Part shown: positions 1 through 64,000 of the stretch, piece after piece | How the letters are laid out: every line of letters begins with the position of its first letter | Position numbering within the stretch: position 1 is the first letter of the stretch | Assembly (NCBI GenBank): GCA_018238155.1 | Contig: JABCTZ010000036.1 | Coordinates: forward strand, 192,001-256,000 | Direction: 5' to 3' | Source: Candidatus Heimdallarchaeota archaeon | GTDB taxonomy: Archaea; Asgardarchaeota; Heimdallarchaeia; JABLTI01 | DNA length: 64,000 nt | The notes under the pieces: generated by a model | Database searches by the model: none | What the model was told of the DNA's origin: nothing | Seen by the model: the letters and a program-made list of their open reading frames with translations, nothing else | Program-made: the position numbers and the translations under genes

Positions 1-268
1 CTTCCACAGTTTCTTCTTCAGATTGAATGTTTAGTTTTACTCCTCCTGCATCTGTTTTGTGAATAATTTGTGGAGAAAGAATTTTCATTACAATAGGAAA
101 ACCAATTTTCTTTGCCACTTCTTTTGCTTCTGCAGCATTTGCTGCGACATGAAAATCGGTAGTAACTATTCCTAATTCTTTTATAAGAGCTTTAGATTCG
201 GGTTCGAGTAAGAAAAGTCTATCTTCTTTTCTTGCAGTTGCAATAATTTCCTGTATTTTGTTTGACAA
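1..268 (-). CDS. ADP-forming acetate/acyl-CoA ligase beta-type (ATP-grasp) subunit, N-terminal part (runs off window edge)
   Basis: Manual translation from TTG at 268: MSNKIQEIIATARKEDRLFLLEPESKALYKELGI...IGFPIVMKILSPQIIHKTDAGGVKLNI; the HKTDxGGV motif is typical of the ACD beta/ATP-grasp_5 family. Confidence 0.85.
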   Translation of the reverse strand, partial: MSNKIQEIIATARKEDRLFLLEPESKALIKELGIVTTDFHVAANAAEAKEVAKKIGFPIVMKILSPQIIHKTDAGGVKLNIQSEEETVE

Positions 269-414
269 GATAACACAATCCAATTATTTTATATTCATTC
301 GAAGCACGTTCCTTTTTTAAAATTTGGTAAACCTCCTTTTTGTATTGAAATTCTACTAGAACAAAATAACCACAAAAATAAAAAACAATCAGAGTATATT
401 CGAAACGTTTTATT

Positions 415-2505
415 GTGGAGTATCTGTCAATGAAAAATCAAATAAACGAGCATCCGATTCTCCAACCGAAAGATGAGAAGAAAGTCAAATTTACATTTGA
501 TGGTCAAGAATTGGAAGGCTTTATTGGAATGGCTGTCTCATCAGCACTTTTTCTAAATGACATCAAAATTTTCGGTAGACATTATATTGATAATAGTCCT
601 CAAGGGATTTTTTGTGCAAATGGACAATGTGCTCAATGTACACTAATTATTAATGGACTACCAAAGAAATCTTGTATGACACCCTTAGAAAACGGGATGA
701 CAATCACAAGTTGTAAGGGTGTGCCAACATTACCAATAAGTGGTCATGCATTAGACGTTTCTGATATCAAACAACAAGAAATTGCAGTACTAATTATTGG
801 AGGTGGACCCGCAGGGTTGTCTGCAGCAAAAATATTGGGTGAAAATAATGTTAAAGTTTTGCTCGTTGATGATAAGGATAGATTAGGTGGTAAACTAGTT
901 CTACAAACACACAAATTTTTTGGCTCATCTGAAGATGTGTTTGCAGGAACGAGAGGAATTGAAATTGCAGATATTCTTAGTGGATCTATAAATTCTCTCG
1001 AGAGTGTTGAGGTATGGTTAGAAAGTACTGCATTGGCTGTGTACAGTGATAAATTAATTGGTATTTTACGAGGTACTAAGGAGTATATTCTGATTAAAAC
1101 TGATCATTTGTTAGTTGCAACGGGTGCTCGAGAGAAAATGCTCACTTTTCAAGGAAATACTCTTCCTGGAGTTTATGGTGCCGGTGCATTTCAAACTCTA
1201 GTCAATCGTGATTTAGTAAAAGCTTCAAATAGAATTTTCATTATTGGAGGAGGAAATGTAGGACTAATTGCCGGATATCATGCTATACAAGCTGGAATTG
1301 AAGTTGTCGGTCTAGTTGAGGCATTACCCCATTGTGGTGGATATAAAGTACATGAAGATAAACTTCATCGATCTGGCGTTCCAATTTACACATCACATAC
1401 GATACTCTCTGCAAACGGTGATGAAAAAGTTGAATCAGTAACAATTGCAGAGTTAGATAAAGAATGGCAACCAATAGCCGGGACAGAAAGAACTTTCAAA
1501 TGCGATACTATTCTTATTGCAGTTGGTTTAACACCCGTTGATGACTGCTTTCAGAAAGCAAAACATTATGGACTAGATGTTTGGAATGCAGGAGATGCAG
1601 CAGATATAGCCGAAGCATCTGCAGCAATATTTACCGGACGAATTGCCGGGGTAAAAATTCTTGAGTCAATGGGATTTGATACTGGTGAAAACATCACTGA
1701 ATTGGAGAAGAAAGCGGAAATAATGAAAAGCCGACCTCCTTTACCAAAAGATATTTCAGTACCTGAAGCTGAAGAAGGTATATTCCCTATTTTTCATTGC
1801 TATCAAGAAATTCCTTGTGATCCATGCACAACTGTTTGTCCACATAATCAAATCAGACAAAATAGTGGTTCTATTATTGCAATTCCATATTTCGTTGGGG
1901 ATCATAAATGTACAGGTTGTGGGAAATGCATTGCCGTTTGTCCCGGATTAGCTATTACGTTAGTAGACTATCGAAAAGATAAAGAAAAACCTTTAGTGAC
2001 TTTTCCTATAGAGCTTGGAAAAAAATCTGTTCAAAAAGGAGATAAAGTATTCGTTATGAGTAACACAGGTGAATTAGGTGGATATGAAGTACATCGAGTC
2101 AAGATTCTCAAAGATTATCCACGAACCGAATTGGTTTCCATTCGTTTACCGAAAGATGTAGCCAAATATGCAACTGGCATTCGAGTTCAAAGAGTAGAAG
2201 TTACTGAACCGATGGATATTTATCATAAACCTCCTTTAGCTGATGAAGCAATTGTTTGTCGATGTGAACGAGTATCTGCAGGAGAAGTTCGAAAGTGGAT
2301 CAAAAAAGGAGTAACTGATATAAACGAACTTAAAGCAATCACAAGAGCAGGTATGGGTGCTTGTGGAGGAAAAACATGTACTCTTCTAATCAATCGTTTA
2401 TTCAGAGAAGAGGGAATACAAGATATTACTCCTGGAACACCTCGTCCATTATATGTTGAAGTACCACTTGGAATATTTGCAAATTCAAAGGAGATGAAAA
2501 AATAA
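415..2505 (+). CDS. Dye-linked L-proline dehydrogenase / sarcosine oxidase alpha-like flavoprotein fused to ferredoxin and BFD-like Fe-S domains (start probably ATG 430)
   Basis: N-terminal CANGQCAQC 2Fe-2S; GGGPAG and GGGNVG dinucleotide motifs; CDPCTTVCP/CTGCGKCIAVCP 4Fe-4S; C-terminal CRCE...GMGACGGKTC. Confidence 0.8.
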   Translation: MEYLSMKNQINEHPILQPKDEKKVKFTFDGQELEGFIGMAVSSALFLNDIKIFGRHYIDNSPQGIFCANGQCAQCTLIINGLPKKSCMTPLENGMTITSCKGVPTLPISGHALDVSDIKQQEIAVLIIGGGPAGLSAAKILGENNVKVLLVDDKDRLGGKLVLQTHKFFGSSEDVFAGTRGIEIADILSGSINSLESVEVWLESTALAVYSDKLIGILRGTKEYILIKTDHLLVATGAREKMLTFQGNTLPGVYGAGAFQTLVNRDLVKASNRIFIIGGGNVGLIAGYHAIQAGIEVVGLVEALPHCGGYKVHEDKLHRSGVPIYTSHTILSANGDEKVESVTIAELDKEWQPIAGTERTFKCDTILIAVGLTPVDDCFQKAKHYGLDVWNAGDAADIAEASAAIFTGRIAGVKILESMGFDTGENITELEKKAEIMKSRPPLPKDISVPEAEEGIFPIFHCYQEIPCDPCTTVCPHNQIRQNSGSIIAIPYFVGDHKCTGCGKCIAVCPGLAITLVDYRKDKEKPLVTFPIELGKKSVQKGDKVFVMSNTGELGGYEVHRVKILKDYPRTELVSIRLPKDVAKYATGIRVQRVEVTEPMDIYHKPPLADEAIVCRCERVSAGEVRKWIKKGVTDINELKAITRAGMGACGGKTCTLLINRLFREEGIQDITPGTPRPLYVEVPLGIFANSKEMKK

Positions 2506-3671
2506 TGGTACACTACGATGTAATCATTATTGGAGCAGGTAGTGCTGGTGTACCAGCAACAAGAGAAATTGCTAAAAGTGGTTTAAGTGTTCTATGCTTA
2601 GATAGTAAACCTTCACCAGGGCAAGGGGATAACAAACATGCTATTGGCGGTTTGAGAGCAACACATAGCCAAAAATCAAAGATCAAAGTTTGTTTAAGAT
2701 CATTGGAGATTCTTAGTACTTGGGAAGAAAAACATGGTGAAAATATCGATTGGGTGCAAGGGGGATATCTTTTTGTTGCTTATAGAGAGAAAGAGAAGAA
2801 GATCTTTCAAGAGACAGTTACATTTCAGAAAAAACAAGGATTAGATATAGCTTGGCTAGAAGCCGATGAAGTAAAAGCATTAGTTCCTGGAATTAATGGA
2901 AATGGCCTTTTAGGTGGAACGTTTTCACCACAAGATGGAAATGCAAGCTCACTACTAACAAATCACGTATTCTATACGAGCGCATTAGAACATGGAGCTG
3001 ATTTTAAGTTCAAAGAACCAGTTAAAGACTTAATAATCAGTCGGGGAGAGGTGCAAAGTGTAACAACTACAAAAGGAACATACAATGCAGATTTTGTTAT
3101 AAATGCCGCTGGAGCACATGCACAATATATTGCAAATATGGCTGGAATAATTGTTCCAGTAATCCCTGATATGCACGAAGCAGGGATAACAGAACCTGTG
3201 AAACGTTTCTTTAATCCTATGATTGTAGATATACGTCCAAAAACAAATGAAATTTTTGGCAATTCAAAGAACTACTATTTTTATCAGAACCATTTGGGGC
3301 AGATAATTTTCTGTATAACACCAGATCCACCAATGTATGGATTAAGTACAGAAGAGACAAGTATGTTTCTACCACAAGTTGCACAACGAATGGTTGATCT
3401 ACTTCCAAGTCTTGCAAATCTTAAGGTTCGAAGAACATGGAGAGGACGATATCCAAGCACTCCCGATGCAAGTCCTATTGTAGGACCTGTTACTGGATTA
3501 GATGGTTTCTTTAATTTAATTGGATTTGGAGGGCAAGGACTGATGCTAGGACCTGGGTTAGGAGAACTATCTTCAAGATTTGTTAACCAAAAGCTAACTA
3601 AAGAAGATAAAGAAGTTCTAGAAGAATTTTCACTTTATAGAGAATTTAACAAAGAAGAACTCTTGAAATAA
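2505..3671 (+). CDS. FAD-dependent oxidoreductase, sarcosine oxidase / proline dehydrogenase beta subunit (DAO family)
   Basis: YDVIIIGAGSAG, INAAGAHA, TPDASPIVG, GFGGQGLMLGP; overlaps the stop of the upstream alpha gene. Confidence 0.85.
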   Translation: MVHYDVIIIGAGSAGVPATREIAKSGLSVLCLDSKPSPGQGDNKHAIGGLRATHSQKSKIKVCLRSLEILSTWEEKHGENIDWVQGGYLFVAYREKEKKIFQETVTFQKKQGLDIAWLEADEVKALVPGINGNGLLGGTFSPQDGNASSLLTNHVFYTSALEHGADFKFKEPVKDLIISRGEVQSVTTTKGTYNADFVINAAGAHAQYIANMAGIIVPVIPDMHEAGITEPVKRFFNPMIVDIRPKTNEIFGNSKNYYFYQNHLGQIIFCITPDPPMYGLSTEETSMFLPQVAQRMVDLLPSLANLKVRRTWRGRYPSTPDASPIVGPVTGLDGFFNLIGFGGQGLMLGPGLGELSSRFVNQKLTKEDKEVLEEFSLYREFNKEELLK

Positions 3672-3698
3672 AACCATCTCAGTTAGACAACATTATGA

Positions 3699-3717
3699 AT
3701 GCTGCTTTTTGCAGCAT
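3699..3717. terminator. Hairpin between convergent genes
   Basis: ATGCTGC-TTTTT-GCAGCAT inverted repeat followed by T-rich tracts. Confidence 0.4.
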
Positions 3718-3787
3718 CTCTTATTTTAAACTATTTTTCAGAGCTTTTTTTTATTTAATAACGTAACCTGCAGAAAAATGATTCTTT

Positions 3788-6115
3788 CTATAATTTTGCC
3801 GGAAGAAAAATTTGTTTAGCTAATTTCTCAAGAGCAAATTTGAATGTTTGTTTTAATTTTTGACTGCTTTGTTTATTAACTAAAGCTTGAACTATTTTAT
3901 TTTGAGAAGGCATTTCTAGTTGATGTATGAAATTGGATAGCTTATTCATCGCCCCATAAGATGGTCCTTTAAATACGTAACAAAAACGAAGCTTTTCTTT
4001 AAATTGTAATACTAAGGTATAATCTTGATGTTTGATTCGCTCAATCGATCCTTCTGTTGCAAAAGCTTCTTGCATAAAAGAGTTTATAGCTGTTAGAAAT
4101 CCTCCCACAAGCAGATCATTAAATTGTGTTTCTTGACCAAAGTTTTGTGAGAATAAAGGTATACCTTCTTCAGCTACTATCAATATTAGAACTGGTTCTT
4201 CCTCTTTGAAACTAGGAGGTTCAACTGCCCGCTTTTTTATCATCCTGAGTATAGTTTCTTCTAAACTTGTATGCGAAAGCCTTTCACCAATTGTAGGTTT
4301 TTTATCTGTGAATTCTTCCCACATCGCCTTTTCTTCGAAGTAATAATCATATTCACTTGATATTTTCATAGCTAGACGTTTCAAACCCTTCTCTTCAGCT
4401 GTAAGCTGTGCTTGATTCATTAATTGTTGTGCATTTGCAATATCAAGTTCAACTAAAGCTAATTGTGCTTGCAAGAAAAAGGTTTCAACAAGAAGTGAAA
4501 ACAATTTTTGTTCTTTAGCAATTGTTAATTGTTTTTCCATTAATTTCTTTAAATCTTGCAGAGCTTCCTCATCCCCTGTCAATTGTAGCTCAATAAGATA
4601 TAGTTCTGAGAGATTAATTAAAACAACTAGAAAAATTTCATAATTTACTACTTCCTCATCTAGAACTTGTAAGAGTAACTCCTCTGCTTTAACTCTGTTT
4701 TTTGCCCGTTTATTAGTTTTTAGAAGTAGGGCTTCGCTCACACGAGTCAATTGGTTAATTAATTTGTCTTCCTCTTGTTCATTGATTTCTTGTAACTGAG
4801 TAAATGTTTTTTCGGCTCGTTCTATCTTATCAATATCAATTAGAAGTGATATTTGAATGAAGAAAACTTCAGCTATCCGACGAGTGTTCCCCGATTCTTT
4901 GAAAATTTCCAGTCCTTTATTGAAAAATTCCAGTGCTTTTTTAGCTTCTCCTTTTTGTTGGAAAACAAGTCCACTATTGACAAATGCTAGAGCCATTGGA
5001 ATACTTCTTCCACCGATTTGTTGGTATACATCTAAACTCTCCTGGTAATAGCTCAGAGCCTCATCTAATTCTCCTTTCAATCGTAAAATTTCGCCAATAT
5101 TTCCTAGGAAAATAACCATTCCATCTATATTTTCTATCTCTCTATTCATTTGCAAACTTTTTTGATAATATTCTAAAGCTAGGTTAAGTTCTCCCTTTGA
5201 ATGCTGTACAATTCCAATACTACCAAGGTTTTTTGCTAAAATCTTCTTGTCTTGTAGTTGTTCACAAATTTTCAAACTTTGATTAAAATAGTCCAATGCA
5301 TGGTCTAACTCTCCCTTCATCGCGTGATTTATTCCAATGCTCCCAAGGCTGTTCGCTATAATATGATAATCGTTTATTTGTTTGCATATAACTAAACACT
5401 GTTGAAAATAATTTAATGCTTGATCCAAATCACCTTTATCTGTGTAGATATTTCCAATATTCATAAGATTCTGTGCGAAATGTCGTTTGTTTCCAATTTT
5501 TTCCCAAAGGTTCAAACTCTTTTTGGAAAAATTGAGTGATAGATCCAGATCACCTTTTGTGCAATGAATCATAGCAATATTTGTGAATACTTCTGCTTTA
5601 CAGTAATTGTGGTCTATTTTTTCAAAAAGTTTCAAACTTCTCTCAGTAAAATTTAACGCTTGTGAAAGATTTCCTTTATTTTGAGCTAATTCTCCTTTGA
5701 AATTCAAAACCATTGCATCATGCTGTAAAGAAATAGCAGTATTTTTTTCTTCAAGATTAAGCTTCTTTTTCTGCTGTTCAATTTGATTAATTAATAAAGT
5801 ACAAACTTCATATTCCTTCAATTTTAAGCTATTTTTTATTTTAAGTAAAATGCTACGTATAATTAACAATCTATTTTCCAAAATAAGGCTTGCTTTCAAT
5901 GATTTTTCGGCAAACAAATTACTTTTTTCATAATCTCCTTGTTCAAAAAACAAGTTGCTTTTGAGGTGATTGCAAGCTATCTGCTGTTCGACAGAGATAT
6001 CTATTTCATCTTGTAATTTAGTTAAATTCAGAAAAGCCATTTCAATTTTTCCTTCAAATAAAAGTTGTTCTGCTTCTTGAAGAATTTTGAATTGACTTCT
6101 AAACATCCACTTCAC
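3788..6115 (-). CDS. TPR-repeat protein with C-terminal longin-like domain (Asgard-type)
   Basis: Repeated 40-aa TPRs (NIGNIYTDKGDLDQALNYFQQCL, SIGIVQHSKGELNLALEYYQKSL); C-terminal LILIVAEEGIPLFS...LLVGGFLTAINSFMQE longin-like pattern. Confidence 0.85.
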   Translation of the reverse strand: MKWMFRSQFKILQEAEQLLFEGKIEMAFLNLTKLQDEIDISVEQQIACNHLKSNLFFEQGDYEKSNLFAEKSLKASLILENRLLIIRSILLKIKNSLKLKEYEVCTLLINQIEQQKKKLNLEEKNTAISLQHDAMVLNFKGELAQNKGNLSQALNFTERSLKLFEKIDHNYCKAEVFTNIAMIHCTKGDLDLSLNFSKKSLNLWEKIGNKRHFAQNLMNIGNIYTDKGDLDQALNYFQQCLVICKQINDYHIIANSLGSIGINHAMKGELDHALDYFNQSLKICEQLQDKKILAKNLGSIGIVQHSKGELNLALEYYQKSLQMNREIENIDGMVIFLGNIGEILRLKGELDEALSYYQESLDVYQQIGGRSIPMALAFVNSGLVFQQKGEAKKALEFFNKGLEIFKESGNTRRIAEVFFIQISLLIDIDKIERAEKTFTQLQEINEQEEDKLINQLTRVSEALLLKTNKRAKNRVKAEELLLQVLDEEVVNYEIFLVVLINLSELYLIELQLTGDEEALQDLKKLMEKQLTIAKEQKLFSLLVETFFLQAQLALVELDIANAQQLMNQAQLTAEEKGLKRLAMKISSEYDYYFEEKAMWEEFTDKKPTIGERLSHTSLEETILRMIKKRAVEPPSFKEEEPVLILIVAEEGIPLFSQNFGQETQFNDLLVGGFLTAINSFMQEAFATEGSIERIKHQDYTLVLQFKEKLRFCYVFKGPSYGAMNKLSNFIHQLEMPSQNKIVQALVNKQSSQKLKQTFKFALEKLAKQIFLPAKL

Positions 6116-6264
6116 CCTTTGACAACTGAAATATGAAATTAATCATATACCGAATTAGAAATTCGGAATCAACTTTAATTGTTATTTATTTTGTTACAAT
6201 ATTAAGATTTTCCTAATTTGTATTACAAAAGTCATTAAAAATAATACAAAGAGTAAGAAAATAC

Positions 6265-6756
6265 CTACTCTATAGTAAAACTAAGATTGCACAATTCTGC
6301 AGGTTTAAGATTAACCTTGGGTACTTTAGGTGTTGATCCCTTTAAATAGGAAATAGCTCCAATTAAGATACCGCCAACCGGACAAGCTGTTTCATTCTGA
6401 AGATCATAACCACCGACTCTTTTAGGACATATCAAACAATTTTGAATTGTAACATTGATTTCATTGCCTTTTTGCTTAATGGTTAAATCTTCAGCAATAT
6501 TTATTTCATTCATCAATTTGTCAACTAATTCTTCCTCTTCAACTGAGGGAGAAATCTTCTTTTGAGCGAGCATTTCTTTAACTATTTCTTGTCCAATCCA
6601 GACACCTAAAATATCCATTGCTCCTTGCGGACCAAAGTCTTTGGAGAGAAGAATATCTTTTGAACGAACTAATCCTACTCCCAAACCAATAATAGCTTTG
6701 TTAATATAATTTTTTTCAAGATTAATTTTTTTTCGAAATCTAAACATAATAATCAC
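6265..6756 (-). CDS. V4R / MetOD1-like (Bet3-fold) domain protein
   Basis: GxxIG helix, then VTIQNCLIC, ACPVGGILIGAI and terminal C-x-F strand pattern typical of V4R. Confidence 0.65.
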   Translation of the reverse strand: MIIMFRFRKKINLEKNYINKAIIGLGVGLVRSKDILLSKDFGPQGAMDILGVWIGQEIVKEMLAQKKISPSVEEEELVDKLMNEINIAEDLTIKQKGNEINVTIQNCLICPKRVGGYDLQNETACPVGGILIGAISYLKGSTPKVPKVNLKPAELCNLSFTIE

Positions 6757-6758
6757 TC

Positions 6759-7538
6759 TTATTCGTTGATCTTTATTATACCTTCATTGAGAAGTCTTTG
6801 ACAAACCTCTTCAATCATTGAAGCATTAATTCTAATGCCAAGAGCCTTTTCTAAAGGCAAGGTTTTCTTACGTAAATCTTCAAAAGTGACTGGTCCTTCT
6901 GAACATATTGCCTTTATAATGGTCTTATCTAAAACAAATGAACTCTTTTCTCTTTCAAGTGCCTCTTCAACTGAGAGAACACCAATAAGTCTTTTACCTG
7001 TTAATGTCGGACTCATATTATTCCATACCTTATTTTTTGATGAGTATTCTGAATCACGAAGCAAATCGAATTCAATTTTAATACCTTTTTTAAATTCAAT
7101 TGTAAATGAGCATTCTTGAGTTATAGTCATAGATTTGAATAGATGACTTGTAATTCGTTTCAAAACCGGATATGTCATCATATTATTCTTCTTGCAGGTT
7201 TTTGCTATTTGAAGTAGAATATTCTTGTATGGAATTGGATTGGAATTTTCTTCTAATAATAATCCAAATACAACATACGTATCGCGTTCATCCATGCTTT
7301 CTTTGAATGAAGGAACTTGATTTACAATGCAAGCTGCTTGATACTTTGGTATACTAACAGAAAGAAAATCACCATCTTTACCTCTTAATGGAATACTCTT
7401 GAATGCTAATTCTTGTAGAGTGCTTGGTGAAATGTTTAGATTTGGTTGTACTGTAAGAATTTCGGGTCCTTTTTTCGTTAATGCAGCAAGATAAACTGCC
7501 TTTGCCGGTTGAATTTCCTTTGCTAAAATATCATTCAA
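6759..7538 (-). CDS. uDENN/longin-like protein with C-terminal winged helix
   Basis: VYLAALTKKGPEILTVQP...LAFKSIP pattern resembles the uDENN N-terminus; C-terminal IEEVCQRLLNEGIIKI wHTH-like. Confidence 0.5.
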   Translation of the reverse strand: MNDILAKEIQPAKAVYLAALTKKGPEILTVQPNLNISPSTLQELAFKSIPLRGKDGDFLSVSIPKYQAACIVNQVPSFKESMDERDTYVVFGLLLEENSNPIPYKNILLQIAKTCKKNNMMTYPVLKRITSHLFKSMTITQECSFTIEFKKGIKIEFDLLRDSEYSSKNKVWNNMSPTLTGKRLIGVLSVEEALEREKSSFVLDKTIIKAICSEGPVTFEDLRKKTLPLEKALGIRINASMIEEVCQRLLNEGIIKINE

Positions 7539-7762
7539 TTAGCACCACTCTCCAATGATACTTGCTTGTAAAGATGAGATATTTTGAAGAAATATCCCCC
7601 AAAGAATATTTCGGTTTTGATAAATTTAAATCTTATCAAAGAAGCACTTTTTTTCAATTAATCTACTTGATTTTTCAACAAAAAACTCTTTAAATCAGAG
7701 ATTATTTCATTAATAGTTTATTATTTCGTTCTGTGTTGAACTAAATTAATTGGTGTTTCTTT

Positions 7763-8221
7763 ATGGCGAACAAGGAATTTACTGAAGATGATAAAATACA
7801 TAAAAAAATGGCTATTGATCTTTTTAATTATACTTGGGAATTATTAGATAAAGAGAAAAGAACCATTGCAGAAGATGATGAAATGATTCATGCTTCCCAC
7901 GCTTCAAGATTTCACTGGGGGAAAATCGGCACACCAACCCATTTCGAGCGTGGTGAGTGGCAAATATCAAGAGTATATTCAGTTCTATGTCATCCCCAAG
8001 CAGCTCTTTACCATGCCCAAAGATGTCTTGCTATTTGTGAAGAGAATGAAATAGCGGATTTTGATCTTGCATTTGCTTATGAAGCAGTTGCTCGTGCTTA
8101 TGCTGTTACTGACAACGATGATGAAAAGAAGAAGTTTTACAAGCTTGCTCAAATTGCCGGAGAACAAATCAAGGAAACTGCTGATAAAGATTATTTCTTA
8201 AGCGAGTTGAAGACAATTTAG
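7763..8221 (+). CDS. Conserved hypothetical helical (TPR-like) protein
   Basis: 152-aa ORF with motifs HASRFHW, GEWQISRVY, AFAYEAVARAY; function not recognised. Confidence 0.7.
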   Translation: MANKEFTEDDKIHKKMAIDLFNYTWELLDKEKRTIAEDDEMIHASHASRFHWGKIGTPTHFERGEWQISRVYSVLCHPQAALYHAQRCLAICEENEIADFDLAFAYEAVARAYAVTDNDDEKKKFYKLAQIAGEQIKETADKDYFLSELKTI

Positions 8222-8400
8222 TTTTCCTTTTATCCATGCAATTAAATATTGCAACACAAATTGTTTTTTCCAAATTGACTTTTTGATTTCTCTTCCAAAA
8301 ATTAATTGGAAGATTCCTCTACTTTTTTAACCCACAAAAATATATTCGATGAATATTTGATATATTACTACTATTAATCTGTTAGATTGGGTGTATCTTA

Positions 8401-9870
8401 TTGCCAACAAAACTAAAACTTAAACCAAGAAACAAAAATTTTGCTAGAACTAAAATCGTTTGTACAATTGGTCCTAAATCTGAATCAAGAGTTGAATTGA
8501 AAAAACTCATTGAGGCTGGTATGGACGTTGTTCGATTAAATTTCTCGCACAATTCTCATGATTGGCATAAGGCTGTCTTCCAAAGAGTAAGAGACCTCTC
8601 TGATGAAATCGCAATTTTATTTGATTTACAAGGTCCAAAAATCCGTATTGGTGAATTAGATTCTCCCTATTTCTTGAATGTGGGTGACGCTGTAATTTTA
8701 ACTACAGATGAAATTGTTGGGAATAATAAACGTTTTACTGTTTCACTCAAATCATTAACTACTTCACTCAAGAAAAATTGTCGATTGTATATCAACGATG
8801 GAATTATTGGTTTAAGAATTAAGAAGATTGAAGGCAATGATATTCACTGTGAGGTTACATCACCAGGTGAAATAAGAAGCAAGAAGGGTGTGAACATTCC
8901 GAATGTTAAATTAGACCTTCCTTGTCTTACTGAGAAGGATTTTGCTGATCTTGAATTGGCTTTAGATCTCGAGCCTGATTATATTGCTCTATCTTTTGTT
9001 CGTGCAGCGGCTGATGTTGTTAGTTTACGAGAGAAAATTCATGAAAGTAAATTAGATATTCCAATCATAAGCAAGATTGAACATGCCTTTGCAATCAAAA
9101 ACTTCGATAAGATTCTCAAAGAATCTGATGCAATAATGGTTGCACGAGGTGATTTAGGTATTGAAACATCTGTTACCAATCTTCCCATTCTTCAAAAAGC
9201 AATTATTCAAAAAAGTAACCGAGCCGGGAAACCTGTTATCACTGCAACTCAAATGTTGGAATCAATGATAAACAATCCAAGACCAACTCGAGCAGAAGCT
9301 AGTGATGTTGCAAATGCAATATTTGATGGTACAGATGCTGTTATGCTAAGTGCTGAAACCGCTGTTGGAAAATATTCCATTGAATCTGTTGAGATGATGA
9401 ATAAAATTGCTCTTAATGTTGAAAAGGAGCTTAAATGGAAAAGCTTTCCATCCGTCAAGCATAGCAAAGAAGATCAAATTTCTGAGAATTTAGCAACTGC
9501 TGCAGGAATGATTGTAAGCAGAACTCCTGTGAAAGCTATTATTGCTTTTACAGAAGGGGGTTTTAGTGCAAGATTAATTGCCAAACATAGACCAAAAACG
9601 AGAATATATGTTGCTACTCCAAGTGTAAAAGTCATTAGAAGGTTAGGTCTTATTTGGGGTTGTTATCCACTATTAGTTAATCAATACCAAAATACTGATC
9701 AAATGGTTGTAGAAACAGTATTTATTGCAAAGAAAATGAAATATCTGAATGATAACGATACAATATTAATTTTATCTGGTTCAGTATTGTGCCCGGGCAA
9801 GACCAATTTGTTACGTGCATACAAAGTATCTGATTTGCCCACACCTCAAGAGTTTGCTGCTATATTATAA
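8401..9870 (+). CDS. pyk: Pyruvate kinase
   Basis: TKIVCTIGP, RLNFSH, DLQGPKIR, MVARGDLG, TATQMLESM, PTRAEASDVANA, DGTDAVMLSAETA. Confidence 0.97.
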   Translation: MPTKLKLKPRNKNFARTKIVCTIGPKSESRVELKKLIEAGMDVVRLNFSHNSHDWHKAVFQRVRDLSDEIAILFDLQGPKIRIGELDSPYFLNVGDAVILTTDEIVGNNKRFTVSLKSLTTSLKKNCRLYINDGIIGLRIKKIEGNDIHCEVTSPGEIRSKKGVNIPNVKLDLPCLTEKDFADLELALDLEPDYIALSFVRAAADVVSLREKIHESKLDIPIISKIEHAFAIKNFDKILKESDAIMVARGDLGIETSVTNLPILQKAIIQKSNRAGKPVITATQMLESMINNPRPTRAEASDVANAIFDGTDAVMLSAETAVGKYSIESVEMMNKIALNVEKELKWKSFPSVKHSKEDQISENLATAAGMIVSRTPVKAIIAFTEGGFSARLIAKHRPKTRIYVATPSVKVIRRLGLIWGCYPLLVNQYQNTDQMVVETVFIAKKMKYLNDNDTILILSGSVLCPGKTNLLRAYKVSDLPTPQEFAAIL

Positions 9871-9886
9871 ATAGGTTATTTTGAAC

Positions 9887-10966
9887 CTATTTCCAAATTA
9901 ACTCATCTAATCTTTTTATTAAATCAACATCTTCAGATTCAACAAAATAAGCACGTAAATCTTGAAGTAGAACTCTTCCAAAATAATCTGCTTCGATTTC
10001 TTGCAAAATGATTGCATTGTCAATAAGTCGAACCAATAATTCAAACTCATATTTCGAAGGATTTTTCTTAGAAAAATAGGTATTACATTCTATACCGGAA
10101 ATTCTCATAGTTGTTTTCTTAGGTGGAATAAGAGATTTTATTTTTTCATCATAAAACGAACGTTGAAGTTTGATAATTAAATCTCGAGTGAAGGCTTTGT
10201 TAAAAACTTGTTTTAATTCGGTTAAGGTTTTCCTTTGAATACTATCTTTTGGGTAAATATTCATATGAAGGTCAAATGCGAGAAAAACATTTCCTGTCCC
10301 AGTTCTTGTTGCAAATCCTTTCTCATCTCCTGGGATGATTACTTCTACAATTCGATCCAATGGACTCTTCTCAGAAGCTATTGAAATTAATGTGGACTTT
10401 TCATCTTTGCTGTAGGTTATTTTACTCCAAAAATCATTAAAATTATGAAGCAATACCTCTTTCATTTTTGCAATATCAACGATAACTTCTGCAGAAGTCT
10501 CACACTCAATTGTGTGCATTATACTAACATTTTGCTCGATTTTCAATTCCTTTTCTTGGAAACTCAGCTTGACAACTTTTTCTTTGGTAATGGTAAAATA
10601 ATCAATTGTTCTGGATGTACAGCGCGCAAAAGTAACAATTGAATTTAAGCCCGTAACTGACTTTTTTATCTTGCCTATTATTTCATTTGAAAACTCGTTA
10701 TTTGAATAAAACACTATTCCTACAATTTCTAATGAATACGGTAAAATATATTTTAGACTTGTCAGTTGATTAATATCATCTTGATTAATGGTAAATTGTT
10801 CACAATTTTCATGTCTCTTAGTGAAATGCATTCCAGATAAAATTGAAACTTTGTTTTCTTGAGCTTCAACAAAACCAATTAAGACTGAGAATTTTATCGA
10901 ATCTTTCTGTTGATTTGCTATAGCTTTTAGTTGTTTATTAACATCTTTTTTTATAAACAGTGTCAT
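9887..10966 (-). CDS. Hypothetical protein with inactive MPN-like N-terminal domain (ODR-4-like)
   Basis: VLIG...ILPYSLEIVGIVF resembles the ODR-4 GLLIG...MLPGGxxVLGVF pattern; no JAMM HxH motif. The ORF is solid; the function call is tentative. Confidence 0.45.
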   Translation of the reverse strand: MTLFIKKDVNKQLKAIANQQKDSIKFSVLIGFVEAQENKVSILSGMHFTKRHENCEQFTINQDDINQLTSLKYILPYSLEIVGIVFYSNNEFSNEIIGKIKKSVTGLNSIVTFARCTSRTIDYFTITKEKVVKLSFQEKELKIEQNVSIMHTIECETSAEVIVDIAKMKEVLLHNFNDFWSKITYSKDEKSTLISIASEKSPLDRIVEVIIPGDEKGFATRTGTGNVFLAFDLHMNIYPKDSIQRKTLTELKQVFNKAFTRDLIIKLQRSFYDEKIKSLIPPKKTTMRISGIECNTYFSKKNPSKYEFELLVRLIDNAIILQEIEADYFGRVLLQDLRAYFVESEDVDLIKRLDELIWK

Positions 10967-11115
10967 TCAGATAACCTTAACAAACACTTGTTATCTTCTT
11001 TTTAAAGTTCATTTTGAAATTGAGTAAAACTAAGTCAATAATGTGTAATAATATTGTAAGGACAATACTTTTTTATTTTGATTTCCTTGTTCAATAAAGA
11101 AAAAACAAAACATGG

Positions 11116-12072
11116 TTGTTTAAAATGAAACGAATACTTGTTATAGGTTCTGGCGGACAAATTGGAAGCGAGTTAGTTCCTTTTCTCAGAAAAAAGTATG
11201 GAAAAGAAAATGTTATTGCTACTGGTCGACGAACAGTACTTCCCAAAGTAATAACTGAAGGCGGACCTTGGGTTTATCTTGATGCTCTTAATCAAGAATC
11301 TCTAAAGAAAGTCATTTATGAAAATTCTATAGATCACATTTTCCATATGGCTTCAGTTCTCTCAGCAACAGGAGAAAAAATACCTCAAACTGCTTGGGAT
11401 ATCAATGTAAATGGTCTGATCAATGTCTTAGAAGTCTCAAGACGATATGGTGTTGAAAGAGTCATTTGGCCAAGTTCTATCGCTGCTTTTGGTCCAACAA
11501 CTCCTCGTGAAAACACACCAAATGAGACAATTTTACAACCAACGACAATGTACGGAATAACAAAGGTTTCTGGAGAATTGTTAGCAGAATACTATTACAA
11601 AAAATATGGTTTGTTAACATTGTCTATGAGGTTACCTGGTATTATCAGTAGTGAAACTGCTCCTGGTGGAGGTACCACAGATTATGCTGTCGAAATCTTT
11701 TATGAAGCGATTAAGAATAAAAAATACACTTGCTTTTTGAAAGAAGATACAAAGTTGCCAATGATGTATCAACCGGATTGTTTGAAATGTCATGTTAATT
11801 TTGTAGAAATTGATGAATCTAAATTCAAGAGACATGTCTACAATGTAACTGGTGTTTCTTTCACTGCAGGTGAACTTGCAGCAGAAATTAAGAAGATTAT
11901 TCCCGAATTCACTATTGATTATAAACCTGATTTCCGACAAGAGATAGCTGATTCATGGCCAAAGTCAATTGATGATTCCGTTGCTCGAAAAGAGTGGGGT
12001 TGGAATCCAAAGTATGATTTAGCTGGAATTACTAAAGACATGATAGAAAAACTTAGTAAAAGATTAGTTTAG
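11116..12072 (+). CDS. L-threonine 3-dehydrogenase, SDR (NAD-dependent epimerase/dehydratase) type
   Basis: ILVIGSGGQIGSEL, LSATGE, PSSIAAFG, PTTMYGITK, PGGGTTDYAV, RQEIADSWP. Confidence 0.92.
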   Translation: MFKMKRILVIGSGGQIGSELVPFLRKKYGKENVIATGRRTVLPKVITEGGPWVYLDALNQESLKKVIYENSIDHIFHMASVLSATGEKIPQTAWDINVNGLINVLEVSRRYGVERVIWPSSIAAFGPTTPRENTPNETILQPTTMYGITKVSGELLAEYYYKKYGLLTLSMRLPGIISSETAPGGGTTDYAVEIFYEAIKNKKYTCFLKEDTKLPMMYQPDCLKCHVNFVEIDESKFKRHVYNVTGVSFTAGELAAEIKKIIPEFTIDYKPDFRQEIADSWPKSIDDSVARKEWGWNPKYDLAGITKDMIEKLSKRLV

Positions 12073-12137
12073 CAAGCAAATTTGAAGAAGCTTTTGCTTC
12101 TTTAATCATTTTTTTCACAGTTATTCGAGGAGATTTT

Positions 12138-12755
12138 TTGAAAGATAAAGAAATAGTTCGACAAGGATATAATGAAATTGCTTCACAATATCATGCTGCA
12201 CGAAATGAAGAGCTAGCTGAGATGGAATTATTACCTGATTTTATGGAATTAATTCCTAAAGGTGGCAAAGTTCTAGATGCTGGATGTGGTGGAGGGCATC
12301 CTTTTACAAAATTACTGAGCAATCATTTTGATGTTCTTGGTGTAGATTTTTCAGAAAAACAAATAGAATTAGCAAAGAAAAATGCTCCTCAAGCAGATTT
12401 TCGATGTTTAGATATGACTAAATTATCCTTTATTGATGAATATTTCAATGGAATCTTCTCTTACTATGCGATAATTCACATTCCTCGAGAAGAACAGTAT
12501 GATTTGCTAACCAATTTTTACCGAATGCTAAAACCAAACGGAGTCGCACTATTAACATTTCATAGTAAGGATGATCCCGGTTCGTATTTCGATGATTTTT
12601 TTGGCACCAATATGTTTTGGAGCGGTTATAATTCTGAAACAAATATTGCAATGGTTAAGAAAGCTGGTTTTGAAATCATTTGGTCTAAATTTATTGCTGA
12701 TAGTTTGGGTGATTCTATTCATCATTTTATGCTTCTTGAGAAAAAGAGCAAATAG
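12138..12755 (+). CDS. Class I SAM-dependent methyltransferase
   Basis: VLDAGCGGG motif I, GVDFSEKQ, YAIIHIPRE, LKPNG. Confidence 0.9.
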   Translation: MKDKEIVRQGYNEIASQYHAARNEELAEMELLPDFMELIPKGGKVLDAGCGGGHPFTKLLSNHFDVLGVDFSEKQIELAKKNAPQADFRCLDMTKLSFIDEYFNGIFSYYAIIHIPREEQYDLLTNFYRMLKPNGVALLTFHSKDDPGSYFDDFFGTNMFWSGYNSETNIAMVKKAGFEIIWSKFIADSLGDSIHHFMLLEKKSK

Positions 12756-12881
12756 AATAATGAACTCTTCCATTAATTTTTTATAATTTGAATATATGTT
12801 AAACTGTGAGCGCAGTTATATCACAATGATATATACACTAAAATTGAAATAAGGTTTTAGTGAAGTTCGGTGTGAACATCT

Positions 12882-14720
12882 ATGGTTGAGTTTGGCTTAG
12901 ATTTCTATTTAATAATAATATTATCTTTTATTGAATTAGTCATACTTGCTATTTTCACCGTTCTATATTTCAAGAAGAAGCAACCTGCTTTCCAAGCTTT
13001 AATAATTTCTGCACTTCTATTTCTTATGGGAAATATTGTATCTATCATTCATATTTTAATGCCACACTTGGTTGGATTACTTTTCTTTCAAGGACTGTTA
13101 GGTGCAGCCGGACTTGCTCCTATTGTTGTTTTCCTTGAGATTTTTGAAAATGGAACCTCTTTTAATCAAAGGAGTTCTTCATCAGTTATTTTCATTCTAC
13201 TTATTGGTGCAATTAAGGGTGGCTCGAAAGTACTAGTCGCAATAAGTGATATATTACAAGATTTACCAATAGAGTTTGGATTAAGAAGTATCTTGAATTC
13301 TACAGAAGTAGAGTTGGGAAAATTCTTCAGTTTTATAGCACCAATATTGTTTATTCTAGTTGGTTCTCTGTATGTCAATACTCTCTCCAAAATGAAGGAT
13401 CGTATTCGCTTTGAAAATCAAAAGAAGAAGATTCGAAAAGTAAAAACAGGCGTTTATCTTACATTTATTATACCTAAATTTATTTCCGGGTCTATTTTCA
13501 CTTTGAGTATTTTACCTGTATTTATCTTCAAAGATTTCGATATTAATCTTATATTGGGTCAATCTAATATTTTCGATTTGATTGTTAATGCTATTCAAAT
13601 TACAGGTTTAGTAGTCTTGAGTTTACCTATTATTGTCAGTGGTTCAGTATTCTTCATGCAATCAAGGAAAGTTTCAAGGTTAATAGTTATTAATAGAGAT
13701 GCTATCCCAATCTTTGAGTTTGCTTTTGAAAAGGAAGATTCATTCTGTGACGATGTGATGCTTAAAGAGGCTTACAATTCTATTAGTTCAATAATGAATG
13801 ATGGGGGTATAGCTTGTCAAGAATTAAAGTCAATGAATTTTAGTGATGTACAGATCATGGTGGACGTTAGAGATGATTTTGCTGTTTTATTAGTTACAGA
13901 TAGACCAACATTGTTCTTAAACAAAGCAGTGGAATCTTTTGCGAATGATTTTCAATTAATATTCCCTCAAAATTCAGACTTAAATCAAATTAGAACTCAG
14001 AAGATTAAATTTACTACTGAGAAAATGATTCAGAAAAACTTTAGTTTGGAACAAGAAGAAATTGAACAGATACGCTCAATTGTTAGTATAGGTTTTGACA
14101 AAGTAGGAATTAAATATTCGAAAATGAGATTGGAATCTGATGAAGAAGTGCAATTACTTCCGGATTTCATGAATCGCTTACCATCTAACGCTTTAGTTTT
14201 GGATGCAGGTTGTGGTGCAGGTGAACCAATTACCAAAATTCTAAGTGAACGTTTCAATGTGGTTGGAGTTGATGTTTCACGAAAACAAGTTGAAGCTGCT
14301 CGAAGAATACTTCCGGCATGTGAGTTCATCTGGCAAGATATGACTACACTTGCGTATCCTAATGGTCATTTTGATGGAATTATTTCTTACTATGCTATAC
14401 AACATGTTCCAAGAGAAGAACACATTGGGTTAATAGATAATTTCTACCGAATGCTAAAAGAAGGTGGATATGCTCTGCTCTGTTTTGGCACGGATGATGA
14501 TCAAGGGACAGTTATTGATGATTTCTTTGGTGTGAAAATGTATTGGAGTAGTTTTGATGCAGGGACAAATGTTGAAATGTTAAAAGAAACAGGATTCCAT
14601 GTTACATGGTTAAAATTCATCTTCGATGACTTGACAGAGGAACAACATATTTTTGTTTTAGCTCAAAAACCACACAAAGAACTACTTGATGAAATAAAAG
14701 AGAGAAAAAGAATTGATTGA
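12882..14720 (+). CDS. Multi-pass membrane protein + longin-like domain + class I SAM methyltransferase fusion
   Basis: About 7 hydrophobic segments; then RLIVINRDAIPIFEFAF longin-like region; then VLDAGCGAG MTase domain closely paralogous to 12138..12755. Confidence 0.75.
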   Translation: MVEFGLDFYLIIILSFIELVILAIFTVLYFKKKQPAFQALIISALLFLMGNIVSIIHILMPHLVGLLFFQGLLGAAGLAPIVVFLEIFENGTSFNQRSSSSVIFILLIGAIKGGSKVLVAISDILQDLPIEFGLRSILNSTEVELGKFFSFIAPILFILVGSLYVNTLSKMKDRIRFENQKKKIRKVKTGVYLTFIIPKFISGSIFTLSILPVFIFKDFDINLILGQSNIFDLIVNAIQITGLVVLSLPIIVSGSVFFMQSRKVSRLIVINRDAIPIFEFAFEKEDSFCDDVMLKEAYNSISSIMNDGGIACQELKSMNFSDVQIMVDVRDDFAVLLVTDRPTLFLNKAVESFANDFQLIFPQNSDLNQIRTQKIKFTTEKMIQKNFSLEQEEIEQIRSIVSIGFDKVGIKYSKMRLESDEEVQLLPDFMNRLPSNALVLDAGCGAGEPITKILSERFNVVGVDVSRKQVEAARRILPACEFIWQDMTTLAYPNGHFDGIISYYAIQHVPREEHIGLIDNFYRMLKEGGYALLCFGTDDDQGTVIDDFFGVKMYWSSFDAGTNVEMLKETGFHVTWLKFIFDDLTEEQHIFVLAQKPHKELLDEIKERKRID

Positions 14721-14744
14721 GGATTTCTCCTCAAAAATGTTTTT

Positions 14745-15983
14745 TTACAATATTTTTAATTCTTTACCAATTTTCTCAAAAGCTGCTAAAGCAGTAGTAA
14801 GATGTTCTTTTTCCAAACCGGCAGTCATCATTACTCTGATTCTAGCTGTTCCTCGTGGAACCATTGGGAAAACGATTGGCAGAGCGAAAATTCCTTCTTC
14901 ATAGAGCCTATTGCTCATTGCTTTTGCGACATCATTTTCACCACAAATGATAGGTGTAATTGCTGTAGGTGTATTTGCTGCTGCAACAGTAATTTCATGA
15001 TTAAATCCAAGATCGACAATTCCTTTTTTGAAGAAACTACCATTGTCTAGAAGCTTAGCAACTACATTATCAAATTTGCCATCTTTATTTTCAAGAACAT
15101 CAATTGATCCAATAGAAGCTCCTGCTACCGCAGGGGGATGAGAACCACTTAGAAGATATGTTCGAGTTTTATTCCGGCAGAAATTAACTAGGTCTTTTGA
15201 ACCTGTAATTGCACCACCGACAGTTCCCATAGCTTTACTAAAGGTGTTCATTTCAACCTGTACTTTACCTTGTAAACCAAAATGATCGACAATGCCCTTA
15301 CCTTTTTTATCTCTACCAAGAACACCATCTCCATGAGCATCATCCACATAAATCATAGCGCCATATTGTTCACAGATTTTTTGGATTTCATCTAGTTTAG
15401 CCATATCTCCATCCATACTAAAAACACCATCTGTGATAACCAAAATTCTGCGAGCGTTTACTTTCTCAGCATTTTTCAGACACTGTTCTAAACCAGCCAT
15501 GTCTGAGTGTGTATATCTGAAATCAGAACCTCGTTGAGCTTTGGCTAAACGTACACCATCAATTATCGATCCATGGTTTAATTCATCAGAAATAATAACA
15601 TCTTCTTTGCTTGGAACTAATTGAGGAATGACACCGGCATTTGCAGCATATCCAGTTTGGGTTATCATCACCGCTTCTTGTTCCTTAAATGCAGCAAGTC
15701 TCCTTTCTAACTCTTCATGGATAAACATATTTCCAGCAATTGCTCGAACTGAACCTGAACCCGCACCAAATTCTTCCACTGCCTCAAGTGCTTTCTTTAC
15801 TACATGTGGATGTGTGCTTAAATTCAAGTAATTATTTGAACACATCATAATTACTTCTTTACCCTCAACTTTGCACACGGGGTCAGATCCTGATTCAAGT
15901 GTTTTATGTTTCCAATCTAAATTCCTAGTCACCAAATCATCATATTCAGCTTTCATAAAACCGACTGGGTCTCTTGTTGTCAT
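14745..15983 (-). CDS. kbl: Glycine C-acetyltransferase (2-amino-3-ketobutyrate CoA ligase), AOS family PLP enzyme
   Basis: CSNNYLNL, GAGSGSVRAIAG, SDELNHGSIIDG, TDGVFSMDGD, DDAHG, TFSKAMG; located near tdh. Confidence 0.85.
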   Translation of the reverse strand: MTTRDPVGFMKAEYDDLVTRNLDWKHKTLESGSDPVCKVEGKEVIMMCSNNYLNLSTHPHVVKKALEAVEEFGAGSGSVRAIAGNMFIHEELERRLAAFKEQEAVMITQTGYAANAGVIPQLVPSKEDVIISDELNHGSIIDGVRLAKAQRGSDFRYTHSDMAGLEQCLKNAEKVNARRILVITDGVFSMDGDMAKLDEIQKICEQYGAMIYVDDAHGDGVLGRDKKGKGIVDHFGLQGKVQVEMNTFSKAMGTVGGAITGSKDLVNFCRNKTRTYLLSGSHPPAVAGASIGSIDVLENKDGKFDNVVAKLLDNGSFFKKGIVDLGFNHEITVAAANTPTAITPIICGENDVAKAMSNRLYEEGIFALPIVFPMVPRGTARIRVMMTAGLEKEHLTTALAAFEKIGKELKIL

Positions 15984-16184
15984 CGTTTTGCACCGAAAAA
16001 TATCTTTTTTGTTCTATGTTTAACTCTCTCTTCTCTATTTTAAACTTTTTTTAACATAAAGTATTACTTGAAAACAAAAGCTTTTATGTCGTGCATTACT
16101 TTTTTCAACTGTATTTGAAACAGTTTGATAGAAGATTTTTTATCTGACTGGTTTTGCTACTAATCAAGGAAGTGAACAAATAAT

Positions 16185-17027
16185 ATGTCCAAAAAAAGCA
16201 GATTAGAAGATGATTTATTCGATCCTGAAAAAGATGTAGAATCTACCTTTGAAGGGTATCCGAAAAGAAATGAGCTTGTAGTGGCCAATGTTGAAGAAGT
16301 AATGGGTCATGGTTGCTATGTTTCTTTGACTGAATTCAATAAAAGAAAAGCTTATGTTCATATCTCTGAACTCTCAAGAACTTGGGTAAAGAATATTAGA
16401 GTGCATGTACGAGAAGGTCAAAGAATCGTTGCCAAAGTTTTAAGAGTAGATCCATACAAAGGACAAATCGATTTGAGTATTAAACGTGTCCCAGAACAAA
16501 TGAAGAAATTGAAAATTCTTGAAGCTAAAAGAGGACAAACAGCAAAAACTCTCTTTAAAATGGTTACAGATAAGATGTCAAAAGAAGATTTAGAACAAGT
16601 TGGTGAAGTAAGAGAAATATTGGTTACTCATCATGAATTGCTCTATTATGCTCTTGAATTTGCATCAACCGCATCTCAAAAGAATCTAACGGATATGGGA
16701 ATCCCCGAGAAATGGGCAAAAACATTACGAAAAGTGGCATCTGATAATATTGTCCCTGCAACAGTAGAAATTAAAGGTATAGCCGAAATTGTTATTCCTA
16801 GTGGAAATGGTTTGACTCATCTCAAAGAAGCTCTTATCCTTGGCAGAGATAATTTAGAAGAAAAGAATACAAGTATCAAAATCTATACTGTTGGTAGCCC
16901 AAGATATTCTATAGAAGTTCAAGCAGAAGATTATAAAGTTGCTGAAAAGGCATTAGAAAATGCTCTTGGTCGAATTGAAAAGTCCGTTGAAAAACATCAT
17001 GGAACATTTTCCTTTAAGCGAAAATAG
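16185..17027 (+). CDS. eif2a: Translation initiation factor aIF2 alpha subunit
   Basis: S1 domain YVHISELSRTWVKNIR...KVLRVDPYKGQIDLSIKRV; C-terminal GSPRY...DYKVAE; followed by Nop10. Confidence 0.95.
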   Translation: MSKKSRLEDDLFDPEKDVESTFEGYPKRNELVVANVEEVMGHGCYVSLTEFNKRKAYVHISELSRTWVKNIRVHVREGQRIVAKVLRVDPYKGQIDLSIKRVPEQMKKLKILEAKRGQTAKTLFKMVTDKMSKEDLEQVGEVREILVTHHELLYYALEFASTASQKNLTDMGIPEKWAKTLRKVASDNIVPATVEIKGIAEIVIPSGNGLTHLKEALILGRDNLEEKNTSIKIYTVGSPRYSIEVQAEDYKVAEKALENALGRIEKSVEKHHGTFSFKRK

Positions 17028-17071
17028 AGTAGCATAATAAATCAAATAAAATTGAAGGCAGGTAAGAAACA

Positions 17072-17254
17072 ATGTCAATTCTGAAATGTGCAAAATGTGG
17101 ACAATATACCCTGAAGGAAATTTGTCCCGTGTGCAAAGAAAAAGCAATCAATCCTGCTCCAGCAAAATTTTCAATAGTACATTCCCAAAAATATGGCAAA
17201 TATCGAAGGGAACTAATGAGACAAGCAAAAGAAAGAGAACAAACAAAAGAGTAA
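17072..17254 (+). CDS. nop10: H/ACA RNP protein Nop10
   Basis: ILKCAKCGQYTLKEICPVC...PAKFS...KYGKYRR; conserved position after aIF2-alpha. Confidence 0.93.
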   Translation: MSILKCAKCGQYTLKEICPVCKEKAINPAPAKFSIVHSQKYGKYRRELMRQAKEREQTKE

Positions 17255-17314
17255 TTAAACGTTCACTTCCAAAAATTACTCTTCCTTATCTTCTTTTTAT
17301 AAAATTAATACTAT

Positions 17315-17414
17315 TGGTGCACCGCCCGGGATTTGAACCCGGGTTCCGACCTATCTCCTTGAGTTACAATCTCTACTGGGAGGGTCGAGTCTTGCCAGGC
17401 TGGACCAGCGGTGC
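17315..17414 (-). tRNA. tRNA-Gly(CCC) with 24-nt intron at canonical 37/38 position (intron 17353..17376), CCA encoded
   Basis: Minus strand GCACCGC...GCGGTGC-ACCA acceptor stem; CGACC/GGTCG anticodon stem with CT-CCC-A; GGTTCAAATCC T-loop; BHB central helix CTCC/GGAG. Confidence 0.93.
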
Positions 17415-17426
17415 AAAATAAATTTG

Positions 17427-17493
17427 CGCGAACTATCTACTCAAAATCCTCAACATCAATGTTCAGCTAGGGCCAGAACGATCATCGTTCGCG
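17427..17493 (-). ncRNA. Candidate small structured RNA (C/D-box-like) immediately upstream of tRNA-Gly
   Basis: 7-bp terminal stem CGCGAAC/GTTCGCG; C-like CGATGA, D'-like CTGA, C'-like TTGATGT, weak D; GC-enriched relative to flanks. Confidence 0.4.
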
Positions 17494-17617
17494 TGTTTTA
17501 TTTTGTTCTCTTAAAACAAAAAAAGGTTTCGAGATATTTGAAGCAAAAGATTAGAAAAAGCATTCTCTACGTGTAATTAAACTATGAATAAAATAGGAAA
17601 TAAGAAATGACTAAGAC

Positions 17618-18346
17618 TTATTTTATTTTTTTCAAACGTTTCTGCACTGCTTCACTCTGTAATTCCTTTAAAGCATCCTTAGCAACCCACTTTGCACTTG
17701 GAAAGTCCATGAGTAGAATCTCATTGCTAAACATAATTGCTTCTTTGTTTAGATTTCGGTTTCTTTTACCAATTTGTCTTAGAGCCCAGTTTACACTTTT
17801 CTTAACCATATTTCTAGGGTCTGATGCTCCCTTTTGTATCAAAGGCAGAAAAGAAATGAAAACAGCATCATCTGCTTTTTTATCACTAACGGCTAGTCTG
17901 GCGATTAATACATACCCTGCTCTTTTGACATATTCTTCTTCTCTTTTCGTCCAATCAATTACTTTCTGATAAGCATATTTTGTTCGTTCAAATAAATTCA
18001 TAATACACTGATCACAAATTTCCCAATAATCAAAATCGCTTGCCCATCCCTCTAGCTGAGTCTCAGTTACAAAATCAGGATCATCAATCATGCAAGCTAT
18101 GATTCTTGTTTCTCTATAGTTCAAATCCCATAAATCTAGTGCCAATTGATGGTCGATACCAATTTCTTTGGCAAGTTTACGGAGAATAGGAATTTTAATA
18201 CCAAAAGCATTTTCTGGAGTGATGCCATATGTTGCCATCCCTTCAATAGCTTCTGGATTCTTTAGCTCCTCCAATTTTTCAATAATTATTGCTATATTGG
18301 ATAATTTACTAATAACCAACTTTTCCACAAAACTCCTGCAAAGCAA
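17618..18346 (-). CDS. DNA alkylation repair protein (AlkD-like HEAT-repeat glycosylase family)
   Basis: FGIKIPILRKLAK, DFDYWEICD, EYVKRAG, DPRNMVKKSVNWALRQIGKRN. Confidence 0.9.
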   Translation of the reverse strand: MLCRSFVEKLVISKLSNIAIIIEKLEELKNPEAIEGMATYGITPENAFGIKIPILRKLAKEIGIDHQLALDLWDLNYRETRIIACMIDDPDFVTETQLEGWASDFDYWEICDQCIMNLFERTKYAYQKVIDWTKREEEYVKRAGYVLIARLAVSDKKADDAVFISFLPLIQKGASDPRNMVKKSVNWALRQIGKRNRNLNKEAIMFSNEILLMDFPSAKWVAKDALKELQSEAVQKRLKKIK

Positions 18347-18382
18347 AGAGAAGAAAATAATAAAAGAAGAATGTTTTATTAT

Positions 18383-18751
18383 TTATTCTTCTTCTTCTTG
18401 GCTTTCTTCAATGAATTTATTTAGTATCGTTTGGGCATCAGGAAAACTTTCATCTTCAATTTTGGCCATTGTCCCATTGCGACCTAAAGAAAGTTGAGCA
18501 CGACCTTGCCAAACGTTGGTGTATCCTTCCTCTATTTTTAATAGATCGCCAAAACTGACTTCATTAATTTTCGAACCCCAGAAACTCATTGTTGTAGTTC
18601 CTGTTTCGTCACCAACTTTGACATCACATACACGAGAATGACCAAATTTGGTTTTGACTGTTCTTGGTTCACCCTTTATAATAACTCGCACAATAATATT
18701 TATCCCTGGTTGTTTGATAGGTTTCAAATCTTTTACTTTAATAAATGACAT
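18383..18751 (-). CDS. Single OB-fold ssDNA-binding protein (crenarchaeal SSB / hSSB1-like)
   Basis: VKDLKP...VGDETGTTTMSFWG...GYTNVWQGRAQLSLGRNG; acidic tail EESQEEEE. Confidence 0.88.
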   Translation of the reverse strand: MSFIKVKDLKPIKQPGINIIVRVIIKGEPRTVKTKFGHSRVCDVKVGDETGTTTMSFWGSKINEVSFGDLLKIEEGYTNVWQGRAQLSLGRNGTMAKIEDESFPDAQTILNKFIEESQEEEE

Positions 18752-18906
18752 TTTACTTCCTCGGTTTAGTTCAATGTTTTTTATATTTATTATCTATATT
18801 GGAAATTACCTCTATTAGTATTTTCTGTAAAAATAGCTAATTTTCATTAACATTTTTTTCAACTTTTAAACGACAATTTTTTATTTAATACAGTCTCATT
18901 TTTGTA

Positions 18907-19437
18907 GTGGAGTGTAACTACTTGTCAAAAGATGAACAAAAATCCAAAGAAGAATTTTCCGCTATCTTTATGGGTGATTTTAGCACAATTATTGATGATG
19001 CCATAGACTTCAAAAAACAAGCGCAAGTAAATGGTTTTGATTTATCTGTGAAAGAAATTTTTACTCTAAAAGGAGAAGGAGCAATCGATTTTGATAATTC
19101 CAAAAGAGTTCTTCCAGAATACGAACCTTTAGCAAAAAAAGATGATGAATACTGGGAACTACAACCAGGTGCATATGTTATTCGCTACAATGAAATTGTG
19201 AGTGTACCTTTAAATGCTGTCGGAATTATTCAACCAAGAAGCACACTACTTAGAATGGGTGGAACAATAATTGGTGCTTGGTGGGACTCTGGTTATTCAG
19301 GCAGAGGACAAGGACTATTAGTCGTAAACCATTCTATAAAAGTATATCAAAATGCCCGTGTAGCTCAAATTGTTTTTCTAACTACTAAAAAATCATCAAA
19401 AGGTTATGATGGCACTTATCAGAATGAGAAGAAATGA
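18907..19437 (+). CDS. Archaeal dUTPase / dCTP deaminase family protein
   Basis: QVNGFDL, PRSTLLRMG, WDSGYSGRG, ARVAQIVF, GYDGTYQ. Confidence 0.88.
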   Translation: MECNYLSKDEQKSKEEFSAIFMGDFSTIIDDAIDFKKQAQVNGFDLSVKEIFTLKGEGAIDFDNSKRVLPEYEPLAKKDDEYWELQPGAYVIRYNEIVSVPLNAVGIIQPRSTLLRMGGTIIGAWWDSGYSGRGQGLLVVNHSIKVYQNARVAQIVFLTTKKSSKGYDGTYQNEKK

Positions 19438-19470
19438 TTCTTCTCCTCATTTTTTGAATTTTAAAGAACC

Positions 19471-19529
19471 TTTATATAGTCAGAGGTCTGACTAAGATTA
19501 GAGGTCTTACTTAAGTGAGATGTCTAACT
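19471..19529 (+). promoter_or_regulatory. TATA box followed by three tandem palindromic operator-like sites (18-bp period)
   Basis: TTTATATA 19471-19478; AGTCAGAGGTCTGACT (19478), GATTAGAGGTCTTACT (19496), AGTGAGATGTCTAACT (19514). Confidence 0.7.
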
Positions 19530-19591
19530 TGATATTTCTATTTATTTCACAGTAATTACAACTTTTTCAACAGGGGATTAACAAATGGCAA

Positions 19592-22500
19592 ATGAAACTA
19601 CGGTTGAAAAAACTTATGTGTAAAATCAAAATTAAAAAAGAAAAACTGGAACTAGAAAGTAAAATTACTGGTGATGGTTTAGAAAAGAAAAAAGATAACA
19701 AAGATAAAGCACCGAAAAAGAAAAGGGAAAAAGTTTTCTTTAAGAGGTTAGGTGAATTTGTCGTTAGAAGATATAAAATAATTCTAATAGTTAGCTTACT
19801 TTCTTTAGCATCAGCAATATATCCTGCATACCTTTTGCAAGGAGAATTGAAATACAATGATCAAGATTTTCTTCCTCAGAACCTTGAAAGCAGTATTGGC
19901 ATTCAAATTCTTGAGGATCAGTTTGATTCAAATATTTCAAGACTATCAACAATTATTGTTATAGATTCTGACGAACTTATTAGCTCGGAAGATAATCTTG
20001 CATATATTGAAGCTTTAACTCAAGGAATAAGCGATTCCAATTTTACGGATGATGTTGCAAGAGTTGATAATATCGTTTCAACTTTCAATGAGTATAATTC
20101 AACATACTGGTCTGAAATGAATCAAGCACAAGCTGTAATTAATGAAATGCTGGTAAATAATTTAACTTATGCTAATGCAGCAATTCACCAAGCAGCTCAA
20201 GAATTAAATACTACAATGAAACAAATTGCCGGTTTGTATCTAATGACTTGGTTTAACTTTTCACGCACTTATTATTATGGTCATTACGATTCGAATCTAT
20301 TCTCAGTTGGTCCTTTGAATTCAACAGTTTTACAAACTATTGCTTTAGATACTAATTTCACTACTGGATTTGCTATTGCACCAGAATATGTAAGTCTGGT
20401 TTATAATTATGCGAACTCCTTAGGAAATCATGCATTTGTAAATGACGTTGTTGTGAATGACTTTGCATTAAATATTGCCAATATGTCATTATTTTATGCT
20501 TCAAATATGACTCTTGAAGAGTATCAAGAACAGCTTTATCCATTACTTGACATGTATTACCAATATTGGAAACAAAGTTTTCAACAAACAATTACTATAC
20601 CAGGTGTAAGCATAGTTAATGGTACCTCATTGAGTGAAAATCTGTACGATAATTCCACAATACCTAATGCTTATGTCAGTCAAGGAACAACTTTAGGCTA
20701 TCTTCAGATGGTAAATAATACCGCATTTCAAAATATCGATATTAGAAACATGATACTCTCTCAAGCGAGCGAATTCTTTGATCTATCTGATCCTCAAATT
20801 ATGGCTTTTCTTAGTAGTGAATACTTAGAAACAATAATTGAAGCAGTGTATGATTTGGGACCAAATCCATCGCAACTTGCAATTCAAGCATTATCTTCAT
20901 CAATAACTGAACAGATCATTCAAGGAATAATTTTAGCCAATCCTTCCATTCCTTCCATTGAAGAATTTTGCACAAGTCCTCAAGTATCAAATATTACTCG
21001 ATGGTTCTTAAGTACAGATGGTAAGTGCTCTATTTACTTGGTATCATATGATGTTTCGAGATACTCTTCCATTGAAGAAAAAGATCGAGTATTAGTTGCA
21101 GCAGATAAATGGATAGGAGAATATTCTCATCAACTAATTTCTGATATGAATTTAACTCAAACGAGAATTTATCATACTGGTGAAATATTCATAACAGAGA
21201 GTATAACAACGTCCTCAGGAGAAGCTGCAGGTAGCATTGATATTTTTGCCGTTGTTTTTGTTGTAATAGCTTTACTACTTATTTTCACTAGCCTAATTGC
21301 ACCTCTAATCCCATTACTTACAATTGGAATTGCTATTGTAATCTCTTTTGCATTTCTCTTCTGGGTATCAAAAGCTATGGATATTCATTACTTAAGCACT
21401 CTCATTTTGACGATTATCTCATTAGGAGCTGGTGTTGATTATTGTATCTTTATTTACTCTAGATATACTGAAGAACTCAAAAGAGGTAAACCCAAAGAAG
21501 ATGCAGTAAAAATTGCTATTGAACATGCAGGAGAATCAGTTTTCCATTCCGGGTTAACAGTGATGGTTGGATTTGGAGCTCTCATTATACCTGATTTCCC
21601 AATGTTACGAAGTCTTGGTATTGCAATGTTAATTGGTGTTGCTTTTTCAATAATGGCTTCGATATTTATTGTTCCATCTTTGTTAATGCTATTAGGAAAT
21701 GCAGTATTTTGGCCTAAACAACTGAATACTATTCTTCGACCGCAAAAGTGGTTCAAGAAGAAAAAAGCTATAGCTATTGAACAACCCGAGGAACAATCTG
21801 AAAATGTTCCTGATGGTCAAGCAATCCAGAAGACCAAATTGATAGAAGAAGAAATTAGTAAACCAAAAAGAAAAGATAGTTTATCAATACGCATTGGAAA
21901 ATTCGTCACGAAAAATGGTCTTGCTATCTTTTTATTAGCAATTGTATCTATTGCTCCTTTGGTTTATTTCACCACACAAATGAAAACAAGTACTGATTTC
22001 ATGCGAATGATGCCTTCAGACTTTGAGCCTAGAGATGCTTCTGATATTTTGACTGAAAAGATGGATTATGGTAATCCAATAGCCGTTAAACTATTATTTA
22101 CAAATCTAGATCAAGAAGTCCTCTCTCGAGAGACACTTATTGACACAGAAAATTTATGTATACAAATCCTTTCACAAGAACATGTAAAGACTATACGGAC
22201 AGTCACTAGACCATTAGGTACAAATTCAACATCATTTGAAAATCCCGCAATGTATTCAAGTTATCTAAGTATAATGGATGATTTCGTAGGAAAAGATAAT
22301 CATACTTTCTATATGGAAATTTACTTAGATATTGATCCCTATTCAGACGAAGCAAATAATTATGTAGGTAACTTGCCTGATTTTATAGATGAAGCAATAT
22401 CTCAAGAAGATTTAACATCTCTTACAAACGCTGACCATTATGTCATGGGTGTTTCTAGAACTTTTTATGAAATGAATTTAGTAACTACTCAAGCATATCC

Positions 22501-23266
22501 AATCGTTATTCCTATCGTGATAATAGGTGTGTTTTTCGTATTACTCTTCCTGTTTGGATCCTATTTCACTCCAATTAGATTGATACTCACAATTGGTATG
22601 AGTATAGCATTTACTTTGGGGATGTTGTATCTAGTATATGGAATTGGTTTAGGCGCACCAATATTCTGGCTTCTTCCAATAATGCTATTTTCCATTTTAA
22701 TGGGGTTGGGCCTGGATTATGATATCTTCTTGGTATCTCGAATCAAAGAGTATTGCCAAGCAGGAATGACGGATAAAGATGCTATTATTCACGCTTTGGA
22801 TCATACTGGAACAATCATTACATCATGTGGATTAGTGATGGCTGCAGCATTCAGTAGCCTAATGTTCACTGAGCTCTGGCACATCAACGAACTAGGATTT
22901 GCATTCACAATATCAATCTTAATCGATGCGACAGTAGTTCGTCTAATTCTTGTACCATCAATAATGGTGTTATTGGAAAAATTCAATTGGAAAGGACCCA
23001 AAAGATTGCAAAAAGTACATCGCGATCCAAAAGTAACTGCAGTAATGAAAATTTTAGGTGATAATATCGGCATTGAAATTTTCAGTCCTGAATTAAAGAA
23101 ATCTCTTGAAGATATTGTCGATCAATCATCTTCTAGTACTACGGTTGAGGAGTTGATAGATAATATGCAACCAACATTGATACAGTATATCGATGAGAAG
23201 AAATTGACAACTGGAATAACTAATCTTATGACTACTAAATTGAACGAAATTGCATTGAAATCGTAA
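19592..23266 (+). CDS. MMPL/RND-family membrane transporter with large extracytoplasmic insertion
   Basis: GAGVDYCIFIYSRYTEE and GLGLDYDIFLVSRIKE motifs; two 1+5 TM repeats; many N-x-S/T sequons in the loop. Confidence 0.92.
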   Translation: MKLRLKKLMCKIKIKKEKLELESKITGDGLEKKKDNKDKAPKKKREKVFFKRLGEFVVRRYKIILIVSLLSLASAIYPAYLLQGELKYNDQDFLPQNLESSIGIQILEDQFDSNISRLSTIIVIDSDELISSEDNLAYIEALTQGISDSNFTDDVARVDNIVSTFNEYNSTYWSEMNQAQAVINEMLVNNLTYANAAIHQAAQELNTTMKQIAGLYLMTWFNFSRTYYYGHYDSNLFSVGPLNSTVLQTIALDTNFTTGFAIAPEYVSLVYNYANSLGNHAFVNDVVVNDFALNIANMSLFYASNMTLEEYQEQLYPLLDMYYQYWKQSFQQTITIPGVSIVNGTSLSENLYDNSTIPNAYVSQGTTLGYLQMVNNTAFQNIDIRNMILSQASEFFDLSDPQIMAFLSSEYLETIIEAVYDLGPNPSQLAIQALSSSITEQIIQGIILANPSIPSIEEFCTSPQVSNITRWFLSTDGKCSIYLVSYDVSRYSSIEEKDRVLVAADKWIGEYSHQLISDMNLTQTRIYHTGEIFITESITTSSGEAAGSIDIFAVVFVVIALLLIFTSLIAPLIPLLTIGIAIVISFAFLFWVSKAMDIHYLSTLILTIISLGAGVDYCIFIYSRYTEELKRGKPKEDAVKIAIEHAGESVFHSGLTVMVGFGALIIPDFPMLRSLGIAMLIGVAFSIMASIFIVPSLLMLLGNAVFWPKQLNTILRPQKWFKKKKAIAIEQPEEQSENVPDGQAIQKTKLIEEEISKPKRKDSLSIRIGKFVTKNGLAIFLLAIVSIAPLVYFTTQMKTSTDFMRMMPSDFEPRDASDILTEKMDYGNPIAVKLLFTNLDQEVLSRETLIDTENLCIQILSQEHVKTIRTVTRPLGTNSTSFENPAMYSSYLSIMDDFVGKDNHTFYMEIYLDIDPYSDEANNYVGNLPDFIDEAISQEDLTSLTNADHYVMGVSRTFYEMNLVTTQAYPIVIPIVIIGVFFVLLFLFGSYFTPIRLILTIGMSIAFTLGMLYLVYGIGLGAPIFWLLPIMLFSILMGLGLDYDIFLVSRIKEYCQAGMTDKDAIIHALDHTGTIITSCGLVMAAAFSSLMFTELWHINELGFAFTISILIDATVVRLILVPSIMVLLEKFNWKGPKRLQKVHRDPKVTAVMKILGDNIGIEIFSPELKKSLEDIVDQSSSSTTVEELIDNMQPTLIQYIDEKKLTTGITNLMTTKLNEIALKS

Positions 23267-23355
23267 AATCATCAAAACAATAATACTTCTCGTTATGAGA
23301 AGTCTTTTTTTTCTAATATTCAATACAACATAAATAAATGTCTAGAGGTCGCCTT

Positions 23356-23766
23356 CTAAAAAAAAAGTTCAAAAAGTTCCTCTATTTGCTTGAGTGCTCT
23401 TTTTGCAGGGATAACTGCTAGTCCGGCTTTTTTTGCTTTAATCCCTCTAAATTTCATTGCCATAGTAAAATTTTCTGAGCGAGCAATTAATAAACTTCCT
23501 TGCTCTGTTCTTATATTCATATGTCTGAAAGTATCTTCGGGATTGCCTTCAATGCTTTGTAGAGCAAGCAATGTACTGATACTCTTTATTGTGTCAATTA
23601 GTAGGGCTGCTGTTCCTTCGACATTTATAGAACCTTTATGCTCGTGTACACTACAACAAGGTAATCCTTCTTCTGTTGTAAGAACTATATCTGATGAGCC
23701 TGCTCTGTCCATCAAATCACGGAGAATTTTTTCCGTTAGCTCGTTTATTGAAGCACTTTCATCCAT
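23356..23766 (-). CDS. Roadblock/LC7 domain protein
   Basis: IVLTTEEGLP, MNIRTEQGSLLI, KAGLA..PAKRALKQI roadblock pattern. Confidence 0.75.
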   Translation of the reverse strand: MDESASINELTEKILRDLMDRAGSSDIVLTTEEGLPCCSVHEHKGSINVEGTAALLIDTIKSISTLLALQSIEGNPEDTFRHMNIRTEQGSLLIARSENFTMAMKFRGIKAKKAGLAVIPAKRALKQIEELFELFF

Positions 23767-24163
23767 ACCAATACCCCGAATTATAATAATTAATTTGCTC
23801 TCTTAATTTTTTAACTTTCTTCAAATAATCAAATTACTTCTTACTATAATTAGTTTTGTATATAATCAAAAGTTGTATGCGATGGATCAAATTCATCCTT
23901 GGGATTTTTAAGGTTGGAAATATGAATTTTAAATTTTGCTTTTTTTTGGACAATGGTTAGAAATTAATCAACTGAAATTTATTAAGTATAAAAAATTTTA
24001 AAAATAAAATACAAGAGGGATAGCTCCTCTTATTCTCTTTTCTTACGGTTGAATTATGTAAAATTTCTGAAAAAAATCATTAAAATTTAATGATTAAAAC
24101 AGAACGATTTTTTAGCGCGCTTATAAAAAAAAAAGACTACTCTTACACAAACTCCTTCACTAA

Positions 24164-24919
24164 CTAAAATAATAATGGATAAGCAAGCTCGTGCAAGATT
24201 TCATATTTCTTTGGATCAAAATCTACTTCATCTAGTAATTCATTCAAGTAAGTGTACTCGAATTCATTTAATGCCACTGGGAAACTCTTCTTATCAATTT
24301 CCTCTTTTTGTATAGCAAAGAAATTTAGTAATAACGGACCAAGATATCCTGTTTCTACATAAATTTGAACTATCCAGTGGAAATAATGCATTAGTTCTTT
24401 CAGCGTTGAATTTTCGATTGCTTCTGCAATGATACTATAAGAAGTCATCAAAGCTGCCCTTCTAGTGAGATAGTCTTTAGTTTTTCCTACAGAAATCAAT
24501 GCCGCTAATAGTTTAAGATCTGCCCAACTTGAAAGTGCAATAATAACTGCATATTGTAAATCAGCTTTACTTTCTGTCAGAATCTTTAGCAATATTGGAA
24601 GAGAATCGCTATGACCTATTTTTCCTATTACTTCAATTACAGCGAGTTTTTTCGCTAGAGAATCTGATTTGAGTTCTATATGCAGTTGTTTTACTAAATC
24701 ACTTGAGGGTTTCTTCTCGTATACTCTAGCAATAGCCATTGAACAAGCATTTCTAACATTCCATGATGGATCTTCTAACCCGTCAAGTAATTTATCAAAG
24801 GACGCTTGTCCGCCAACTTCGAGAAGGGTTAAAGCTCCTTTAACACGATCAATCTCTTTTTCTGAGGTTAATCTTCTCTTTGCTATTCCTCTTTGAAATA
24901 CTCGTTTGATAAAAGCCAT
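24164..24919 (-). CDS. HEAT-repeat protein
   Basis: LLDGLEDPSWNVRNACSMAI, LAVIEVIGKIG...LPILLKIL, LTRRAALM. Confidence 0.8.
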   Translation of the reverse strand: MAFIKRVFQRGIAKRRLTSEKEIDRVKGALTLLEVGGQASFDKLLDGLEDPSWNVRNACSMAIARVYEKKPSSDLVKQLHIELKSDSLAKKLAVIEVIGKIGHSDSLPILLKILTESKADLQYAVIIALSSWADLKLLAALISVGKTKDYLTRRAALMTSYSIIAEAIENSTLKELMHYFHWIVQIYVETGYLGPLLLNFFAIQKEEIDKKSFPVALNEFEYTYLNELLDEVDFDPKKYEILHELAYPLLF

Positions 24920-24921
24920 GA

Positions 24922-26520
24922 TTAACTGCTCTCCTCTTGTTGAGTAACTATCTCATCAATCAATACACGAACTGAAGCTAGCTTTGATTGACTCATTTTG
25001 TTCAAATGGCTATAGTCAACTTCCTTGCGTATTTTTGAAGTCCCATATAGCACACCTGTTGCAACACTAGTTTCTTTTTCTTTTGCTTGTTCTTCTTTTT
25101 GAGCTCTAACGAAATCTAACAACTCTTTTGAGATATCAATTGCTCGAGTGTAAATTGGAATGTCCCACGGTGACATTGGATTGTCATCTAGACTGCCCAC
25201 TGAGAGAAGTGTTCCCACAACCATCCTGTCTAATTTTTTAAACATAATAATATCAGGGAAACCTGGTGTTGGCATTTTGAAATTTTGACGATAGAGCAAA
25301 CTGTGGTTATGAAGTATTAGTAACTGTTCCAGATTAACCGATTCATCATCAATTTCGAATACGTAAATTGGTTTTGAATCAACTTTAACATAGCCAAAAA
25401 ATTGGAATGCTTTGCTACTTTCTAACCATTGACCAACATTGACTACTTGGAAACGATGAACAAATTTAATGTAATCATCAATCTGATCCCATTCTCTTTC
25501 GTAGATATTCCATGTTTTTCTCCAATATCCAGTTGAGTCTGCATGCCAGTAGACATTTGTAGATTGAGTTCTATCTCTAACGTCCTTGATGATTTTTCTT
25601 GCTTCTGGACCCCCACCTACTTTATTAAGAAGGTCGAGATCACCGTTCATTTTAAGAACTTCTTGAATGATTTCTCTTGGTTTATCCAATTTATCTTCAA
25701 AAGCTCTTTTGATTAGTTCAAGAGAGAAATGGTTCATTGGTGGTCCATAAATTGGTTTGAGTAAACGTGGCAGTGTATTGAATTTGTATTCTCCTTTTTC
25801 GAGAATTTTTGTGGCTATTTCTGTATGGATGTAATTTGCAAAGGCTTCTATTAGAATCCCAGTAAGATTCTTCTTTTGCACAGCCTCTGCTCGCCTGTTA
25901 AGAAAAGTAATTATTTCCAAAAGAAAGTTCTGGAAAAGGGATGTTTTTCTTGAGCTTTCAGGTGGGAGATAAAAATCTTGTACTCCAAATGTAGAGAGGA
26001 GGCGTATAACAGCGATCATATCTTGGAAATAAGCCAAACCCCAACCTATTTGACGATCTTCTTTCAAGCCATAAGCATTATTCATCATTAGTTCCTTAAT
26101 GATCATATCCATACGATAAATTTGTGTGAGCATTTCACTATCATTTGTAGCAGATTTTTCAGCAAAATATGCATGAGCAAATGCATGAATAAACATAACT
26201 CTCAAAGAGAAATCTCTTTCAGGGCTTCCTTCAAGTTCGAAGGGAAGACTCAAGTAAATCATTGTAGGCTTACTTGAGAAAACTGAAATACATTCATCTG
26301 CCAAGTAATTCCTCGCTCGAGATTTTCTCAAATTTTCAACCATTTCTTGGGAAAGCACCGCATGTGGGCTTCCACCTAATTCCATTACTTGGTAGAGACT
26401 ACTGTGAAGCTCTGGATCAATAAATACTAGTACTTTATAGTCTTCTGGTGTTTCACCTACAAATTCCTCGAAGTCTTTTCGAGCTTGTTTATAGATTTCA
26501 ACTACTCGTGGATTGTCCAA
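24922..26520 (-). CDS. Divergent SpoVR/YcgB-like protein (zincin-like HxxxH...E motif)
   Basis: PHAVLS...LADECISVFSSKPTMIYL...VMFIHAFAHAYF and TGILIEAFANYIH parallel the SpoVR motifs PHWSFG...LAYEIVINSNPCIAYL...LVMAHxxGH and TQVMNEGWAxFWH. Confidence 0.6.
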   Translation of the reverse strand: MDNPRVVEIYKQARKDFEEFVGETPEDYKVLVFIDPELHSSLYQVMELGGSPHAVLSQEMVENLRKSRARNYLADECISVFSSKPTMIYLSLPFELEGSPERDFSLRVMFIHAFAHAYFAEKSATNDSEMLTQIYRMDMIIKELMMNNAYGLKEDRQIGWGLAYFQDMIAVIRLLSTFGVQDFYLPPESSRKTSLFQNFLLEIITFLNRRAEAVQKKNLTGILIEAFANYIHTEIATKILEKGEYKFNTLPRLLKPIYGPPMNHFSLELIKRAFEDKLDKPREIIQEVLKMNGDLDLLNKVGGGPEARKIIKDVRDRTQSTNVYWHADSTGYWRKTWNIYEREWDQIDDYIKFVHRFQVVNVGQWLESSKAFQFFGYVKVDSKPIYVFEIDDESVNLEQLLILHNHSLLYRQNFKMPTPGFPDIIMFKKLDRMVVGTLLSVGSLDDNPMSPWDIPIYTRAIDISKELLDFVRAQKEEQAKEKETSVATGVLYGTSKIRKEVDYSHLNKMSQSKLASVRVLIDEIVTQQEESS

Positions 26521-27895
26521 GTCTCATACTCTCCGTAATGATGGTTTTTGCTAGTACATCCATCCTTGATGGATTAATTATTACTGGATATGCGATACCT
26601 CGCAGGGCTCTTCTTGTATCTCTCCAGAGATCCGTGTGTCGTAATCGCTCTGATCCAATCATAAAGTAGGATACTTTCCAAGTTCTACTTCTGTCTCTTA
26701 CAACTTCTCTAAGTAAGCTGTTAAGTTCAATGTAACAATTCCGTGCAACAGGATCTATTACTTCCCGTTCTTCTTCAAAATAATGCGATAAACTTGTTGA
26801 TGGTTTTACATTATATCCCGGAATCAGCTCATTTGGGCGTCCATCTGTGACAATGATGATGTGGATGTCTCTATTTTGAGTGTTTTTCTTAATACGCGCA
26901 TGATCTATTGCTGCTCTAATTGAAGCACTCATTGGAGTTCGTCCTTTCGCTTGTGCTGTTAATAGAAATCGTTCCAATTCTCCTTCTGAAGAAACTATTC
27001 GGCGATTCTTGGAAATAGGAACAACTGCAGTTCTGAATGCTCGCTGGTTTGTTCTTCTTGATCTGCCTTGTTTCTTCAAGTAATAGAAGATTGCCAGAGA
27101 AGTTAAGAGAGCACCTTCAAGTCTAGAAAAATGTGTTCCTTGTACTACATTTCTCATAGATTGAGAAATATCAACAGTAAGATAGATCTGTGCATTTCGA
27201 TCTTTCTTCATGATGACGATATCATCTGTATCAATAGATTTTGGTGGAATAGATTGGGAGGTAAGAATTGAGTGTTCGAATGTCTTCTTTTTATGGATTT
27301 TACCTCGAGGTCTGACAATTGTTTCATTTACAGGCCTAGCTGGTAATTGCCTAGTTAGCCAGTTACCAAGTTGGTTTCCTAAGAAATCCATGACTTCCTC
27401 ACGTTTTATCCTCATCTTATGACCAAAACGATCAGTAATTTCAATGTCTGTTAATTCTTCCAGAGTACGTAATGACTCTGTCAATTGTTTTTTGTAATCT
27501 GCTGTACCTTCGAATCCTTTCAGATGTTTTTGAATAAAGGACTCAATTTCCTCTTTCGTTTGCAGTTCACCCATGTTAACTTTCAATAGAGCATCAGGTA
27601 AAGCTTCATTGCCTAGATACTCAAGTATTTCAAGTTCCCGGATAAGATCTTCTTCTTCCATGGGTTCCATTGGTGTAACAAGCAATCTTCTGCGGATATT
27701 TTTTACTGCAACAGCATTCTCAAGAGACATACCTAAAACTAGGGCTTCTCGAGAGCTTTGCCCTTTACGGGGGTCTCGCCATTTTTGCAATACGCTTGCA
27801 GCATCTGCGAAGTCAAACACAAAATCGGGGTCTCGCCAAAGTGTCAATGGATCCGAAAATCTCTCTCGAGTTATCATGTGTAATCTATGAGGCAT
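26498..27895 (-). CDS. vWA-domain protein, YeaH/YhbH-like
   Basis: MIDAS DISQS, GRTP, VTDGRPN; upstream REEVMDFL and GKIHKKKT...DDI resemble YeaH pre-vWA motifs. Confidence 0.75.
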   Translation of the reverse strand: MPHRLHMITRERFSDPLTLWRDPDFVFDFADAASVLQKWRDPRKGQSSREALVLGMSLENAVAVKNIRRRLLVTPMEPMEEEDLIRELEILEYLGNEALPDALLKVNMGELQTKEEIESFIQKHLKGFEGTADYKKQLTESLRTLEELTDIEITDRFGHKMRIKREEVMDFLGNQLGNWLTRQLPARPVNETIVRPRGKIHKKKTFEHSILTSQSIPPKSIDTDDIVIMKKDRNAQIYLTVDISQSMRNVVQGTHFSRLEGALLTSLAIFYYLKKQGRSRRTNQRAFRTAVVPISKNRRIVSSEGELERFLLTAQAKGRTPMSASIRAAIDHARIKKNTQNRDIHIIIVTDGRPNELIPGYNVKPSTSLSHYFEEEREVIDPVARNCYIELNSLLREVVRDRSRTWKVSYFMIGSERLRHTDLWRDTRRALRGIAYPVIINPSRMDVLAKTIITESMRLGQSTSS

Positions 27896-27953
27896 TGTGT
27901 ATGCGCTCCATTTCTTGTAAATATTAATAAATATCCAGTATTTCCTGGATATT

Positions 27954-29516
27954 TTAGATATGATCGATTAATAGCAATTGTTCATAGCTTGGTTTCAATT
28001 GCTCGATAACTTTTTCTTGGGTTTTCTTTGCTTGTTTGCCAAGGTTTTCATATTTGATGATTATTTTTATCAATTCATCATCAGTTAATGCTCTCATTTT
28101 ATCAATATCCTCAGAGATGCTCTCAACAGTGGTTAACTCTCCTTCAGATTTGATTTCTCTACGAAGCATTGTTTTTACTTCTTGGACAGCATCATTGATT
28201 AAGTTTCGTGGAATATCGAAGAGTTCAACAAGTCTCTTTGCATCATCCAATGTAAGTATAGCAATTTCATTTTCTACATAGAACTGATCTTTTCGTAGCA
28301 CAGTTTCACCAATTAAACTGTAGAGTGTACGTAAATCAACATGAGGTGTTTTTTCTGGATCATGAATATCAATCAGTGATTTGAAAAACATGTCTCGAGT
28401 AACTTTTTTACGAGCATATGCTTCAGATTCTCCTGCTTTCAATGAATTTGGTATGGACAAATCAGCAAGTAATCCGATGAAATGGATAGCTAGTTTACTG
28501 ACACCTTTAGAGCCAAATGCTTTTGTCTTTTCAAGTAAAGAGACAAGCGCTGGATTTGCAGTCATATTATTTAGACAGAGCGTGAGATGTTCTTTGAACA
28601 TATCTTCAACGATTTTTACTCGTTCATGTTTTGTTCTTGCTGGCCATAAAACTTCGGGAATACGGTTGATTATTGGTTGCGCTTCTTCACCGAAGACACT
28701 CAAGGGAGCATTTGAAGTAAAGATCATTGCACCATCTATAAAAGCAGGACGACCTTGAATACTGTATTTAATTCCACTTGGATCTTCCAAGAAACCCATT
28801 AATGCTTCAAGGAAATTCAATGGTAATCTTTGAATTTCGTTTACAACAACAAAACCTTGAGAGAGAACACCTACTTTGTGTGCCATTGGAGAGAAGGTAG
28901 TACTTGTTTCTCCTCCAAATAGTTGCTCAAGATTTTCTACACCTGCAAGAAGCATGTAAAGACCTTCTGGATCATTTCTGGGGTCAATTTGTGCTACATT
29001 GACAACTGTTTTTTCTGCTTTAACTGCATGTAATGCTTTGACCATCATTGCAGATTCTACTTTAGCAACATCTGAACTTTTATTCAGATTAATGTCTGAA
29101 CCTGTAACTTTCTTGAGTGATTCGCTTATAGTCTTTTGACAGAAAGGACAAAGACTCTTCAAGACTCCTGCAGAAGCTTTGGGATCCTTTTCAAAGGATT
29201 CAGCAATATGAATGAGATATCCGGCGTCTTCATTGAATGGGCAGTTATTAATGTGCCATTTCTTTTCATTGATTTCATGAGTAAGATGCTTAAGCATAAC
29301 TCTCGCAAAAAGAGTTTTAGCTTCACCTGTAGGTCCAATTAGAAGCACTTTGCCTGAAACTGCTATCTTATCCATGACAATACCTTTTGAGTGTTCATTT
29401 CCACGAACTGCTGGATCGTCATTAATTCGTTTTCTTAGTTCGGGGTCATTCAAAAGTCTTCTAACAGAGCACCCAGAATACCCTTTTTTCGCTAAAGAGG
29501 CAATTGTTACTAACAT
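27954..29516 (-). CDS. AAA+ ATPase of PrkA/YeaG / Mg-chelatase-related clade
   Basis: Walker A LIGPTGEAKT, CPFNED...LCPFC insertion, Walker B variant VVVNE, sensor-1 IFTSN, R-finger IINR. Confidence 0.75.
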   Translation of the reverse strand: MLVTIASLAKKGYSGCSVRRLLNDPELRKRINDDPAVRGNEHSKGIVMDKIAVSGKVLLIGPTGEAKTLFARVMLKHLTHEINEKKWHINNCPFNEDAGYLIHIAESFEKDPKASAGVLKSLCPFCQKTISESLKKVTGSDINLNKSSDVAKVESAMMVKALHAVKAEKTVVNVAQIDPRNDPEGLYMLLAGVENLEQLFGGETSTTFSPMAHKVGVLSQGFVVVNEIQRLPLNFLEALMGFLEDPSGIKYSIQGRPAFIDGAMIFTSNAPLSVFGEEAQPIINRIPEVLWPARTKHERVKIVEDMFKEHLTLCLNNMTANPALVSLLEKTKAFGSKGVSKLAIHFIGLLADLSIPNSLKAGESEAYARKKVTRDMFFKSLIDIHDPEKTPHVDLRTLYSLIGETVLRKDQFYVENEIAILTLDDAKRLVELFDIPRNLINDAVQEVKTMLRREIKSEGELTTVESISEDIDKMRALTDDELIKIIIKYENLGKQAKKTQEKVIEQLKPSYEQLLLIDHI

Positions 29517-29563
29517 TTTTCGTTACACTTCCAAAATTATCTATTGTTCTTCTATTTTTAAAT

Positions 29564-30118
29564 TTATTTTTTCTCTCGTTTAGATTTTTTTGCTTTCAGT
29601 TTCGATGATTCTTTTTTCTTCAACATTTTTGGTTTTATTCCTAAAACTTCAATGTAATCATCTAACCAGTTAAAACAGCTGAGTATATCTTCTGTTTTAT
29701 TTTCATGTATTTCCATTACATTCCATAATCTATCCGTTAATCTGATTAAGGAATAAGCTTCGATTATTTCTGAAGATGTTAAAGCAATAGCTTTATCTGC
29801 ATTGTAACTAGCAATCAATACTGGAATGTTTTTTGTAGCTTCATTCCAAACAAAATATTCCCAGAGATATTCCTTAATTCGAGAGAGTTCTTTCGTTTTT
29901 GTAGAGTTAATTAAGAATACAGTACCATCAGTTTTTTTGAGAAGAGCTTCACGTAAGCCGCTCTCGTAATCTGGTTCTTCCAAAGAAAAAGTATGTGTTG
30001 GTATTTTTTCTTTTGGATCCTTTACAGATTCTTTTATAACATCCACTATATAATCTCTCGTTTCCGATTTTTCTCCAATAAATAGAATATGTTTTGGCGG
30101 TTTAGTACGTTTGAACAT
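29564..30118 (-). CDS. Arf/Arl-fold pseudo-GTPase (degenerate G motifs) with Lys-rich tail
   Basis: TDGTVFLINS, IPVLIASYNADK, EIIEAYSLIRLTDRLWNV, CFNWL match the Arf C-terminal half; no GxxxxGKT, DxxG or NKxD. Confidence 0.7.
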   Translation of the reverse strand: MFKRTKPPKHILFIGEKSETRDYIVDVIKESVKDPKEKIPTHTFSLEEPDYESGLREALLKKTDGTVFLINSTKTKELSRIKEYLWEYFVWNEATKNIPVLIASYNADKAIALTSSEIIEAYSLIRLTDRLWNVMEIHENKTEDILSCFNWLDDYIEVLGIKPKMLKKKESSKLKAKKSKREKK

Positions 30119-30388
30119 TTATTTCACTTCATCTTTTCCTTTGTAGTTGATAAAACCGCTATTGCAAGGATTTATCCTGTATTTAACTCCTCTAACAATA
30201 ATAATATCGTTTCAAATGATTATTTGCTAATAAATGATTTTGTTATTCTTTTTTTATTTTCATCAATAACACCCTATAAATTCATTTCTGTCAATAATTG
30301 ACTGTAAAATTATTAAAGGATTATTCTAGTAAACATTAAATACATAAAAAGTATCTAAATATATTACCTAGCAAAAAATTGTTTTGAG

Positions 30389-31075
30389 ATGATTCTGTTG
30401 TCCCAAGAAAATAATTCACCACCAGCTGAAAATTCTTTATCTTTAGAAACAAATGAACCTGGAGAAGAATTTCGATCAGTATTTGTGATACCCAAAAAAA
30501 TCAAACAAGCAAGAATTGTGATAAGTATCGCTCAAGGAATTATGGGCATATTTCTTATTGCTCTACCGACCATGTATTTTGTAAATCCTAAAAATCCTAC
30601 TACTTCATTAACAATATTTGCCATTTTAGGGTTAACCTTTGGAGTTGTATTATTGGGCCTACTCCCAACGAATATTGCTAAAACCATTAATTCCAAATTG
30701 ATTTTAGGTCAAAAAAGTGTTAGTATTAGAAACTCCTTTGGATGGAAAGTATTTCCATGGAAGGAAATTCAAGAGATTTTGATTACTGAAAAGTTAAGTA
30801 GTGACCCAAATAACCCTAAATCTATTGGAATTAGTTTGATTCGTTTTCGTACAATTACAAAAAGCACTTACTTTATGGCTGAATCGTATCCTGCTGATGA
30901 AGTTAGAGAACTTAAGAAATCAACAAAAGAAGCTTTTGCAACTGCATTATTAGGAACAGATTATTCTGTATCAGAAAAAACAGAAAGACCTTCTGTCCGT
31001 TCAAGATTTATCTATTATTATAAGGCAACAGCTAAAGCAAATCAGGTATCAATTTCCGAAAAAAATAATGAATGA
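30389..31075 (+). CDS. Two-TM membrane protein with bacterial-type PH-like domain
   Basis: Two hydrophobic helices, then KLILGQKSVSIRNSFGWKVFPWKEIQEI. Confidence 0.6.
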   Translation: MILLSQENNSPPAENSLSLETNEPGEEFRSVFVIPKKIKQARIVISIAQGIMGIFLIALPTMYFVNPKNPTTSLTIFAILGLTFGVVLLGLLPTNIAKTINSKLILGQKSVSIRNSFGWKVFPWKEIQEILITEKLSSDPNNPKSIGISLIRFRTITKSTYFMAESYPADEVRELKKSTKEAFATALLGTDYSVSEKTERPSVRSRFIYYYKATAKANQVSISEKNNE

Positions 31076-31098
31076 ATTATAAATAAAAAAAATCAATA

Positions 31099-31134
31099 AA
31101 TGAAGCATTTCGATATAATAATATCTGCTTCATT
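31099..31134. terminator. Hairpin between convergent genes (possible bidirectional terminator)
   Basis: AATGAAGCA-(TTTC)-GATAT-AATA-ATATC-TGCTTCATT. Confidence 0.5.
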
Positions 31135-31139
31135 CAGGA

Positions 31140-32234
31140 TTATTTCTTCTTTTCAGCTTTCATTCTGGAAGCTGCAATGAGCTCGAATCCTTGAGCGTTA
31201 CACATTACTGGATTGTCAGGTACGACTACTTCTTCTGGTGATTTAACGATATTCTCTTTCCACATCATCTCTTTTAGAACATCACCAAAGACATAGGCTC
31301 CACCACCTGTCAATATAACTCGTTCTATCCATGCATCGGGTGGTAAAGTTCCAAGTAATCTTGAGGTTTCATCAATAATAATTTCAGAAATATTTTGAAT
31401 ATAATATTCCTTGACTTCTGAAACATCGTATTGTTGTCCACCAACCATAACAGCTTTTAGATTCTTCTCAATTGTTTTCATTAAATCGAAAGGTCTAATG
31501 ATTTTACCAGTTTGGTCCTGCAACGTTCGAGCCATACGTGTTGTTAAAGTATCAACTGCTTCCTCTAAACTACCACTTGCAGTTCTCATTAAACGCCCTT
31601 GATAAACAGTAAGGATGTCAGTAGAACCATGACCAATATCTACAATAATAGCGTCTACAGCTCTGCTTTCTCCAGAGGATTTTAAGATTTGATAGTAAGA
31701 TCCGTAAGGTTCTGGTAATACAAGACATTTTTTAACGTTGACATTGTAGTTGTGACTTTCGCCTGTAGCATCATTTTTAACGTTGATTTCCATCTCTTCA
31801 GACAAGCCCTTAGAAAGTGTGGACATCTCTTCTTGGGATGTTGCAACAGGTACTCCAGTAGCAATGAGAATTTCTTCCCCATCTCCCTTTATGAAAAGGG
31901 AGAGAGCTGCTTTAATAGCTATGACAGCATCTTTGATGCTTTTCATCTTACCTTCAGATGCTAAAGGTCGTTTGATTTCGCTTTGCAAACGAGCTAATTC
32001 TCCAACAAAGAATGATTTACCGTTTTCTTCTAATACAAGGTTGTTCTCGAGTGACTTGTCTAAAGTCATACCAGTCCATCCAGGATTTGGATCACCAATA
32101 ATTGATGGAATTTTCACTAAATTTTGACCGTTGTTCGATGATATTTTAATAGTGCTTGTTCCGAGATCTATCCCTACACTACGTAATGTTTTCTTAGACA
32201 CATTTTGTACCTTCTGTTGTTTTCTAAAATTCAT
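31140..32234 (-). CDS. Actin-fold ATPase, ParM/StbA (Ta0583-like) family
   Basis: Phosphate-1 GIDLGTSTIK, connect-1 ATGVP/LPEPYG, phosphate-2 VDIGHGSTD, adenosine LTGGGA, connect-2 NAQGF. Confidence 0.88.
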   Translation of the reverse strand: MNFRKQQKVQNVSKKTLRSVGIDLGTSTIKISSNNGQNLVKIPSIIGDPNPGWTGMTLDKSLENNLVLEENGKSFFVGELARLQSEIKRPLASEGKMKSIKDAVIAIKAALSLFIKGDGEEILIATGVPVATSQEEMSTLSKGLSEEMEINVKNDATGESHNYNVNVKKCLVLPEPYGSYYQILKSSGESRAVDAIIVDIGHGSTDILTVYQGRLMRTASGSLEEAVDTLTTRMARTLQDQTGKIIRPFDLMKTIEKNLKAVMVGGQQYDVSEVKEYYIQNISEIIIDETSRLLGTLPPDAWIERVILTGGGAYVFGDVLKEMMWKENIVKSPEEVVVPDNPVMCNAQGFELIAASRMKAEKKK

Positions 32235-32471
32235 TATTGAATAGCAAATAAAAACTAATCGCTATATTCAATGGTAAATTCTTTCTATTGTATGTTTTAT
32301 CTATCTAATTATTATACATTTTCCCTTTTAAACTTCTAATTAAAATTTCTTTGCATTTAGAAAAATGTACTATTTTACCCATATTTGCCTATAAAAGAAA
32401 TTATTTAATAGTATTCTTAGAACTAGTATTAATAGTGTAAGGTTTACACTTGAAAATAGATTAAATAGGTA

Positions 32472-33446
32472 GTGAATAATTTGATTGAAGATATCTTTGA
32501 ACATGTTGCAATTCTAAATGCACATATAGCACAGAAAATTGTTGAGGCGGAAGGCATAGATGATTATTGTTCTACTCCTTGTGATATAGCTATAATCAGT
32601 CATGATAAAAAATATGTTCAAAGAAATTACATAGGAAAAATGCTTCATCACTTAGCTGAATTTGAATTTATGGAACGAAGAGGAGATGTTTTTGTTTTAC
32701 AAGAAGCATGGAGAAGAATATTGCCTGCTAAAGTAAAGTCTGTGAAAAGCCTAAGGGAAGAAGGTGCTCATTCGCTATTTTTATTTCAAGAAGTTCTTGC
32801 AAAGAAATTTATCGAGATAGCTAAAAATGAATCTCAAAAAATTAGTTTATCTGAACTTATTTATTACATTGATACTATAGATAGTTGTGATGGTTTAAAC
32901 TTGATAAGATCTGATGCCATTGCAGAATTAGATTTATCCCGTTCTTCCAAGAAAATTTTTGACTATAACCAAGGGTTAGGGTATAGTGCAATTCAATTGT
33001 CTTCTCTATTTTCTAAAAGTACAATTTATTCATTGCAATTAAATCCTGCATTCCGAGACGCTTATGCTTATACCATCAACAAATTTCAAAAGAAAAATAT
33101 TAAATTTGCTATTGACTATCCATCTGAAATGATTAATCAATTGATGAAAGACAAAGTTGATTTAATTTGCATGTTTAATCCTTTAGGAATAGAAGTTCGA
33201 GAAATAAGCCGTTTTCTTGATATTTCCAAACAAATATCAAAAGAAGGGACAAAGCTGTTGATTCAAAATCCACTAATAGATGATCCAAAACATTCTCTTA
33301 TCGCAGAATGGTTAGGAATGTGTGTTGAAGGTATGGGATTATATTCAACATTAGAAAATTATAAAATAATATTATCACAACATGGATTTGAAGTTGAAAA
33401 AGTAGAAAAGAAAAACAATATTATAATAGCAAAATACAATCCATGA
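32472..33446 (+). CDS. Methyltransferase-fold protein with N-terminal wHTH, degenerate SAM motif
   Basis: IFDYNQGLGYSAIQL motif-I-like, KVDLICMF, KEGTKLLI, ILSQHGFEV. Confidence 0.55.
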   Translation: MNNLIEDIFEHVAILNAHIAQKIVEAEGIDDYCSTPCDIAIISHDKKYVQRNYIGKMLHHLAEFEFMERRGDVFVLQEAWRRILPAKVKSVKSLREEGAHSLFLFQEVLAKKFIEIAKNESQKISLSELIYYIDTIDSCDGLNLIRSDAIAELDLSRSSKKIFDYNQGLGYSAIQLSSLFSKSTIYSLQLNPAFRDAYAYTINKFQKKNIKFAIDYPSEMINQLMKDKVDLICMFNPLGIEVREISRFLDISKQISKEGTKLLIQNPLIDDPKHSLIAEWLGMCVEGMGLYSTLENYKIILSQHGFEVEKVEKKNNIIIAKYNP

Positions 33447-33563
33447 AACAAATTCTTTTTCATATACAACCGGTATTTTTTTTAGAAATTGAGTAATAAA
33501 CAAATTTAAGAAAAGAATTAACCGTAGTAAGACATTCAATTCAATTTGTAGAGTCTGAAAAAA

Positions 33564-36197
33564 ATGTCTGGTAAAGCTTTTCAATATTATGTGTTCCTAT
33601 TGGATTTTAAAGAGGAAACGCATCAAGTAAAAATGCTTATTCTACCGGCAAAAGCTGCTTCTACAAGAGTCACACCAAATGAAAGAGCAAAACTTCAATT
33701 TGTGGTAGAAAATAACCGTTTAAGACCCTACAAATATTTTGTTTCAGATAAAATTGGAAGCGAATTCAAACGTCCCGATGAAATCACAGAAGTTTTCCGT
33801 AAAGCTAAAGGAGTAATTATTTCACTAGATGATCAACCAAGTGACTACCATTTATATGAGGAGTATTTTAAAACATTTAATGTTAAAACGCCAACAATTA
33901 GGCGAATATGTAGACTGTGTTTAATTGATCAACAAAAAGTAACTATTTTACCTGATGATAGACAATACTCCGTTTCTGGGAGAAAAGCTTGTTATCAATG
34001 TGCAAAGGATGAATTAGATCGAGAATTCAAATCAAGAGAAATTAGATTGACAAAAAATGGTCGAAATCATTTTTATCGTTTATTAAGGAAAATCAAAAAA
34101 ATAGATGATATTTTGGAAACTTTTGCTTACAATTTTAGACCGGCAAAAAGACCTGAATTGACCATTTATGATACCATTGGAGATATAGATGATCTTTCCG
34201 AAGCAAAATATCTTGATCAATTAGCTATTCCTGGGAGACTTAAGGAAATTCTTAGAAAAATCGGTATCAAAAAATTACTTCCCATTCAAGTAAAAGCATT
34301 AAATGCCGGGTTATTACTAGAAGAAAATTTATTGATAGTTGCCGGAACAAGCAGTGGAAAAACGCTTATTGGTGAGATGGCTGGATTACTTAAAGCACTA
34401 CAAGGAAAGAAAATGATTTATCTGAGTCCATTAGTTGCATTAACTAATCAAAAATATGAGGACTTTAAAAAGAAATATTCTCCGGAAGGATTGCGTGTAG
34501 CAATTAGAGTTGGAATGAGTAAAATCGATGTGGGAGAAGAAGAGAGATATATTATTGACACGGGATATCGTAGTGCTCAAATCATTACTGCAACATATGA
34601 AGCATTTGATCTTCTATTAAGAAACGCAAAAGCAAGAGATTTAGGTGATATTGGCACAGTAATTATCGATGAAATTCAACTTTTGAATCAAAAAGAACGA
34701 GGCCCAGAACTTGACGGAATCATTGCTCGAGTAAAAAACCTCTTCCCGAAAGCGCAAATATTAGGTCTTTCTGCAACAATAGGTAACCCAGAAGTATTAG
34801 CAAAAGATTTGGAATTAAAAATTCTTATACATGAAACAAGACCAATCCCATTAGAAAGACACGTAATTATGGCCCAAGATCAGGATGAGAAAGAAATTCA
34901 TCTAAGAGATCTGATACTGGCAGAATATAATGTAAAATCTTCGCAAGGATATTTTGGTCAGACGATTGTTTTCACAAATTCAAGAAGACATTGCTATGAA
35001 TTAGCAAGGAAGCTCAACAAAAGTGGGTTACGAACAACGGTTTATCACTCAGGTTTAACATATCAAGAGCGAAAAAGAGCTGAAGCTGGTTTTGCAGAAG
35101 GAAAATATGCTTCGATAATAACTACTGCTGCATTGGGTGCCGGTGTAGATTTTCCGGCAAGTCAAGTGATTTTTGAATCATTAGCAATGGGCATTGAATG
35201 GATTTCTGTTGCAGAATTTTATCAAATGACCGGTCGAGCAGGGCGGTTAGGATATCATGACAAAGGTAAAGTTGCTCTTCTAGTTCAACCAAATAGAAAA
35301 TACCATCGATCAATGGATGAATCAGAAGATTCTGTAGCATTCTCTTTATTATCAGATGAGATCGAAGATGTTGATCCTTTAATGGAAGGTGAAAGGCAAT
35401 TAGAACAAATATTAGCTACTATTGTAGCATTAAAAGAACCAACGTTAAAGGATATAGTAAAAGCTTATGATGAAATGTTAGGTCCATCGGAACCACTAAA
35501 GAATTCATTACAAGCATTACAAGACTTAGAAATGATTAATATTTATCAAGAAGGACCAAGAGCAACAAAATTAGGGAAAGCTACATCAAGAACATTTTTA
35601 CATCCTTCAGAAGCAGGCGCGATAAAAAAGAAGCTACAAAATACTAGCCCGTTGGAAATTGCAATAGATCTAGAGCCTTTTTCAAGTATTTTTCTAACAT
35701 CTAAAATACAAACTGAAATTGAAAAAACTCTAAGGAGTGGATATATTGGCTCCAACTTATTCGCGGGTTCGGTTTTGGAATATATGGATAATGCTCTCGA
35801 CAAACGACCGAATCTACCAAAACTTATTATCAGTACCTTTGCAAAATGGCAGATAGAAATTTTCAATTGTAATTGTATAGATAATCCATGGTGTGATTGT
35901 GGACAACGTTCGCTCTCAAGAGTAATAGTAAAATTGCGCTTAGAGAATAAAAATCTTCGAAAGATTACTACCGCTCTTCAAACAGGATACAATTTGTATG
36001 CGTATCCTGGTGACATTTATCGTTGGTTCGATACGCTTATTCACCATTTACGAGCTGTGGCTAAATTAGCTGTAGTATTTGATGAGAGAGGCACCATGAA
36101 ATTAGCTTTGAATACAATCAAAATGATTGAACGTCCTTGGATTGTTTCAAGATTGAAACGAATTCAGAAAACAAAAAAAACTGATATACCATTATAA
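33564..36197 (+). CDS. Archaea-specific Ski2-like SF2 helicase (COG1202 type)
   Basis: TSSGKTLIGE, PLVALTNQKY, IDEIQ, LSATIGNP, FTNSRR, AGVDFPASQV, QMTGRAGR; C-terminal CNC-x4-CDCG. Confidence 0.92.
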   Translation: MSGKAFQYYVFLLDFKEETHQVKMLILPAKAASTRVTPNERAKLQFVVENNRLRPYKYFVSDKIGSEFKRPDEITEVFRKAKGVIISLDDQPSDYHLYEEYFKTFNVKTPTIRRICRLCLIDQQKVTILPDDRQYSVSGRKACYQCAKDELDREFKSREIRLTKNGRNHFYRLLRKIKKIDDILETFAYNFRPAKRPELTIYDTIGDIDDLSEAKYLDQLAIPGRLKEILRKIGIKKLLPIQVKALNAGLLLEENLLIVAGTSSGKTLIGEMAGLLKALQGKKMIYLSPLVALTNQKYEDFKKKYSPEGLRVAIRVGMSKIDVGEEERYIIDTGYRSAQIITATYEAFDLLLRNAKARDLGDIGTVIIDEIQLLNQKERGPELDGIIARVKNLFPKAQILGLSATIGNPEVLAKDLELKILIHETRPIPLERHVIMAQDQDEKEIHLRDLILAEYNVKSSQGYFGQTIVFTNSRRHCYELARKLNKSGLRTTVYHSGLTYQERKRAEAGFAEGKYASIITTAALGAGVDFPASQVIFESLAMGIEWISVAEFYQMTGRAGRLGYHDKGKVALLVQPNRKYHRSMDESEDSVAFSLLSDEIEDVDPLMEGERQLEQILATIVALKEPTLKDIVKAYDEMLGPSEPLKNSLQALQDLEMINIYQEGPRATKLGKATSRTFLHPSEAGAIKKKLQNTSPLEIAIDLEPFSSIFLTSKIQTEIEKTLRSGYIGSNLFAGSVLEYMDNALDKRPNLPKLIISTFAKWQIEIFNCNCIDNPWCDCGQRSLSRVIVKLRLENKNLRKITTALQTGYNLYAYPGDIYRWFDTLIHHLRAVAKLAVVFDERGTMKLALNTIKMIERPWIVSRLKRIQKTKKTDIPL

Positions 36198-36345
36198 AGT
36201 AAATAAATAACACTTATAATCTGTTTTTGGTTCAATTCTTTATAAATTAAATTACTTTCGTATAAAACATCCTATAACCCAAAGTATTTTAATTTCCAAT
36301 AAGTAAATATTGTCGGAAGAGAACTTCCATTTGAGGAATTAGAAA

Positions 36346-36771
36346 TTGGCTGTACTAGAAGCAGGTGTTATGTTTGGCGGAGTACCAATTGTAAGGGTAA
36401 ACTTCTTCAACGATAGTGCAACAGATTCTTTGCTTACAGCAGGACTTTTAGAAGCTATACAGTTATTTGCAGTAGAAATCTTTAATGATGAAACTGAATC
36501 ATTCAAAATGAAAAAATATTGTATACTCCTTCATAATTTTATTCTCTTAAATAATCAAAAGGTTATTTTGTATTCAATTTGTGATACATTAGATAGACCA
36601 AAAGCAATAAACAATATAATGAAGAGTCTCGCATCAGAATTTATAAAAATTTTTCCAGCAGTAGATATGGGTTGTTTACAAAAATATTCTTCTTTTGAAG
36701 AAACAATAACAAAAAAATTAGGCGATTTGATTTTTCGTCCTGAAGATAGGTTGAAAAAAGTCTTTCTATAG
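36346..36771 (+). CDS. Stand-alone longin-like protein (Asgard-type)
   Basis: GGVPIV...DSLLTAGLLEAIQLFAVEIF...ILYSICD...LASEFIKIF...YSSFEETI pattern. Confidence 0.6.
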   Translation: MAVLEAGVMFGGVPIVRVNFFNDSATDSLLTAGLLEAIQLFAVEIFNDETESFKMKKYCILLHNFILLNNQKVILYSICDTLDRPKAINNIMKSLASEFIKIFPAVDMGCLQKYSSFEETITKKLGDLIFRPEDRLKKVFL

Positions 36772-36856
36772 GTAAGTTCACTGTTCAAAAAAGCTATTTT
36801 TCAGCGTCACTATTTTTTAGCTGAATGAATCGAAAAAGAATTATATCATAGTATTT

Positions 36857-37243
36857 TTGAGAGACATGTTGATATTAATGGTTGAAACTAATACTAATTT
36901 AAAGCCGGCTGTTAGAATGGAATTGGCATCAATTGATGATTTAGTGCGAATGGCTTTTTTCAGCGCAGCAAGAAATAATGGTTTGAATTTCTTAGCTTTT
37001 ACTAAGAAAAGTGATAAGAAGTGGTACATCGGCTTCCTTACAGGAGTTGCTGGATACTTCGAATTAAGAGGTGTTCCAATGTTTTTCTATGTAAAATTAG
37101 ACACCAAGCCCGAAAAAAGTAATTTCATTCAATATGCTGCAAAAGTGAAAGAGAAATGGAGTTTTGTTGAATCAACTGCAGAACCTGCAAAATGGAATTA
37201 TTTACCAATAATTGAACTTGCAAATGAACCCGCCTATCTCTAA
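36857..37243 (+). CDS. Conserved archaeal hypothetical protein ('cren protein'-like)
   Basis: VRMELASIDDLVRMA...PMFFYV...LPIIEL pattern recalled from TACK-conserved small proteins. Confidence 0.5.
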   Translation: MRDMLILMVETNTNLKPAVRMELASIDDLVRMAFFSAARNNGLNFLAFTKKSDKKWYIGFLTGVAGYFELRGVPMFFYVKLDTKPEKSNFIQYAAKVKEKWSFVESTAEPAKWNYLPIIELANEPAYL

Positions 37244-37316
37244 AAACATCTCATATTTCTATTAAGAAAAAAAGAGAGTATTATAAAAGAGTAGAAAATA
37301 CAATATAAAATAGACC

Positions 37317-38681
37317 GTGAACTATGTAACGAGGATACCAATAATGAGTGAAAAGAATCTCCTAACGAGTATTGCAATTATCGGGCACGTCGATCATGGA
37401 AAGTCTACCTTAATGGGGCATTTCCTTTTTGATATTGGCGCTGTTGATCCAAGAGTGATGAAGAAGCATGAGATGGATGCAGATGGATTAGGAATGTCCT
37501 CCTGGAAATGGGCATATGTTTTGGATGCATTTCCCGAAGAAAAAGAGAAAGGTAAAACTATGGATATTGCTTTTCGACGGTTTGAGATAGATAATCGTAA
37601 TTTTGTTATAATAGATAATCCCGGTCATCGTGACTTTACAAAGAATACCATTGCAGGATTAAGTACTGCAGATGCTTGTGTTCTTGTGATAAGTGCTGGA
37701 AGAGGAGAAATCGAAGCTGGTTTAGAACCTGGAAATGAGCAAACTCCATCTGGTCAAACACTTGAACATACTTTGATAGCTTCTGTATTAGGAATTAAAG
37801 ATGTCATTGTTGTAGTTAACAAAATGGATAGCGCTAAATACTCTGAAGAACGGTTCAATGAAAGTAAATCAATTTTAGTGGCATTTTTGAAAAAAATTCA
37901 AAGTCCTTGGATTAAAAATCTTGATACAATCCCATTCATCCCTATTAGTGGTCTTGATGGTGACAATCTAGTAAACAAAAGCGATAAAATGAATTGGTAC
38001 AAAGGTCCAACTTTGAAAGAAGCAATCGAGAAAATAAGTATGCCAGAAGATTTGACAAAAAAAGACCTTCGATTAGTTATTTATGATGCTTTTCAAGAAC
38101 CAGGTCAAGGTTTAGTTGGTTATGGTAGAATAATAAGTGGTAAGATGAAAGTAAATGATCGAATAGTTGTTGCTCCTGGAACAAGATCTGGTACAGTTAA
38201 AACCATTTGGGATGAAGAAGAAGAAGTTCCTGAAGCAGGAGGAGGTATGGATGTTTCATTTCTTATCAAAGGAACTGCTGAGGAAGATATTAGGAGAGGC
38301 GCAGTAATTGGTTTAGCTGAGAAGCAACCACCTTCAAAACCAAAAATTCAAGTAAGGTTACTTTATTTAGGATTACAACCATTAGTTCTTGGAAATATCG
38401 CCATTTTACATGTTGGGTCTGATCATGTTGAAGCTGAATTGGAATCCATTGTAAAAATACACAGAACGAATCCCAAATTCAAGAATACTCTTCGAGAAAT
38501 CGAAGATAAAACTATAATGATATTCAATGAAGAAGTGGCCAGTGTAATTCTTCAGGTAAAAAGTCCTATTGTTGCTGAAAAACAATCTGAAATACCAAAA
38601 CTCGGACGAGTTATTCTCAGAAAGAAAGGACGAGTAATAGCTGCTGCTATTGTTGAAGATATATTAGATGCTGAAAATTAA
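37317..38681 (+). CDS. EF1A-family translational GTPase, divergent paralogue (eRF3/Hbs1-like features)
   Basis: GHVDHGKST, EEKEKGKTMD, DNPGHRDF, NKMD, PISG; domains II/III, LGRVILR. Confidence 0.85.
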   Translation: MNYVTRIPIMSEKNLLTSIAIIGHVDHGKSTLMGHFLFDIGAVDPRVMKKHEMDADGLGMSSWKWAYVLDAFPEEKEKGKTMDIAFRRFEIDNRNFVIIDNPGHRDFTKNTIAGLSTADACVLVISAGRGEIEAGLEPGNEQTPSGQTLEHTLIASVLGIKDVIVVVNKMDSAKYSEERFNESKSILVAFLKKIQSPWIKNLDTIPFIPISGLDGDNLVNKSDKMNWYKGPTLKEAIEKISMPEDLTKKDLRLVIYDAFQEPGQGLVGYGRIISGKMKVNDRIVVAPGTRSGTVKTIWDEEEEVPEAGGGMDVSFLIKGTAEEDIRRGAVIGLAEKQPPSKPKIQVRLLYLGLQPLVLGNIAILHVGSDHVEAELESIVKIHRTNPKFKNTLREIEDKTIMIFNEEVASVILQVKSPIVAEKQSEIPKLGRVILRKKGRVIAAAIVEDILDAEN

Positions 38682-39567
38682 TCTGCAGTGTAAGATGGAT
38701 GAAGATAATATGACAAATAACCGAAAAGATAATTCTTTTATCGATCTACATCTTCATACAAAAGCATCTGATGGTACTTTTTCTCCAAGTGAAATGGTTG
38801 AATATGCTAAATCAAAAAATATTGTTGCTGTAGCAATAACGGATCACGATACTGTTGCGGGAGTCGAAGAAGGATTAATAGCTGGGAAAAAAATGGGTAT
38901 TGAAGTAATTCCTGGTATAGAATTTTCCACAGAAATTGATCAAATAAGTTTTCATATTGTTGGTTTATTTGTGGATCATAAAGATAAAACTTTACTTGAA
39001 CTTACAAAGCAAATTCAAAATGCTCGAAAGAATCGGGCAATAATGATAATTGAAAAAGTGAATGCACTAAATATAGGACCAAAAATTACTCTACAAGAGG
39101 TTGAAGCGCTTGCTAGTGGATTGATCGGCAGACCTCACATTGCAACAGTAATGATTGAAAAAGGCTACGCAAAAGCAATGGATGAAGTATTTAGCAAATT
39201 CTTAGAACGTGGTGCATCTTGTTATGTTCCTCGTTTTAAATTAAGACCTCAAGAAGCAGTTAGTATTATTGCTAAAATGAAAGCAATACCTATTTTGGCA
39301 CATCCGGGATTTATTCCCAAGGGATTCAATTTTGATGAATTCTTAGAGGATCTAAAGAAATTTGGTTTAGCTGGCATTGAAGTTATTTATCCTTCGCATT
39401 CTATAGAACAAAGAAACTTCTTTAGACAATTGGCAAAGAAATTTGATTTATTAGAAAGTGGTGGAAGTGATTGCCATGGAAAACTAGGTGGTGGTCCTTA
39501 TATTGGTAGAACAAAAATACCCTATTATTGCTTACAAAAAATGAAAGTTCGATTTGGAAAAAAATAG
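38668..39567 (+). CDS. PHP-domain phosphoesterase (YciV/TrpH, RNase AM-like)
   Basis: DLHLHTKASDG, AITDHDT, GIEFS, HIVG, GRPHIA, LAHP, GGSDCHG. Confidence 0.92.
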   Translation: MLKINLQCKMDEDNMTNNRKDNSFIDLHLHTKASDGTFSPSEMVEYAKSKNIVAVAITDHDTVAGVEEGLIAGKKMGIEVIPGIEFSTEIDQISFHIVGLFVDHKDKTLLELTKQIQNARKNRAIMIIEKVNALNIGPKITLQEVEALASGLIGRPHIATVMIEKGYAKAMDEVFSKFLERGASCYVPRFKLRPQEAVSIIAKMKAIPILAHPGFIPKGFNFDEFLEDLKKFGLAGIEVIYPSHSIEQRNFFRQLAKKFDLLESGGSDCHGKLGGGPYIGRTKIPYYCLQKMKVRFGKK

Positions 39568-39569
39568 CT

Positions 39570-40427
39570 CTAAATAACTTCTTTTCTAACAACTATTAGA
39601 ATTTCTTCTCCAGCATCAAGTAAACCCGTGTGCTTTGCAAAAACAGTTTCAATTCGGAGCAATGTATTCCAAGCTTCTTCTTTTTCCATAATGTAATTGA
39701 TAGGATCGATTTGATTATTGGTTATGGGATTTAAAGCCATTATTTCGAGAATTTCACATCGAGATTTAATTGCTAATTCAATAAGCTCCTTACTGCTAAA
39801 CCCATAGTAAAGAGGTTCTTCAGGAAATTCTTCATATTGCTTATAGTTTGTGTCAATCAATTCCCAAAGACCTGCTTTTGTTGCATCTTCTAGTAAATCA
39901 AATCTACCTTTTTTGATTATTTCCCGAAAATATTGAGCTTTAGTTTTTACGCTAAGAATTATAGGCGAACCAACTTTAGCAACTCGAGTTAATTCTTTCA
40001 TTAATTTATGTCGCCGCTCACAAGAATATGACAATGTGCCTGATAAACAAATGACCAAATCAAAAGTATCATCATCAAAGAGTTCAAGATTTCCCAAATC
40101 TTCTAGCAGAGCAAATTGATCGATTTTATCTGAAATACCATATTTATCGAATTTCTCTCGAGTAAGTTGGAGCTGATCTTCTGAAATATCTCCAATGATT
40201 AATCGTCGATTGTTCTGAGCAATTTTTAATGAGAAATTTCCCGGATCAAATCCCACATCTAATATCAGCGAATCTTCGGGAGGAAGATACTGATGAATAA
40301 CTTTCATAATAAGCTCAAATTGAAGTAATTTGTAGGCACTTTCACCTGCATGAGAAATCCAGCCTTTCGCACCTTTTTTCTTGAGAAAATTCTTCAGTAT
40401 GTCTTTATTATATGCCAATTTCTCCAT
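39570..40427 (-). CDS. Class I SAM-dependent methyltransferase-fold protein
   Basis: ILDVGFDPG, GDISEDQL, FDDDTFDLVICL, ELTRVAKVG. Confidence 0.75.
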   Translation of the reverse strand: MEKLAYNKDILKNFLKKKGAKGWISHAGESAYKLLQFELIMKVIHQYLPPEDSLILDVGFDPGNFSLKIAQNNRRLIIGDISEDQLQLTREKFDKYGISDKIDQFALLEDLGNLELFDDDTFDLVICLSGTLSYSCERRHKLMKELTRVAKVGSPIILSVKTKAQYFREIIKKGRFDLLEDATKAGLWELIDTNYKQYEEFPEEPLYYGFSSKELIELAIKSRCEILEIMALNPITNNQIDPINYIMEKEEAWNTLLRIETVFAKHTGLLDAGEEILIVVRKEVI

Positions 40428-40508
40428 CCACCGATTGTTATAATATATTGAAGACCACTACACTTAAAATTATCTCTCTCTTTTTAGTAGTAAAATGAGG
40501 TTTTATTC

Positions 40509-41042
40509 TTGAATACAAATAAGAAAAATCAAACAAGTAGAAAGCGTCCAAATGTTCATCAATATTTTACTGCAATGGCGGAATTGGTTTCCACAAGATC
40601 AACTTGCTTAAGACGGCAATTTGGATGTGTTATTATTCAAAATGGCCACGCAATTTCTACTGGATACAATGGTGCTCCAAAAGGCATGCCTCACTGTACT
40701 GATATTGGTTGTTTGCGGGATGATTTAAAAATTCCAAGTGGGACGAAACATGAGATATGCAGAGGTGTACATGCTGAACAGAATGCAATAATTCAGTGCG
40801 CAATACATGGTGAATCAACAAAGGATGCTATCTTGTATATAACGGGTTATCCTTGTAAGATTTGTTCAAAAATGATTATCAATGCAATGATAAAACAAGT
40901 TGTTATATCAGGCAGCTATTCTGATACCGAAGGCATTGATCTTATGAAAGAAGCTGGTGTGGAATTAATTTTTATGGACAAACCTGCAAAAGAAATACTT
41001 GATTATGTTATACAATTGAAGGAATCTTGGCAAAGGAAATAA
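40509..41042 (+). CDS. dCMP deaminase (ComEB family)
   Basis: RSTCLRRQFG, TGYNGAP, HAEQNAI, PCKIC. Confidence 0.93.
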   Translation: MNTNKKNQTSRKRPNVHQYFTAMAELVSTRSTCLRRQFGCVIIQNGHAISTGYNGAPKGMPHCTDIGCLRDDLKIPSGTKHEICRGVHAEQNAIIQCAIHGESTKDAILYITGYPCKICSKMIINAMIKQVVISGSYSDTEGIDLMKEAGVELIFMDKPAKEILDYVIQLKESWQRK

Positions 41043-41063
41043 GTAAAATAAGAAAGTGGAATT

Positions 41064-41471
41064 TCAACCTAAAATTGATCCAAATAATTCTAAATGGCTT
41101 TTTGTTCGGATGAAAATTACCGGAATTTCGTTCTTTCTGAGTTTATAGCGTAATTCTCTATCATTTGTAACTACAATACAAAATGGTTTATTCTCAATTG
41201 CATATTGAATAATTCTATCGTCAACAAATCTGATATTTTTCGGACTGTATTCTATGATTTGAAATCTTTCCAAGAATTTCAAAGCAAAAGCTGTTTGTCT
41301 AGCTAATTTTGGTGTTCTTTTTGAAAGACGATTTAATTCATCAATACAACATGAAAGGAAAATGATGGTATGTTTTTGAGGAACTAATCGCTCTAATTCT
41401 GATTGAAGATTAAATTTACTATCCATTATAAGTATCGGAATGTTAGTATCTAAAACGATTTGTAATTCCAA
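41064..41471 (-). CDS. PIN-domain protein (Fcf1/Utp24-like)
   Basis: IVLDTN, IDEL, VDDRI, VVTNDRELR; conserved position after aIF2-gamma. Confidence 0.88.
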   Translation of the reverse strand: MELQIVLDTNIPILIMDSKFNLQSELERLVPQKHTIIFLSCCIDELNRLSKRTPKLARQTAFALKFLERFQIIEYSPKNIRFVDDRIIQYAIENKPFCIVVTNDRELRYKLRKNEIPVIFIRTKSHLELFGSILG

Positions 41472-41515
41472 AAGGAATTCCCTCAGAAAATAATTAGCTA
41501 AAAAGAATAAATAGT

Positions 41516-42925
41516 TTATTGGACTAAACCAAATCCAATAAGTCTAAATCTCCCTTCAAGACGTCTGGAGATAGCAACTCGTGTTCCTTTCTCTGCACAT
41601 ACAAGCCGATCAAGTTTAACAGTTATATTCTTTCCTTTAAGACTACTAATTTGACCGAGAGTTATTGCCGTCCAAACATTCAACATCAGTTGTTCTCCAA
41701 CTGCAAGATTTTTCACTTTCGTCTTTTTATCGAGTCCTACAACAAAGTCCATCAAGTTAATTGAAAGCTCAATATATTCAATTACTGGAGGTAGTTTATC
41801 TGGTTTTCCAATAATATTTCCAACTAAACTATCTGCTTTGGTGACTGCGGGATCAATATCTGTCCCTATGGACATTAATCCACCTGGTTTTGCTTCTTTA
41901 ACTTTACCGAGAGTTCCTGCATGGATAGAAATGACTTTGGTTTTAATGGATTCAACCTTTCGGCCTGAACGAATACCTGGTCGAATTTCAATATCATCTC
42001 CTTCTTTTAGGATGCCACAAATTATTGAACCACCTAAAACACCCCCAAGCAAATCTTCTGGAATTGTTCCAGGTTTGTTTACTTCAAAGGAACGAGCGAC
42101 AAACATTCGTGGCTCAACTTTTTCATCTCGTTTTGGTGTTTTGATAATTTTTTCAATAGTTTCAATAAGAAGATCGAGATTTACTCCATGAATAGCACTC
42201 ATTGGAATGATGGGTGCTCCTTCAGCAACAGTTCCTTTTACAAATTTAATAATATCATTGTAACTTTCAAGTGCTTGTTCTTCAGTTACAAGTTCGATTT
42301 TATTTTGAACAATAATAATATTCTGTATTCCTACAGCATCCATTGCCGCGAGATGTTCTCGTGTTTGTGCTTGAGGACAAAACTCATTTGCAGCGATGAC
42401 TAAAATAGCACCATCAAAAATTGCTGCACCTGTAAGTAGAGTTGCCATTAAAACTTCGTGACCGGGAGCATCTACAAAAGAAATTCTGCGACTTACTTTT
42501 GTTTCTGCTTGGCATTTTGGACAAGTTGTCTCAGTTGACCATTTGTTTGTACCAGTACATTTTGGACAATAACGTGTATCAGTATCAGCGTATCCAAGCC
42601 TAATAGTTATACCACGTTTAAGTTCTTCAGAATGAGTGTCTGGGAAGGTTCCAGTTAAAGCCTTCACAAGAGTTGATTTACCATGGTCAACATGACCAAT
42701 GGTTCCAATATTGATCTCAGCTTGATTTCCTGTAGAATATTCTTCAGTCTCAACAACCACATCAGTTTTCTTTGATTTTTTCGTCGTTTTTGAGGAAGCT
42801 TTCTTCTTTTTTGAAGCAGTGCTAGCCTTCTTTGTTGGTTTCTTACTGCTAGCTTTTTTCTCAGTTTCAGCTTTCTCGTTAGCAATATTTGTTTCTTCAT
42901 TATCTGAGGTGGTTTCTTTAGACAA
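41516..42925 (-). CDS. eif2g: Translation initiation factor aIF2 gamma subunit with Lys-rich N-terminal extension
   Basis: NIGTIGHVDHGKST, EELKRGITIRLGYA, Zn knuckle, DAPGHE, QNKIE, ARSFEVNKPG, RFRLIGFG. Confidence 0.96.
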   Translation of the reverse strand: MSKETTSDNEETNIANEKAETEKKASSKKPTKKASTASKKKKASSKTTKKSKKTDVVVETEEYSTGNQAEINIGTIGHVDHGKSTLVKALTGTFPDTHSEELKRGITIRLGYADTDTRYCPKCTGTNKWSTETTCPKCQAETKVSRRISFVDAPGHEVLMATLLTGAAIFDGAILVIAANEFCPQAQTREHLAAMDAVGIQNIIIVQNKIELVTEEQALESYNDIIKFVKGTVAEGAPIIPMSAIHGVNLDLLIETIEKIIKTPKRDEKVEPRMFVARSFEVNKPGTIPEDLLGGVLGGSIICGILKEGDDIEIRPGIRSGRKVESIKTKVISIHAGTLGKVKEAKPGGLMSIGTDIDPAVTKADSLVGNIIGKPDKLPPVIEYIELSINLMDFVVGLDKKTKVKNLAVGEQLMLNVWTAITLGQISSLKGKNITVKLDRLVCAEKGTRVAISRRLEGRFRLIGFGLVQ

Positions 42926-42932
42926 AACGATT

Positions 42933-43319
42933 CTATTCTCCAGTAGTAATCAATTCTTCAATTTTCTTTTTGCCCATCGTAACGATTTTCATATTGATTT
43001 GATAAATTTCATCACTAATGGTGTTTCCTCTCACTAACTTCCTCTTTTTTAATCCCTTTACAGTGATTCTAAACCCTTGGCTTTTAGTTGTGAGGATTTT
43101 CTTTCTGATTGGTCCGTCAAGGTTGCTTTTCATTGGGAAACCATCTTTATCGCTTCCGCCTGTAATCTTGAACACATATCCCGGATATCCGAGTGGGGTG
43201 CCATCAAATTCTTCACTAATTTTTTTACCAATTAATGGATTGGCTTTTGCGCCTTCAATAACTGTTTTGTAGCTTTTCCCGGATGCTGGGTCACCAATGT
43301 TTAGTTGGAATTTTGCCAA
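42933..43319 (-). CDS. rps6e: 30S ribosomal protein S6e
   Basis: KITGGSDKDGFPM, RKLVRGNTISDEIYQINMKI. Confidence 0.96.
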   Translation of the reverse strand: MAKFQLNIGDPASGKSYKTVIEGAKANPLIGKKISEEFDGTPLGYPGYVFKITGGSDKDGFPMKSNLDGPIRKKILTTKSQGFRITVKGLKKRKLVRGNTISDEIYQINMKIVTMGKKKIEELITTGE

Positions 43320-43452
43320 TTAAGATTTCTCCATGTAATTTAATGATTGATAGTCTCACAATCACTAATCTCTACTCGATTTCGGTTAAAAATGCTATAT
43401 ATATTTTCCGATGGTTCTTTTTCTATTTTAGAACAAGGAAATTTCTGTTCAT

Positions 43453-44388
43453 CTAATATCCATTATTTATCATAATATTTCTTAGAATATCGTTGTAGTG
43501 ATATTTTTCACCGATGATTTCCTTTATTTCTGAATAGTATTTTTGTAATAAAGAAGGCATTGCTTTTGTAGCAAAAAGCTTTCTAATAGCTTGAATTCTA
43601 TCTCTGAATTTTGCTGCACCTTCAAAATTCTCGGCAGCAATTTCTATTTGCATCATTTCTTCGAGACGTTTAATTACTCTTTCACCATTATTCTCTAATT
43701 CAGCAATGAACTCCTTAACATACCCATTGTATTGTTGAAAATCATAGTCACCATTTCTACAAGGAGCTAAACAACGATTGATTTGATGACGAATACATGA
43801 TACTGGATATTTACTCCCAAGAGTAATTGTAAGAAGAGAGTTACAGATAGGAATTACTGTCAAAAAACCATCCATAGCAATGTCTATGTCAGAGGCAATA
43901 TTAAATGGACCAAAGATATAACTTTCGGGAAGAAGAGATTGGTAGCTCGTAAGAACTCTAGGAATTTCTTCACCAATTGTCACTTCAATAAAGGGATATC
44001 TCCATACATGCTTGTTTAATTCAGGACGAAAAGCTGAGATCAAACATCCTTCCAATGTTAGGGCTTCATCATCATTTCCGGTAATGATATATTTGATTTT
44101 CTTAGTTAATTTTCTGATTTTTGTCTTCTTTTTTCGTTGTTTATTGTAAATAATTGAAGGTAAATTTTCTATATGTTTTATTTGAAAGTCCCACGTGGTA
44201 ATAGCTTTTGATGTTTCTTTGGTCTTTAGGTTCACTTTTTTGAAAACTTTCATTGGTCCTTTACGAAAATGATCAGTAACTCTGCGTTTGAGGTTCACTG
44301 CTTTGCCTATGTAAATTATTCTGTCTTTATCATCTAGGAAAAAATAGACACCAGTTTCTACAGGAATCTCTTTGATTAAATCGATCAT
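43453..44388 (-). CDS. UvrC N-terminal-like (Cho-like) GIY-YIG endonuclease with UVR domain
   Basis: GVYFF...IIYIGKAVNLKRRV, ALTLEGCLI...PELN, C..CIRHQINRCLAPC, ENFEGAAKFRDRI; lacks RNase H and HhH domains. Confidence 0.85.
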   Translation of the reverse strand: MIDLIKEIPVETGVYFFLDDKDRIIYIGKAVNLKRRVTDHFRKGPMKVFKKVNLKTKETSKAITTWDFQIKHIENLPSIIYNKQRKKKTKIRKLTKKIKYIITGNDDEALTLEGCLISAFRPELNKHVWRYPFIEVTIGEEIPRVLTSYQSLLPESYIFGPFNIASDIDIAMDGFLTVIPICNSLLTITLGSKYPVSCIRHQINRCLAPCRNGDYDFQQYNGYVKEFIAELENNGERVIKRLEEMMQIEIAAENFEGAAKFRDRIQAIRKLFATKAMPSLLQKYYSEIKEIIGEKYHYNDILRNIMINNGY

Positions 44389-44567
44389 TGGTAAGAAACA
44401 CCATTTACAATGCTTTTCTTTTGGAAAGAGGAAATATAAAACTAATTAATATAATTGTAAACTCGAAAATCAATGTGTCCAACAATTTTATTAAGACGCG
44501 CTGATGGTTTTTAAGCGAAGAAATTTTATCATTTCTGATAAATTAATAAAAATTAGAGGAAATAATT

Positions 44568-45827
44568 ATGCCAAGTTCAAAAGAACTCATTGAAATGGAT
44601 AACCTATACGGAGCACACAACTACCATCCGATTCCAGTTGTTATCTCCAAAGCAGAAGGTGTTTGGGTTTACGACCCAGAAGGAAAAAAATATCTGGATT
44701 GCTTATCAGCATATTCCAGTCATAATACAGGACACAGACATCCTGAAATCATTAAAGCACTTAAAGAGCAAGCGGATTTAGTTACACTTACTTCTCGTGC
44801 TTTTCACAATGATAAAATGGGTCCTTTCTTAAAGAAACTCTGTGAAGTAGTAGGACCACATGTTAGTGATCCTAAAAAATCTGGTATTATGGCTCTTCCA
44901 ATGAATACTGGTGCAGAAGCTGTTGAAACTGGTTTGAAAGTAGCTCGAGCATGGGGTTACATAAAGAAGAAAATACCAAAAGATAAAGCACAAATAATTG
45001 TTTGTAGAGACAATTTTCATGGGAGAACAATAACAATTGTTGGTTTTAGTACTGATATTAGCCATGGAAGATATTTTGGAAATTTCGGTCCTTTCACTCC
45101 AGGTTTTACTACTGTCTCCTATGGTAATGCAGAAGAATTAGAAAATACTATTTTAGAACTTGGACCTGAGAATGTTGCAGGGTTCTTATTTGAACCACTC
45201 CAAGGAGAAGCAGGAGTTATAGTTCCTGTTGAAGGTTTTATGACGAAAGCTAGAGAAATCTGTACAAAATATAATGTATTAATGATTGCAGACGAAATCC
45301 AATCAGGTCTATGTCGTACAGGAAAACTCTTTGCTGTAGATCATGAAGATGTTAAGCCTGATATGTTCTTATTAGGAAAAGCTCTTGGTGGTGGTGTCTA
45401 TCCTGTTTCTGCTGTGGTTGCAACTACTGATGTAATGGGTCCTGAAATTATTTCTCCAGGTGTGCATGGAAGCACTTTTGGTGGAAATCCATTAGGTTCT
45501 GTTGTAGGAATCAAGTCTCTCGAGATTCTCATCGAAGAAAAATTAGCCGAGAAATCAGAAGAGATGGGCAAATACTTCAGAAAAGGCTTGCGGAAAATTG
45601 CTGCAATGAAAACCAAAGTACCTATCATTGATGTTCGTGGTAAAGGATTACTAATTGCCATAGAAATAATTGGTAAAGCGCGACCTATCACAGAAGGAAT
45701 GATGAAGAAAGGTTTACTAGCAAAAGAGACACACGATACAATAATTCGATTTGCTCCACCTTTGGTCATAACAAAAGAAGAAATAGATTGGGCATTAAAG
45801 ATTATTGAAGAAGTATTTACAAAGTAA
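44568..45827 (+). CDS. rocD: Ornithine--oxo-acid aminotransferase
   Basis: GAHNYHPIPVV, LSAYS, LTSRAFHND, PMNTGAEAVET, NFHGRT, EPLQGEAG, DEIQSG, LGKALGGG, HGSTFGGNP. Confidence 0.94.
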   Translation: MPSSKELIEMDNLYGAHNYHPIPVVISKAEGVWVYDPEGKKYLDCLSAYSSHNTGHRHPEIIKALKEQADLVTLTSRAFHNDKMGPFLKKLCEVVGPHVSDPKKSGIMALPMNTGAEAVETGLKVARAWGYIKKKIPKDKAQIIVCRDNFHGRTITIVGFSTDISHGRYFGNFGPFTPGFTTVSYGNAEELENTILELGPENVAGFLFEPLQGEAGVIVPVEGFMTKAREICTKYNVLMIADEIQSGLCRTGKLFAVDHEDVKPDMFLLGKALGGGVYPVSAVVATTDVMGPEIISPGVHGSTFGGNPLGSVVGIKSLEILIEEKLAEKSEEMGKYFRKGLRKIAAMKTKVPIIDVRGKGLLIAIEIIGKARPITEGMMKKGLLAKETHDTIIRFAPPLVITKEEIDWALKIIEEVFTK

Positions 45828-45958
45828 GTACCTAAACTTACTTCAATTTTTCTTTTTTTTAAAGCATTCTTTGTTCTATTTTGGTTCACTTTTTTTGAAC
45901 GGGTATCTATAAGAGATGTTTCACAGTTTAGAGTCTTATCATTAAAAAAGAGGGCTTT

Positions 45959-48859
45959 ATGCCAATGACTACTCAACAATCCGATACAAAAGAAAGTAAA
46001 ACATCATTTAAAATTATCTTTGGTGTTTTTCTTAAAACCGGAAAAAAAAGAATGATTACATCCATAATTACTGGGGCAATCATTTTTCTAGGATTAACAA
46101 CATTCTTTATGACATGGTACGGTTTGCGATATGATTCATTCTATACTTATATTGATCAAAATCATCCATGGAATAAAGATGAGAACATCAGTGTTTTTGG
46201 AATAGAGGAGATCTATGGAAATTATTCTATAGAAAATAACCTCCTTGATCTTGCTATTGCTGAATCAACACAGAAAATTGACAAATTAGTACCCGGAATA
46301 AGGGGAAATTACACTGCAGGAATGCGTTTGGATCTCTATACAAATTCTTCTGATAACACTGAAATTTTAACCAATGATTTGATTTCATTAGATATATCTT
46401 CTACACAAACACTTAGTTCTTGCTTAACAAGTGGACGTATGCCAGAAAATTATACTGAAATAGTTTTTTATAAAAAAAGCAGCAATTCAAATGTTTCAAT
46501 AAATGATATTATTTCATTTCATGCTTTTGGAGCTTCAAGTGATTTCTCTAAAAAAACATTAAACTGTACTGTTGTCGGTATCTTACAGAATGTAAGAGAG
46601 ATTTTGTATAGTAAAGGAGTATCCGCTGATTTTCTAATACAACCTGATGACTATTTCTTTTGGGACCCAGGTGCTAAAACATCTGATAATGATCAATTCT
46701 TTTCAAAAGATTTCTTCATGGATGACATTCTCAATTACTTTCCTGGAATCATTTCCAAATTTGTAATAGGTGTAGATTTTGATTACCAAATTTCAATTGC
46801 CCACATCAAGAATTTACGTAAGATTTCAAAAGATTTAGCTAAAGTTCAATATAGCTATGATGAGAGCTTTGATTACTTTCCAGGATATTATGTAACTTTC
46901 TGTGATGATTTAGTAAATGCTTTCGGGAATTTTGAACGACAGTGGATGGGTCAAACAATAAGTGTATTTGCATCAAGTTTACCTTTGTTGTTTATATTTG
47001 GAGTAATTGTTGTTGAAATATTTAATATTGGTTCATTTGAACAAGAATCAAAGTTTCGATTACTTAAAACTCATGGTTTAGAGTTTAAAATGATTAGAAA
47101 AATGTTGATATTGGAAAATTTCATTACTACCAGTTCAAGTTTAATTACTGGTTTTAGTTTAGGACTTTTAACAGGATTTTTAGTATTCCTTAAACTAGGC
47201 ATCTCAAAAGAGGTAACTTATATTGGTGCAGTATTTGAACCTTTGATTGTTATTGGAACACTGGTCTTATTCTTTGGTTTCTTTATCTTTGGTTTGATAA
47301 TTCAATATTCCCATGCCAAGAAAACTTCAGAAACTGCTACAGAGCAGTTCAAAAGTAAACGAAGAAAACTGATGAAAAAGATATTCGCAACTTCTGAAGT
47401 CATGTTCCTGAATGCTGGAATGTTATTGACATTTGCCGGTCTTTTTGGTAAGATTATTGTAGAATTCTTTAGTTATACTTCTGCAGCTGTTAATCCGGCA
47501 ATAGATTTCCTCATATGGTTTGTGTTAGTATTTGGAATTTTGTTTATATTGACATCAATATTTCTATTGATCTCTCGATTGCTAAATCTAATGTGGAGTG
47601 CAATTGGGAATAAGATATGGACAAATACCAAAAGCTATTTTGCCTTAACGCTAAAACATCTTGCAATCTATAATAAAAACTATCAAAGAATGGTTCTAGC
47701 GATGTTTATGCTTTGCTTAGGCATTACTCCCGGACTTATAATACATAAGTCAATAGAAAATCATAATGTGCTTGAGGCTAAGCTAACTGTTGGTTGTTCT
47801 GATTTTGTTATCGATGATTGGGATATTACAAATGACGTGTTGAAAGCAAATATCTCTTCTATTGAAGGTGTTGAAAATACTACTAAAGTCTCAATTTCAA
47901 AAATGCAAGTTATTACCTATGATGATCCATGGAGTACTTATTCATACAATATAAGATTCTATACAATTCATGATATATCAGAATATTTGCAAGTAGTGAA
48001 TCTAAGTATAATTGACGATGGGTATTCTGAGAAAGATTTGGAAAAATTATCTACAAATCTTACCTATATGATGAGCAGAAGCTATGCACGTGCTGAAAAA
48101 CTGGATAAAAAAGCTATTTTCAAAACAACAATGATTACAAGTGAAGCTTACGAACCATATTCAATGGAACTCATAAATTCATTTGACTATTTTCCATTGT
48201 TAACAGTAGTTAAGTCTAGTTTAGGTAATCTCCTCTTTCCTACAAAACAATTTGATTTGGTTATTGGAGGTACAACTTCAGGTATGCTTCTAAATAGAAC
48301 TGATAATTCTGTGAATACGAAGAGTTACTTACTCATCAATGCCAAACAAGGAGCTAATATAACTAAAATCAAGAATGAAATCAATCAGAAATTTAGTTTG
48401 ACAGCAAAAACACTTGATGATGTGACGACTGATTTGAATAAATCAGTTAGTAAATATGCTCAGATATTTCTTGTAATCACTTCAATAATTACTGCGATTG
48501 CTATTTTCTTCTTAGGTCTAATTTCGGCGATCAACGTTTATAGGCAAAGATTGAGAATAATTGAGTCTGAATTCCAATTAGGAGCTCAAAGACGACAAAT
48601 CTGGGGTAGTTTTACTTTAGAAGTTCTTTTAATAATTCCAATCCCAATTGCAATCTCAATGGCGATAGGAATTCCGGCTATAAATCTACTAACAAGTAAT
48701 GTTCTCAATATTACTGAGAATTTCAAGCAATTTAAATCATGGATGCCATGGTGGATAATTCTAATCGTAATTGCAATCGGTGTAATAGCTTTAATGTCAA
48801 GTTGGTTGCTAAAAATAATACCATTAGTGAAAAGCTATAAACCAATAAAGCAGGAGTGA
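45959..48859 (+). CDS. ABC transporter permease, FtsX/MacB-like duplicated
   Basis: Two FtsX-like TM blocks with LLKTHG and FQLGAQRRQI coupling motifs; large extracellular loops; overlaps downstream ATPase. Confidence 0.85.
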   Translation: MPMTTQQSDTKESKTSFKIIFGVFLKTGKKRMITSIITGAIIFLGLTTFFMTWYGLRYDSFYTYIDQNHPWNKDENISVFGIEEIYGNYSIENNLLDLAIAESTQKIDKLVPGIRGNYTAGMRLDLYTNSSDNTEILTNDLISLDISSTQTLSSCLTSGRMPENYTEIVFYKKSSNSNVSINDIISFHAFGASSDFSKKTLNCTVVGILQNVREILYSKGVSADFLIQPDDYFFWDPGAKTSDNDQFFSKDFFMDDILNYFPGIISKFVIGVDFDYQISIAHIKNLRKISKDLAKVQYSYDESFDYFPGYYVTFCDDLVNAFGNFERQWMGQTISVFASSLPLLFIFGVIVVEIFNIGSFEQESKFRLLKTHGLEFKMIRKMLILENFITTSSSLITGFSLGLLTGFLVFLKLGISKEVTYIGAVFEPLIVIGTLVLFFGFFIFGLIIQYSHAKKTSETATEQFKSKRRKLMKKIFATSEVMFLNAGMLLTFAGLFGKIIVEFFSYTSAAVNPAIDFLIWFVLVFGILFILTSIFLLISRLLNLMWSAIGNKIWTNTKSYFALTLKHLAIYNKNYQRMVLAMFMLCLGITPGLIIHKSIENHNVLEAKLTVGCSDFVIDDWDITNDVLKANISSIEGVENTTKVSISKMQVITYDDPWSTYSYNIRFYTIHDISEYLQVVNLSIIDDGYSEKDLEKLSTNLTYMMSRSYARAEKLDKKAIFKTTMITSEAYEPYSMELINSFDYFPLLTVVKSSLGNLLFPTKQFDLVIGGTTSGMLLNRTDNSVNTKSYLLINAKQGANITKIKNEINQKFSLTAKTLDDVTTDLNKSVSKYAQIFLVITSIITAIAIFFLGLISAINVYRQRLRIIESEFQLGAQRRQIWGSFTLEVLLIIPIPIAISMAIGIPAINLLTSNVLNITENFKQFKSWMPWWIILIVIAIGVIALMSSWLLKIIPLVKSYKPIKQE

Positions 48860-50526
48860 TTGAAATGATACGTTGCAGAGATTTAATAAAAATATTCGAA
48901 GACGAAGAAAATGAAGGTAATCGAATACCAGCCCTTCGAGGTTTTGATTTAGACATCAAAGAAGGAACTATTGTTTCAATGGTAGGTCCAAGTGGTAGTG
49001 GTAAAACAACTTTGATAAACATTTTATCTGGACTCTTAAAAGCGTCTAGTGGAGAATGCAAAGTTGGTAATTACGATCTTGAGTTGATGAATCAAAAATC
49101 TTTGAATAAATATCGACTAAAGAACGTTGGAATTATTGACCAATTCCCAGAAAGAACACTATTTCTAGATGCAACAGTAGAAGAAAACATGAATTTTTCC
49201 GTAGGATTAATTTTTGGTAATTCTACTGACTTCAAATCTAGGAATCTTGAAATACTTGAAACCTTAGGAATTGATCATCTCATATCCAGACGAGTGAGAT
49301 TTCTATCTGGAGGTGAAATGACTAGAACTGCTGTTGCATGTGCATTAGCAAAGAATGTTCCTCTCCTTCTATGTGATGAACCAACCGGGCAATTGGACAG
49401 CCTCAATACTGAGAAAGTAAAAAACTTGCTCAGAAAAGTTGCTCATGATTTCGGAACAACTATCCTAGTCGTTACACATGATTATCGCTTTTTTGATGGA
49501 GTAGATAAAACATGTGAAATACGAGATGGTAGAGTGACCTCTATGCTCTCTTTAGAGGAACAAATGCTCCTCAATGGAAACAAAGAATACCCCTTAAAAT
49601 TCAGAGGTCAAATTGATTCATCAAATAGTGTTCGAATACCTGATCTCGTTTTAAGATCATTGAAAGTCAAACGAGAAGTTGATTTTGAATTGTTTGAGGA
49701 AGGCGAAGTAAAACTCTCTCATCCAGAGAATTTACCACCCGAAAGAGTGGTCAAGGAAGACATCAAAGTTCGTCGAAAAGATTTGTATGTAAATCCCTTG
49801 TCTCAAACACACTTCACAGGAAAAGAGATAATGGTTGATCTACAAGATGTATCCAAAACCTATCGTGGTAATGGTGCTGAAGTCGAAGCTCTACAAAATA
49901 TCAATTTAAAACTCTATAAAGGTGAGTTGATATTTGTTCTTGGACCAAGCGGGTCTGGAAAAACAACTTTGATTAAACTTTTATCAGGTTTAGATAATCC
50001 TACAAGTGGTTCAATTTTTTACCAAAACACTGACTTTACAAAATTATCTGATATGCAAAAATCAGATTTTCGTAGAAATGAGATGGGTTTAGTCTCACAA
50101 CAAGGAAACCTTCATCCATTTTTAACAATTGATGACAATTTCTATCTTAAGGATATCTTTTCAGGGAATCGTTATACAAATGCTACAAATTTAGATGAGA
50201 GAAATGTTGAATATCTTACTAAATTTAAAATCAACCATCGCAAAAATTCCTATCCTCTTGAAATTTCAGGAGGTGAATTACAAAGAGCTTCCCTTGCAAT
50301 AGCAAACTACTCCTATCCACCTATAATCATATTAGATGAACCAACGGCTAATTTTGATTCAGAATTAGCTACACATGCTATTGAAGAAATCTATGCCACA
50401 CACAAGAATTCAGATACTACTTTTATTATCGCAACTCACGACATAGCTTTAATCAAAGATGGAATACGTGCAATAGAATTGCAAGATGGACAAATTAGTA
50501 AAGATGGTATTGTGTTCACGAAATAG
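48856..50526 (+). CDS. ABC ATP-binding protein with two LolD-like NBDs separated by AbrB-like domain
   Basis: Two GPSGSGKTT, LSGGE/ISGGE, CDEPT/LDEPT; linker GQIDSSNSVRIPDLVLRSL. Confidence 0.9.
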   Translation: MIEMIRCRDLIKIFEDEENEGNRIPALRGFDLDIKEGTIVSMVGPSGSGKTTLINILSGLLKASSGECKVGNYDLELMNQKSLNKYRLKNVGIIDQFPERTLFLDATVEENMNFSVGLIFGNSTDFKSRNLEILETLGIDHLISRRVRFLSGGEMTRTAVACALAKNVPLLLCDEPTGQLDSLNTEKVKNLLRKVAHDFGTTILVVTHDYRFFDGVDKTCEIRDGRVTSMLSLEEQMLLNGNKEYPLKFRGQIDSSNSVRIPDLVLRSLKVKREVDFELFEEGEVKLSHPENLPPERVVKEDIKVRRKDLYVNPLSQTHFTGKEIMVDLQDVSKTYRGNGAEVEALQNINLKLYKGELIFVLGPSGSGKTTLIKLLSGLDNPTSGSIFYQNTDFTKLSDMQKSDFRRNEMGLVSQQGNLHPFLTIDDNFYLKDIFSGNRYTNATNLDERNVEYLTKFKINHRKNSYPLEISGGELQRASLAIANYSYPPIIILDEPTANFDSELATHAIEEIYATHKNSDTTFIIATHDIALIKDGIRAIELQDGQISKDGIVFTK

Positions 50527-50547
50527 TAAAATGAACGCAATATTTTC

Positions 50548-52191
50548 TTATTTTTTCTTTTTTCTCTTAATTATTAACGCAGCCATTGTACTTAGTGAAA
50601 AAAGACCTATTAATACACTAAATACAGAAAAGCTCTCAAGAAAAGGAGTGAAATCTTCCGGATAAGTTGAACCACCGAAAAATATTTCCTCGGGTGGTGT
50701 ATATATCAAATCTTCTCTTGGAGGAAATTTATCAATATCTGTTGGGTCTGTTGAAGCTAAAACTTCAATACCATCGGCAAAACCATCTAAATCTGTATCT
50801 GAGTTATTTACTTCTGTATTATAATAGATTTCAGAAAGGTCATCTAGTAAATCTGAATCTTTATCTTGCCAACCGGTGTTACTGAAAGATCCCCGATAAC
50901 AAAACCATGGAGAATCTCCAGATTGAGTAACCCCTGTCAATTCCAAACAGTACAAATTTGAATCATAATATCCTGAACCAAAGATTATCTCGGAAACATT
51001 ATCATTATCAAGATCAATAACACATGAAGATGTTCTTGCAGGAGCAAGAAGAGTATACTTCCAAAGCATATTACCATTATTTTGTAAACAGTAAAAATCA
51101 TAATTATTGCTACCTATTAAAATTTCATAAAAACCATCGTTGTCTAAATCAGCGATTGAAGGGGAAGACCAAATGCTTTCTCCTGTAGAAAAAGTCCAGT
51201 TAATAGTTCCATTGTGGAATAAACAATGTATCATCCCGTCATTTGATCCAAAAATAATTTCTTTGTTAGAGTCACCAAATAAGTCGTATATTGCAGGAGA
51301 AGAAAAGATGCTGTCAGTAGTAAAATATCTCCAATTTGTGTGTCCCGTTGAATTGAGACAATAGATGCTATTGTTCACTGAACCAATAATTATCTCTAAT
51401 TTTCCATCTCCATTCAAATCACTGATCGTTGGTGAAGAAAAACTTACTTGCGAAACCTGTGTTGCTTTCCAAACAAGCTCACCCGATGAACTAAGGCAAT
51501 ATAAAGCATCTGTTCCAGCAAAAACTTCTAGATGTCCATCAGAATCAATATCAGATATACCTAATGCACTTCCAAAATAAAATGCGCCAGCTGTTTTATA
51601 GCTCCATTCTAATGAACCATTAGATCCAAGACAATAAAGAATCGAATCTCCTGAACCAATTAAGACTTCAAGTTCGTTATCCATATCAATATCAATAATG
51701 GTTGGAGTTGTTGATACTTCTCCTCCTGTAGTATAGATCCAATTGGTATAAACCATTGCATAATCATCCTCTATAACAGGAGTGATACAATAGATGTTGT
51801 TATCATATGATCCAAATACAATGTCAAGAAAGCCATCTTTGTTTAAATCTGCAACAGCTGGTGTGGATGAAATAACATCATCAGCAAAGTAACACCATAA
51901 TTCATTTCCATCTTTATCAACACAGTAGAGACAACCATCTTGTGAACCAAAAATGATCTCAAGATTTCCATCTCCTTCCAAATCGAATGGAATTGGTGAA
52001 GTCCCAATGGAACTAAATGTAGGGAAGACCCATTTCAAATTTACACCCATAGCTTCAATTGAATAGCTGTCAAGATTTTCACTAGTCACTTGCGAGCTTG
52101 TTTCTACAAATGATGATTGTGAAATAAATAACAAACAAATGACAACTGCTATGGATTTCTTCAAGTCAAATCTCTCTAAGTGATAGATCAT
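50548..52191 (-). CDS. Secreted FG-GAP/PQQ-like beta-propeller surface protein with Ca-binding DxDxDG repeats and C-terminal membrane anchor
   Basis: About 7 repeats of SSPxIxDLxxDGxxEIxxGSxDxxxYCL; signal peptide; DTDLDGFADGIE; TM followed by KRKKKK. Confidence 0.85.
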   Translation of the reverse strand: MIYHLERFDLKKSIAVVICLLFISQSSFVETSSQVTSENLDSYSIEAMGVNLKWVFPTFSSIGTSPIPFDLEGDGNLEIIFGSQDGCLYCVDKDGNELWCYFADDVISSTPAVADLNKDGFLDIVFGSYDNNIYCITPVIEDDYAMVYTNWIYTTGGEVSTTPTIIDIDMDNELEVLIGSGDSILYCLGSNGSLEWSYKTAGAFYFGSALGISDIDSDGHLEVFAGTDALYCLSSSGELVWKATQVSQVSFSSPTISDLNGDGKLEIIIGSVNNSIYCLNSTGHTNWRYFTTDSIFSSPAIYDLFGDSNKEIIFGSNDGMIHCLFHNGTINWTFSTGESIWSSPSIADLDNDGFYEILIGSNNYDFYCLQNNGNMLWKYTLLAPARTSSCVIDLDNDNVSEIIFGSGYYDSNLYCLELTGVTQSGDSPWFCYRGSFSNTGWQDKDSDLLDDLSEIYYNTEVNNSDTDLDGFADGIEVLASTDPTDIDKFPPREDLIYTPPEEIFFGGSTYPEDFTPFLESFSVFSVLIGLFSLSTMAALIIKRKKKK

Positions 52192-52287
52192 AGTATAATT
52201 AAATATAGTCTTCTAAAATTATTAACTTTTAGTACAAAAATAGAGCTGTACATTTACTAATGAGTTAAAAAAGAAAATACTGAAATG

Positions 52288-53271
52288 TTAGTTCCATTCT
52301 TTCTTGATTGAAAAGGAATTTTTTGTGTCTGTGGTCTTCCTATAGAATAGTTCAGCTAAAAATCCGATAAAAATTAATAATATTCCAAATAAGAATAGTA
52401 TCAGTCCCATTGTAACTAGGGGATTGGAAAGAAATGTTACAGGCTCCAAATAATATTTCCAAAATCGATAAAATAGTACTTGCTCAAATAATGCCCATAT
52501 ACCACTAAGAAAACTCAGAGAAATGAATACAACTGCCCAGAGATTGAAGAGGTGACCCGGTTTTGTGCCCCATTTGTTCATTGCACGCAAAGTAAGAAGG
52601 TCATTAAATCCTCTGAATAATCTTCTGAAACAATATTTTGTTTTACCCATTGTTCGTGGTTTATGATTTGTTTCAATTTCTCCAATTCTGTATCCTTTTT
52701 TAGAAAGAATTGCTGGAATATATCTGTGTCCTTCAGCAAACAATTGCAGCCCATCGATAGCTTCTCTACGATATGATCTAAGTGTGCATCCAGAATCATG
52801 TACGGATAAATTATTGAAACGACGATTGAGAAAGTTGTTAAATTTAGAAGGAATTTTTTTCAAGGAATTATCTTGACGATTTTTACGCCAGCCACAAATA
52901 ACGTCATACTCGTTTGTTAAAGCATCTAACAATTTTGGAATGTCTTTTGGATCGTTTTGTAAATCACCATCAAGTGTTACAATGATATCTCCTGTAACTT
53001 TAGCGAACCCAGCTAATAGCGCTGGTGTCTGTCCATAATTTCTCTGTAATTCTAAAATCCGTAGAGTACCATTATTCTTTTCATAACCGTTTGATAATAT
53101 GCTTTTCAAGTTTAGTAGAGTTTTATCTAGAGAACCATCATCAACAAAAATTATTTCATATGGGTGATTTCTTTTACTCATAGTATTAGAAATAGAATGA
53201 TAAAGTGGAAGAACATTGTCTTCCTCATTGTAAACCGGAATTACGATTGATATCAAATTGCACCAGCTCAT
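52288..53271 (-). CDS. GT2 glycosyltransferase (ArnC/DPM-like polyprenol-phosphate glycosyltransferase)
   Basis: SIVIPVYNEE, VDDGSLD, RNYGQT, DGDLQNDP, two C-terminal TMs. Confidence 0.93.
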   Translation of the reverse strand: MSWCNLISIVIPVYNEEDNVLPLYHSISNTMSKRNHPYEIIFVDDGSLDKTLLNLKSILSNGYEKNNGTLRILELQRNYGQTPALLAGFAKVTGDIIVTLDGDLQNDPKDIPKLLDALTNEYDVICGWRKNRQDNSLKKIPSKFNNFLNRRFNNLSVHDSGCTLRSYRREAIDGLQLFAEGHRYIPAILSKKGYRIGEIETNHKPRTMGKTKYCFRRLFRGFNDLLTLRAMNKWGTKPGHLFNLWAVVFISLSFLSGIWALFEQVLFYRFWKYYLEPVTFLSNPLVTMGLILFLFGILLIFIGFLAELFYRKTTDTKNSFSIKKEWN

Positions 53272-53343
53272 ATTAAATTTGTATTGAGCTATTTTTGTCA
53301 GCTCATTTATACGCTGGGCAATTTACTTTTTAAATAGCTAAAT

Positions 53344-54063
53344 TTACACTAATTTCTCTAAATCATCCAATGAAGTTTTCGCCACTGTTCGAACAACAGG
53401 ATGTTTATCATTCTTATGAGCTTTAAGTAGCGCTTCTTTTACCTTAGTGTCATTGACCTCTCCAAAATTACGCGCAACCTTCTGTCTGAATCTAAAATCG
53501 GCATCATTTTCTAATGATTCAATTAACTCTGGTAAAAATGATTGCAGATGATTCTTGTTCATGATGAGTATTCTGGCAGCATTCATTCTAGTAACATAAT
53601 AAGATGCATTTTTCAACGCTGATAATAATCCGGGGATAATTTCTCCAAAATTCTCATATTCCATTTCACCAAGAGCAATTGCTGCCATATCTCCGATGCC
53701 ATTTTTTTCTCCAAGATATTTTACTATGTAGGGTATTGCTTCTTGTGCTTTTGTTGCTCTCCAACCTAATCTTTGAATTGTTTGGAAGCAGATTCGTGAA
53801 TCAAGTTTTTCGTATTGGATTATTGTTGTGAGAATTGGAATATAGTGTTCATCTTCTAAATAGGGTAGAACTTGTCTGTAAATAATGGATAAAAGAATGA
53901 GATTTTCAGCTATCTTTTCATCTTGTACAAATCCAAGTATTAGTTCCCCAACTTTTTCTTTATTCTTCTGAACAAATGGTTCGACAATGTAGTTAGGTCT
54001 ACTCAATTCCTGTTCTATTAATTTGAATAATTCTTCTTCAATTCCAGTAGTTTTTGTTGTCAT
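53344..54063 (-). CDS. HEAT-repeat protein
   Basis: AAIALGEM, LLSALKNASYYVTRMNAA, DKHPVVRTVAKTSL. Confidence 0.8.
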   Translation of the reverse strand: MTTKTTGIEEELFKLIEQELSRPNYIVEPFVQKNKEKVGELILGFVQDEKIAENLILLSIIYRQVLPYLEDEHYIPILTTIIQYEKLDSRICFQTIQRLGWRATKAQEAIPYIVKYLGEKNGIGDMAAIALGEMEYENFGEIIPGLLSALKNASYYVTRMNAARILIMNKNHLQSFLPELIESLENDADFRFRQKVARNFGEVNDTKVKEALLKAHKNDKHPVVRTVAKTSLDDLEKLV

Positions 54064-54076
54064 TATATTTCACCAT

Positions 54077-55165
54077 CTATTGTTCAGCAAGCCTCTTTTT
54101 CCAATAATCTCGAGGGTCAGTAAACCTTAGTCCACTTCGTAGATTGAAAGGACAAACAGATATACATGTGGAACATTCTCCACCGTTATCGGTCCAAAAT
54201 TCATAACATTTGTCGACATTTACAGCCCATCGATAAATTCCTTTGTTGTTAGAATCACTATACGTTTTGAAAGAAGGTTCATCATCAAATGAGATCGCTT
54301 CATTTTCACATGCCTCTGCACATCTCTTACACTTTCGACAATAATCCGTCAATCCAAAATCTACTTTTTCATCATGTAGTAAAGGCATATCAGTAAATAC
54401 TTTGCAAAGTCTGACTCGAGCACCATGATCTCGAGTTGTTAATAACCCATTTCGCCCTACTTGACCAAGACCGGCTTCTACTGCTATGGGTATTGATAAT
54501 GCAGTATCATTTCCTGTTGGAACTGCACGATAACCTAATTTTCTAATAAATTCTGCAAGGGAAGAAACAATGAATGCCATTTGAGAATACCCCATACCGC
54601 TTGCAAACCCTTGAGTCATTGAAGGTGAAGTGCTAATCGTATCTGCATCCATTACAGCACCAATGGCAATTACTGAAGTCATTCCTTCGGGCATTTCAAT
54701 AGGCGTTTCAACTCTATCTTCTGTATAAGTCCATTTCTCATTGTAAGGGGCTATTCCAACCATATCTGCCCCAAAGGATTTTGTGACTGCTTTTATTGTC
54801 CTTGTCACTTTATCGATATTGTTATCATTTATCTCATAGACTTCAGGAAGTGCATCTGGCATCATGTTACTAGGCTTGGCAAGCTTTTCCCAAGAAAAAG
54901 CCCGACGGAAGTAATCATGAACAGTCCATGAAGCAATTGCTAATGCATGATCAATTTGAGTATAACCTGGTTGCTTTTCATCCAAAATGTCTGGAACTTT
55001 ATCATACATGTATACTTTATATGTTTTCATGTCTTCATCCCAGTTAACCCTGCCAAAAATACTGTCGTATTCACTAAAAGGCTCAAAATCCTCCTTTAGA
55101 GTAAATTCTGGAGATACAGTGAGTTTTTTATTTTCTGTTCCTTCTTTTTTCTTTGTGTCAGACAT
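54077..55165 (-). CDS. Reductive dehalogenase-like cobalamin/4Fe-4S protein (no Tat leader)
   Basis: FGADMVGIA, FIRKLGYRA, SIPIAVEAGLGQVGRNG, KVFTDMPL, CRKCKRCAEAC, CSTCISVCPF. Confidence 0.85.
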   Translation of the reverse strand: MSDTKKKEGTENKKLTVSPEFTLKEDFEPFSEYDSIFGRVNWDEDMKTYKVYMYDKVPDILDEKQPGYTQIDHALAIASWTVHDYFRRAFSWEKLAKPSNMMPDALPEVYEINDNNIDKVTRTIKAVTKSFGADMVGIAPYNEKWTYTEDRVETPIEMPEGMTSVIAIGAVMDADTISTSPSMTQGFASGMGYSQMAFIVSSLAEFIRKLGYRAVPTGNDTALSIPIAVEAGLGQVGRNGLLTTRDHGARVRLCKVFTDMPLLHDEKVDFGLTDYCRKCKRCAEACENEAISFDDEPSFKTYSDSNNKGIYRWAVNVDKCYEFWTDNGGECSTCISVCPFNLRSGLRFTDPRDYWKKRLAEQ

Positions 55166-55264
55166 AACATTTTCCGTTCCATTTTTCTGAACTCATATTC
55201 CAATAGTTATTGAAATACTTTGTTTAATTATTGATTTTTTTCCTGTATTATAGAAAACATTTTT

Positions 55265-55332
55265 TGTGAGCAATGTTCACATATATTTAAATACTCGTTC
55301 TATCCCTCTCTCGTTGTGAACAATGTTCACAA
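55265..55332. promoter_or_regulatory. Two TetR-type palindromic operators flanking a TATA-like box
   Basis: TGTGAGCAATGTTCACA (55265-55281) and TTGTGAACAATGTTCACAA (55314-55332), with TTTAAATA between them. Confidence 0.75.
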
Positions 55333-55352
55333 AAACTACCTCGTTGATTAAA

Positions 55353-56534
55353 ATGAAAAAACATTGGAAAATTATGAAAATAATTGGTATAAGCCTTAGT
55401 GTAATAGTAGTTGTTTCATTAGTAGCAGGAGTTTTTGCAGATGGTGCTTTTCTCCGTAGAAAATACTTAGAGCCTTGGGAAACATCGTATCATCAACAAT
55501 TTGATGACCCGCGCCAACAATTAGTTGCTCATGCACTATTAGCTGCGAATTAACACAATCTTCAATCCTGGAAAATAGTATTAGACCCAATTGATGAAAT
55601 GTCCTTTTTGTTATATGTAGAAACTGATAGGTTATCTCCAACTGTAGATCCATATTCTCGTCAGATTACAATTAGTCAAGGAACATTTCTTGAGTATCTC
55701 AAAATAGCCGGCAACCAATTAGGTTATCAGACTACTATAGAATTGTTTCCAGAAGGTGAATATGATGTTATTGGTTCAATTGCAAGTATGAATTCTAAAC
55801 CAGTAGCTCGTATTGATCTAACTGAAAGTACACCTACTAGTGATTCTTTATATGATTACATGTTTGTTCCTGATACTTTCCGAGTAGAGTATTCAGATAC
55901 TCAACTCAATTCAAGTCAAATTACTGATATTTTAGCTTTGGCTGAGAATAATTTCACTCTATTGCTTTTTCAAGATCAAATAACTCTGGAACATATTCAT
56001 GATATTGTTTATCGTGCTGCAGCAGTAGAAGCAAATTTAACACGAGTTTATGAAGAAAACAAAGATTTACTCAGAAAAAATGAATGGCAGAAAAACAAAT
56101 ATCGTTATGGTTTCAGCCTGGATGGTTCAGGTAGTGCTGGTATTGGCTTGCATTTTACTCAAGCATTATTGACGATACTACCTTTTTTGAATTCTGAAAA
56201 AACAAATATAGAAGCATTTCTATCCCAAGTAAACTTAGCAATAGAAAATACACCTATTTATTTAATGATTCTATCCTCAAATAATTCCCGTGTATCACAA
56301 GTACAAACTGGAATGTTATATAGTCGAATTTTGTTAACAATAACAAAAATGGGTTTTGCAATGCACCCGCTTTCCCAAGCACTAGAAGAATATTCTGAAA
56401 TGGATGATATCTATCAAGAAATCCATAATCACTACGCTCCCGGTGGTGAAATAATACAGATGCTGATTCGAATGGGACAATCTATTAGAGGTACCTCCCC
56501 AACCATGCGCCTTGATGTTTCCCAAATAATTTAA
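55353..56534 (+). pseudogene. Acg-family FMN-binding nitroreductase-like gene interrupted by in-frame TAA (55551-55553)
   Basis: ORFs 55323..55553 and 55599..56534 share a frame; read-through gives LLAAN*HNLQSWKI (Acg A-x-S-x-HNxQPW); also DPYSRQITISQGTFLE and HPLSQALEE. Confidence 0.8.
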
Positions 56535-56544
56535 CAAAATAGTG

Positions 56545-56580
56545 TTGTGCTAGTAAGATATTAGCACAAACATTTTTTTT
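56545..56580 (+). terminator. Hairpin plus T-tract after Acg-like gene
   Basis: TTGTGCTAGTA-AGA-TATTAGCACAA followed by a T8 run. Confidence 0.5.
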
Positions 56581-56605
56581 ACTATAGCTCATATATCATT
56601 CACCA

Positions 56606-57307
56606 TTGAGGAAAAGAATAATGCCCTTAGAGAAATCTCCTAAATCGAAAGAAACAAAAAATCCTTGGATCCGAACTGAGACTAGTATGAGAAAATTACA
56701 AAGAATACTAAATGTTGCGAAACAAGTCTTTTACGAAAAAGGTGCTAATTGGAGTATGAGAGAATTAGCAAACAGATTAGATGTTGGTGTAAGCTATCTC
56801 TATAGGTATGTTCAAAATAAGAGAGAGCTTTGGTTTGCAGTAACTGCTCAAGAATATGATAGTCTAGCTGATCAATTTGAAGCTCATGTCAAAAACCATC
56901 AAGGAAAATCCATGATATTGCTTCAGTCATTTATGAAAATGTATCTAAAATTTGCTCAGGAAGAATTTCCTCGATTCTATTTAATGTTTTTAATGTTACC
57001 TCCTGAATCCGCGAAGGATCAAGGTCCATTTGAGCAATATCAAAATCCTCGTTTTTCTTTGATTTTAAATAAAGTTTTCATAACTGTTTTGGAAGAAGAG
57101 AATCTATCTCTAAGTAATCCTGAGTTAATTGGTGTGAAGCTCTGGGGTCAAGTTCTTGGAATTGCTACTCTCAATTCTCCAATTTACGATTATTTCAAGA
57201 AAGTTAATCCTAACCCATTTAACGAAAATGCGCTAGTTGACAATCTAATTCGTTCAATTCCAATAATGATTGAAACTGAGGTGAAGATCCAGCAGAGTTT
57301 GGAATAA
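56606..57307 (+). CDS. TetR/AcrR family transcriptional regulator
   Basis: ILNVAKQVFYEKG..WSMRELANRLDVGVSYLYRYVQNKREL HTH. Confidence 0.9.
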   Translation: MRKRIMPLEKSPKSKETKNPWIRTETSMRKLQRILNVAKQVFYEKGANWSMRELANRLDVGVSYLYRYVQNKRELWFAVTAQEYDSLADQFEAHVKNHQGKSMILLQSFMKMYLKFAQEEFPRFYLMFLMLPPESAKDQGPFEQYQNPRFSLILNKVFITVLEEENLSLSNPELIGVKLWGQVLGIATLNSPIYDYFKKVNPNPFNENALVDNLIRSIPIMIETEVKIQQSLE

Positions 57308-57310
57308 TGC

Positions 57311-58279
57311 TTACCGAATTTTCTGTTTGAGTTTTTCATATCCCACTGTGCTGAATGGGCACACCTTAATACAAATAGTGCAACCGTAATTTGAAGCGAA
57401 GTAGGGGAAACACTTCTTATTTTCTATATGCGTTAAAAGCCCGTTCTCGTGTTTTATTGGCTTCTCATAGATTGCTTTTGGTGGGCACTTTTTAATACAG
57501 TTGCCACAAGTTGCACAGTATTCGGGAATCCATTCATGTGGATTTTCGGTAGCAAATGGAAGATTTGTAATATTCGTAAACACCGCTGCTAATCTTACTC
57601 GAGAGCCAAATTTGGGAGTAATCAATAATCCATGTCTACCGAACCATCCAAGACCAGCATTTTTTGCTAATGGTGGATACAATACTAACCCACCAAGAGG
57701 ATGAGATGCATGAGCAGAATAACCATGATCACGTAAGAAAGTAGCTACTTTATTTGCGGTAATTCCTAAATTGTTGTAAGTTTCCATGATCATAATTATA
57801 GTATCCTGATGAGGAGCTTTAGCAATACTATTTTTATCCATCTCCATTACTAAAACAATAGCATTATCATGTAAGACTGCTTTATCTTTGAAAATTAGAT
57901 TACGCGGTAGTTTTGTAAAACCGATATTAGCTACTCCTTGAGCTCGGCAGAATTCTTTCAATTGTTGAAGAAAGATATCATCAATAGTCTCTTTTGGATT
58001 CTGAGTGTTTTTGCTAATACTGTTAAGTGATATTTTAATATTTTTTATATTGGAACGCATTAGATTGGTTGTCTTATTAATCATTAATGATTGCTCTTTC
58101 CCTTGTTCAACACTCTCAATAATACTTAAAGGAATATTAAATCTAGAAGGAGATTGCTCATTAGCAGTAATAACTCCTGGTTTTTCTGCTATTGCATTTT
58201 CTTTTTGATCAACTTTGTTAACAGAGGGTTTTACTACTCTTCTAAAAAAAAATCTTTTGATTTTTAAACCAATTTTCAT
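57311..58279 (-). CDS. Reductive dehalogenase/QueG-like cobalamin-4Fe-4S protein
   Basis: FLRDHGYSA, LAKNAGLGWFGRHGLLITPKFGSRVRLAAVFT, CATCGNCIKKCP, CTICIKVCPF. Confidence 0.8.
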   Translation of the reverse strand: MKIGLKIKRFFFRRVVKPSVNKVDQKENAIAEKPGVITANEQSPSRFNIPLSIIESVEQGKEQSLMINKTTNLMRSNIKNIKISLNSISKNTQNPKETIDDIFLQQLKEFCRAQGVANIGFTKLPRNLIFKDKAVLHDNAIVLVMEMDKNSIAKAPHQDTIIMIMETYNNLGITANKVATFLRDHGYSAHASHPLGGLVLYPPLAKNAGLGWFGRHGLLITPKFGSRVRLAAVFTNITNLPFATENPHEWIPEYCATCGNCIKKCPPKAIYEKPIKHENGLLTHIENKKCFPYFASNYGCTICIKVCPFSTVGYEKLKQKIR

Positions 58280-58332
58280 AAAGTCACAACAATTGTTATT
58301 ATTACTCGATTTATTTGAGGATTTCTTTCTCT

Positions 58333-58566
58333 TTATCTGAGAAAATTATTGTTATCTTTTTCATATTTCATCTTAATATTTTCCAATCCTTTCTTATCTG
58401 AATAGAATTCAATATAACCACAATCTACGCAAACATAAGAGTCTAACGTGGCTGTTCCCCTTTTCAGTAAAAGTCTGACTTTCTCTTCTCCAGCAACTCG
58501 GTTTGGTCCCAAAATAGATGATGAATTGCATTTTGGACATATTCTTGTTTCCTTCAAGTAAAACAC
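58333..58566 (-). CDS. Small zinc-ribbon protein
   Basis: CPKCNS...YVCVDCGYIEFY. Confidence 0.75.
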   Translation of the reverse strand: MFYLKETRICPKCNSSSILGPNRVAGEEKVRLLLKRGTATLDSYVCVDCGYIEFYSDKKGLENIKMKYEKDNNNFLR

Positions 58567-58739
58567 CTATAATATTAGATGTATTAAATTACTATTTAAA
58601 AATTGACATTGTATTCTAGTAAGTAATTTTTTTACAAATAAAGTATTTAATACAATAATTAGCAATGAAAAGATTTATTCTTATGAAAGCGGATAGAATG
58701 TGTAAAAACCTAGCTGAATATATATGAGGTAAATACTAC

Positions 58740-59993
58740 GTGATAGATATCGGTTTAGAATCACTCTTAATAATGGATAAAGCTGGCATTCCACTACTCT
58801 TTCAAAAGCTGGATCCAAAACGTTCAGATATCGAACCCGTTCTTCTGTCAGGTTTTTTAACAGCAGTAAAAGCTTTTTCAACAACTATTATTGATGATAC
58901 AATTTCTGATTTTCATGTTGATTATGGAAAACGATTAATTACCATCTTGTCGGGACAAAAGATTGTTTTCGCAGCAATTCATAGCCATAAATCAACTGAG
59001 AGAATAATACCTGTTCTAGCACCTTTGTTGAAAGAATTTGAAAGTCAATATTATAAAGAAGAACATATCGGTGAATCAGGACCATTAGAACAGTATGAAC
59101 CATTTAGAGAACGAATTGCCACTGTAATGGGAATTAGTAACCCTTCCTTAGATTGGATTCCATTCTATTCTGAAACAAATGGAGTAAAAGTAACTGATGA
59201 CAATAAAGTGAAGAATTTGATTGATAATCATTATTCTATACACGAAATTGTGAAACAAAGTAATCTCTCTGAACTAGAAGTATTGAATGAAATCTCTAAG
59301 TTGTGGGCAATTGGATTAATACGCTTCCGAAATATCTTAACCCAAAGAGATATTGTTATTCCTACAAGTAAAATTGCTAGTTATTTACAACCCTCTACGC
59401 TTGCATGGCAAGAACTCTATAAGGTTTTTCCAAATTTGATAAATGTTATTCCTCACATTCTGAATCATCTGGATGGAAGAACAACAGTAGGACAGGTTCT
59501 GAATGATTTAGTTTCAGAAGGAATTGAGAATGTTTTTTGGTTAATGGATTATTTATATATCAATGATGCTCTGTCCATTCTTTCACCGGAAAAAAGAAGA
59601 ATTCTAATGGCAAAAGAAATTTTACAAAAAAGTTTGGAAATTGCTTCAGGAATATATTCTCGAGAGGAAACCATTTGGCACCTCAAATCTGTTTTAAATG
59701 AGATACGTTCTCCAGAAATAGTCTCACAAATACGATTACAGAAGGAGAATTGGACTATTGAATATAGTTTTCTGGTGTACGAAGGTTTGACACCTGAGAA
59801 AGTTTTGCATTTATATGATATTTGGTTAGAAATTCTTAGAATGTTTATCTTTTCATTGGATGAGAAGAAAAGAAAAAAATATATTGAGCAGCTTACAAAA
59901 GAGCTCGATTTCGATTTCTTCGAAAAATATCGAAGTGAAGACATGGATGGGTTCGAAGAGTTTGCCTTTTGGTTGGAATTAGTGTTTATTTGA
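58740..59993 (+). CDS. Longin-like domain + tandem winged-helix protein (NPRL2-like architecture)
   Basis: LLIMDKAGIPLL...PVLLSGFLTAVKAF longin; WIP...LIDNHYSIHEIV...LWAIGLIRF and HLDGRTTVGQV wHTH repeats. Confidence 0.65.
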   Translation: MIDIGLESLLIMDKAGIPLLFQKLDPKRSDIEPVLLSGFLTAVKAFSTTIIDDTISDFHVDYGKRLITILSGQKIVFAAIHSHKSTERIIPVLAPLLKEFESQYYKEEHIGESGPLEQYEPFRERIATVMGISNPSLDWIPFYSETNGVKVTDDNKVKNLIDNHYSIHEIVKQSNLSELEVLNEISKLWAIGLIRFRNILTQRDIVIPTSKIASYLQPSTLAWQELYKVFPNLINVIPHILNHLDGRTTVGQVLNDLVSEGIENVFWLMDYLYINDALSILSPEKRRILMAKEILQKSLEIASGIYSREETIWHLKSVLNEIRSPEIVSQIRLQKENWTIEYSFLVYEGLTPEKVLHLYDIWLEILRMFIFSLDEKKRKKYIEQLTKELDFDFFEKYRSEDMDGFEEFAFWLELVFI

Positions 59994-60007
59994 AAGGAGG
60001 AAAAAGA

Positions 60008-60739
60008 ATGAAAATTGATCCCGAAAAAGCGATTAAGATAAAACCTGGTATTTGGTGGATAGGCTGGCCTGATTATCAAGCGGGGTTTTCTAATAATCCC
60101 TATTTGATAAAAGATGGAGACGAAATTGTTATCATTGATCCTGGTTCAAGACTAGATGCTCATTGGAGTATTGTTAAAAAGAAAATTGAATCCATTGTTC
60201 CACTTGATAAAATAACTATGGTCATTGCAACACATCAGGATCCTGATTTGTGTGCTTGTATACCCTTCATTGAAGATGCAGTTGGGAAAGACAATTTTGA
60301 ATTGGTTACTACTGATAGAACCTCACTTTTTATGCCTTATTATGGTATCAAATCTGAAGTGACAACTGTTGAAGATGGAGATAAAATGGAAATAGGAGAC
60401 AATGGAAGAATTCTACAGTTCATAACAAGTCCGTATTTACATTTTCCAGGTGCAATGGTTGTTTATGATACGCTAGAAAAAATTCTCTTCTCTTCTGATA
60501 TTTTTGGTGCATTTTCAGTTGATTGGAATTTTTATGCCAATAAATACTATCATGAAGCCATAAAATCTTTTGCTGAAACCTACTTACCTGAACAACGACA
60601 TGTAATTAATTTTCTAGATAAAATAAAGAATATTGATATTGATCTGATTTGTCCGCAACATGGTTCCATTATTGAACGAAAACATATTCCTAAAATAATT
60701 GATGTCATGAGAAATTTGGAGGTTGGAGTATGGAAATAA
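60008..60739 (+). CDS. MBL-fold di-iron protein, ODP (oxygen-binding di-iron protein)-like
   Basis: NPYLI..IIDPG, HQDPD, YLHFPG, LFSSDIFGA, ICPQHG; no flavodoxin domain; GGAGG SD before ATG 60008. Confidence 0.8.
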   Translation: MKIDPEKAIKIKPGIWWIGWPDYQAGFSNNPYLIKDGDEIVIIDPGSRLDAHWSIVKKKIESIVPLDKITMVIATHQDPDLCACIPFIEDAVGKDNFELVTTDRTSLFMPYYGIKSEVTTVEDGDKMEIGDNGRILQFITSPYLHFPGAMVVYDTLEKILFSSDIFGAFSVDWNFYANKYYHEAIKSFAETYLPEQRHVINFLDKIKNIDIDLICPQHGSIIERKHIPKIIDVMRNLEVGVWK

Positions 60740-61056
60740 GCTATCAACAAGCAACAGAATTCGCCCGATTGTTGATCATGAGGGGTTTTGGTTTGTATGG
60801 TGATAAGCAAATGATAAAAATCTGTAAGGATTCCGGAATCGATTGCAAAACAAGCGACTCATACGACTTTCCTGATAGCGAGAATTTAGAAGAAGCTTTG
60901 AGGAAATTGATGATTAATTATTCATCGTTTAATTTACCGGCTAAAATGACTGTATTAGTTCTTGCTAAGAAGTTTGGACTTGAAATACCCGAAGAGCTTA
61001 AATCTTCAAAGAAAAAGAAATCAAAATATAAGCAGAAATCCGAATCCAAATCTTGA
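60730..61056 (+). CDS. Small helical hypothetical protein with basic tail, translationally coupled to ODP-like gene
   Basis: 108-aa ORF overlapping the upstream stop by 10 nt. Confidence 0.7.
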   Translation: MEISYQQATEFARLLIMRGFGLYGDKQMIKICKDSGIDCKTSDSYDFPDSENLEEALRKLMINYSSFNLPAKMTVLVLAKKFGLEIPEELKSSKKKKSKYKQKSESKS

Positions 61057-61411
61057 ATTCATCTGGAAAAGGTTTTTTCCCTTCAAAAAAAAGGTGTTAA
61101 ATAACTCACATTTGAATTGATCATACAATAATAAACCAAACTCCCAATTAGATTATGGAGATAGATGTTTTCATCAAAATCTAGATTACCTGGGAATTTA
61201 TTATTTCTCTCAGTAACTACTTGGTTTTTTTGATATTTTTCATAATGTTTTAAGCGAGATTTAGTTTTCTTACTATTGAAACCTTTTTCTCAGTTTTAAT
61301 GTTTCTACTCAAAATAATATTCTAAATAAAAACAGTCATTTTTTATGAAGAAGACATTTATAAAATACTAAATCTATCTTACAAGACAACGTTATAATAA
61401 AGATAGAAAAA

Positions 61412-62791
61412 GTGATCATTATGGCAGATGAATTTTTTCTTACGATAAATATTGCAATGACTATTTATGCAATTTTAGCGGCAATCATTTTTTGGTTCTC
61501 TTGGAGAAAAAGATCTGATATTCTTTTCATCTTTATAGGAGCTATTGTTTATTCAATAGGACATACTTTTCTTATCTTCAAGCATTTTAATGATTTCTTT
61601 TCTTTCATTGGAAATGGTGTTATTTTATTAGCTTTAATAATAGTGATTTTCGGAATAATAATTGACTATTGGAAATTAATTGTAAAATCAAGAAAGGAGA
61701 ATGTTATCTTTATCATTTCATTTGCAATAACAATTATTGTTGCCACAGTTTCAATAATACTATTCAATATTTTTCATCTTTTAGATATTTTGAATGCTAT
61801 TATGCTACCAATGATTGCTTTGCTTTCACTATCAATATATTTCATCACGAGAATTTATCAAAAAGAGCAAACAATAACAAGATTATCCACGACGTTTACT
61901 CTAATAACAGCTACATTAACGGCTAGTTCAGCAATATTGGCAGTCTATTTTGACTGGGGTCTTGCACTAAATATTATATTGAGCTTTATATTTCAAACAT
62001 TTATTATGATAATTGGTTTAGCTGCAATTGTAGAAGAAAGAATTACACATTCTGAGGAGAAATATCGACTATTAAGTGAGCAATTAGAAGAGAAAGTAAT
62101 CGATAGAACTAAACAACTAGAAACAGTGAACACTGAACTAGAAACTTTTTCATATTCTGTAAGTCACGATTTGCGTTCTCCTTTAAGGAGCATCAGTGGT
62201 TTTGCAAATATACTACAGAAAGAATTTGCTTTAGAACTTGGTGAAGAGGGAAGGAGCTATATTAAACGAATTATGGCTAATACTAATCGAATGAGTGAGC
62301 TAATTAATGATCTATTGGATCTAGCACATATTTCACGCTCTGATCTGTTCCCAGAAATGATTAATTTAAGTGAAATAGCTAATGAAATAATGACAAATTT
62401 AAAACAGATAAATCCTGGTCGCAATATTGATTTTGTAGTTGAAGAAGAAATGTTAGCAAAATGCGATGCAAAACTTATTCGTATTGTCCTGGAAAATCTT
62501 CTTAGTAATGCAGTTAAGTTTACAAAGAATATTGAATGTGCGAAAATATGTTTCGAAATGATAGAACAAGATAATGAAATAGCTTTTTCAATAAGAGATA
62601 ATGGTGTTGGTTTTGATATGGCTTATAATGAAAAACTATTTGGTTTATTTCAACGCCTTCACAGTTCAGAAGAATTTGAAGGGACAGGAGTTGGACTCGT
62701 GACTGTAAAACGAATTATCGACCGACATCTGGGTAAAATTTGGGCTGAAGCCAAAGTTGATGAAGGAGCTACTTTTTATTTCAGGCTTTAA
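61412..62791 (+). CDS. Membrane sensor histidine kinase (multi-TM + HisKA + HATPase)
   Basis: About 7 TMs; FSYSVSHDLRSPL H-box, NLLSNAVKF, DNGVGFD, FQRLH, GTGVGL. Confidence 0.93.
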   Translation: MIIMADEFFLTINIAMTIYAILAAIIFWFSWRKRSDILFIFIGAIVYSIGHTFLIFKHFNDFFSFIGNGVILLALIIVIFGIIIDYWKLIVKSRKENVIFIISFAITIIVATVSIILFNIFHLLDILNAIMLPMIALLSLSIYFITRIYQKEQTITRLSTTFTLITATLTASSAILAVYFDWGLALNIILSFIFQTFIMIIGLAAIVEERITHSEEKYRLLSEQLEEKVIDRTKQLETVNTELETFSYSVSHDLRSPLRSISGFANILQKEFALELGEEGRSYIKRIMANTNRMSELINDLLDLAHISRSDLFPEMINLSEIANEIMTNLKQINPGRNIDFVVEEEMLAKCDAKLIRIVLENLLSNAVKFTKNIECAKICFEMIEQDNEIAFSIRDNGVGFDMAYNEKLFGLFQRLHSSEEFEGTGVGLVTVKRIIDRHLGKIWAEAKVDEGATFYFRL

Positions 62792-62944
62792 TGATTTTTT
62801 GCATTTCTAACCTGAAGACGAAAAAAAGTAATAAAAGGACAGAAATTCAAATTCTGTGGTTGAGTTTATTCTGAATTTGTTCTAAATTCTATTCGATTAT
62901 TTTTTCACTGTCTTACTCATTCTCTCTCTTAAAATGAGTCATAA

Positions 62945-62978
62945 TATTCTTATATGATACTATTCTCATATGAGAATA
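62945..62978. promoter_or_regulatory. Palindromic operator(s) at the 5' end of the PadR gene
   Basis: Perfect 18-bp palindrome TATTCTCATATGAGAATA (62961-62978) and degenerate copy TATTCTTATATGATACTA (62945-62962). Confidence 0.65.
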
Positions 62979-63557
62979 ATGTTTGGTGGCGAAGAATTGA
63001 ACTCGAAAGAATTTATCATTTTATCTCTCATAAATGAAGAATCATCACATGCTTACATACTTGAGGAAAAAATAGAACAAAGAGGAATGAGAACTTGGAC
63101 AGAAATTGGTTTTTCCTCTATCTATCGAATTCTCAATAATCTTGAGAAGATGAAGTTTGTTAGTAGTGAGATTATTCAAGAAGATGGAGATGCACGAATA
63201 AAGAAGAGATATACAATAACAAAAAAGGGGCAAGAAGAGCTAAAGCAAGCTGTAAAACAAGCATTAGCTATTTCTGAGCGATGTAAATCTGATTTTGCTA
63301 TTGGTCTATCAAATATCTGGTTATTAAAGAAAGAAGAAGCACTGATTGCACTTGAACTATTTCTACAATCAATACACAAACGACGAGAAATAATGATCGA
63401 ACGCTGGAACCAGATTGGTGGACAAGGAAAAATACCTTTTCTAATCGATGCACTCTTTGAACATGGAGATGTAGTGAGCAAAGCCGAATTGCAATTTGTT
63501 GAGAGTTTAGTACAGAAAATAAAGAAGCATGGAATAACACATGTTATTAATAAATAG
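62970..63557 (+). CDS. PadR family transcriptional regulator (start may be 62979 or later)
   Basis: IILSLI..ESSHAY, IGFSSIYRILNNLEK, KKRYTITKKGQEEL. Confidence 0.9.
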   Translation: MRIMFGGEELNSKEFIILSLINEESSHAYILEEKIEQRGMRTWTEIGFSSIYRILNNLEKMKFVSSEIIQEDGDARIKKRYTITKKGQEELKQAVKQALAISERCKSDFAIGLSNIWLLKKEEALIALELFLQSIHKRREIMIERWNQIGGQGKIPFLIDALFEHGDVVSKAELQFVESLVQKIKKHGITHVINK

Positions 63558-63569
63558 GACTAACAAAAA

Positions 63570-64000
63570 ATGAGTAAACCGTTAATAATTGATACTCACG
63601 TACATACGTTTCCCAATGAAGAAGTTGGTAAACAAATACTTGAAGGCATCAAAGAACAAACAAGTGTTCCGTACTATTGCTATGGAACGATTGAAGAATT
63701 GCGAACGAATATGCAAGAATGTGGCATTTCTAAATCAGTAATGGTTAATTTTGCCCCTGTGAATTGGACCAAAGGGAACAATTTTTGGACTTGTGCTGTT
63801 GCAAAGGAAACTGATGATCTAGTGCCATTTATTAGCCCTCACCCAAGAATGAAAGGACGAAAACCTGTTGATGAGATCAAGCATAAATTACCTTGGGGTG
63901 CAAAAGGATTGAAGTTTCACCCTGAAGCACAAGAATTCTATCCACATGATAAAAAAATGCTGCCTATCTACGAATTTTGCCAAGAGAAAAATTTGCCTAT
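63570..64000 (+). CDS. Amidohydrolase family (amidohydro_2) protein, partial (runs off window)
   Basis: Manual translation MSKPLIIDTHVHTFP...GAKGLKFHPEAQEFYPHD..MLPIYEFC. Confidence 0.85.
   Translation, partial: MSKPLIIDTHVHTFPNEEVGKQILEGIKEQTSVPYYCYGTIEELRTNMQECGISKSVMVNFAPVNWTKGNNFWTCAVAKETDDLVPFISPHPRMKGRKPVDEIKHKLPWGAKGLKFHPEAQEFYPHDKKMLPIYEFCQEKNLP

Follow-up and report, generated by a model that had tools for sequence, protein, structure and literature searches.

A conserved Heimdallarchaeota operon encoding a probable, highly diverged relative of the PrkA-YeaH-SpoVR module with HEAT-repeat and Arf-derived proteins

The PrkA(YeaG)-YeaH(YhbH)-SpoVR(YcgB) module is widespread in bacteria, occurs in haloarchaea as well, and has been linked to sporulation and to survival of starvation, although to our knowledge it has no accepted mechanism. 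The MoxR/ChlI-type systems (RavA-ViaA, CbbQ-CbbO, NorQ-NorD, and BchI-BchD) also place an AAA+ gene beside a gene for a vWA protein with a MIDAS, and they include no SpoVR-like or HEAT partner. In most bacteria, YeaG, YeaH, and YcgB form one operon, and in six bacteria the cofitness of each with the other two is high (bioRxiv 10.1101/072470). A literature search revealed no link of Asgard archaea with PrkA, DUF444, or SpoVR, and no description of the gene cluster reported here. A sample of 301 Asgard genomes contained one with canonical SpoVR. There it lay on short contigs whose identity to E. coli proteins was 45–63%, and this single case is probably contamination. The host genome of our locus contains no canonical PrkA, DUF444, or SpoVR.

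We analyzed a window of 64,000 nucleotides from Candidatus Heimdallarchaeota archaeon (contig JABCTZ010000036.1). The ORF listing revealed five co-oriented ORFs at 24164–30118 of the window on the minus strand. These ORFs and two downstream features are given below in the 5' to 3' order of the operon:

29564..30118, minus strand: Arf-derived pseudo-GTPase of 184 aa whose C-tail is rich in lysine (Pfam PF00025 and alignment)
27954..29516, minus strand: AAA+ ATPase of 520 aa; N-domain of PrkA type, C-part helical (hhalign and motifs)
26498..27895, minus strand: vWA protein, 465 aa, with an invariant MIDAS (DxSxS..T..D) in the C-half, in the position of YeaH/YhbH (alignment)
24922..26520, minus strand: predicted SpoVR-fold protein (X532), 532 aa, TTG start (AF2 model and ESM Atlas)
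24164..24919, minus strand: HEAT-repeat protein, 251 aa, beginning 2 bp past the SpoVR-like gene (Pfam HEAT_2)
24125..24134, minus strand: run of ten T on the coding strand, ~30 nt past the HEAT stop codon (read from the sequence)
23356..23766, minus strand: Roadblock/LC7-domain protein, 136 aa, 397 bp downstream and co-oriented (PF03259)

The junctions along the operon are 47 bp, 58 bp, −23 bp (the overlap of X532 with the vWA gene), and 2 bp. Motif reading located GPTGEAKT, CPFNED, LCPFC, VVVNE, DISQSM (MIDAS), HAFAH, IEAFANYIH, and GKIHKKKT, confirming the five-gene operon of the original prediction in its coordinates, junctions, and motifs. Archaeal transcription terminates at oligo-T tracts, and the run of ten T likely marks the end of the transcription unit. 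All five proteins are annotated as "hypothetical protein" in public records. A search of public sequencing runs returned no RNA row, only sediment metagenome DNA rows making up a small share.

A survey of 55 Heimdallarchaeota loci from species-representative genomes showed that the vWA, X532, and HEAT genes lie directly 3' of the AAA+ gene and co-oriented with it in all 38 loci with enough downstream sequence to judge, an arrangement far beyond chance. The Arf-like gene adjoins the AAA+ gene upstream in 43 of 52 genomes and is missing beside the core in nine. It is also missing there in distant lineages, where the vWA, X532, and HEAT genes are still adjacent and the AAA+ gene is either divergently adjacent or ~40 kb off on the same contig; in two of these lineages (L078 and L080), the HEAT gene is present and encodes longer HEAT proteins. 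These results bear out the expectation that synteny of the Arf-like and HEAT genes with the core would extend to related genomes, and they identify HEAT as a core subunit and the pseudo-Arf as a frequent lineage-specific addition. Because it is missing beside the core in those nine genomes and in distant lineages, the pseudo-Arf is not an obligatory recruiter of the machinery. The cluster is single-copy and near-universal in five families (28/29 in f2, 8/10 in f1, and 9/11 in f3), and the AAA+ identity of ~50% across families looks like vertical descent.

The AAA+ protein contains Walker A (GPTGEAKT), Walker B (VVNE), sensor-1 (TSN), and INR motifs and a CPFxED..CPFC insert, the CPF..CPFC cysteines of which are not conserved across the family. 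In hhalign comparisons, its N-domain aligned with PrkA at probabilities of 96.6–97.2% (E 5e-10 to 3.5e-11) over 180 columns extending beyond the P-loop, compared with 78% for MoxR, over 45 P-loop columns only, and 31% for LonB; reversed and shuffled nulls scored at most 24, versus 85 for the true AAA+/PrkA pair. In both PrkA and the Heimdall protein, the Walker A helix is followed by a CP[FM]xED element, and Walker B has no Asp (EFxE in PrkA, VVNE here). Motif pairs named in the original prediction, CPxxED and LAGVENLEQL versus PrkA L.G.vd, were recovered by hhalign independently. Judged from these alignments, the N-domain is specifically PrkA-like and homologous to PrkA beyond the P-loop.

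The signal appeared only with alignments on both sides; hhalign against the single E. coli YeaG, YeaH, and YcgB sequences gave probabilities below 3%. The PrkA model AAA_PrkA (PF08298) matched none of 12 AAA+ family members at E up to 10, and in a whole-genome search with this model the AAA+ gene was not even among the weak matches. A profile search of the E. coli K-12 genome with the AAA+ alignment (A2) returned nothing, and one of the PDB, where the solved PrkA structure is 9xip, was empty even at E 10. The AF2 model was poor in the ATPase core (pLDDT <50, residues 176–292): Foldseek found only noise in the PDB, and the one part matched by VIA-align was the lid, which resembled Lon-type alpha subdomains (Z ~6). 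The PrkA_C kinase-like domain (PF06798) had no Pfam match, and hhalign of the C-part with PrkA_C gave 0.3%. Members of the AAA+ family are 295–557 aa long, whereas full-length PrkA has 599–667 aa. The AAA+ protein is ~110–170 aa shorter than its counterpart in the bacterial and haloarchaeal module; no longer or fused form came up in a search at 911–2600 aa, though this counts as weak evidence. The reading of this protein as a divergent PrkA is thus upheld for the N-domain, but no Pfam or NCBIfam model matches it as PrkA and a C-terminal kinase-like domain was not detected.

For the vWA protein, the MIDAS residues D242, S244, S246, T320, and D351 are invariant in the family alignment (A3). The hhalign comparison with YeaH gave 36% (E 4e-4) over 128 columns, which comprise the vWA domain and an upstream I..DIR motif, and comparisons between the vWA parts gave 14–36%; these scores could stem from vWA homology of a generic kind. 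Pfam matched the protein weakly to VWA_2 and CoxE. In the N-part, the likeness observed is limited to a short I..D[IL]R motif directly ahead of the vWA strand and to a G.I..K.T motif in one Bacillus YhbH. The latter reads GNIDKKRT, so that the counterpart proposed for GKIHKKKT does exist, and it lies about as far from the MIDAS as in the vWA protein. A comparison of the N-part with that of DUF444 showed no sequence similarity (0.4% in hhalign), and PF04285 (DUF444) matched none of 14 family members and returned nothing from the protein's own genome. A PDB profile search with the vWA alignment gave generic vWA matches only, and one of E. coli K-12 gave nothing. What stands of the proposed YeaH likeness is the intact MIDAS and the YeaH position, while a specific kinship with YeaH remains putative.

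X532 was modeled by AF2 with a pLDDT of 78 and a pTM of 0.79. The top three ESM Atlas matches of the model were SpoVR clusters (PF04293 and PF24755), with TM scores of 0.55 (query) and 0.61 (target) and 384 residues aligned over 1–519, and X532 is therefore predicted to have the full two-domain SpoVR fold (N domain and SpoVR_C). The N-terminal domain is zincin-like and the C-terminal domain beta-rich. Residues 1–336 matched M1/M32/thermolysin-type zincins at Z 7–9.1 in VIA-align: the N-terminal 330 residues superpose on gluzincins (M1 aminopeptidases, M32 carboxypeptidases, and thermolysin) and on the pseudo-peptidase TAF2, with HxxxH and a downstream EGFA-like motif at the places of gluzincin HExxH and NEGFA. 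In contrast to gluzincins, the catalytic Glu is absent from X532 (HAFAH, EAFA) and a SpoVR_C-like beta domain follows. The direct sequence signal for SpoVR was weak (hhalign 21%, E 1e-3) and centered on the EGFA/EGWA motif; hhalign also paired SSKPTMIYL with INSNPCIAYL, so that it recovered these two motif pairs of the original prediction independently as well.

Only 20 relatives of X532 were found among 1.84 billion representatives. Across this family, HxxxH is not conserved: the positions corresponding to the His and Glu of the SpoVR motifs AH..GH and NEGWA vary (Q/Y, M/K, V/H/N), and the His/Glu ligands are lost in one subfamily. The putative metal ligands thus differ from those of SpoVR in not being conserved. 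PF04293 (SpoVR) matched none of 16 family members, and the own-genome search was empty. Foldseek of the model against the PDB, where SpoVR has no solved structure, gave nothing at E 0.001 or better, and an ESM Atlas feature search was uninformative (best score 0.81). A SpoVR-like nature, as originally proposed, is accordingly backed by the predicted fold, but not by any Pfam or NCBIfam match.

Viewed as a module, the locus resembles the bacterial one in its three-part logic and its order of AAA+, MIDAS-vWA, and SpoVR-fold genes, the last two of which overlap as in the operons of Sinorhizobium, Comamonas, Thermomicrobium, and Pontibacillus. In a 3 × 3 hhalign matrix, the best partner of each family was the expected counterpart. 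No PrkA, DUF444, or SpoVR model of Pfam or NCBIfam recognized any core protein, even at E 10. Unlike the bacterial module, the Heimdall operon always includes a HEAT gene and usually a pseudo-Arf gene, and in this genus it is followed by a Roadblock gene. We consider it likely that the four-gene core (AAA+, vWA, X532, and HEAT) is related to PrkA(YeaG)-YeaH(YhbH)-SpoVR(YcgB), being kinase-less and very diverged, with the pseudo-Arf added upstream in most lineages. The reading of the locus as a PrkA triad is largely supported, the predicted similarity having been found for the PrkA N-domain by hhalign and for SpoVR by predicted fold. A kinase-less archaeal version would suggest that the conserved working core consists of the AAA+, MIDAS-vWA, and SpoVR-fold parts and not of kinase activity, and it would make the Heimdall operon a naturally minimal target for structural studies.

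The best-surviving alternative is a generic AAA+/vWA chaperone pair of the MoxR/ChlI/Rv0958 type, such as RavA-ViaA, CbbQ-CbbO, NorQ-NorD, or CoxD-CoxE, with a zincin-like neighbor by chance and no specific kinship to PrkA-YeaH-SpoVR. Pfam matched the AAA+ protein only to AAA_5, Sigma54_activat, and Mg_chelatase (E 1e-5 to 0.05), and its language-model (ESM) features were nearest to archaeal AAA_5/Mg_chelatase/Sigma54-type clusters (score 0.96). The vWA protein matched putative cobaltochelatase (E 5e-5) and BchD weakly in NCBIfam; together with the MoxR score, these matches favor such a pair. However, the Pfam matches span P-loop residues 53–92 only, as the MoxR similarity is confined to ~45 columns round Walker A, and genome-wide searches with MoxR/AAA_3 (PF07726) and Mg_chelatase (PF01078) did not return the AAA+ gene, whose Walker B reads NE rather than DE. 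Its protein scores 13.6 bits on the Pfam Mg_chelatase model, below the cut-off of 20.3. The longer PrkA alignment, the predicted SpoVR fold, which comprises more than a zincin domain, and a gene order and vWA/SpoVR overlap that copy the PrkA operon also argue against this alternative, which we regard as improbable.

Far less probable still is a chelatase or cofactor-insertion system, in which a ChlI/ChlD-like motor and a CpcE/NblB-like HEAT lyase would act on a tetrapyrrole or metal cofactor. The weak NCBIfam matches are those that it would lead one to expect, namely cobaltochelatase/BchD for the vWA protein and NblB, CpeY, and CpcE (E 5e-5 to 1e-3) for the HEAT protein, but they score far under the curated cut-offs (22 versus 779 bits and 23 versus 300 bits). 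Furthermore, neither the operon nor its surroundings encode a ChlH/CobN-like large subunit, a search of 13 related genomes with the Mg_chelatase model produced no match reaching E 1e-10, and the SpoVR fold of the fourth gene would be left unexplained. An anti-virus defense or conflict system, formed by an AAA+/vWA pair with effector-like accessories, is hardly credible: conflict systems are known to include AAA+/vWA pairs and degenerate peptidases, and in one distant genome the cluster is broken up by a TnpB element, but PADLOC matched only one of the five proteins, HEAT, and that one marginally, and the near-universal, single-copy cluster with its vertical-descent-like pattern occupies varying, non-island contexts.

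The two proteins that bracket the PrkA-like core differ in how they fit their proposed identities. The Arf-like protein matched PF00025 at 35.8 bits (cut-off 22.3, E 7e-9), with the match limited to the C-terminal half (residues 60–156 against profile positions 79–174). This half resembles Arf/Arl proteins in its interswitch-distal beta strands and helices and in its L..L..R.W and WL motifs; W86, W91, LSLIRLTDRxW, and NWL are conserved. In contrast to Arf/Arl proteins, G1 (GxxxxGK[ST]), with its P-loop lysine/serine, G3 (DxxG), and G4 (NKxD) are present in none of nine aligned homologues, the switch region is shortened, and the gene is operon-linked to the AAA+ gene. The window protein has GEKSET at the first site, no DxxG, and YNAD at the last, consistent with the claim that an Arf-fold protein has lost its GTP motifs. 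The same genome also encodes several ordinary Arf-like paralogues. The HEAT protein matched Pfam HEAT_2 at 51 bits (versus 27.7, E 1.8e-13), and from its Pfam and NCBIfam matches it belongs to a general prokaryotic HEAT_2/PBS type; the eukaryote-like character first assigned to it was not borne out.

For the likely PrkA-type core, we infer an ATP-driven remodeling or regulatory function by analogy. The AAA+ protein would form an ATP-driven ring, and the vWA protein may couple to this ring or to a client through its MIDAS. The SpoVR-like protein could hold a peptide segment in a peptidase-derived groove without cutting it; holding rather than cutting is proposed in view of the missing catalytic Glu and of the one subfamily that has lost the metal ligands. 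The assembly would be scaffolded by the HEAT protein. The pseudo-Arf would serve as an adaptor or regulator that works independently of nucleotide, in this genus perhaps together with Roadblock. The putative output would be target proteins remodeled or regulated in starvation or another growth transition. That all of these parts make up a five- or six-component machine, with the pseudo-Arf (and Roadblock in this genus) wired to the PrkA-type AAA+/vWA/SpoVR remodeler through the HEAT scaffold, is a tentative idea that we hold to be possible but doubtful. If true, an archaeal Arf-derived pseudo-GTPase would act as a nucleotide-independent AAA+ adaptor, and the cellular role would differ from that of the bacterial module in starvation and sporulation. 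The obligatory HEAT protein and the frequent pseudo-Arf bear on the repurposing of the small-GTPase fold in the archaeal lineage nearest eukaryotes.

The genes flanking the operon are conserved within the genus only. This applies to the synteny of the Roadblock gene after HEAT, and the other families have no conserved co-oriented gene at that place. The Roadblock protein is possibly a genus-specific accessory, and its membership in the system is uncertain. All seven Roadblock orthologues match PF03259 (best E 7.5e-6; 0.0027 for the copy in the window).

Inspection of the ORF listing revealed that the five genes of the operon are separated by successive junctions of 47 bp, 58 bp, a 23-bp overlap, and 2 bp, with a run of ten T residues approximately 30 nt past the HEAT stop codon. 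The operon genes and the gene downstream of them are as follows:

29564-30118, minus strand: Arf-like gene (ORF listing, Pfam)
27954-29516, minus strand: AAA+ gene (ORF listing, Pfam at the P-loop level)
26498-27895, minus strand: vWA gene (ORF listing, weak Pfam)
24922-26520, minus strand: gene for the 532-aa protein, TTG start (ORF listing)
24164-24919, minus strand: HEAT gene (ORF listing, Pfam HEAT_2)
23356-23766, minus strand: Roadblock/LC7-domain protein, 136 aa (PF03259)

All of the motifs quoted in the original prediction, which had compared the three central proteins to the bacterial PrkA (YeaG), YeaH (DUF444), and SpoVR (YcgB) proteins, were found in the translations of the five ORFs. 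The NCBIfam scan of the operon proteins yielded far-sub-threshold matches and nothing more, and PADLOC detected no likeness of the cluster to a defence system. The best interpretation of the cluster is a kinase-less module of the PrkA-YeaH-SpoVR type that has diverged very far, in which the HEAT subunit is obligatory and the pseudo-Arf subunit usual. Bacterial YeaG, YeaH, and YcgB show high mutual cofitness and are usually encoded in one operon (10.1101/072470), and a 2026 study found negligible kinase and protease activity for Bacillus anthracis PrkA in vitro (PMC13001217).

Among 301 sampled Asgard genomes, the 532-aa protein was found in 50, all belonging to one class and distributed over five families: f2 (28/29), f1 (8/10), f3 (9/11), f6 (3/3), and f5 (1/1). 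It was not detected in any of the 21 genomes of family f4, and the AAA+ profile had no match in five f4 genomes with 93–99% completeness. When 1.84 billion representatives were searched exhaustively by profile, the 532-aa protein had only 20 relatives; the 106 relatives of the AAA+ protein were unnamed or labelled "hypothetical", except for one JGI "MoxR-like ATPase" label.

Synteny was evaluated in 55 loci from species-representative genomes, among them a Kariarchaeota MAG and two complete genomes, those of Candidatus Heimdallarchaeum aukensis and H. endolithica. The AAA+, vWA, 532-aa, and HEAT genes were co-oriented and contiguous in this order in all 38 loci with enough sequence, and the Arf-like gene lay immediately upstream of the AAA+ gene in 43 of 52, while the operon flanks were common to genus members only. 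Four genomes without an adjacent Arf-like gene carried a close homologue elsewhere, full-length in three of them; in the cluster-less f4 genomes, the search matched paralogues over half the length only. Two distant lineages still have adjacent genes for the vWA and 532-aa proteins and for a longer HEAT protein; the AAA+ gene there is either divergently adjacent or located on the same contig at a distance of approximately 40 kb, and the pseudo-Arf was not found with the cluster. The core therefore consists of four genes, to which the pseudo-Arf has frequently been added in a lineage-specific manner. In loci where the pseudo-Arf does not precede the AAA+ gene, this slot was occupied by unrelated genes: a ParB_N-like gene in L022 (5058-5789), an FKBP-type isomerase gene in L023 (13444-14193), and a DUF389 gene in L025 (4366-5361). 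TnpB/Cas12f-like (OrfB_IS605) genes were observed between the AAA+ and vWA genes of one distant, diverged cluster (L043, 3580-5184, plus strand) and in or beside that of the second distant lineage (L080, 56-1348, minus strand). Locus L080 also encodes a full-length Ras/Roc/Arf-type small GTPase (12167-12748, minus strand) approximately 4 kb from its pseudo-Arf-less cluster.

Pfam analysis of the AAA+ protein gave P-loop-level matches only (AAA_5, Sigma54_activat, Mg_chelatase), and curated PrkA, MoxR, and Mg-chelatase models did not detect the gene. The family alignment showed an invariant Walker A (GPTGEAKT), sensor-1 TSN, and INR arginine, and a Walker B (VVNE) with an invariant Asn at the usual Asp position; two f3 genomes have Ser or Ala in place of the cysteines of the CPF..CPFC insert. 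Using hhalign, we compared enlarged Heimdall alignments with canonical alignments built from PrkA, YeaH, and SpoVR sequences of E. coli and of eight records of plasmids or megaplasmids, which cover Proteobacteria, Bacillota, and Thermomicrobium. The Heimdall AAA+ protein aligned with PrkA over 180 columns (96.6%, E 5e-10), as did the N-domains alone (97.2%, E 3.5e-11, 180 columns), with a score of 85 versus ≤24 for reversed and column-shuffled templates. The controls gave 78% (E 2e-5) over 45 P-loop columns for Heimdall AAA+ versus MoxR, 31% (E 5e-4, 51 columns) for Heimdall AAA+ versus LonB, and 2% (E 0.022, 149 columns) for PrkA versus MoxR. The alignment with PrkA begins past Walker A, and both proteins share [YF]xIxGCP[MF]xED behind the Walker A helix, a Walker B without Asp (EFxE in PrkA, VVNE in Heimdall), and a sensor-1 N followed by a (D/N)R..v..P element; these aligned motifs are family-specific. 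The C-part (300-520) did not match the PrkA C-domain (0.3%, E 0.2, 12 columns), and a search for longer forms of the family found none above 557 aa. The AF2 model was too poor in its core for structural comparison with solved PrkA (PDB 9xip/9xiq/9xir); the lid of the model resembled Lon-type alpha subdomains (Z about 6), in weak agreement with a marginal YeaG-to-Lon sequence match. The main rival explanation, a generic MoxR/chelatase-type AAA+/vWA pair, accounts for the P-loop-level matches and the language-model neighbours of the AAA+ protein, but leaves unexplained the 180-column PrkA alignment, the operon architecture, and the SpoVR fold of the 532-aa protein.

This fold emerged from structural comparison, the Pfam scan having returned no match for the 532-aa protein. 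The AF2 model (pLDDT 78, pTM 0.79; 16-sequence alignment) had as its three best family sets in the ESM Atlas SpoVR clusters with PF04293 and PF24755 (query TM 0.55, target TM 0.61; 384 residues aligned across 1-519), followed by Peptidase_MA_2 and DUF2268. Against 48,161 PDB representatives, residues 1-336 resembled gluzincin catalytic domains (Z 7–9.1), including M1 and M32 peptidases, thermolysin, LTA4 hydrolase, and the pseudo-peptidase TAF2, with zincin-fold proteins in about 40 of 50 rows. In hhalign, the match to SpoVR (21%, E 1e-3, score 37 versus nulls ≤20) centred on EGFA/EGWA, and the SSKPTMIYL/INSNPCIAYL pairing proposed originally was recovered in a relaxed alignment. The HAFAH motif lacks the catalytic Glu of HExxH, and both its His residues and the EGFA Glu are not conserved in family f3, which makes peptidase activity unlikely; metal binding is not a trait of the family either. 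ORFs of approximately 1300 aa in another Asgard lineage (L036, G009:C142; L037, G041:C5; L038 and L040, G031) match SpoVR profile positions ~251-330, the EGWA region (E 1e-4 to 1e-5), and may encode large proteins with a zincin-like or SpoVR-like segment.

The vWA protein gave weak Pfam vWA matches, and its MIDAS residues are invariant in the family alignment. Its alignment with YeaH (36%, E 4e-4, 128 columns, score 39 versus nulls ≤20) spans the vWA domain and ~30 residues ahead of it, including a shared I..D[IL]R motif before the first strand; hhalign found nothing between the N-parts. The vWA protein is a candidate YeaH counterpart, the main arguments being its position and the gene overlap. 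In the 3 × 3 hhalign matrix, the expected partner scored best for each Heimdall family, with all off-diagonals ≤6.6%.

No canonical PrkA, DUF444, or SpoVR was found in the window's genome, and canonical SpoVR exceeded the cut-off in only 1 of the 301 Asgard genomes. There it lies on short contigs whose encoded proteins are 45–63% identical to those of E. coli, which suggests contamination. One short contig of an Asgard MAG (G286:C578; loci L035 and L041) carries a canonical PrkA-YeaH-SpoVR stretch at this identity, with a 766-aa SpoVR ORF matching in two pieces, as if split by an inserted element; this stretch probably stems from bacterial contamination of the bin.

Judged from its parts, the diverged PrkA-YeaH-SpoVR-type module would combine an ATP-driven AAA+ ring, a vWA protein acting as a MIDAS adaptor, a SpoVR-like peptide-holding pseudo-peptidase, a HEAT scaffold, and a pseudo-Arf adaptor. 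The HEAT protein has a clear Pfam match of the general HEAT_2/PBS type. The Pfam Arf match is confined to the C-terminal half of the Arf-like protein (E 7e-9), and nine aligned homologues retain this half and contain no P-loop Lys/Ser, DxxG, or NKxD. The ORF is intact everywhere, which points to a maintained pseudo-GTPase.

Beyond the T-run, at a distance of 397 bp from the HEAT gene, comes the co-oriented Roadblock gene, a placement conserved in the genus only; all seven orthologues match PF03259. Because Roadblock proteins partner small GTPases elsewhere, a link with the pseudo-Arf is conceivable. A 1224-aa MMPL/RND-type transporter gene with a weak sterol-sensing-domain match (19592-23266, plus strand) converges on the Roadblock gene. 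One gene from the operon on the other side, an actin-like protein (31140-32234, minus strand; ALP_N and archaeal MreB-like_C, weak Actin match) is encoded syntenically within the genus at about 87–90% identity.

Follow-up and report, generated by a model that had tools for sequence, protein, structure and literature searches.

Three translationally coupled genes lie on the forward strand at 58740-61056 of the window, the 64,000-nucleotide stretch of Candidatus Heimdallarchaeota archaeon contig JABCTZ010000036.1 (assembly GCA_018238155.1) that was analysed here (Table 1). Read from the sequence, their order is g1, encoding a longin and winged-helix protein; ODP, encoding a di-iron protein of the MBL fold; and g3, encoding a small helical protein. 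A gap of 14 bp, holding a GGAGG motif, separates the stop codon of g1 (59991-59993) from the ATG of ODP at 60008, while ODP and g3 overlap by 10 bp; this tight coupling had been described in a first-pass annotation of the locus, and all of its coordinates were verified. The GTG start of g1 is upheld by its homologs, since these begin MIDIGLE. Oligo-T is a terminator signal in archaea, and a T6 run shortly past g3 likely marks the end of the operon. Taken as a whole, the sensor-operon reading, in which g1, ODP and g3 form one operon encoding a putative cytoplasmic sensing complex, seems to us probable, though only slightly so.

Table 1. Features of the g1-ODP-g3 locus, with positions in the window.
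Feature	Position	Strand	Basis or remark
g1, NPRL2/NPRL3-like protein, 417 aa	58740..59993	+	GTG start; GAGG at 58726-58729
g1 longin domain, aa 4-135	58749..59144	+	Topology beta-beta-alpha-beta-beta-beta-alpha
g1 tandem winged-helix region, aa ~150-282	59187..59585	+	Profile alignment to 6ces_N; secondary structure; HTH_NPRL3 in relatives
g1 C-terminal all-helical domain, aa 283-417	59586..59990	+	pLDDT ~80-96; searched only within the whole model
GGAGG ribosome-binding motif	59996..60000	+	7 nt ahead of ODP start; sequence read
ODP-family di-iron MBL-fold protein, 243 aa	60008..60739	+	Pfam ODP PF19583
ODP ligand codons H76, D78, D80	60233-60235; 60239-60241; 60245-60247	+	
ODP ligand codons H145, D164, H218	60440-60442; 60497-60499; 60659-60661	+	
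g3, four-helix protein, 108 aa	60730..61056	+	Asgard homologs; predicted model
T6 run, likely operon end	61073..61078	+	17 nt past g3 stop; sequence read
Membrane histidine kinase, HisKA + HATPase_c	61412..62791	+	Pfam; neighbour only

The middle gene encodes an ODP-family protein. Its match to the Pfam ODP model PF19583 extends over the full model (2-194) and scores 173.9 bits (cut-off 27.2; E 4.6e-51); the same model also matches the MBL domain of flavodiiron proteins in control genomes and so is not discriminating alone. Among solved structures it comes closest to 6qrq, an oxygen-binding diiron protein (E 2.7e-24), with which four motifs align: T-H76-Q-D78-P-D80-L, L-H145-F-P-G, S-S-D164-I-F-G and P-Q-H218-G. 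The protein retains the complete set of six ligand positions known from solved ODPs; across 36 homologs, each of these residues is either invariant or conserved at 90% or more. The HQDPD/HxPG/SDIFG/PQHG pattern without a flavodoxin domain that had been noted earlier was read again in this gene, and a Pfam search found no flavodoxin domain in its product. Assignment to the FprA/NorV flavodiiron proteins was tried and rejected, as the NCBIfam flavorubredoxin model NF008887 gave 83.5 bits (cut-off 635), its match was limited to model positions 31-238 of 396, and the flavodoxin domain is lacking. The first-pass annotation had placed the MBL protein among ODPs and had named a grouping with FprA or hydrolases as grounds for refutation; by PF19583, the 6qrq alignment and the low FDP equivalog score, the protein is of ODP type and neither FprA nor a hydrolase.

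ODP is reported to serve as an O2/Fe sensor working via a cognate receptor (PMC7666581; PMC6978683). By homology and by analogy with the characterized bacterial proteins, the window ODP would likewise bind Fe(II) and O2 at its di-iron site; in the ODP family such binding is reversible and involves a peroxo species, with a peroxo-diferric signature in the T. denticola protein. Its nearest bacterial homologs sit in che or histidine-kinase contexts, and other bacterial ODPs carry fused HisKA/HATPase, GGDEF, GAF or REC domains; the latter share this sensor domain with the window ODP at 40-50% identity and use it as the input of a covalently attached output, whereas here g3 and a eukaryote-like platform would lead to the output. 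These signaling contexts of the closest relatives also argue against a different view of the protein, as an enzyme or metal handler (a scavenger of O2, NO or peroxide, or an iron donor) that g1 and g3 would help to assemble or otherwise assist, and not a member of a signaling chain. We consider such a role quite improbable. The MBL di-iron fold is common to flavodiiron O2/NO reductases, and an organism seemingly without terminal oxidases would gain from scavenging O2; however, the operon contains no flavodoxin, rubredoxin domain or redox partner, and the score of the flavodiiron equivalog is far under its cut-off. The residue after D80 is Leu81 in the window ODP and Val in the solved ODP, whereas flavodiiron proteins have His at this position. 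Moreover, a separate ORF of 396 aa elsewhere in the genome also matches the ODP model and, as a candidate by this match, may be a true FprA.

The g1 protein consists of a longin domain, two winged helices and a helical tail. By profile and by the fold of its predicted model, it is a distant relative of NPRL2/NPRL3 (yeast Npr2/Npr3), the longin subunits of GATOR1/SEACIT, which is a GAP for RagA/Gtr1 and in which they act together with DEPDC5/Iml1. As in those proteins, an N-terminal longin domain precedes the winged helices, and a g1 family profile matched human NPRL2 (E 3.3e-5; query 122-279, chain 6ces_N 155-324) and yeast Npr2 (E 0.012). PF24064 HTH_NPRL3 was found above cut-off in 2 of 28 g1 homologs (best 2.8e-8). 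With the AF2 model (pLDDT 85.4) as query, the best Foldseek matches in the PDB were NPRL2/Npr2/NPRL3 chains, multi-domain and at a low TM of 0.26-0.29. These results uphold the earlier description of the first gene as an NPRL2-like longin-wHTH protein. The relationship is a distant one: a Pfam search of the window g1 gave no match, including none to NPR2/NPR3 at E <= 1, the whole-protein Pfam NPR2/NPR3 models had no match at E <= 0.01 among the 28 relatives, and phmmer with the g1 sequence alone found nothing among PDB sequences. Unlike NPRL2/NPRL3, g1 has an extra helical C-terminal domain of 135 aa together with a detached or fused g3 tail, and the GP motif is replaced by G-x-P. Sequence homologs of g1 are confined to Asgard, in which a family of "NPRL2-like proteins in Asgards" was described in 2020/21 by Liu et al. 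(bioRxiv 10.1101/2020.10.19.343400); that paper does not mention a di-iron sensor partner.

VIA-align matched the longin domain of g1 with the COPI longin subunit 9qpq_L (Z 13.2), the Sec22b longin 1ifq_A (Z 13.1) and a Lokiarchaeota longin, 8yqg_A (Z 11.4). G16-x-P18 (G16-I-P18) precedes strand 2, and a hairpin carries Y62-G63-K-R65. In the g1 family P18, Y62 and G63 are invariant, G16 is conserved at 90% or more, and R65 is kept in 25 of 28 sequences and missing in the other 3. GAP-type longins are marked by an arginine finger for catalysis and by a GP motif ahead of strand 2 (PMC12290439). In g1 these features are matched only approximately, which counts against a GAP role: G16-I-P18 occupies the matching place with one residue inserted, and R65 is not universal. 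The longin/roadblock fold (Z 10-13) is shared with MglB-MglA, Ragulator/LAMTOR-Rag and the GP-motif longins of Heimdallarchaeia (Traffic 2025, PMC12290439). Unlike MglB, Ragulator/LAMTOR and the GP-motif longins, g1 is a multi-domain protein, its catalytic residues are putative and its operon lacks an adjacent GTPase gene.

The third gene, which the first-pass annotation called a small helical partner, is the more telling part of the locus. Its product belongs to an unnamed family found alongside ODP genes in bacteria and in Asgard archaea alike, a small domain family that we define here. The family is an ~85-residue four-helix module in which R18 and G24 are invariant (alignment A4); the predicted model of g3 has a pLDDT of 80.6, and a Lys-rich tail (aa 91-108, 61000-61053) carries a charge of +8 over 18 residues. 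There was no match to g3 in Pfam and no significant match to its model in a Foldseek search of the PDB, and similarities in the Atlas to V4R (TM 0.53) and H-NOX (TM 0.47) folds were rejected as too weak and without sequence support. BLASTP between g3 and a 92-aa Scalindua protein adjoining ODP found nothing, but a profile comparison with hhalign did match the two (Prob 93%, E 3.5e-7).

Linkage between g3 and ODP is widespread. The g3 family comprises 153 representative clusters library-wide, fusions among them, and a g3 gene is located directly downstream of ODP in 23/23 Asgard-type ODP loci and in about 30 bacterial loci (about 53 of 80 ODP loci have an adjacent g3). The 10-bp ODP/g3 overlap reappears in distant lineages, and an ODP gene preceded each of three stand-alone g3 matches picked from the global search (3/3). 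Fusions of ODP with g3 (L111, P0204, P0215 and an Atlas cluster of 117 members) occur alongside fusions of g3 to CheB methylesterase (g3-CheB) and to a receiver domain (REC-g3). The g3 family may hence explain how ODP hands its signal on. From these comparisons the ODP-g3 pair seems to have arisen in bacteria, and the proposal in the first-pass annotation that the oxygen input is ancestral is not established.

About 20 Asgard loci, counted at the species level, carry all three genes; they span Heimdall, Thor and Loki lineages and include one in the cultured Lokiarchaeum ossiferum (CP104013, near 5.869 Mb). As the trio is kept in about 20 loci despite unrelated flanks and two gene orders, its arrangement is not due to chance; conservation of this neighborhood in Asgard had been named as a check on the original proposal, and the trio does stay together. 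Upstream HEAT and Fe-S genes were considered as further members and set aside, since they are shared with close relatives and read as lineage synteny. We found no paper in the literature on ODP and g3 coupled to an NPRL2-like protein. The membrane histidine kinase, reported in the first-pass annotation as following on the same strand, is present there but is not conserved with the trio. It is missing at all orthologous loci, even in a relative of 89% identity for which flanks of 4 kb were compared; the downstream genes vary among all relatives, and the window kinase was found only at this genome's locus. The proximity of this kinase (355 bp downstream of g3), the many bacterial ODPs that are fused to or adjoin histidine kinases, and unrelated kinases near a few Asgard loci (L059, L053) might suggest that the trio is an accessory sensor feeding the kinase as part of a two-component system. 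Given its absence from every orthologous locus, and the long spacer with its T run between g3 and the kinase, we regard this as very improbable. From comparison of gene neighborhoods, the kinase lies outside the conserved module.

The output of the trio may be approached through a paralog. Thor-type genomes encode a 526-aa paralog of g1 to which g3 is fused: stand-alone g3 is homologous to residues 433-526, and in these proteins (P0038-type) the g3 module comes directly after a g1-type helical C-terminal domain. By this homology, g3 is the detached tail of the NPRL2-like paralog. In a tree of g1 (MAFFT and FastTree) the fused genes form one monophyletic group (support 1.0), nested within a clade of trio-type g1 genes (support 0.975). 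The fusion was found in 21 loci, and a gene for a Ras-family GTPase, instead of ODP, adjoins it in 19/21; the paralog resembles in this respect MglB, which is encoded beside MglA. None of the trio loci examined has a linked GTPase gene; a GTPase gene at one locus (L049) was rejected as linked, being 3.2 kb downstream of g3 with an opposite-strand gene between. The window genome contains no fused g1-g3 paralog, and its best match to the GTPase encoded beside that paralog, at 37% identity, is not a close ortholog. Its candidate clients are at least 15 Ras-like genes and 26 matches to the Gtr1/RagA model (best E 1.4e-32), the latter unlinked to the trio. The first-pass proposal of an O2 input to small-GTPase regulation has only indirect support, from the fused paralog beside a Ras-family GTPase in other genomes and not from any GTPase gene at the trio itself. 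Because longin and roadblock domains serve as GTPase platforms, and because the fused paralog so often adjoins a Ras-family GTPase, the output of the trio may be small-GTPase control.

The neighbor of the fused paralog is a GTPase gene and not a set of regulon-like genes, which speaks against the view that the trio is an oxygen- or iron-responsive transcription regulator, with g1 winged helices that bind DNA and are modulated by ODP and g3. Archaeal regulators are often a wHTH with a fused sensor domain, and g1 has two winged-helix domains; weak matches to TrmB (6e-4) and PqqD are present in single g1 relatives, and the polybasic tail on stand-alone Asgard g3 could touch nucleic acid. The winged helices of g1, however, align with those of NPRL2/NPRL3, which mediate protein contacts. 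Moreover, g1 is acidic (pI 5.1 for the whole protein and 4.4 for the second winged helix), no DNA-binding family was above threshold in the Pfam search of the window g1, and the flanks of the trio change from lineage to lineage. Regulation of transcription is, in our judgement, improbable.

We favor, with modest confidence, a model in which ODP senses O2/Fe(II), g3 acts as its transducer and the two are docked on the NPRL2-like g1 as their platform. ODP would take up Fe(II) and O2 at its di-iron site, as homology and the conserved ligands indicate. The g3 protein would be the cognate transducer of ODP; comparative genomics provides the linkage and fusions, from which binding is presumed. In Asgard, g3 would dock on the C terminus of g1, as the single-polypeptide g1-g3 paralog suggests. 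The metal or oxygen state of ODP would then shift the conformation or partner binding of the longin and winged-helix platform, and the trio would most likely act on a small GTPase whose gene lies elsewhere, as a regulator of the GAP, GEF or platform type. A complex prediction from the g1, g3 and ODP alignments, with ODP as partner, gave a score of 0.02, which weighs neither way on binding. A bolder reading, which we hold only tentatively and think unlikely, is that ODP-g3-g1 is an oxygen- or iron-gated regulator (GAP, GEF or docking platform) of Rag/Arf/Ras-like GTPases in Asgard archaea and a forerunner of GATOR1 signaling, with g3 as a so far unrecognized universal ODP transducer in both bacteria and archaea.

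Neither COX1 nor cytochrome bd was found in the genome at 90.7% completeness. As no terminal oxidase was seen, the trio probably warns of exposure to oxygen, or reports iron status, and does not serve aerobic metabolism. The closest solved kin of the window ODP are those of Treponema denticola (TDE2498, with the soluble receptor TDE2496) and Thermotoga maritima (PDB 6qrq/6qwo and 6qnm/6r9n). These share with it a single MBL domain of ~245-255 aa, the motifs HQDPD, H, D and PQHG and the lack of flavodoxin. ODP is reported to be an auxiliary sensor that works via a separate partner protein (PMC7666581; PMC6978683). In contrast, the partners here are g3 and an NPRL2-like longin protein rather than a chemoreceptor, the host is an Asgard archaeon, che genes are absent nearby and O2/Fe binding is predicted.

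Longin, roadblock, small-GTPase and NPRL2-like parts are many in Asgard archaea, and this operon gives a concrete input, of the O2/Fe(II) class known for ODP from bacteria, for one of them. Our results suggest that oxygen or iron is a signal read by a eukaryote-like protein related to NPRL2, a growth regulator of eukaryotes. Presence of the trio in the cultured Lokiarchaeum ossiferum makes experiments feasible. If the bolder reading is true, the trio would be a prokaryotic forerunner of GATOR1-type signaling in which the input is a gas or a metal instead of amino acids. Oxygen sensing among the kin of the eukaryotic ancestor is relevant to debates on oxygen and eukaryogenesis.

The three genes of the trio, encoding g1 (417 aa), the di-iron MBL-fold protein ODP (243 aa) and the helical protein g3 (108 aa), are co-oriented, and the tight coupling reported in the first-pass annotation, including the gap with GGAGG and the overlap, was borne out by the ORF listing and the raw sequence.

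Features of the trio, its surroundings and related loci (L-numbers, compared loci; other coordinates, window)
Feature	Location	Strand	Remarks
HEAT-repeat gene and two 4Fe-4S proteins	53344-55165 and 57311-58279		upstream of trio
g1	58740-59993	+	GTG start; GAGG ten bases 5'
g1-ODP spacer	14 bp		GGAGG at 59996-60000
ODP gene	60008-60739	+	
g3 gene	60730-61056	+	10-bp overlap with ODP
g3 Lys/Arg-rich tail	61000-61053		+8 charge over 18 residues
T6 run	61073-61078		3' of g3
Histidine kinase gene	start 61412	+	3' of T6 run
PadR-family regulator	62970-63557		just 3' of kinase
g3-CheB fusion	L067:2993-3901; L065:2941-3888		Scalinduaceae
g1-g3 fusion	L008:3193-5390		followed by 171-aa Ras-family GTPase gene in 19/21 loci; also L018, L021, L024-L029, L031-L040
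ODP-g3-g1	L060, CP104013 5865143-5873859		Lokiarchaeum ossiferum
Second g1-like ORF	L063:8197-8703		Thorarchaeota

The HQDPD, LHFPG, SSDIFG and PQHG motifs are all found in the translation of the middle gene, matching the HQDPD/HxPG/SDIFG/PQHG pattern initially noted. The proposed ODP-type assignment also held: the protein covers the whole Pfam ODP model (PF19583, E 4.6e-51), a Pfam search found no flavodoxin domain, and among solved structures the best match is the oxygen-binding diiron protein 6qrq (E 2.7e-24), which outranks flavodiiron proteins and aligns at all four metal-binding motifs. Residues H76, D78, D80, H145, D164 and H218 show little or no variation among 36 homologs; D80 is followed by Leu in this protein and by Val in 6qrq, and generally by His in flavodiiron proteins. 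NCBIfam flavorubredoxin models cover only the MBL half, with scores far under their cut-offs, which argues against grouping with FprA. The closest relatives, labelled Candidatus Heimdallarchaeota, are 89-91% identical in ODP, and a separate PF19583-matching ORF (396 aa) lies elsewhere in the genome. Two reports (PMC7666581; PMC6978683) describe the T. denticola ODP as an O2/Fe sensor working via a cognate soluble receptor. That the window ODP is an enzyme, with the other two as accessory proteins, is less well supported.

The g1 product is a distant relative of NPRL2/NPRL3. Alone, it matched nothing in Pfam or PDB sequences; every named one of its 39 sequence homologs bears an Asgard label, and 2 of 28 passed the Pfam HTH_NPRL3 cut-off. 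A g1-family profile matched human NPRL2 (E 3.3e-5; query 122-279, chain 155-324) and yeast Npr2 (0.012), with no other credible match. In the AF2 model (pLDDT 85.4, pTM 0.80) a longin domain is followed by two winged helices and then by a helical domain of 135 aa. NPRL2, Npr2 and NPRL3 chains hold the top Foldseek ranks for this model (E 2.6e-5 to 1e-3), with low TM because the domains differ in relative position, and VIA-align upheld the longin fold (Z about 13). Profile, fold ranking and longin alignment agree with the earlier description of an NPRL2-like longin and winged-helix protein. The published GAP-type longin signature (PMC12290439) is only approximated, by G16-x-P18 before strand 2 and by R65 in 25 of 28 sequences. 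A transcription factor is a less well supported reading of the trio.

ODP, g3 and the NPRL2-like protein form a conserved operon, and the neighbourhood check proposed at the outset found the trio kept together in Asgard archaea. Homologs of g1 at 56%, 59%, 35% and 34% identity all lie in the order g1-ODP-small gene with an identical 10-bp overlap, and their flanks are entirely different. In a survey of 80 ODP loci from species-representative genomes, g3 lies directly 3' of ODP in 23/23 Asgard-type loci and g1 was detected in 20, 19 by HMM and one, in H. endolithica, by homology to a neighbour's ORF; the remaining three lie on contigs that break off no more than about 0.7 kb 5' of ODP. The order is g1-ODP-g3 in Heimdall/Thor-type genomes and ODP-g3-g1 in Loki-type genomes, including Harpocratesius and Lokiarchaeum ossiferum, which is cultured and therefore offers an experimental system. 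A phylum-wide search found full-length g1 in 4/11 genomes of the window's genus and in the majority of genomes of one further family, where two paralogs are common, and sporadically elsewhere. At the Thorarchaeota locus, the second g1-like ORF lies about 1.9 kb 3' of the ODP-g3-g1 unit.

The membrane histidine kinase annotated on the same strand is real, but its linkage to the trio is not conserved: it is confined to this genome's trio locus, so that the trio as an input to the neighbouring kinase is a less well supported alternative. The PadR-family regulator beyond it has a weak FUR-like match. Upstream, one 4Fe-4S protein has a weak reductive-dehalogenase-like match; the HEAT and Fe-S genes recur in close relatives only, the HEAT gene and first Fe-S gene lying 5' of the trio in the 59%-identical relative and a HEAT gene recurring at L005. 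Neither COX1 (heme-copper) nor cytochrome bd oxidase was detected in the source genome (90.7% complete).

The small gene g3 is the key piece of the trio. A plain sequence search found g3 homologs in Asgard archaea only. The closest bacterial ODPs, at 45-52% identity and including those of Scalindua, likewise have an ORF of 81-128 aa behind them; one such ORF matched the g3 family over nearly its full length (hhalign Prob 93%, E 3.5e-7). By iterated HMM, g3 modules adjoin ODP in about 30 bacterial loci of at least seven phyla, and one is fused to ODP in a Nitrospirae locus (L111). In Scalinduaceae the place of the receiver domain ahead of a CheB methylesterase is taken by a g3-like module, directly 5' of the ODP gene; in another compared protein, P0232, a receiver domain is fused ahead of g3. 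A profile search over 1.84 billion representatives gave 153 clusters, mostly stand-alone proteins of 80-110 aa, the others including ODP-g3, g3-CheB, REC-g3 and g1-g3 fusions; an ODP gene preceded all three stand-alone matches whose context was examined. Independently, an Atlas fold search returned a cluster of 117 ODP proteins, 369 aa long, with a tail that fits the g3 model (TM 0.63). No Pfam model was found for the family, nor a clear solved fold among structure-search matches. The Lys/Arg-rich tail is a feature of stand-alone Asgard g3; neither the fused nor the bacterial forms have it, and it may contact membrane or nucleic acid.

By tblastn, g3 aligns with the C-terminal 90 residues of a g1 paralog (526 aa) of other Asgard genomes, making that paralog a g1-g3 fusion. 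The gene next to it encodes a Ras-family GTPase (Pfam Ras, 1.7e-42) in 19/21 loci, one of the two exceptions being interrupted by a contig end. These loci are mostly in one Asgard family, which also bears the ODP trio. The fused genes group as a single clade in an ML tree (support 1.0), nested within a clade of trio-type g1 genes (0.975), and the fusion therefore derives from a trio-type ancestor. The source genome, at its 90.7% completeness, has no fused paralog; it carries many Gtr1/RagA-like and Ras-like GTPase genes, the Gtr1/RagA model giving 26 matches, several within long ORFs of 309-587 aa.

The ODP and NPRL2-like families are each already known, and Asgard NPRL2-like proteins were published by Liu et al. 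(bioRxiv 10.1101/2020.10.19.343400), who do not mention a di-iron or MBL partner. In the literature searched we found no description of a conserved ODP/NPRL2-like coupling, nor of the g3 family as a regular companion of ODP and as a tail of the NPRL2-like protein. The ODP-g3 pairing spans bacteria to archaea, and g3 has Rosetta-stone fusions with each of its neighbours (ODP-g3 and g1-g3). We suggest that ODP senses O2/Fe(II) and that g3 would pass its signal to g1; by analogy with the fused paralog and with longin biology, the output may be control of small GTPases, as the first-pass annotation had envisaged.
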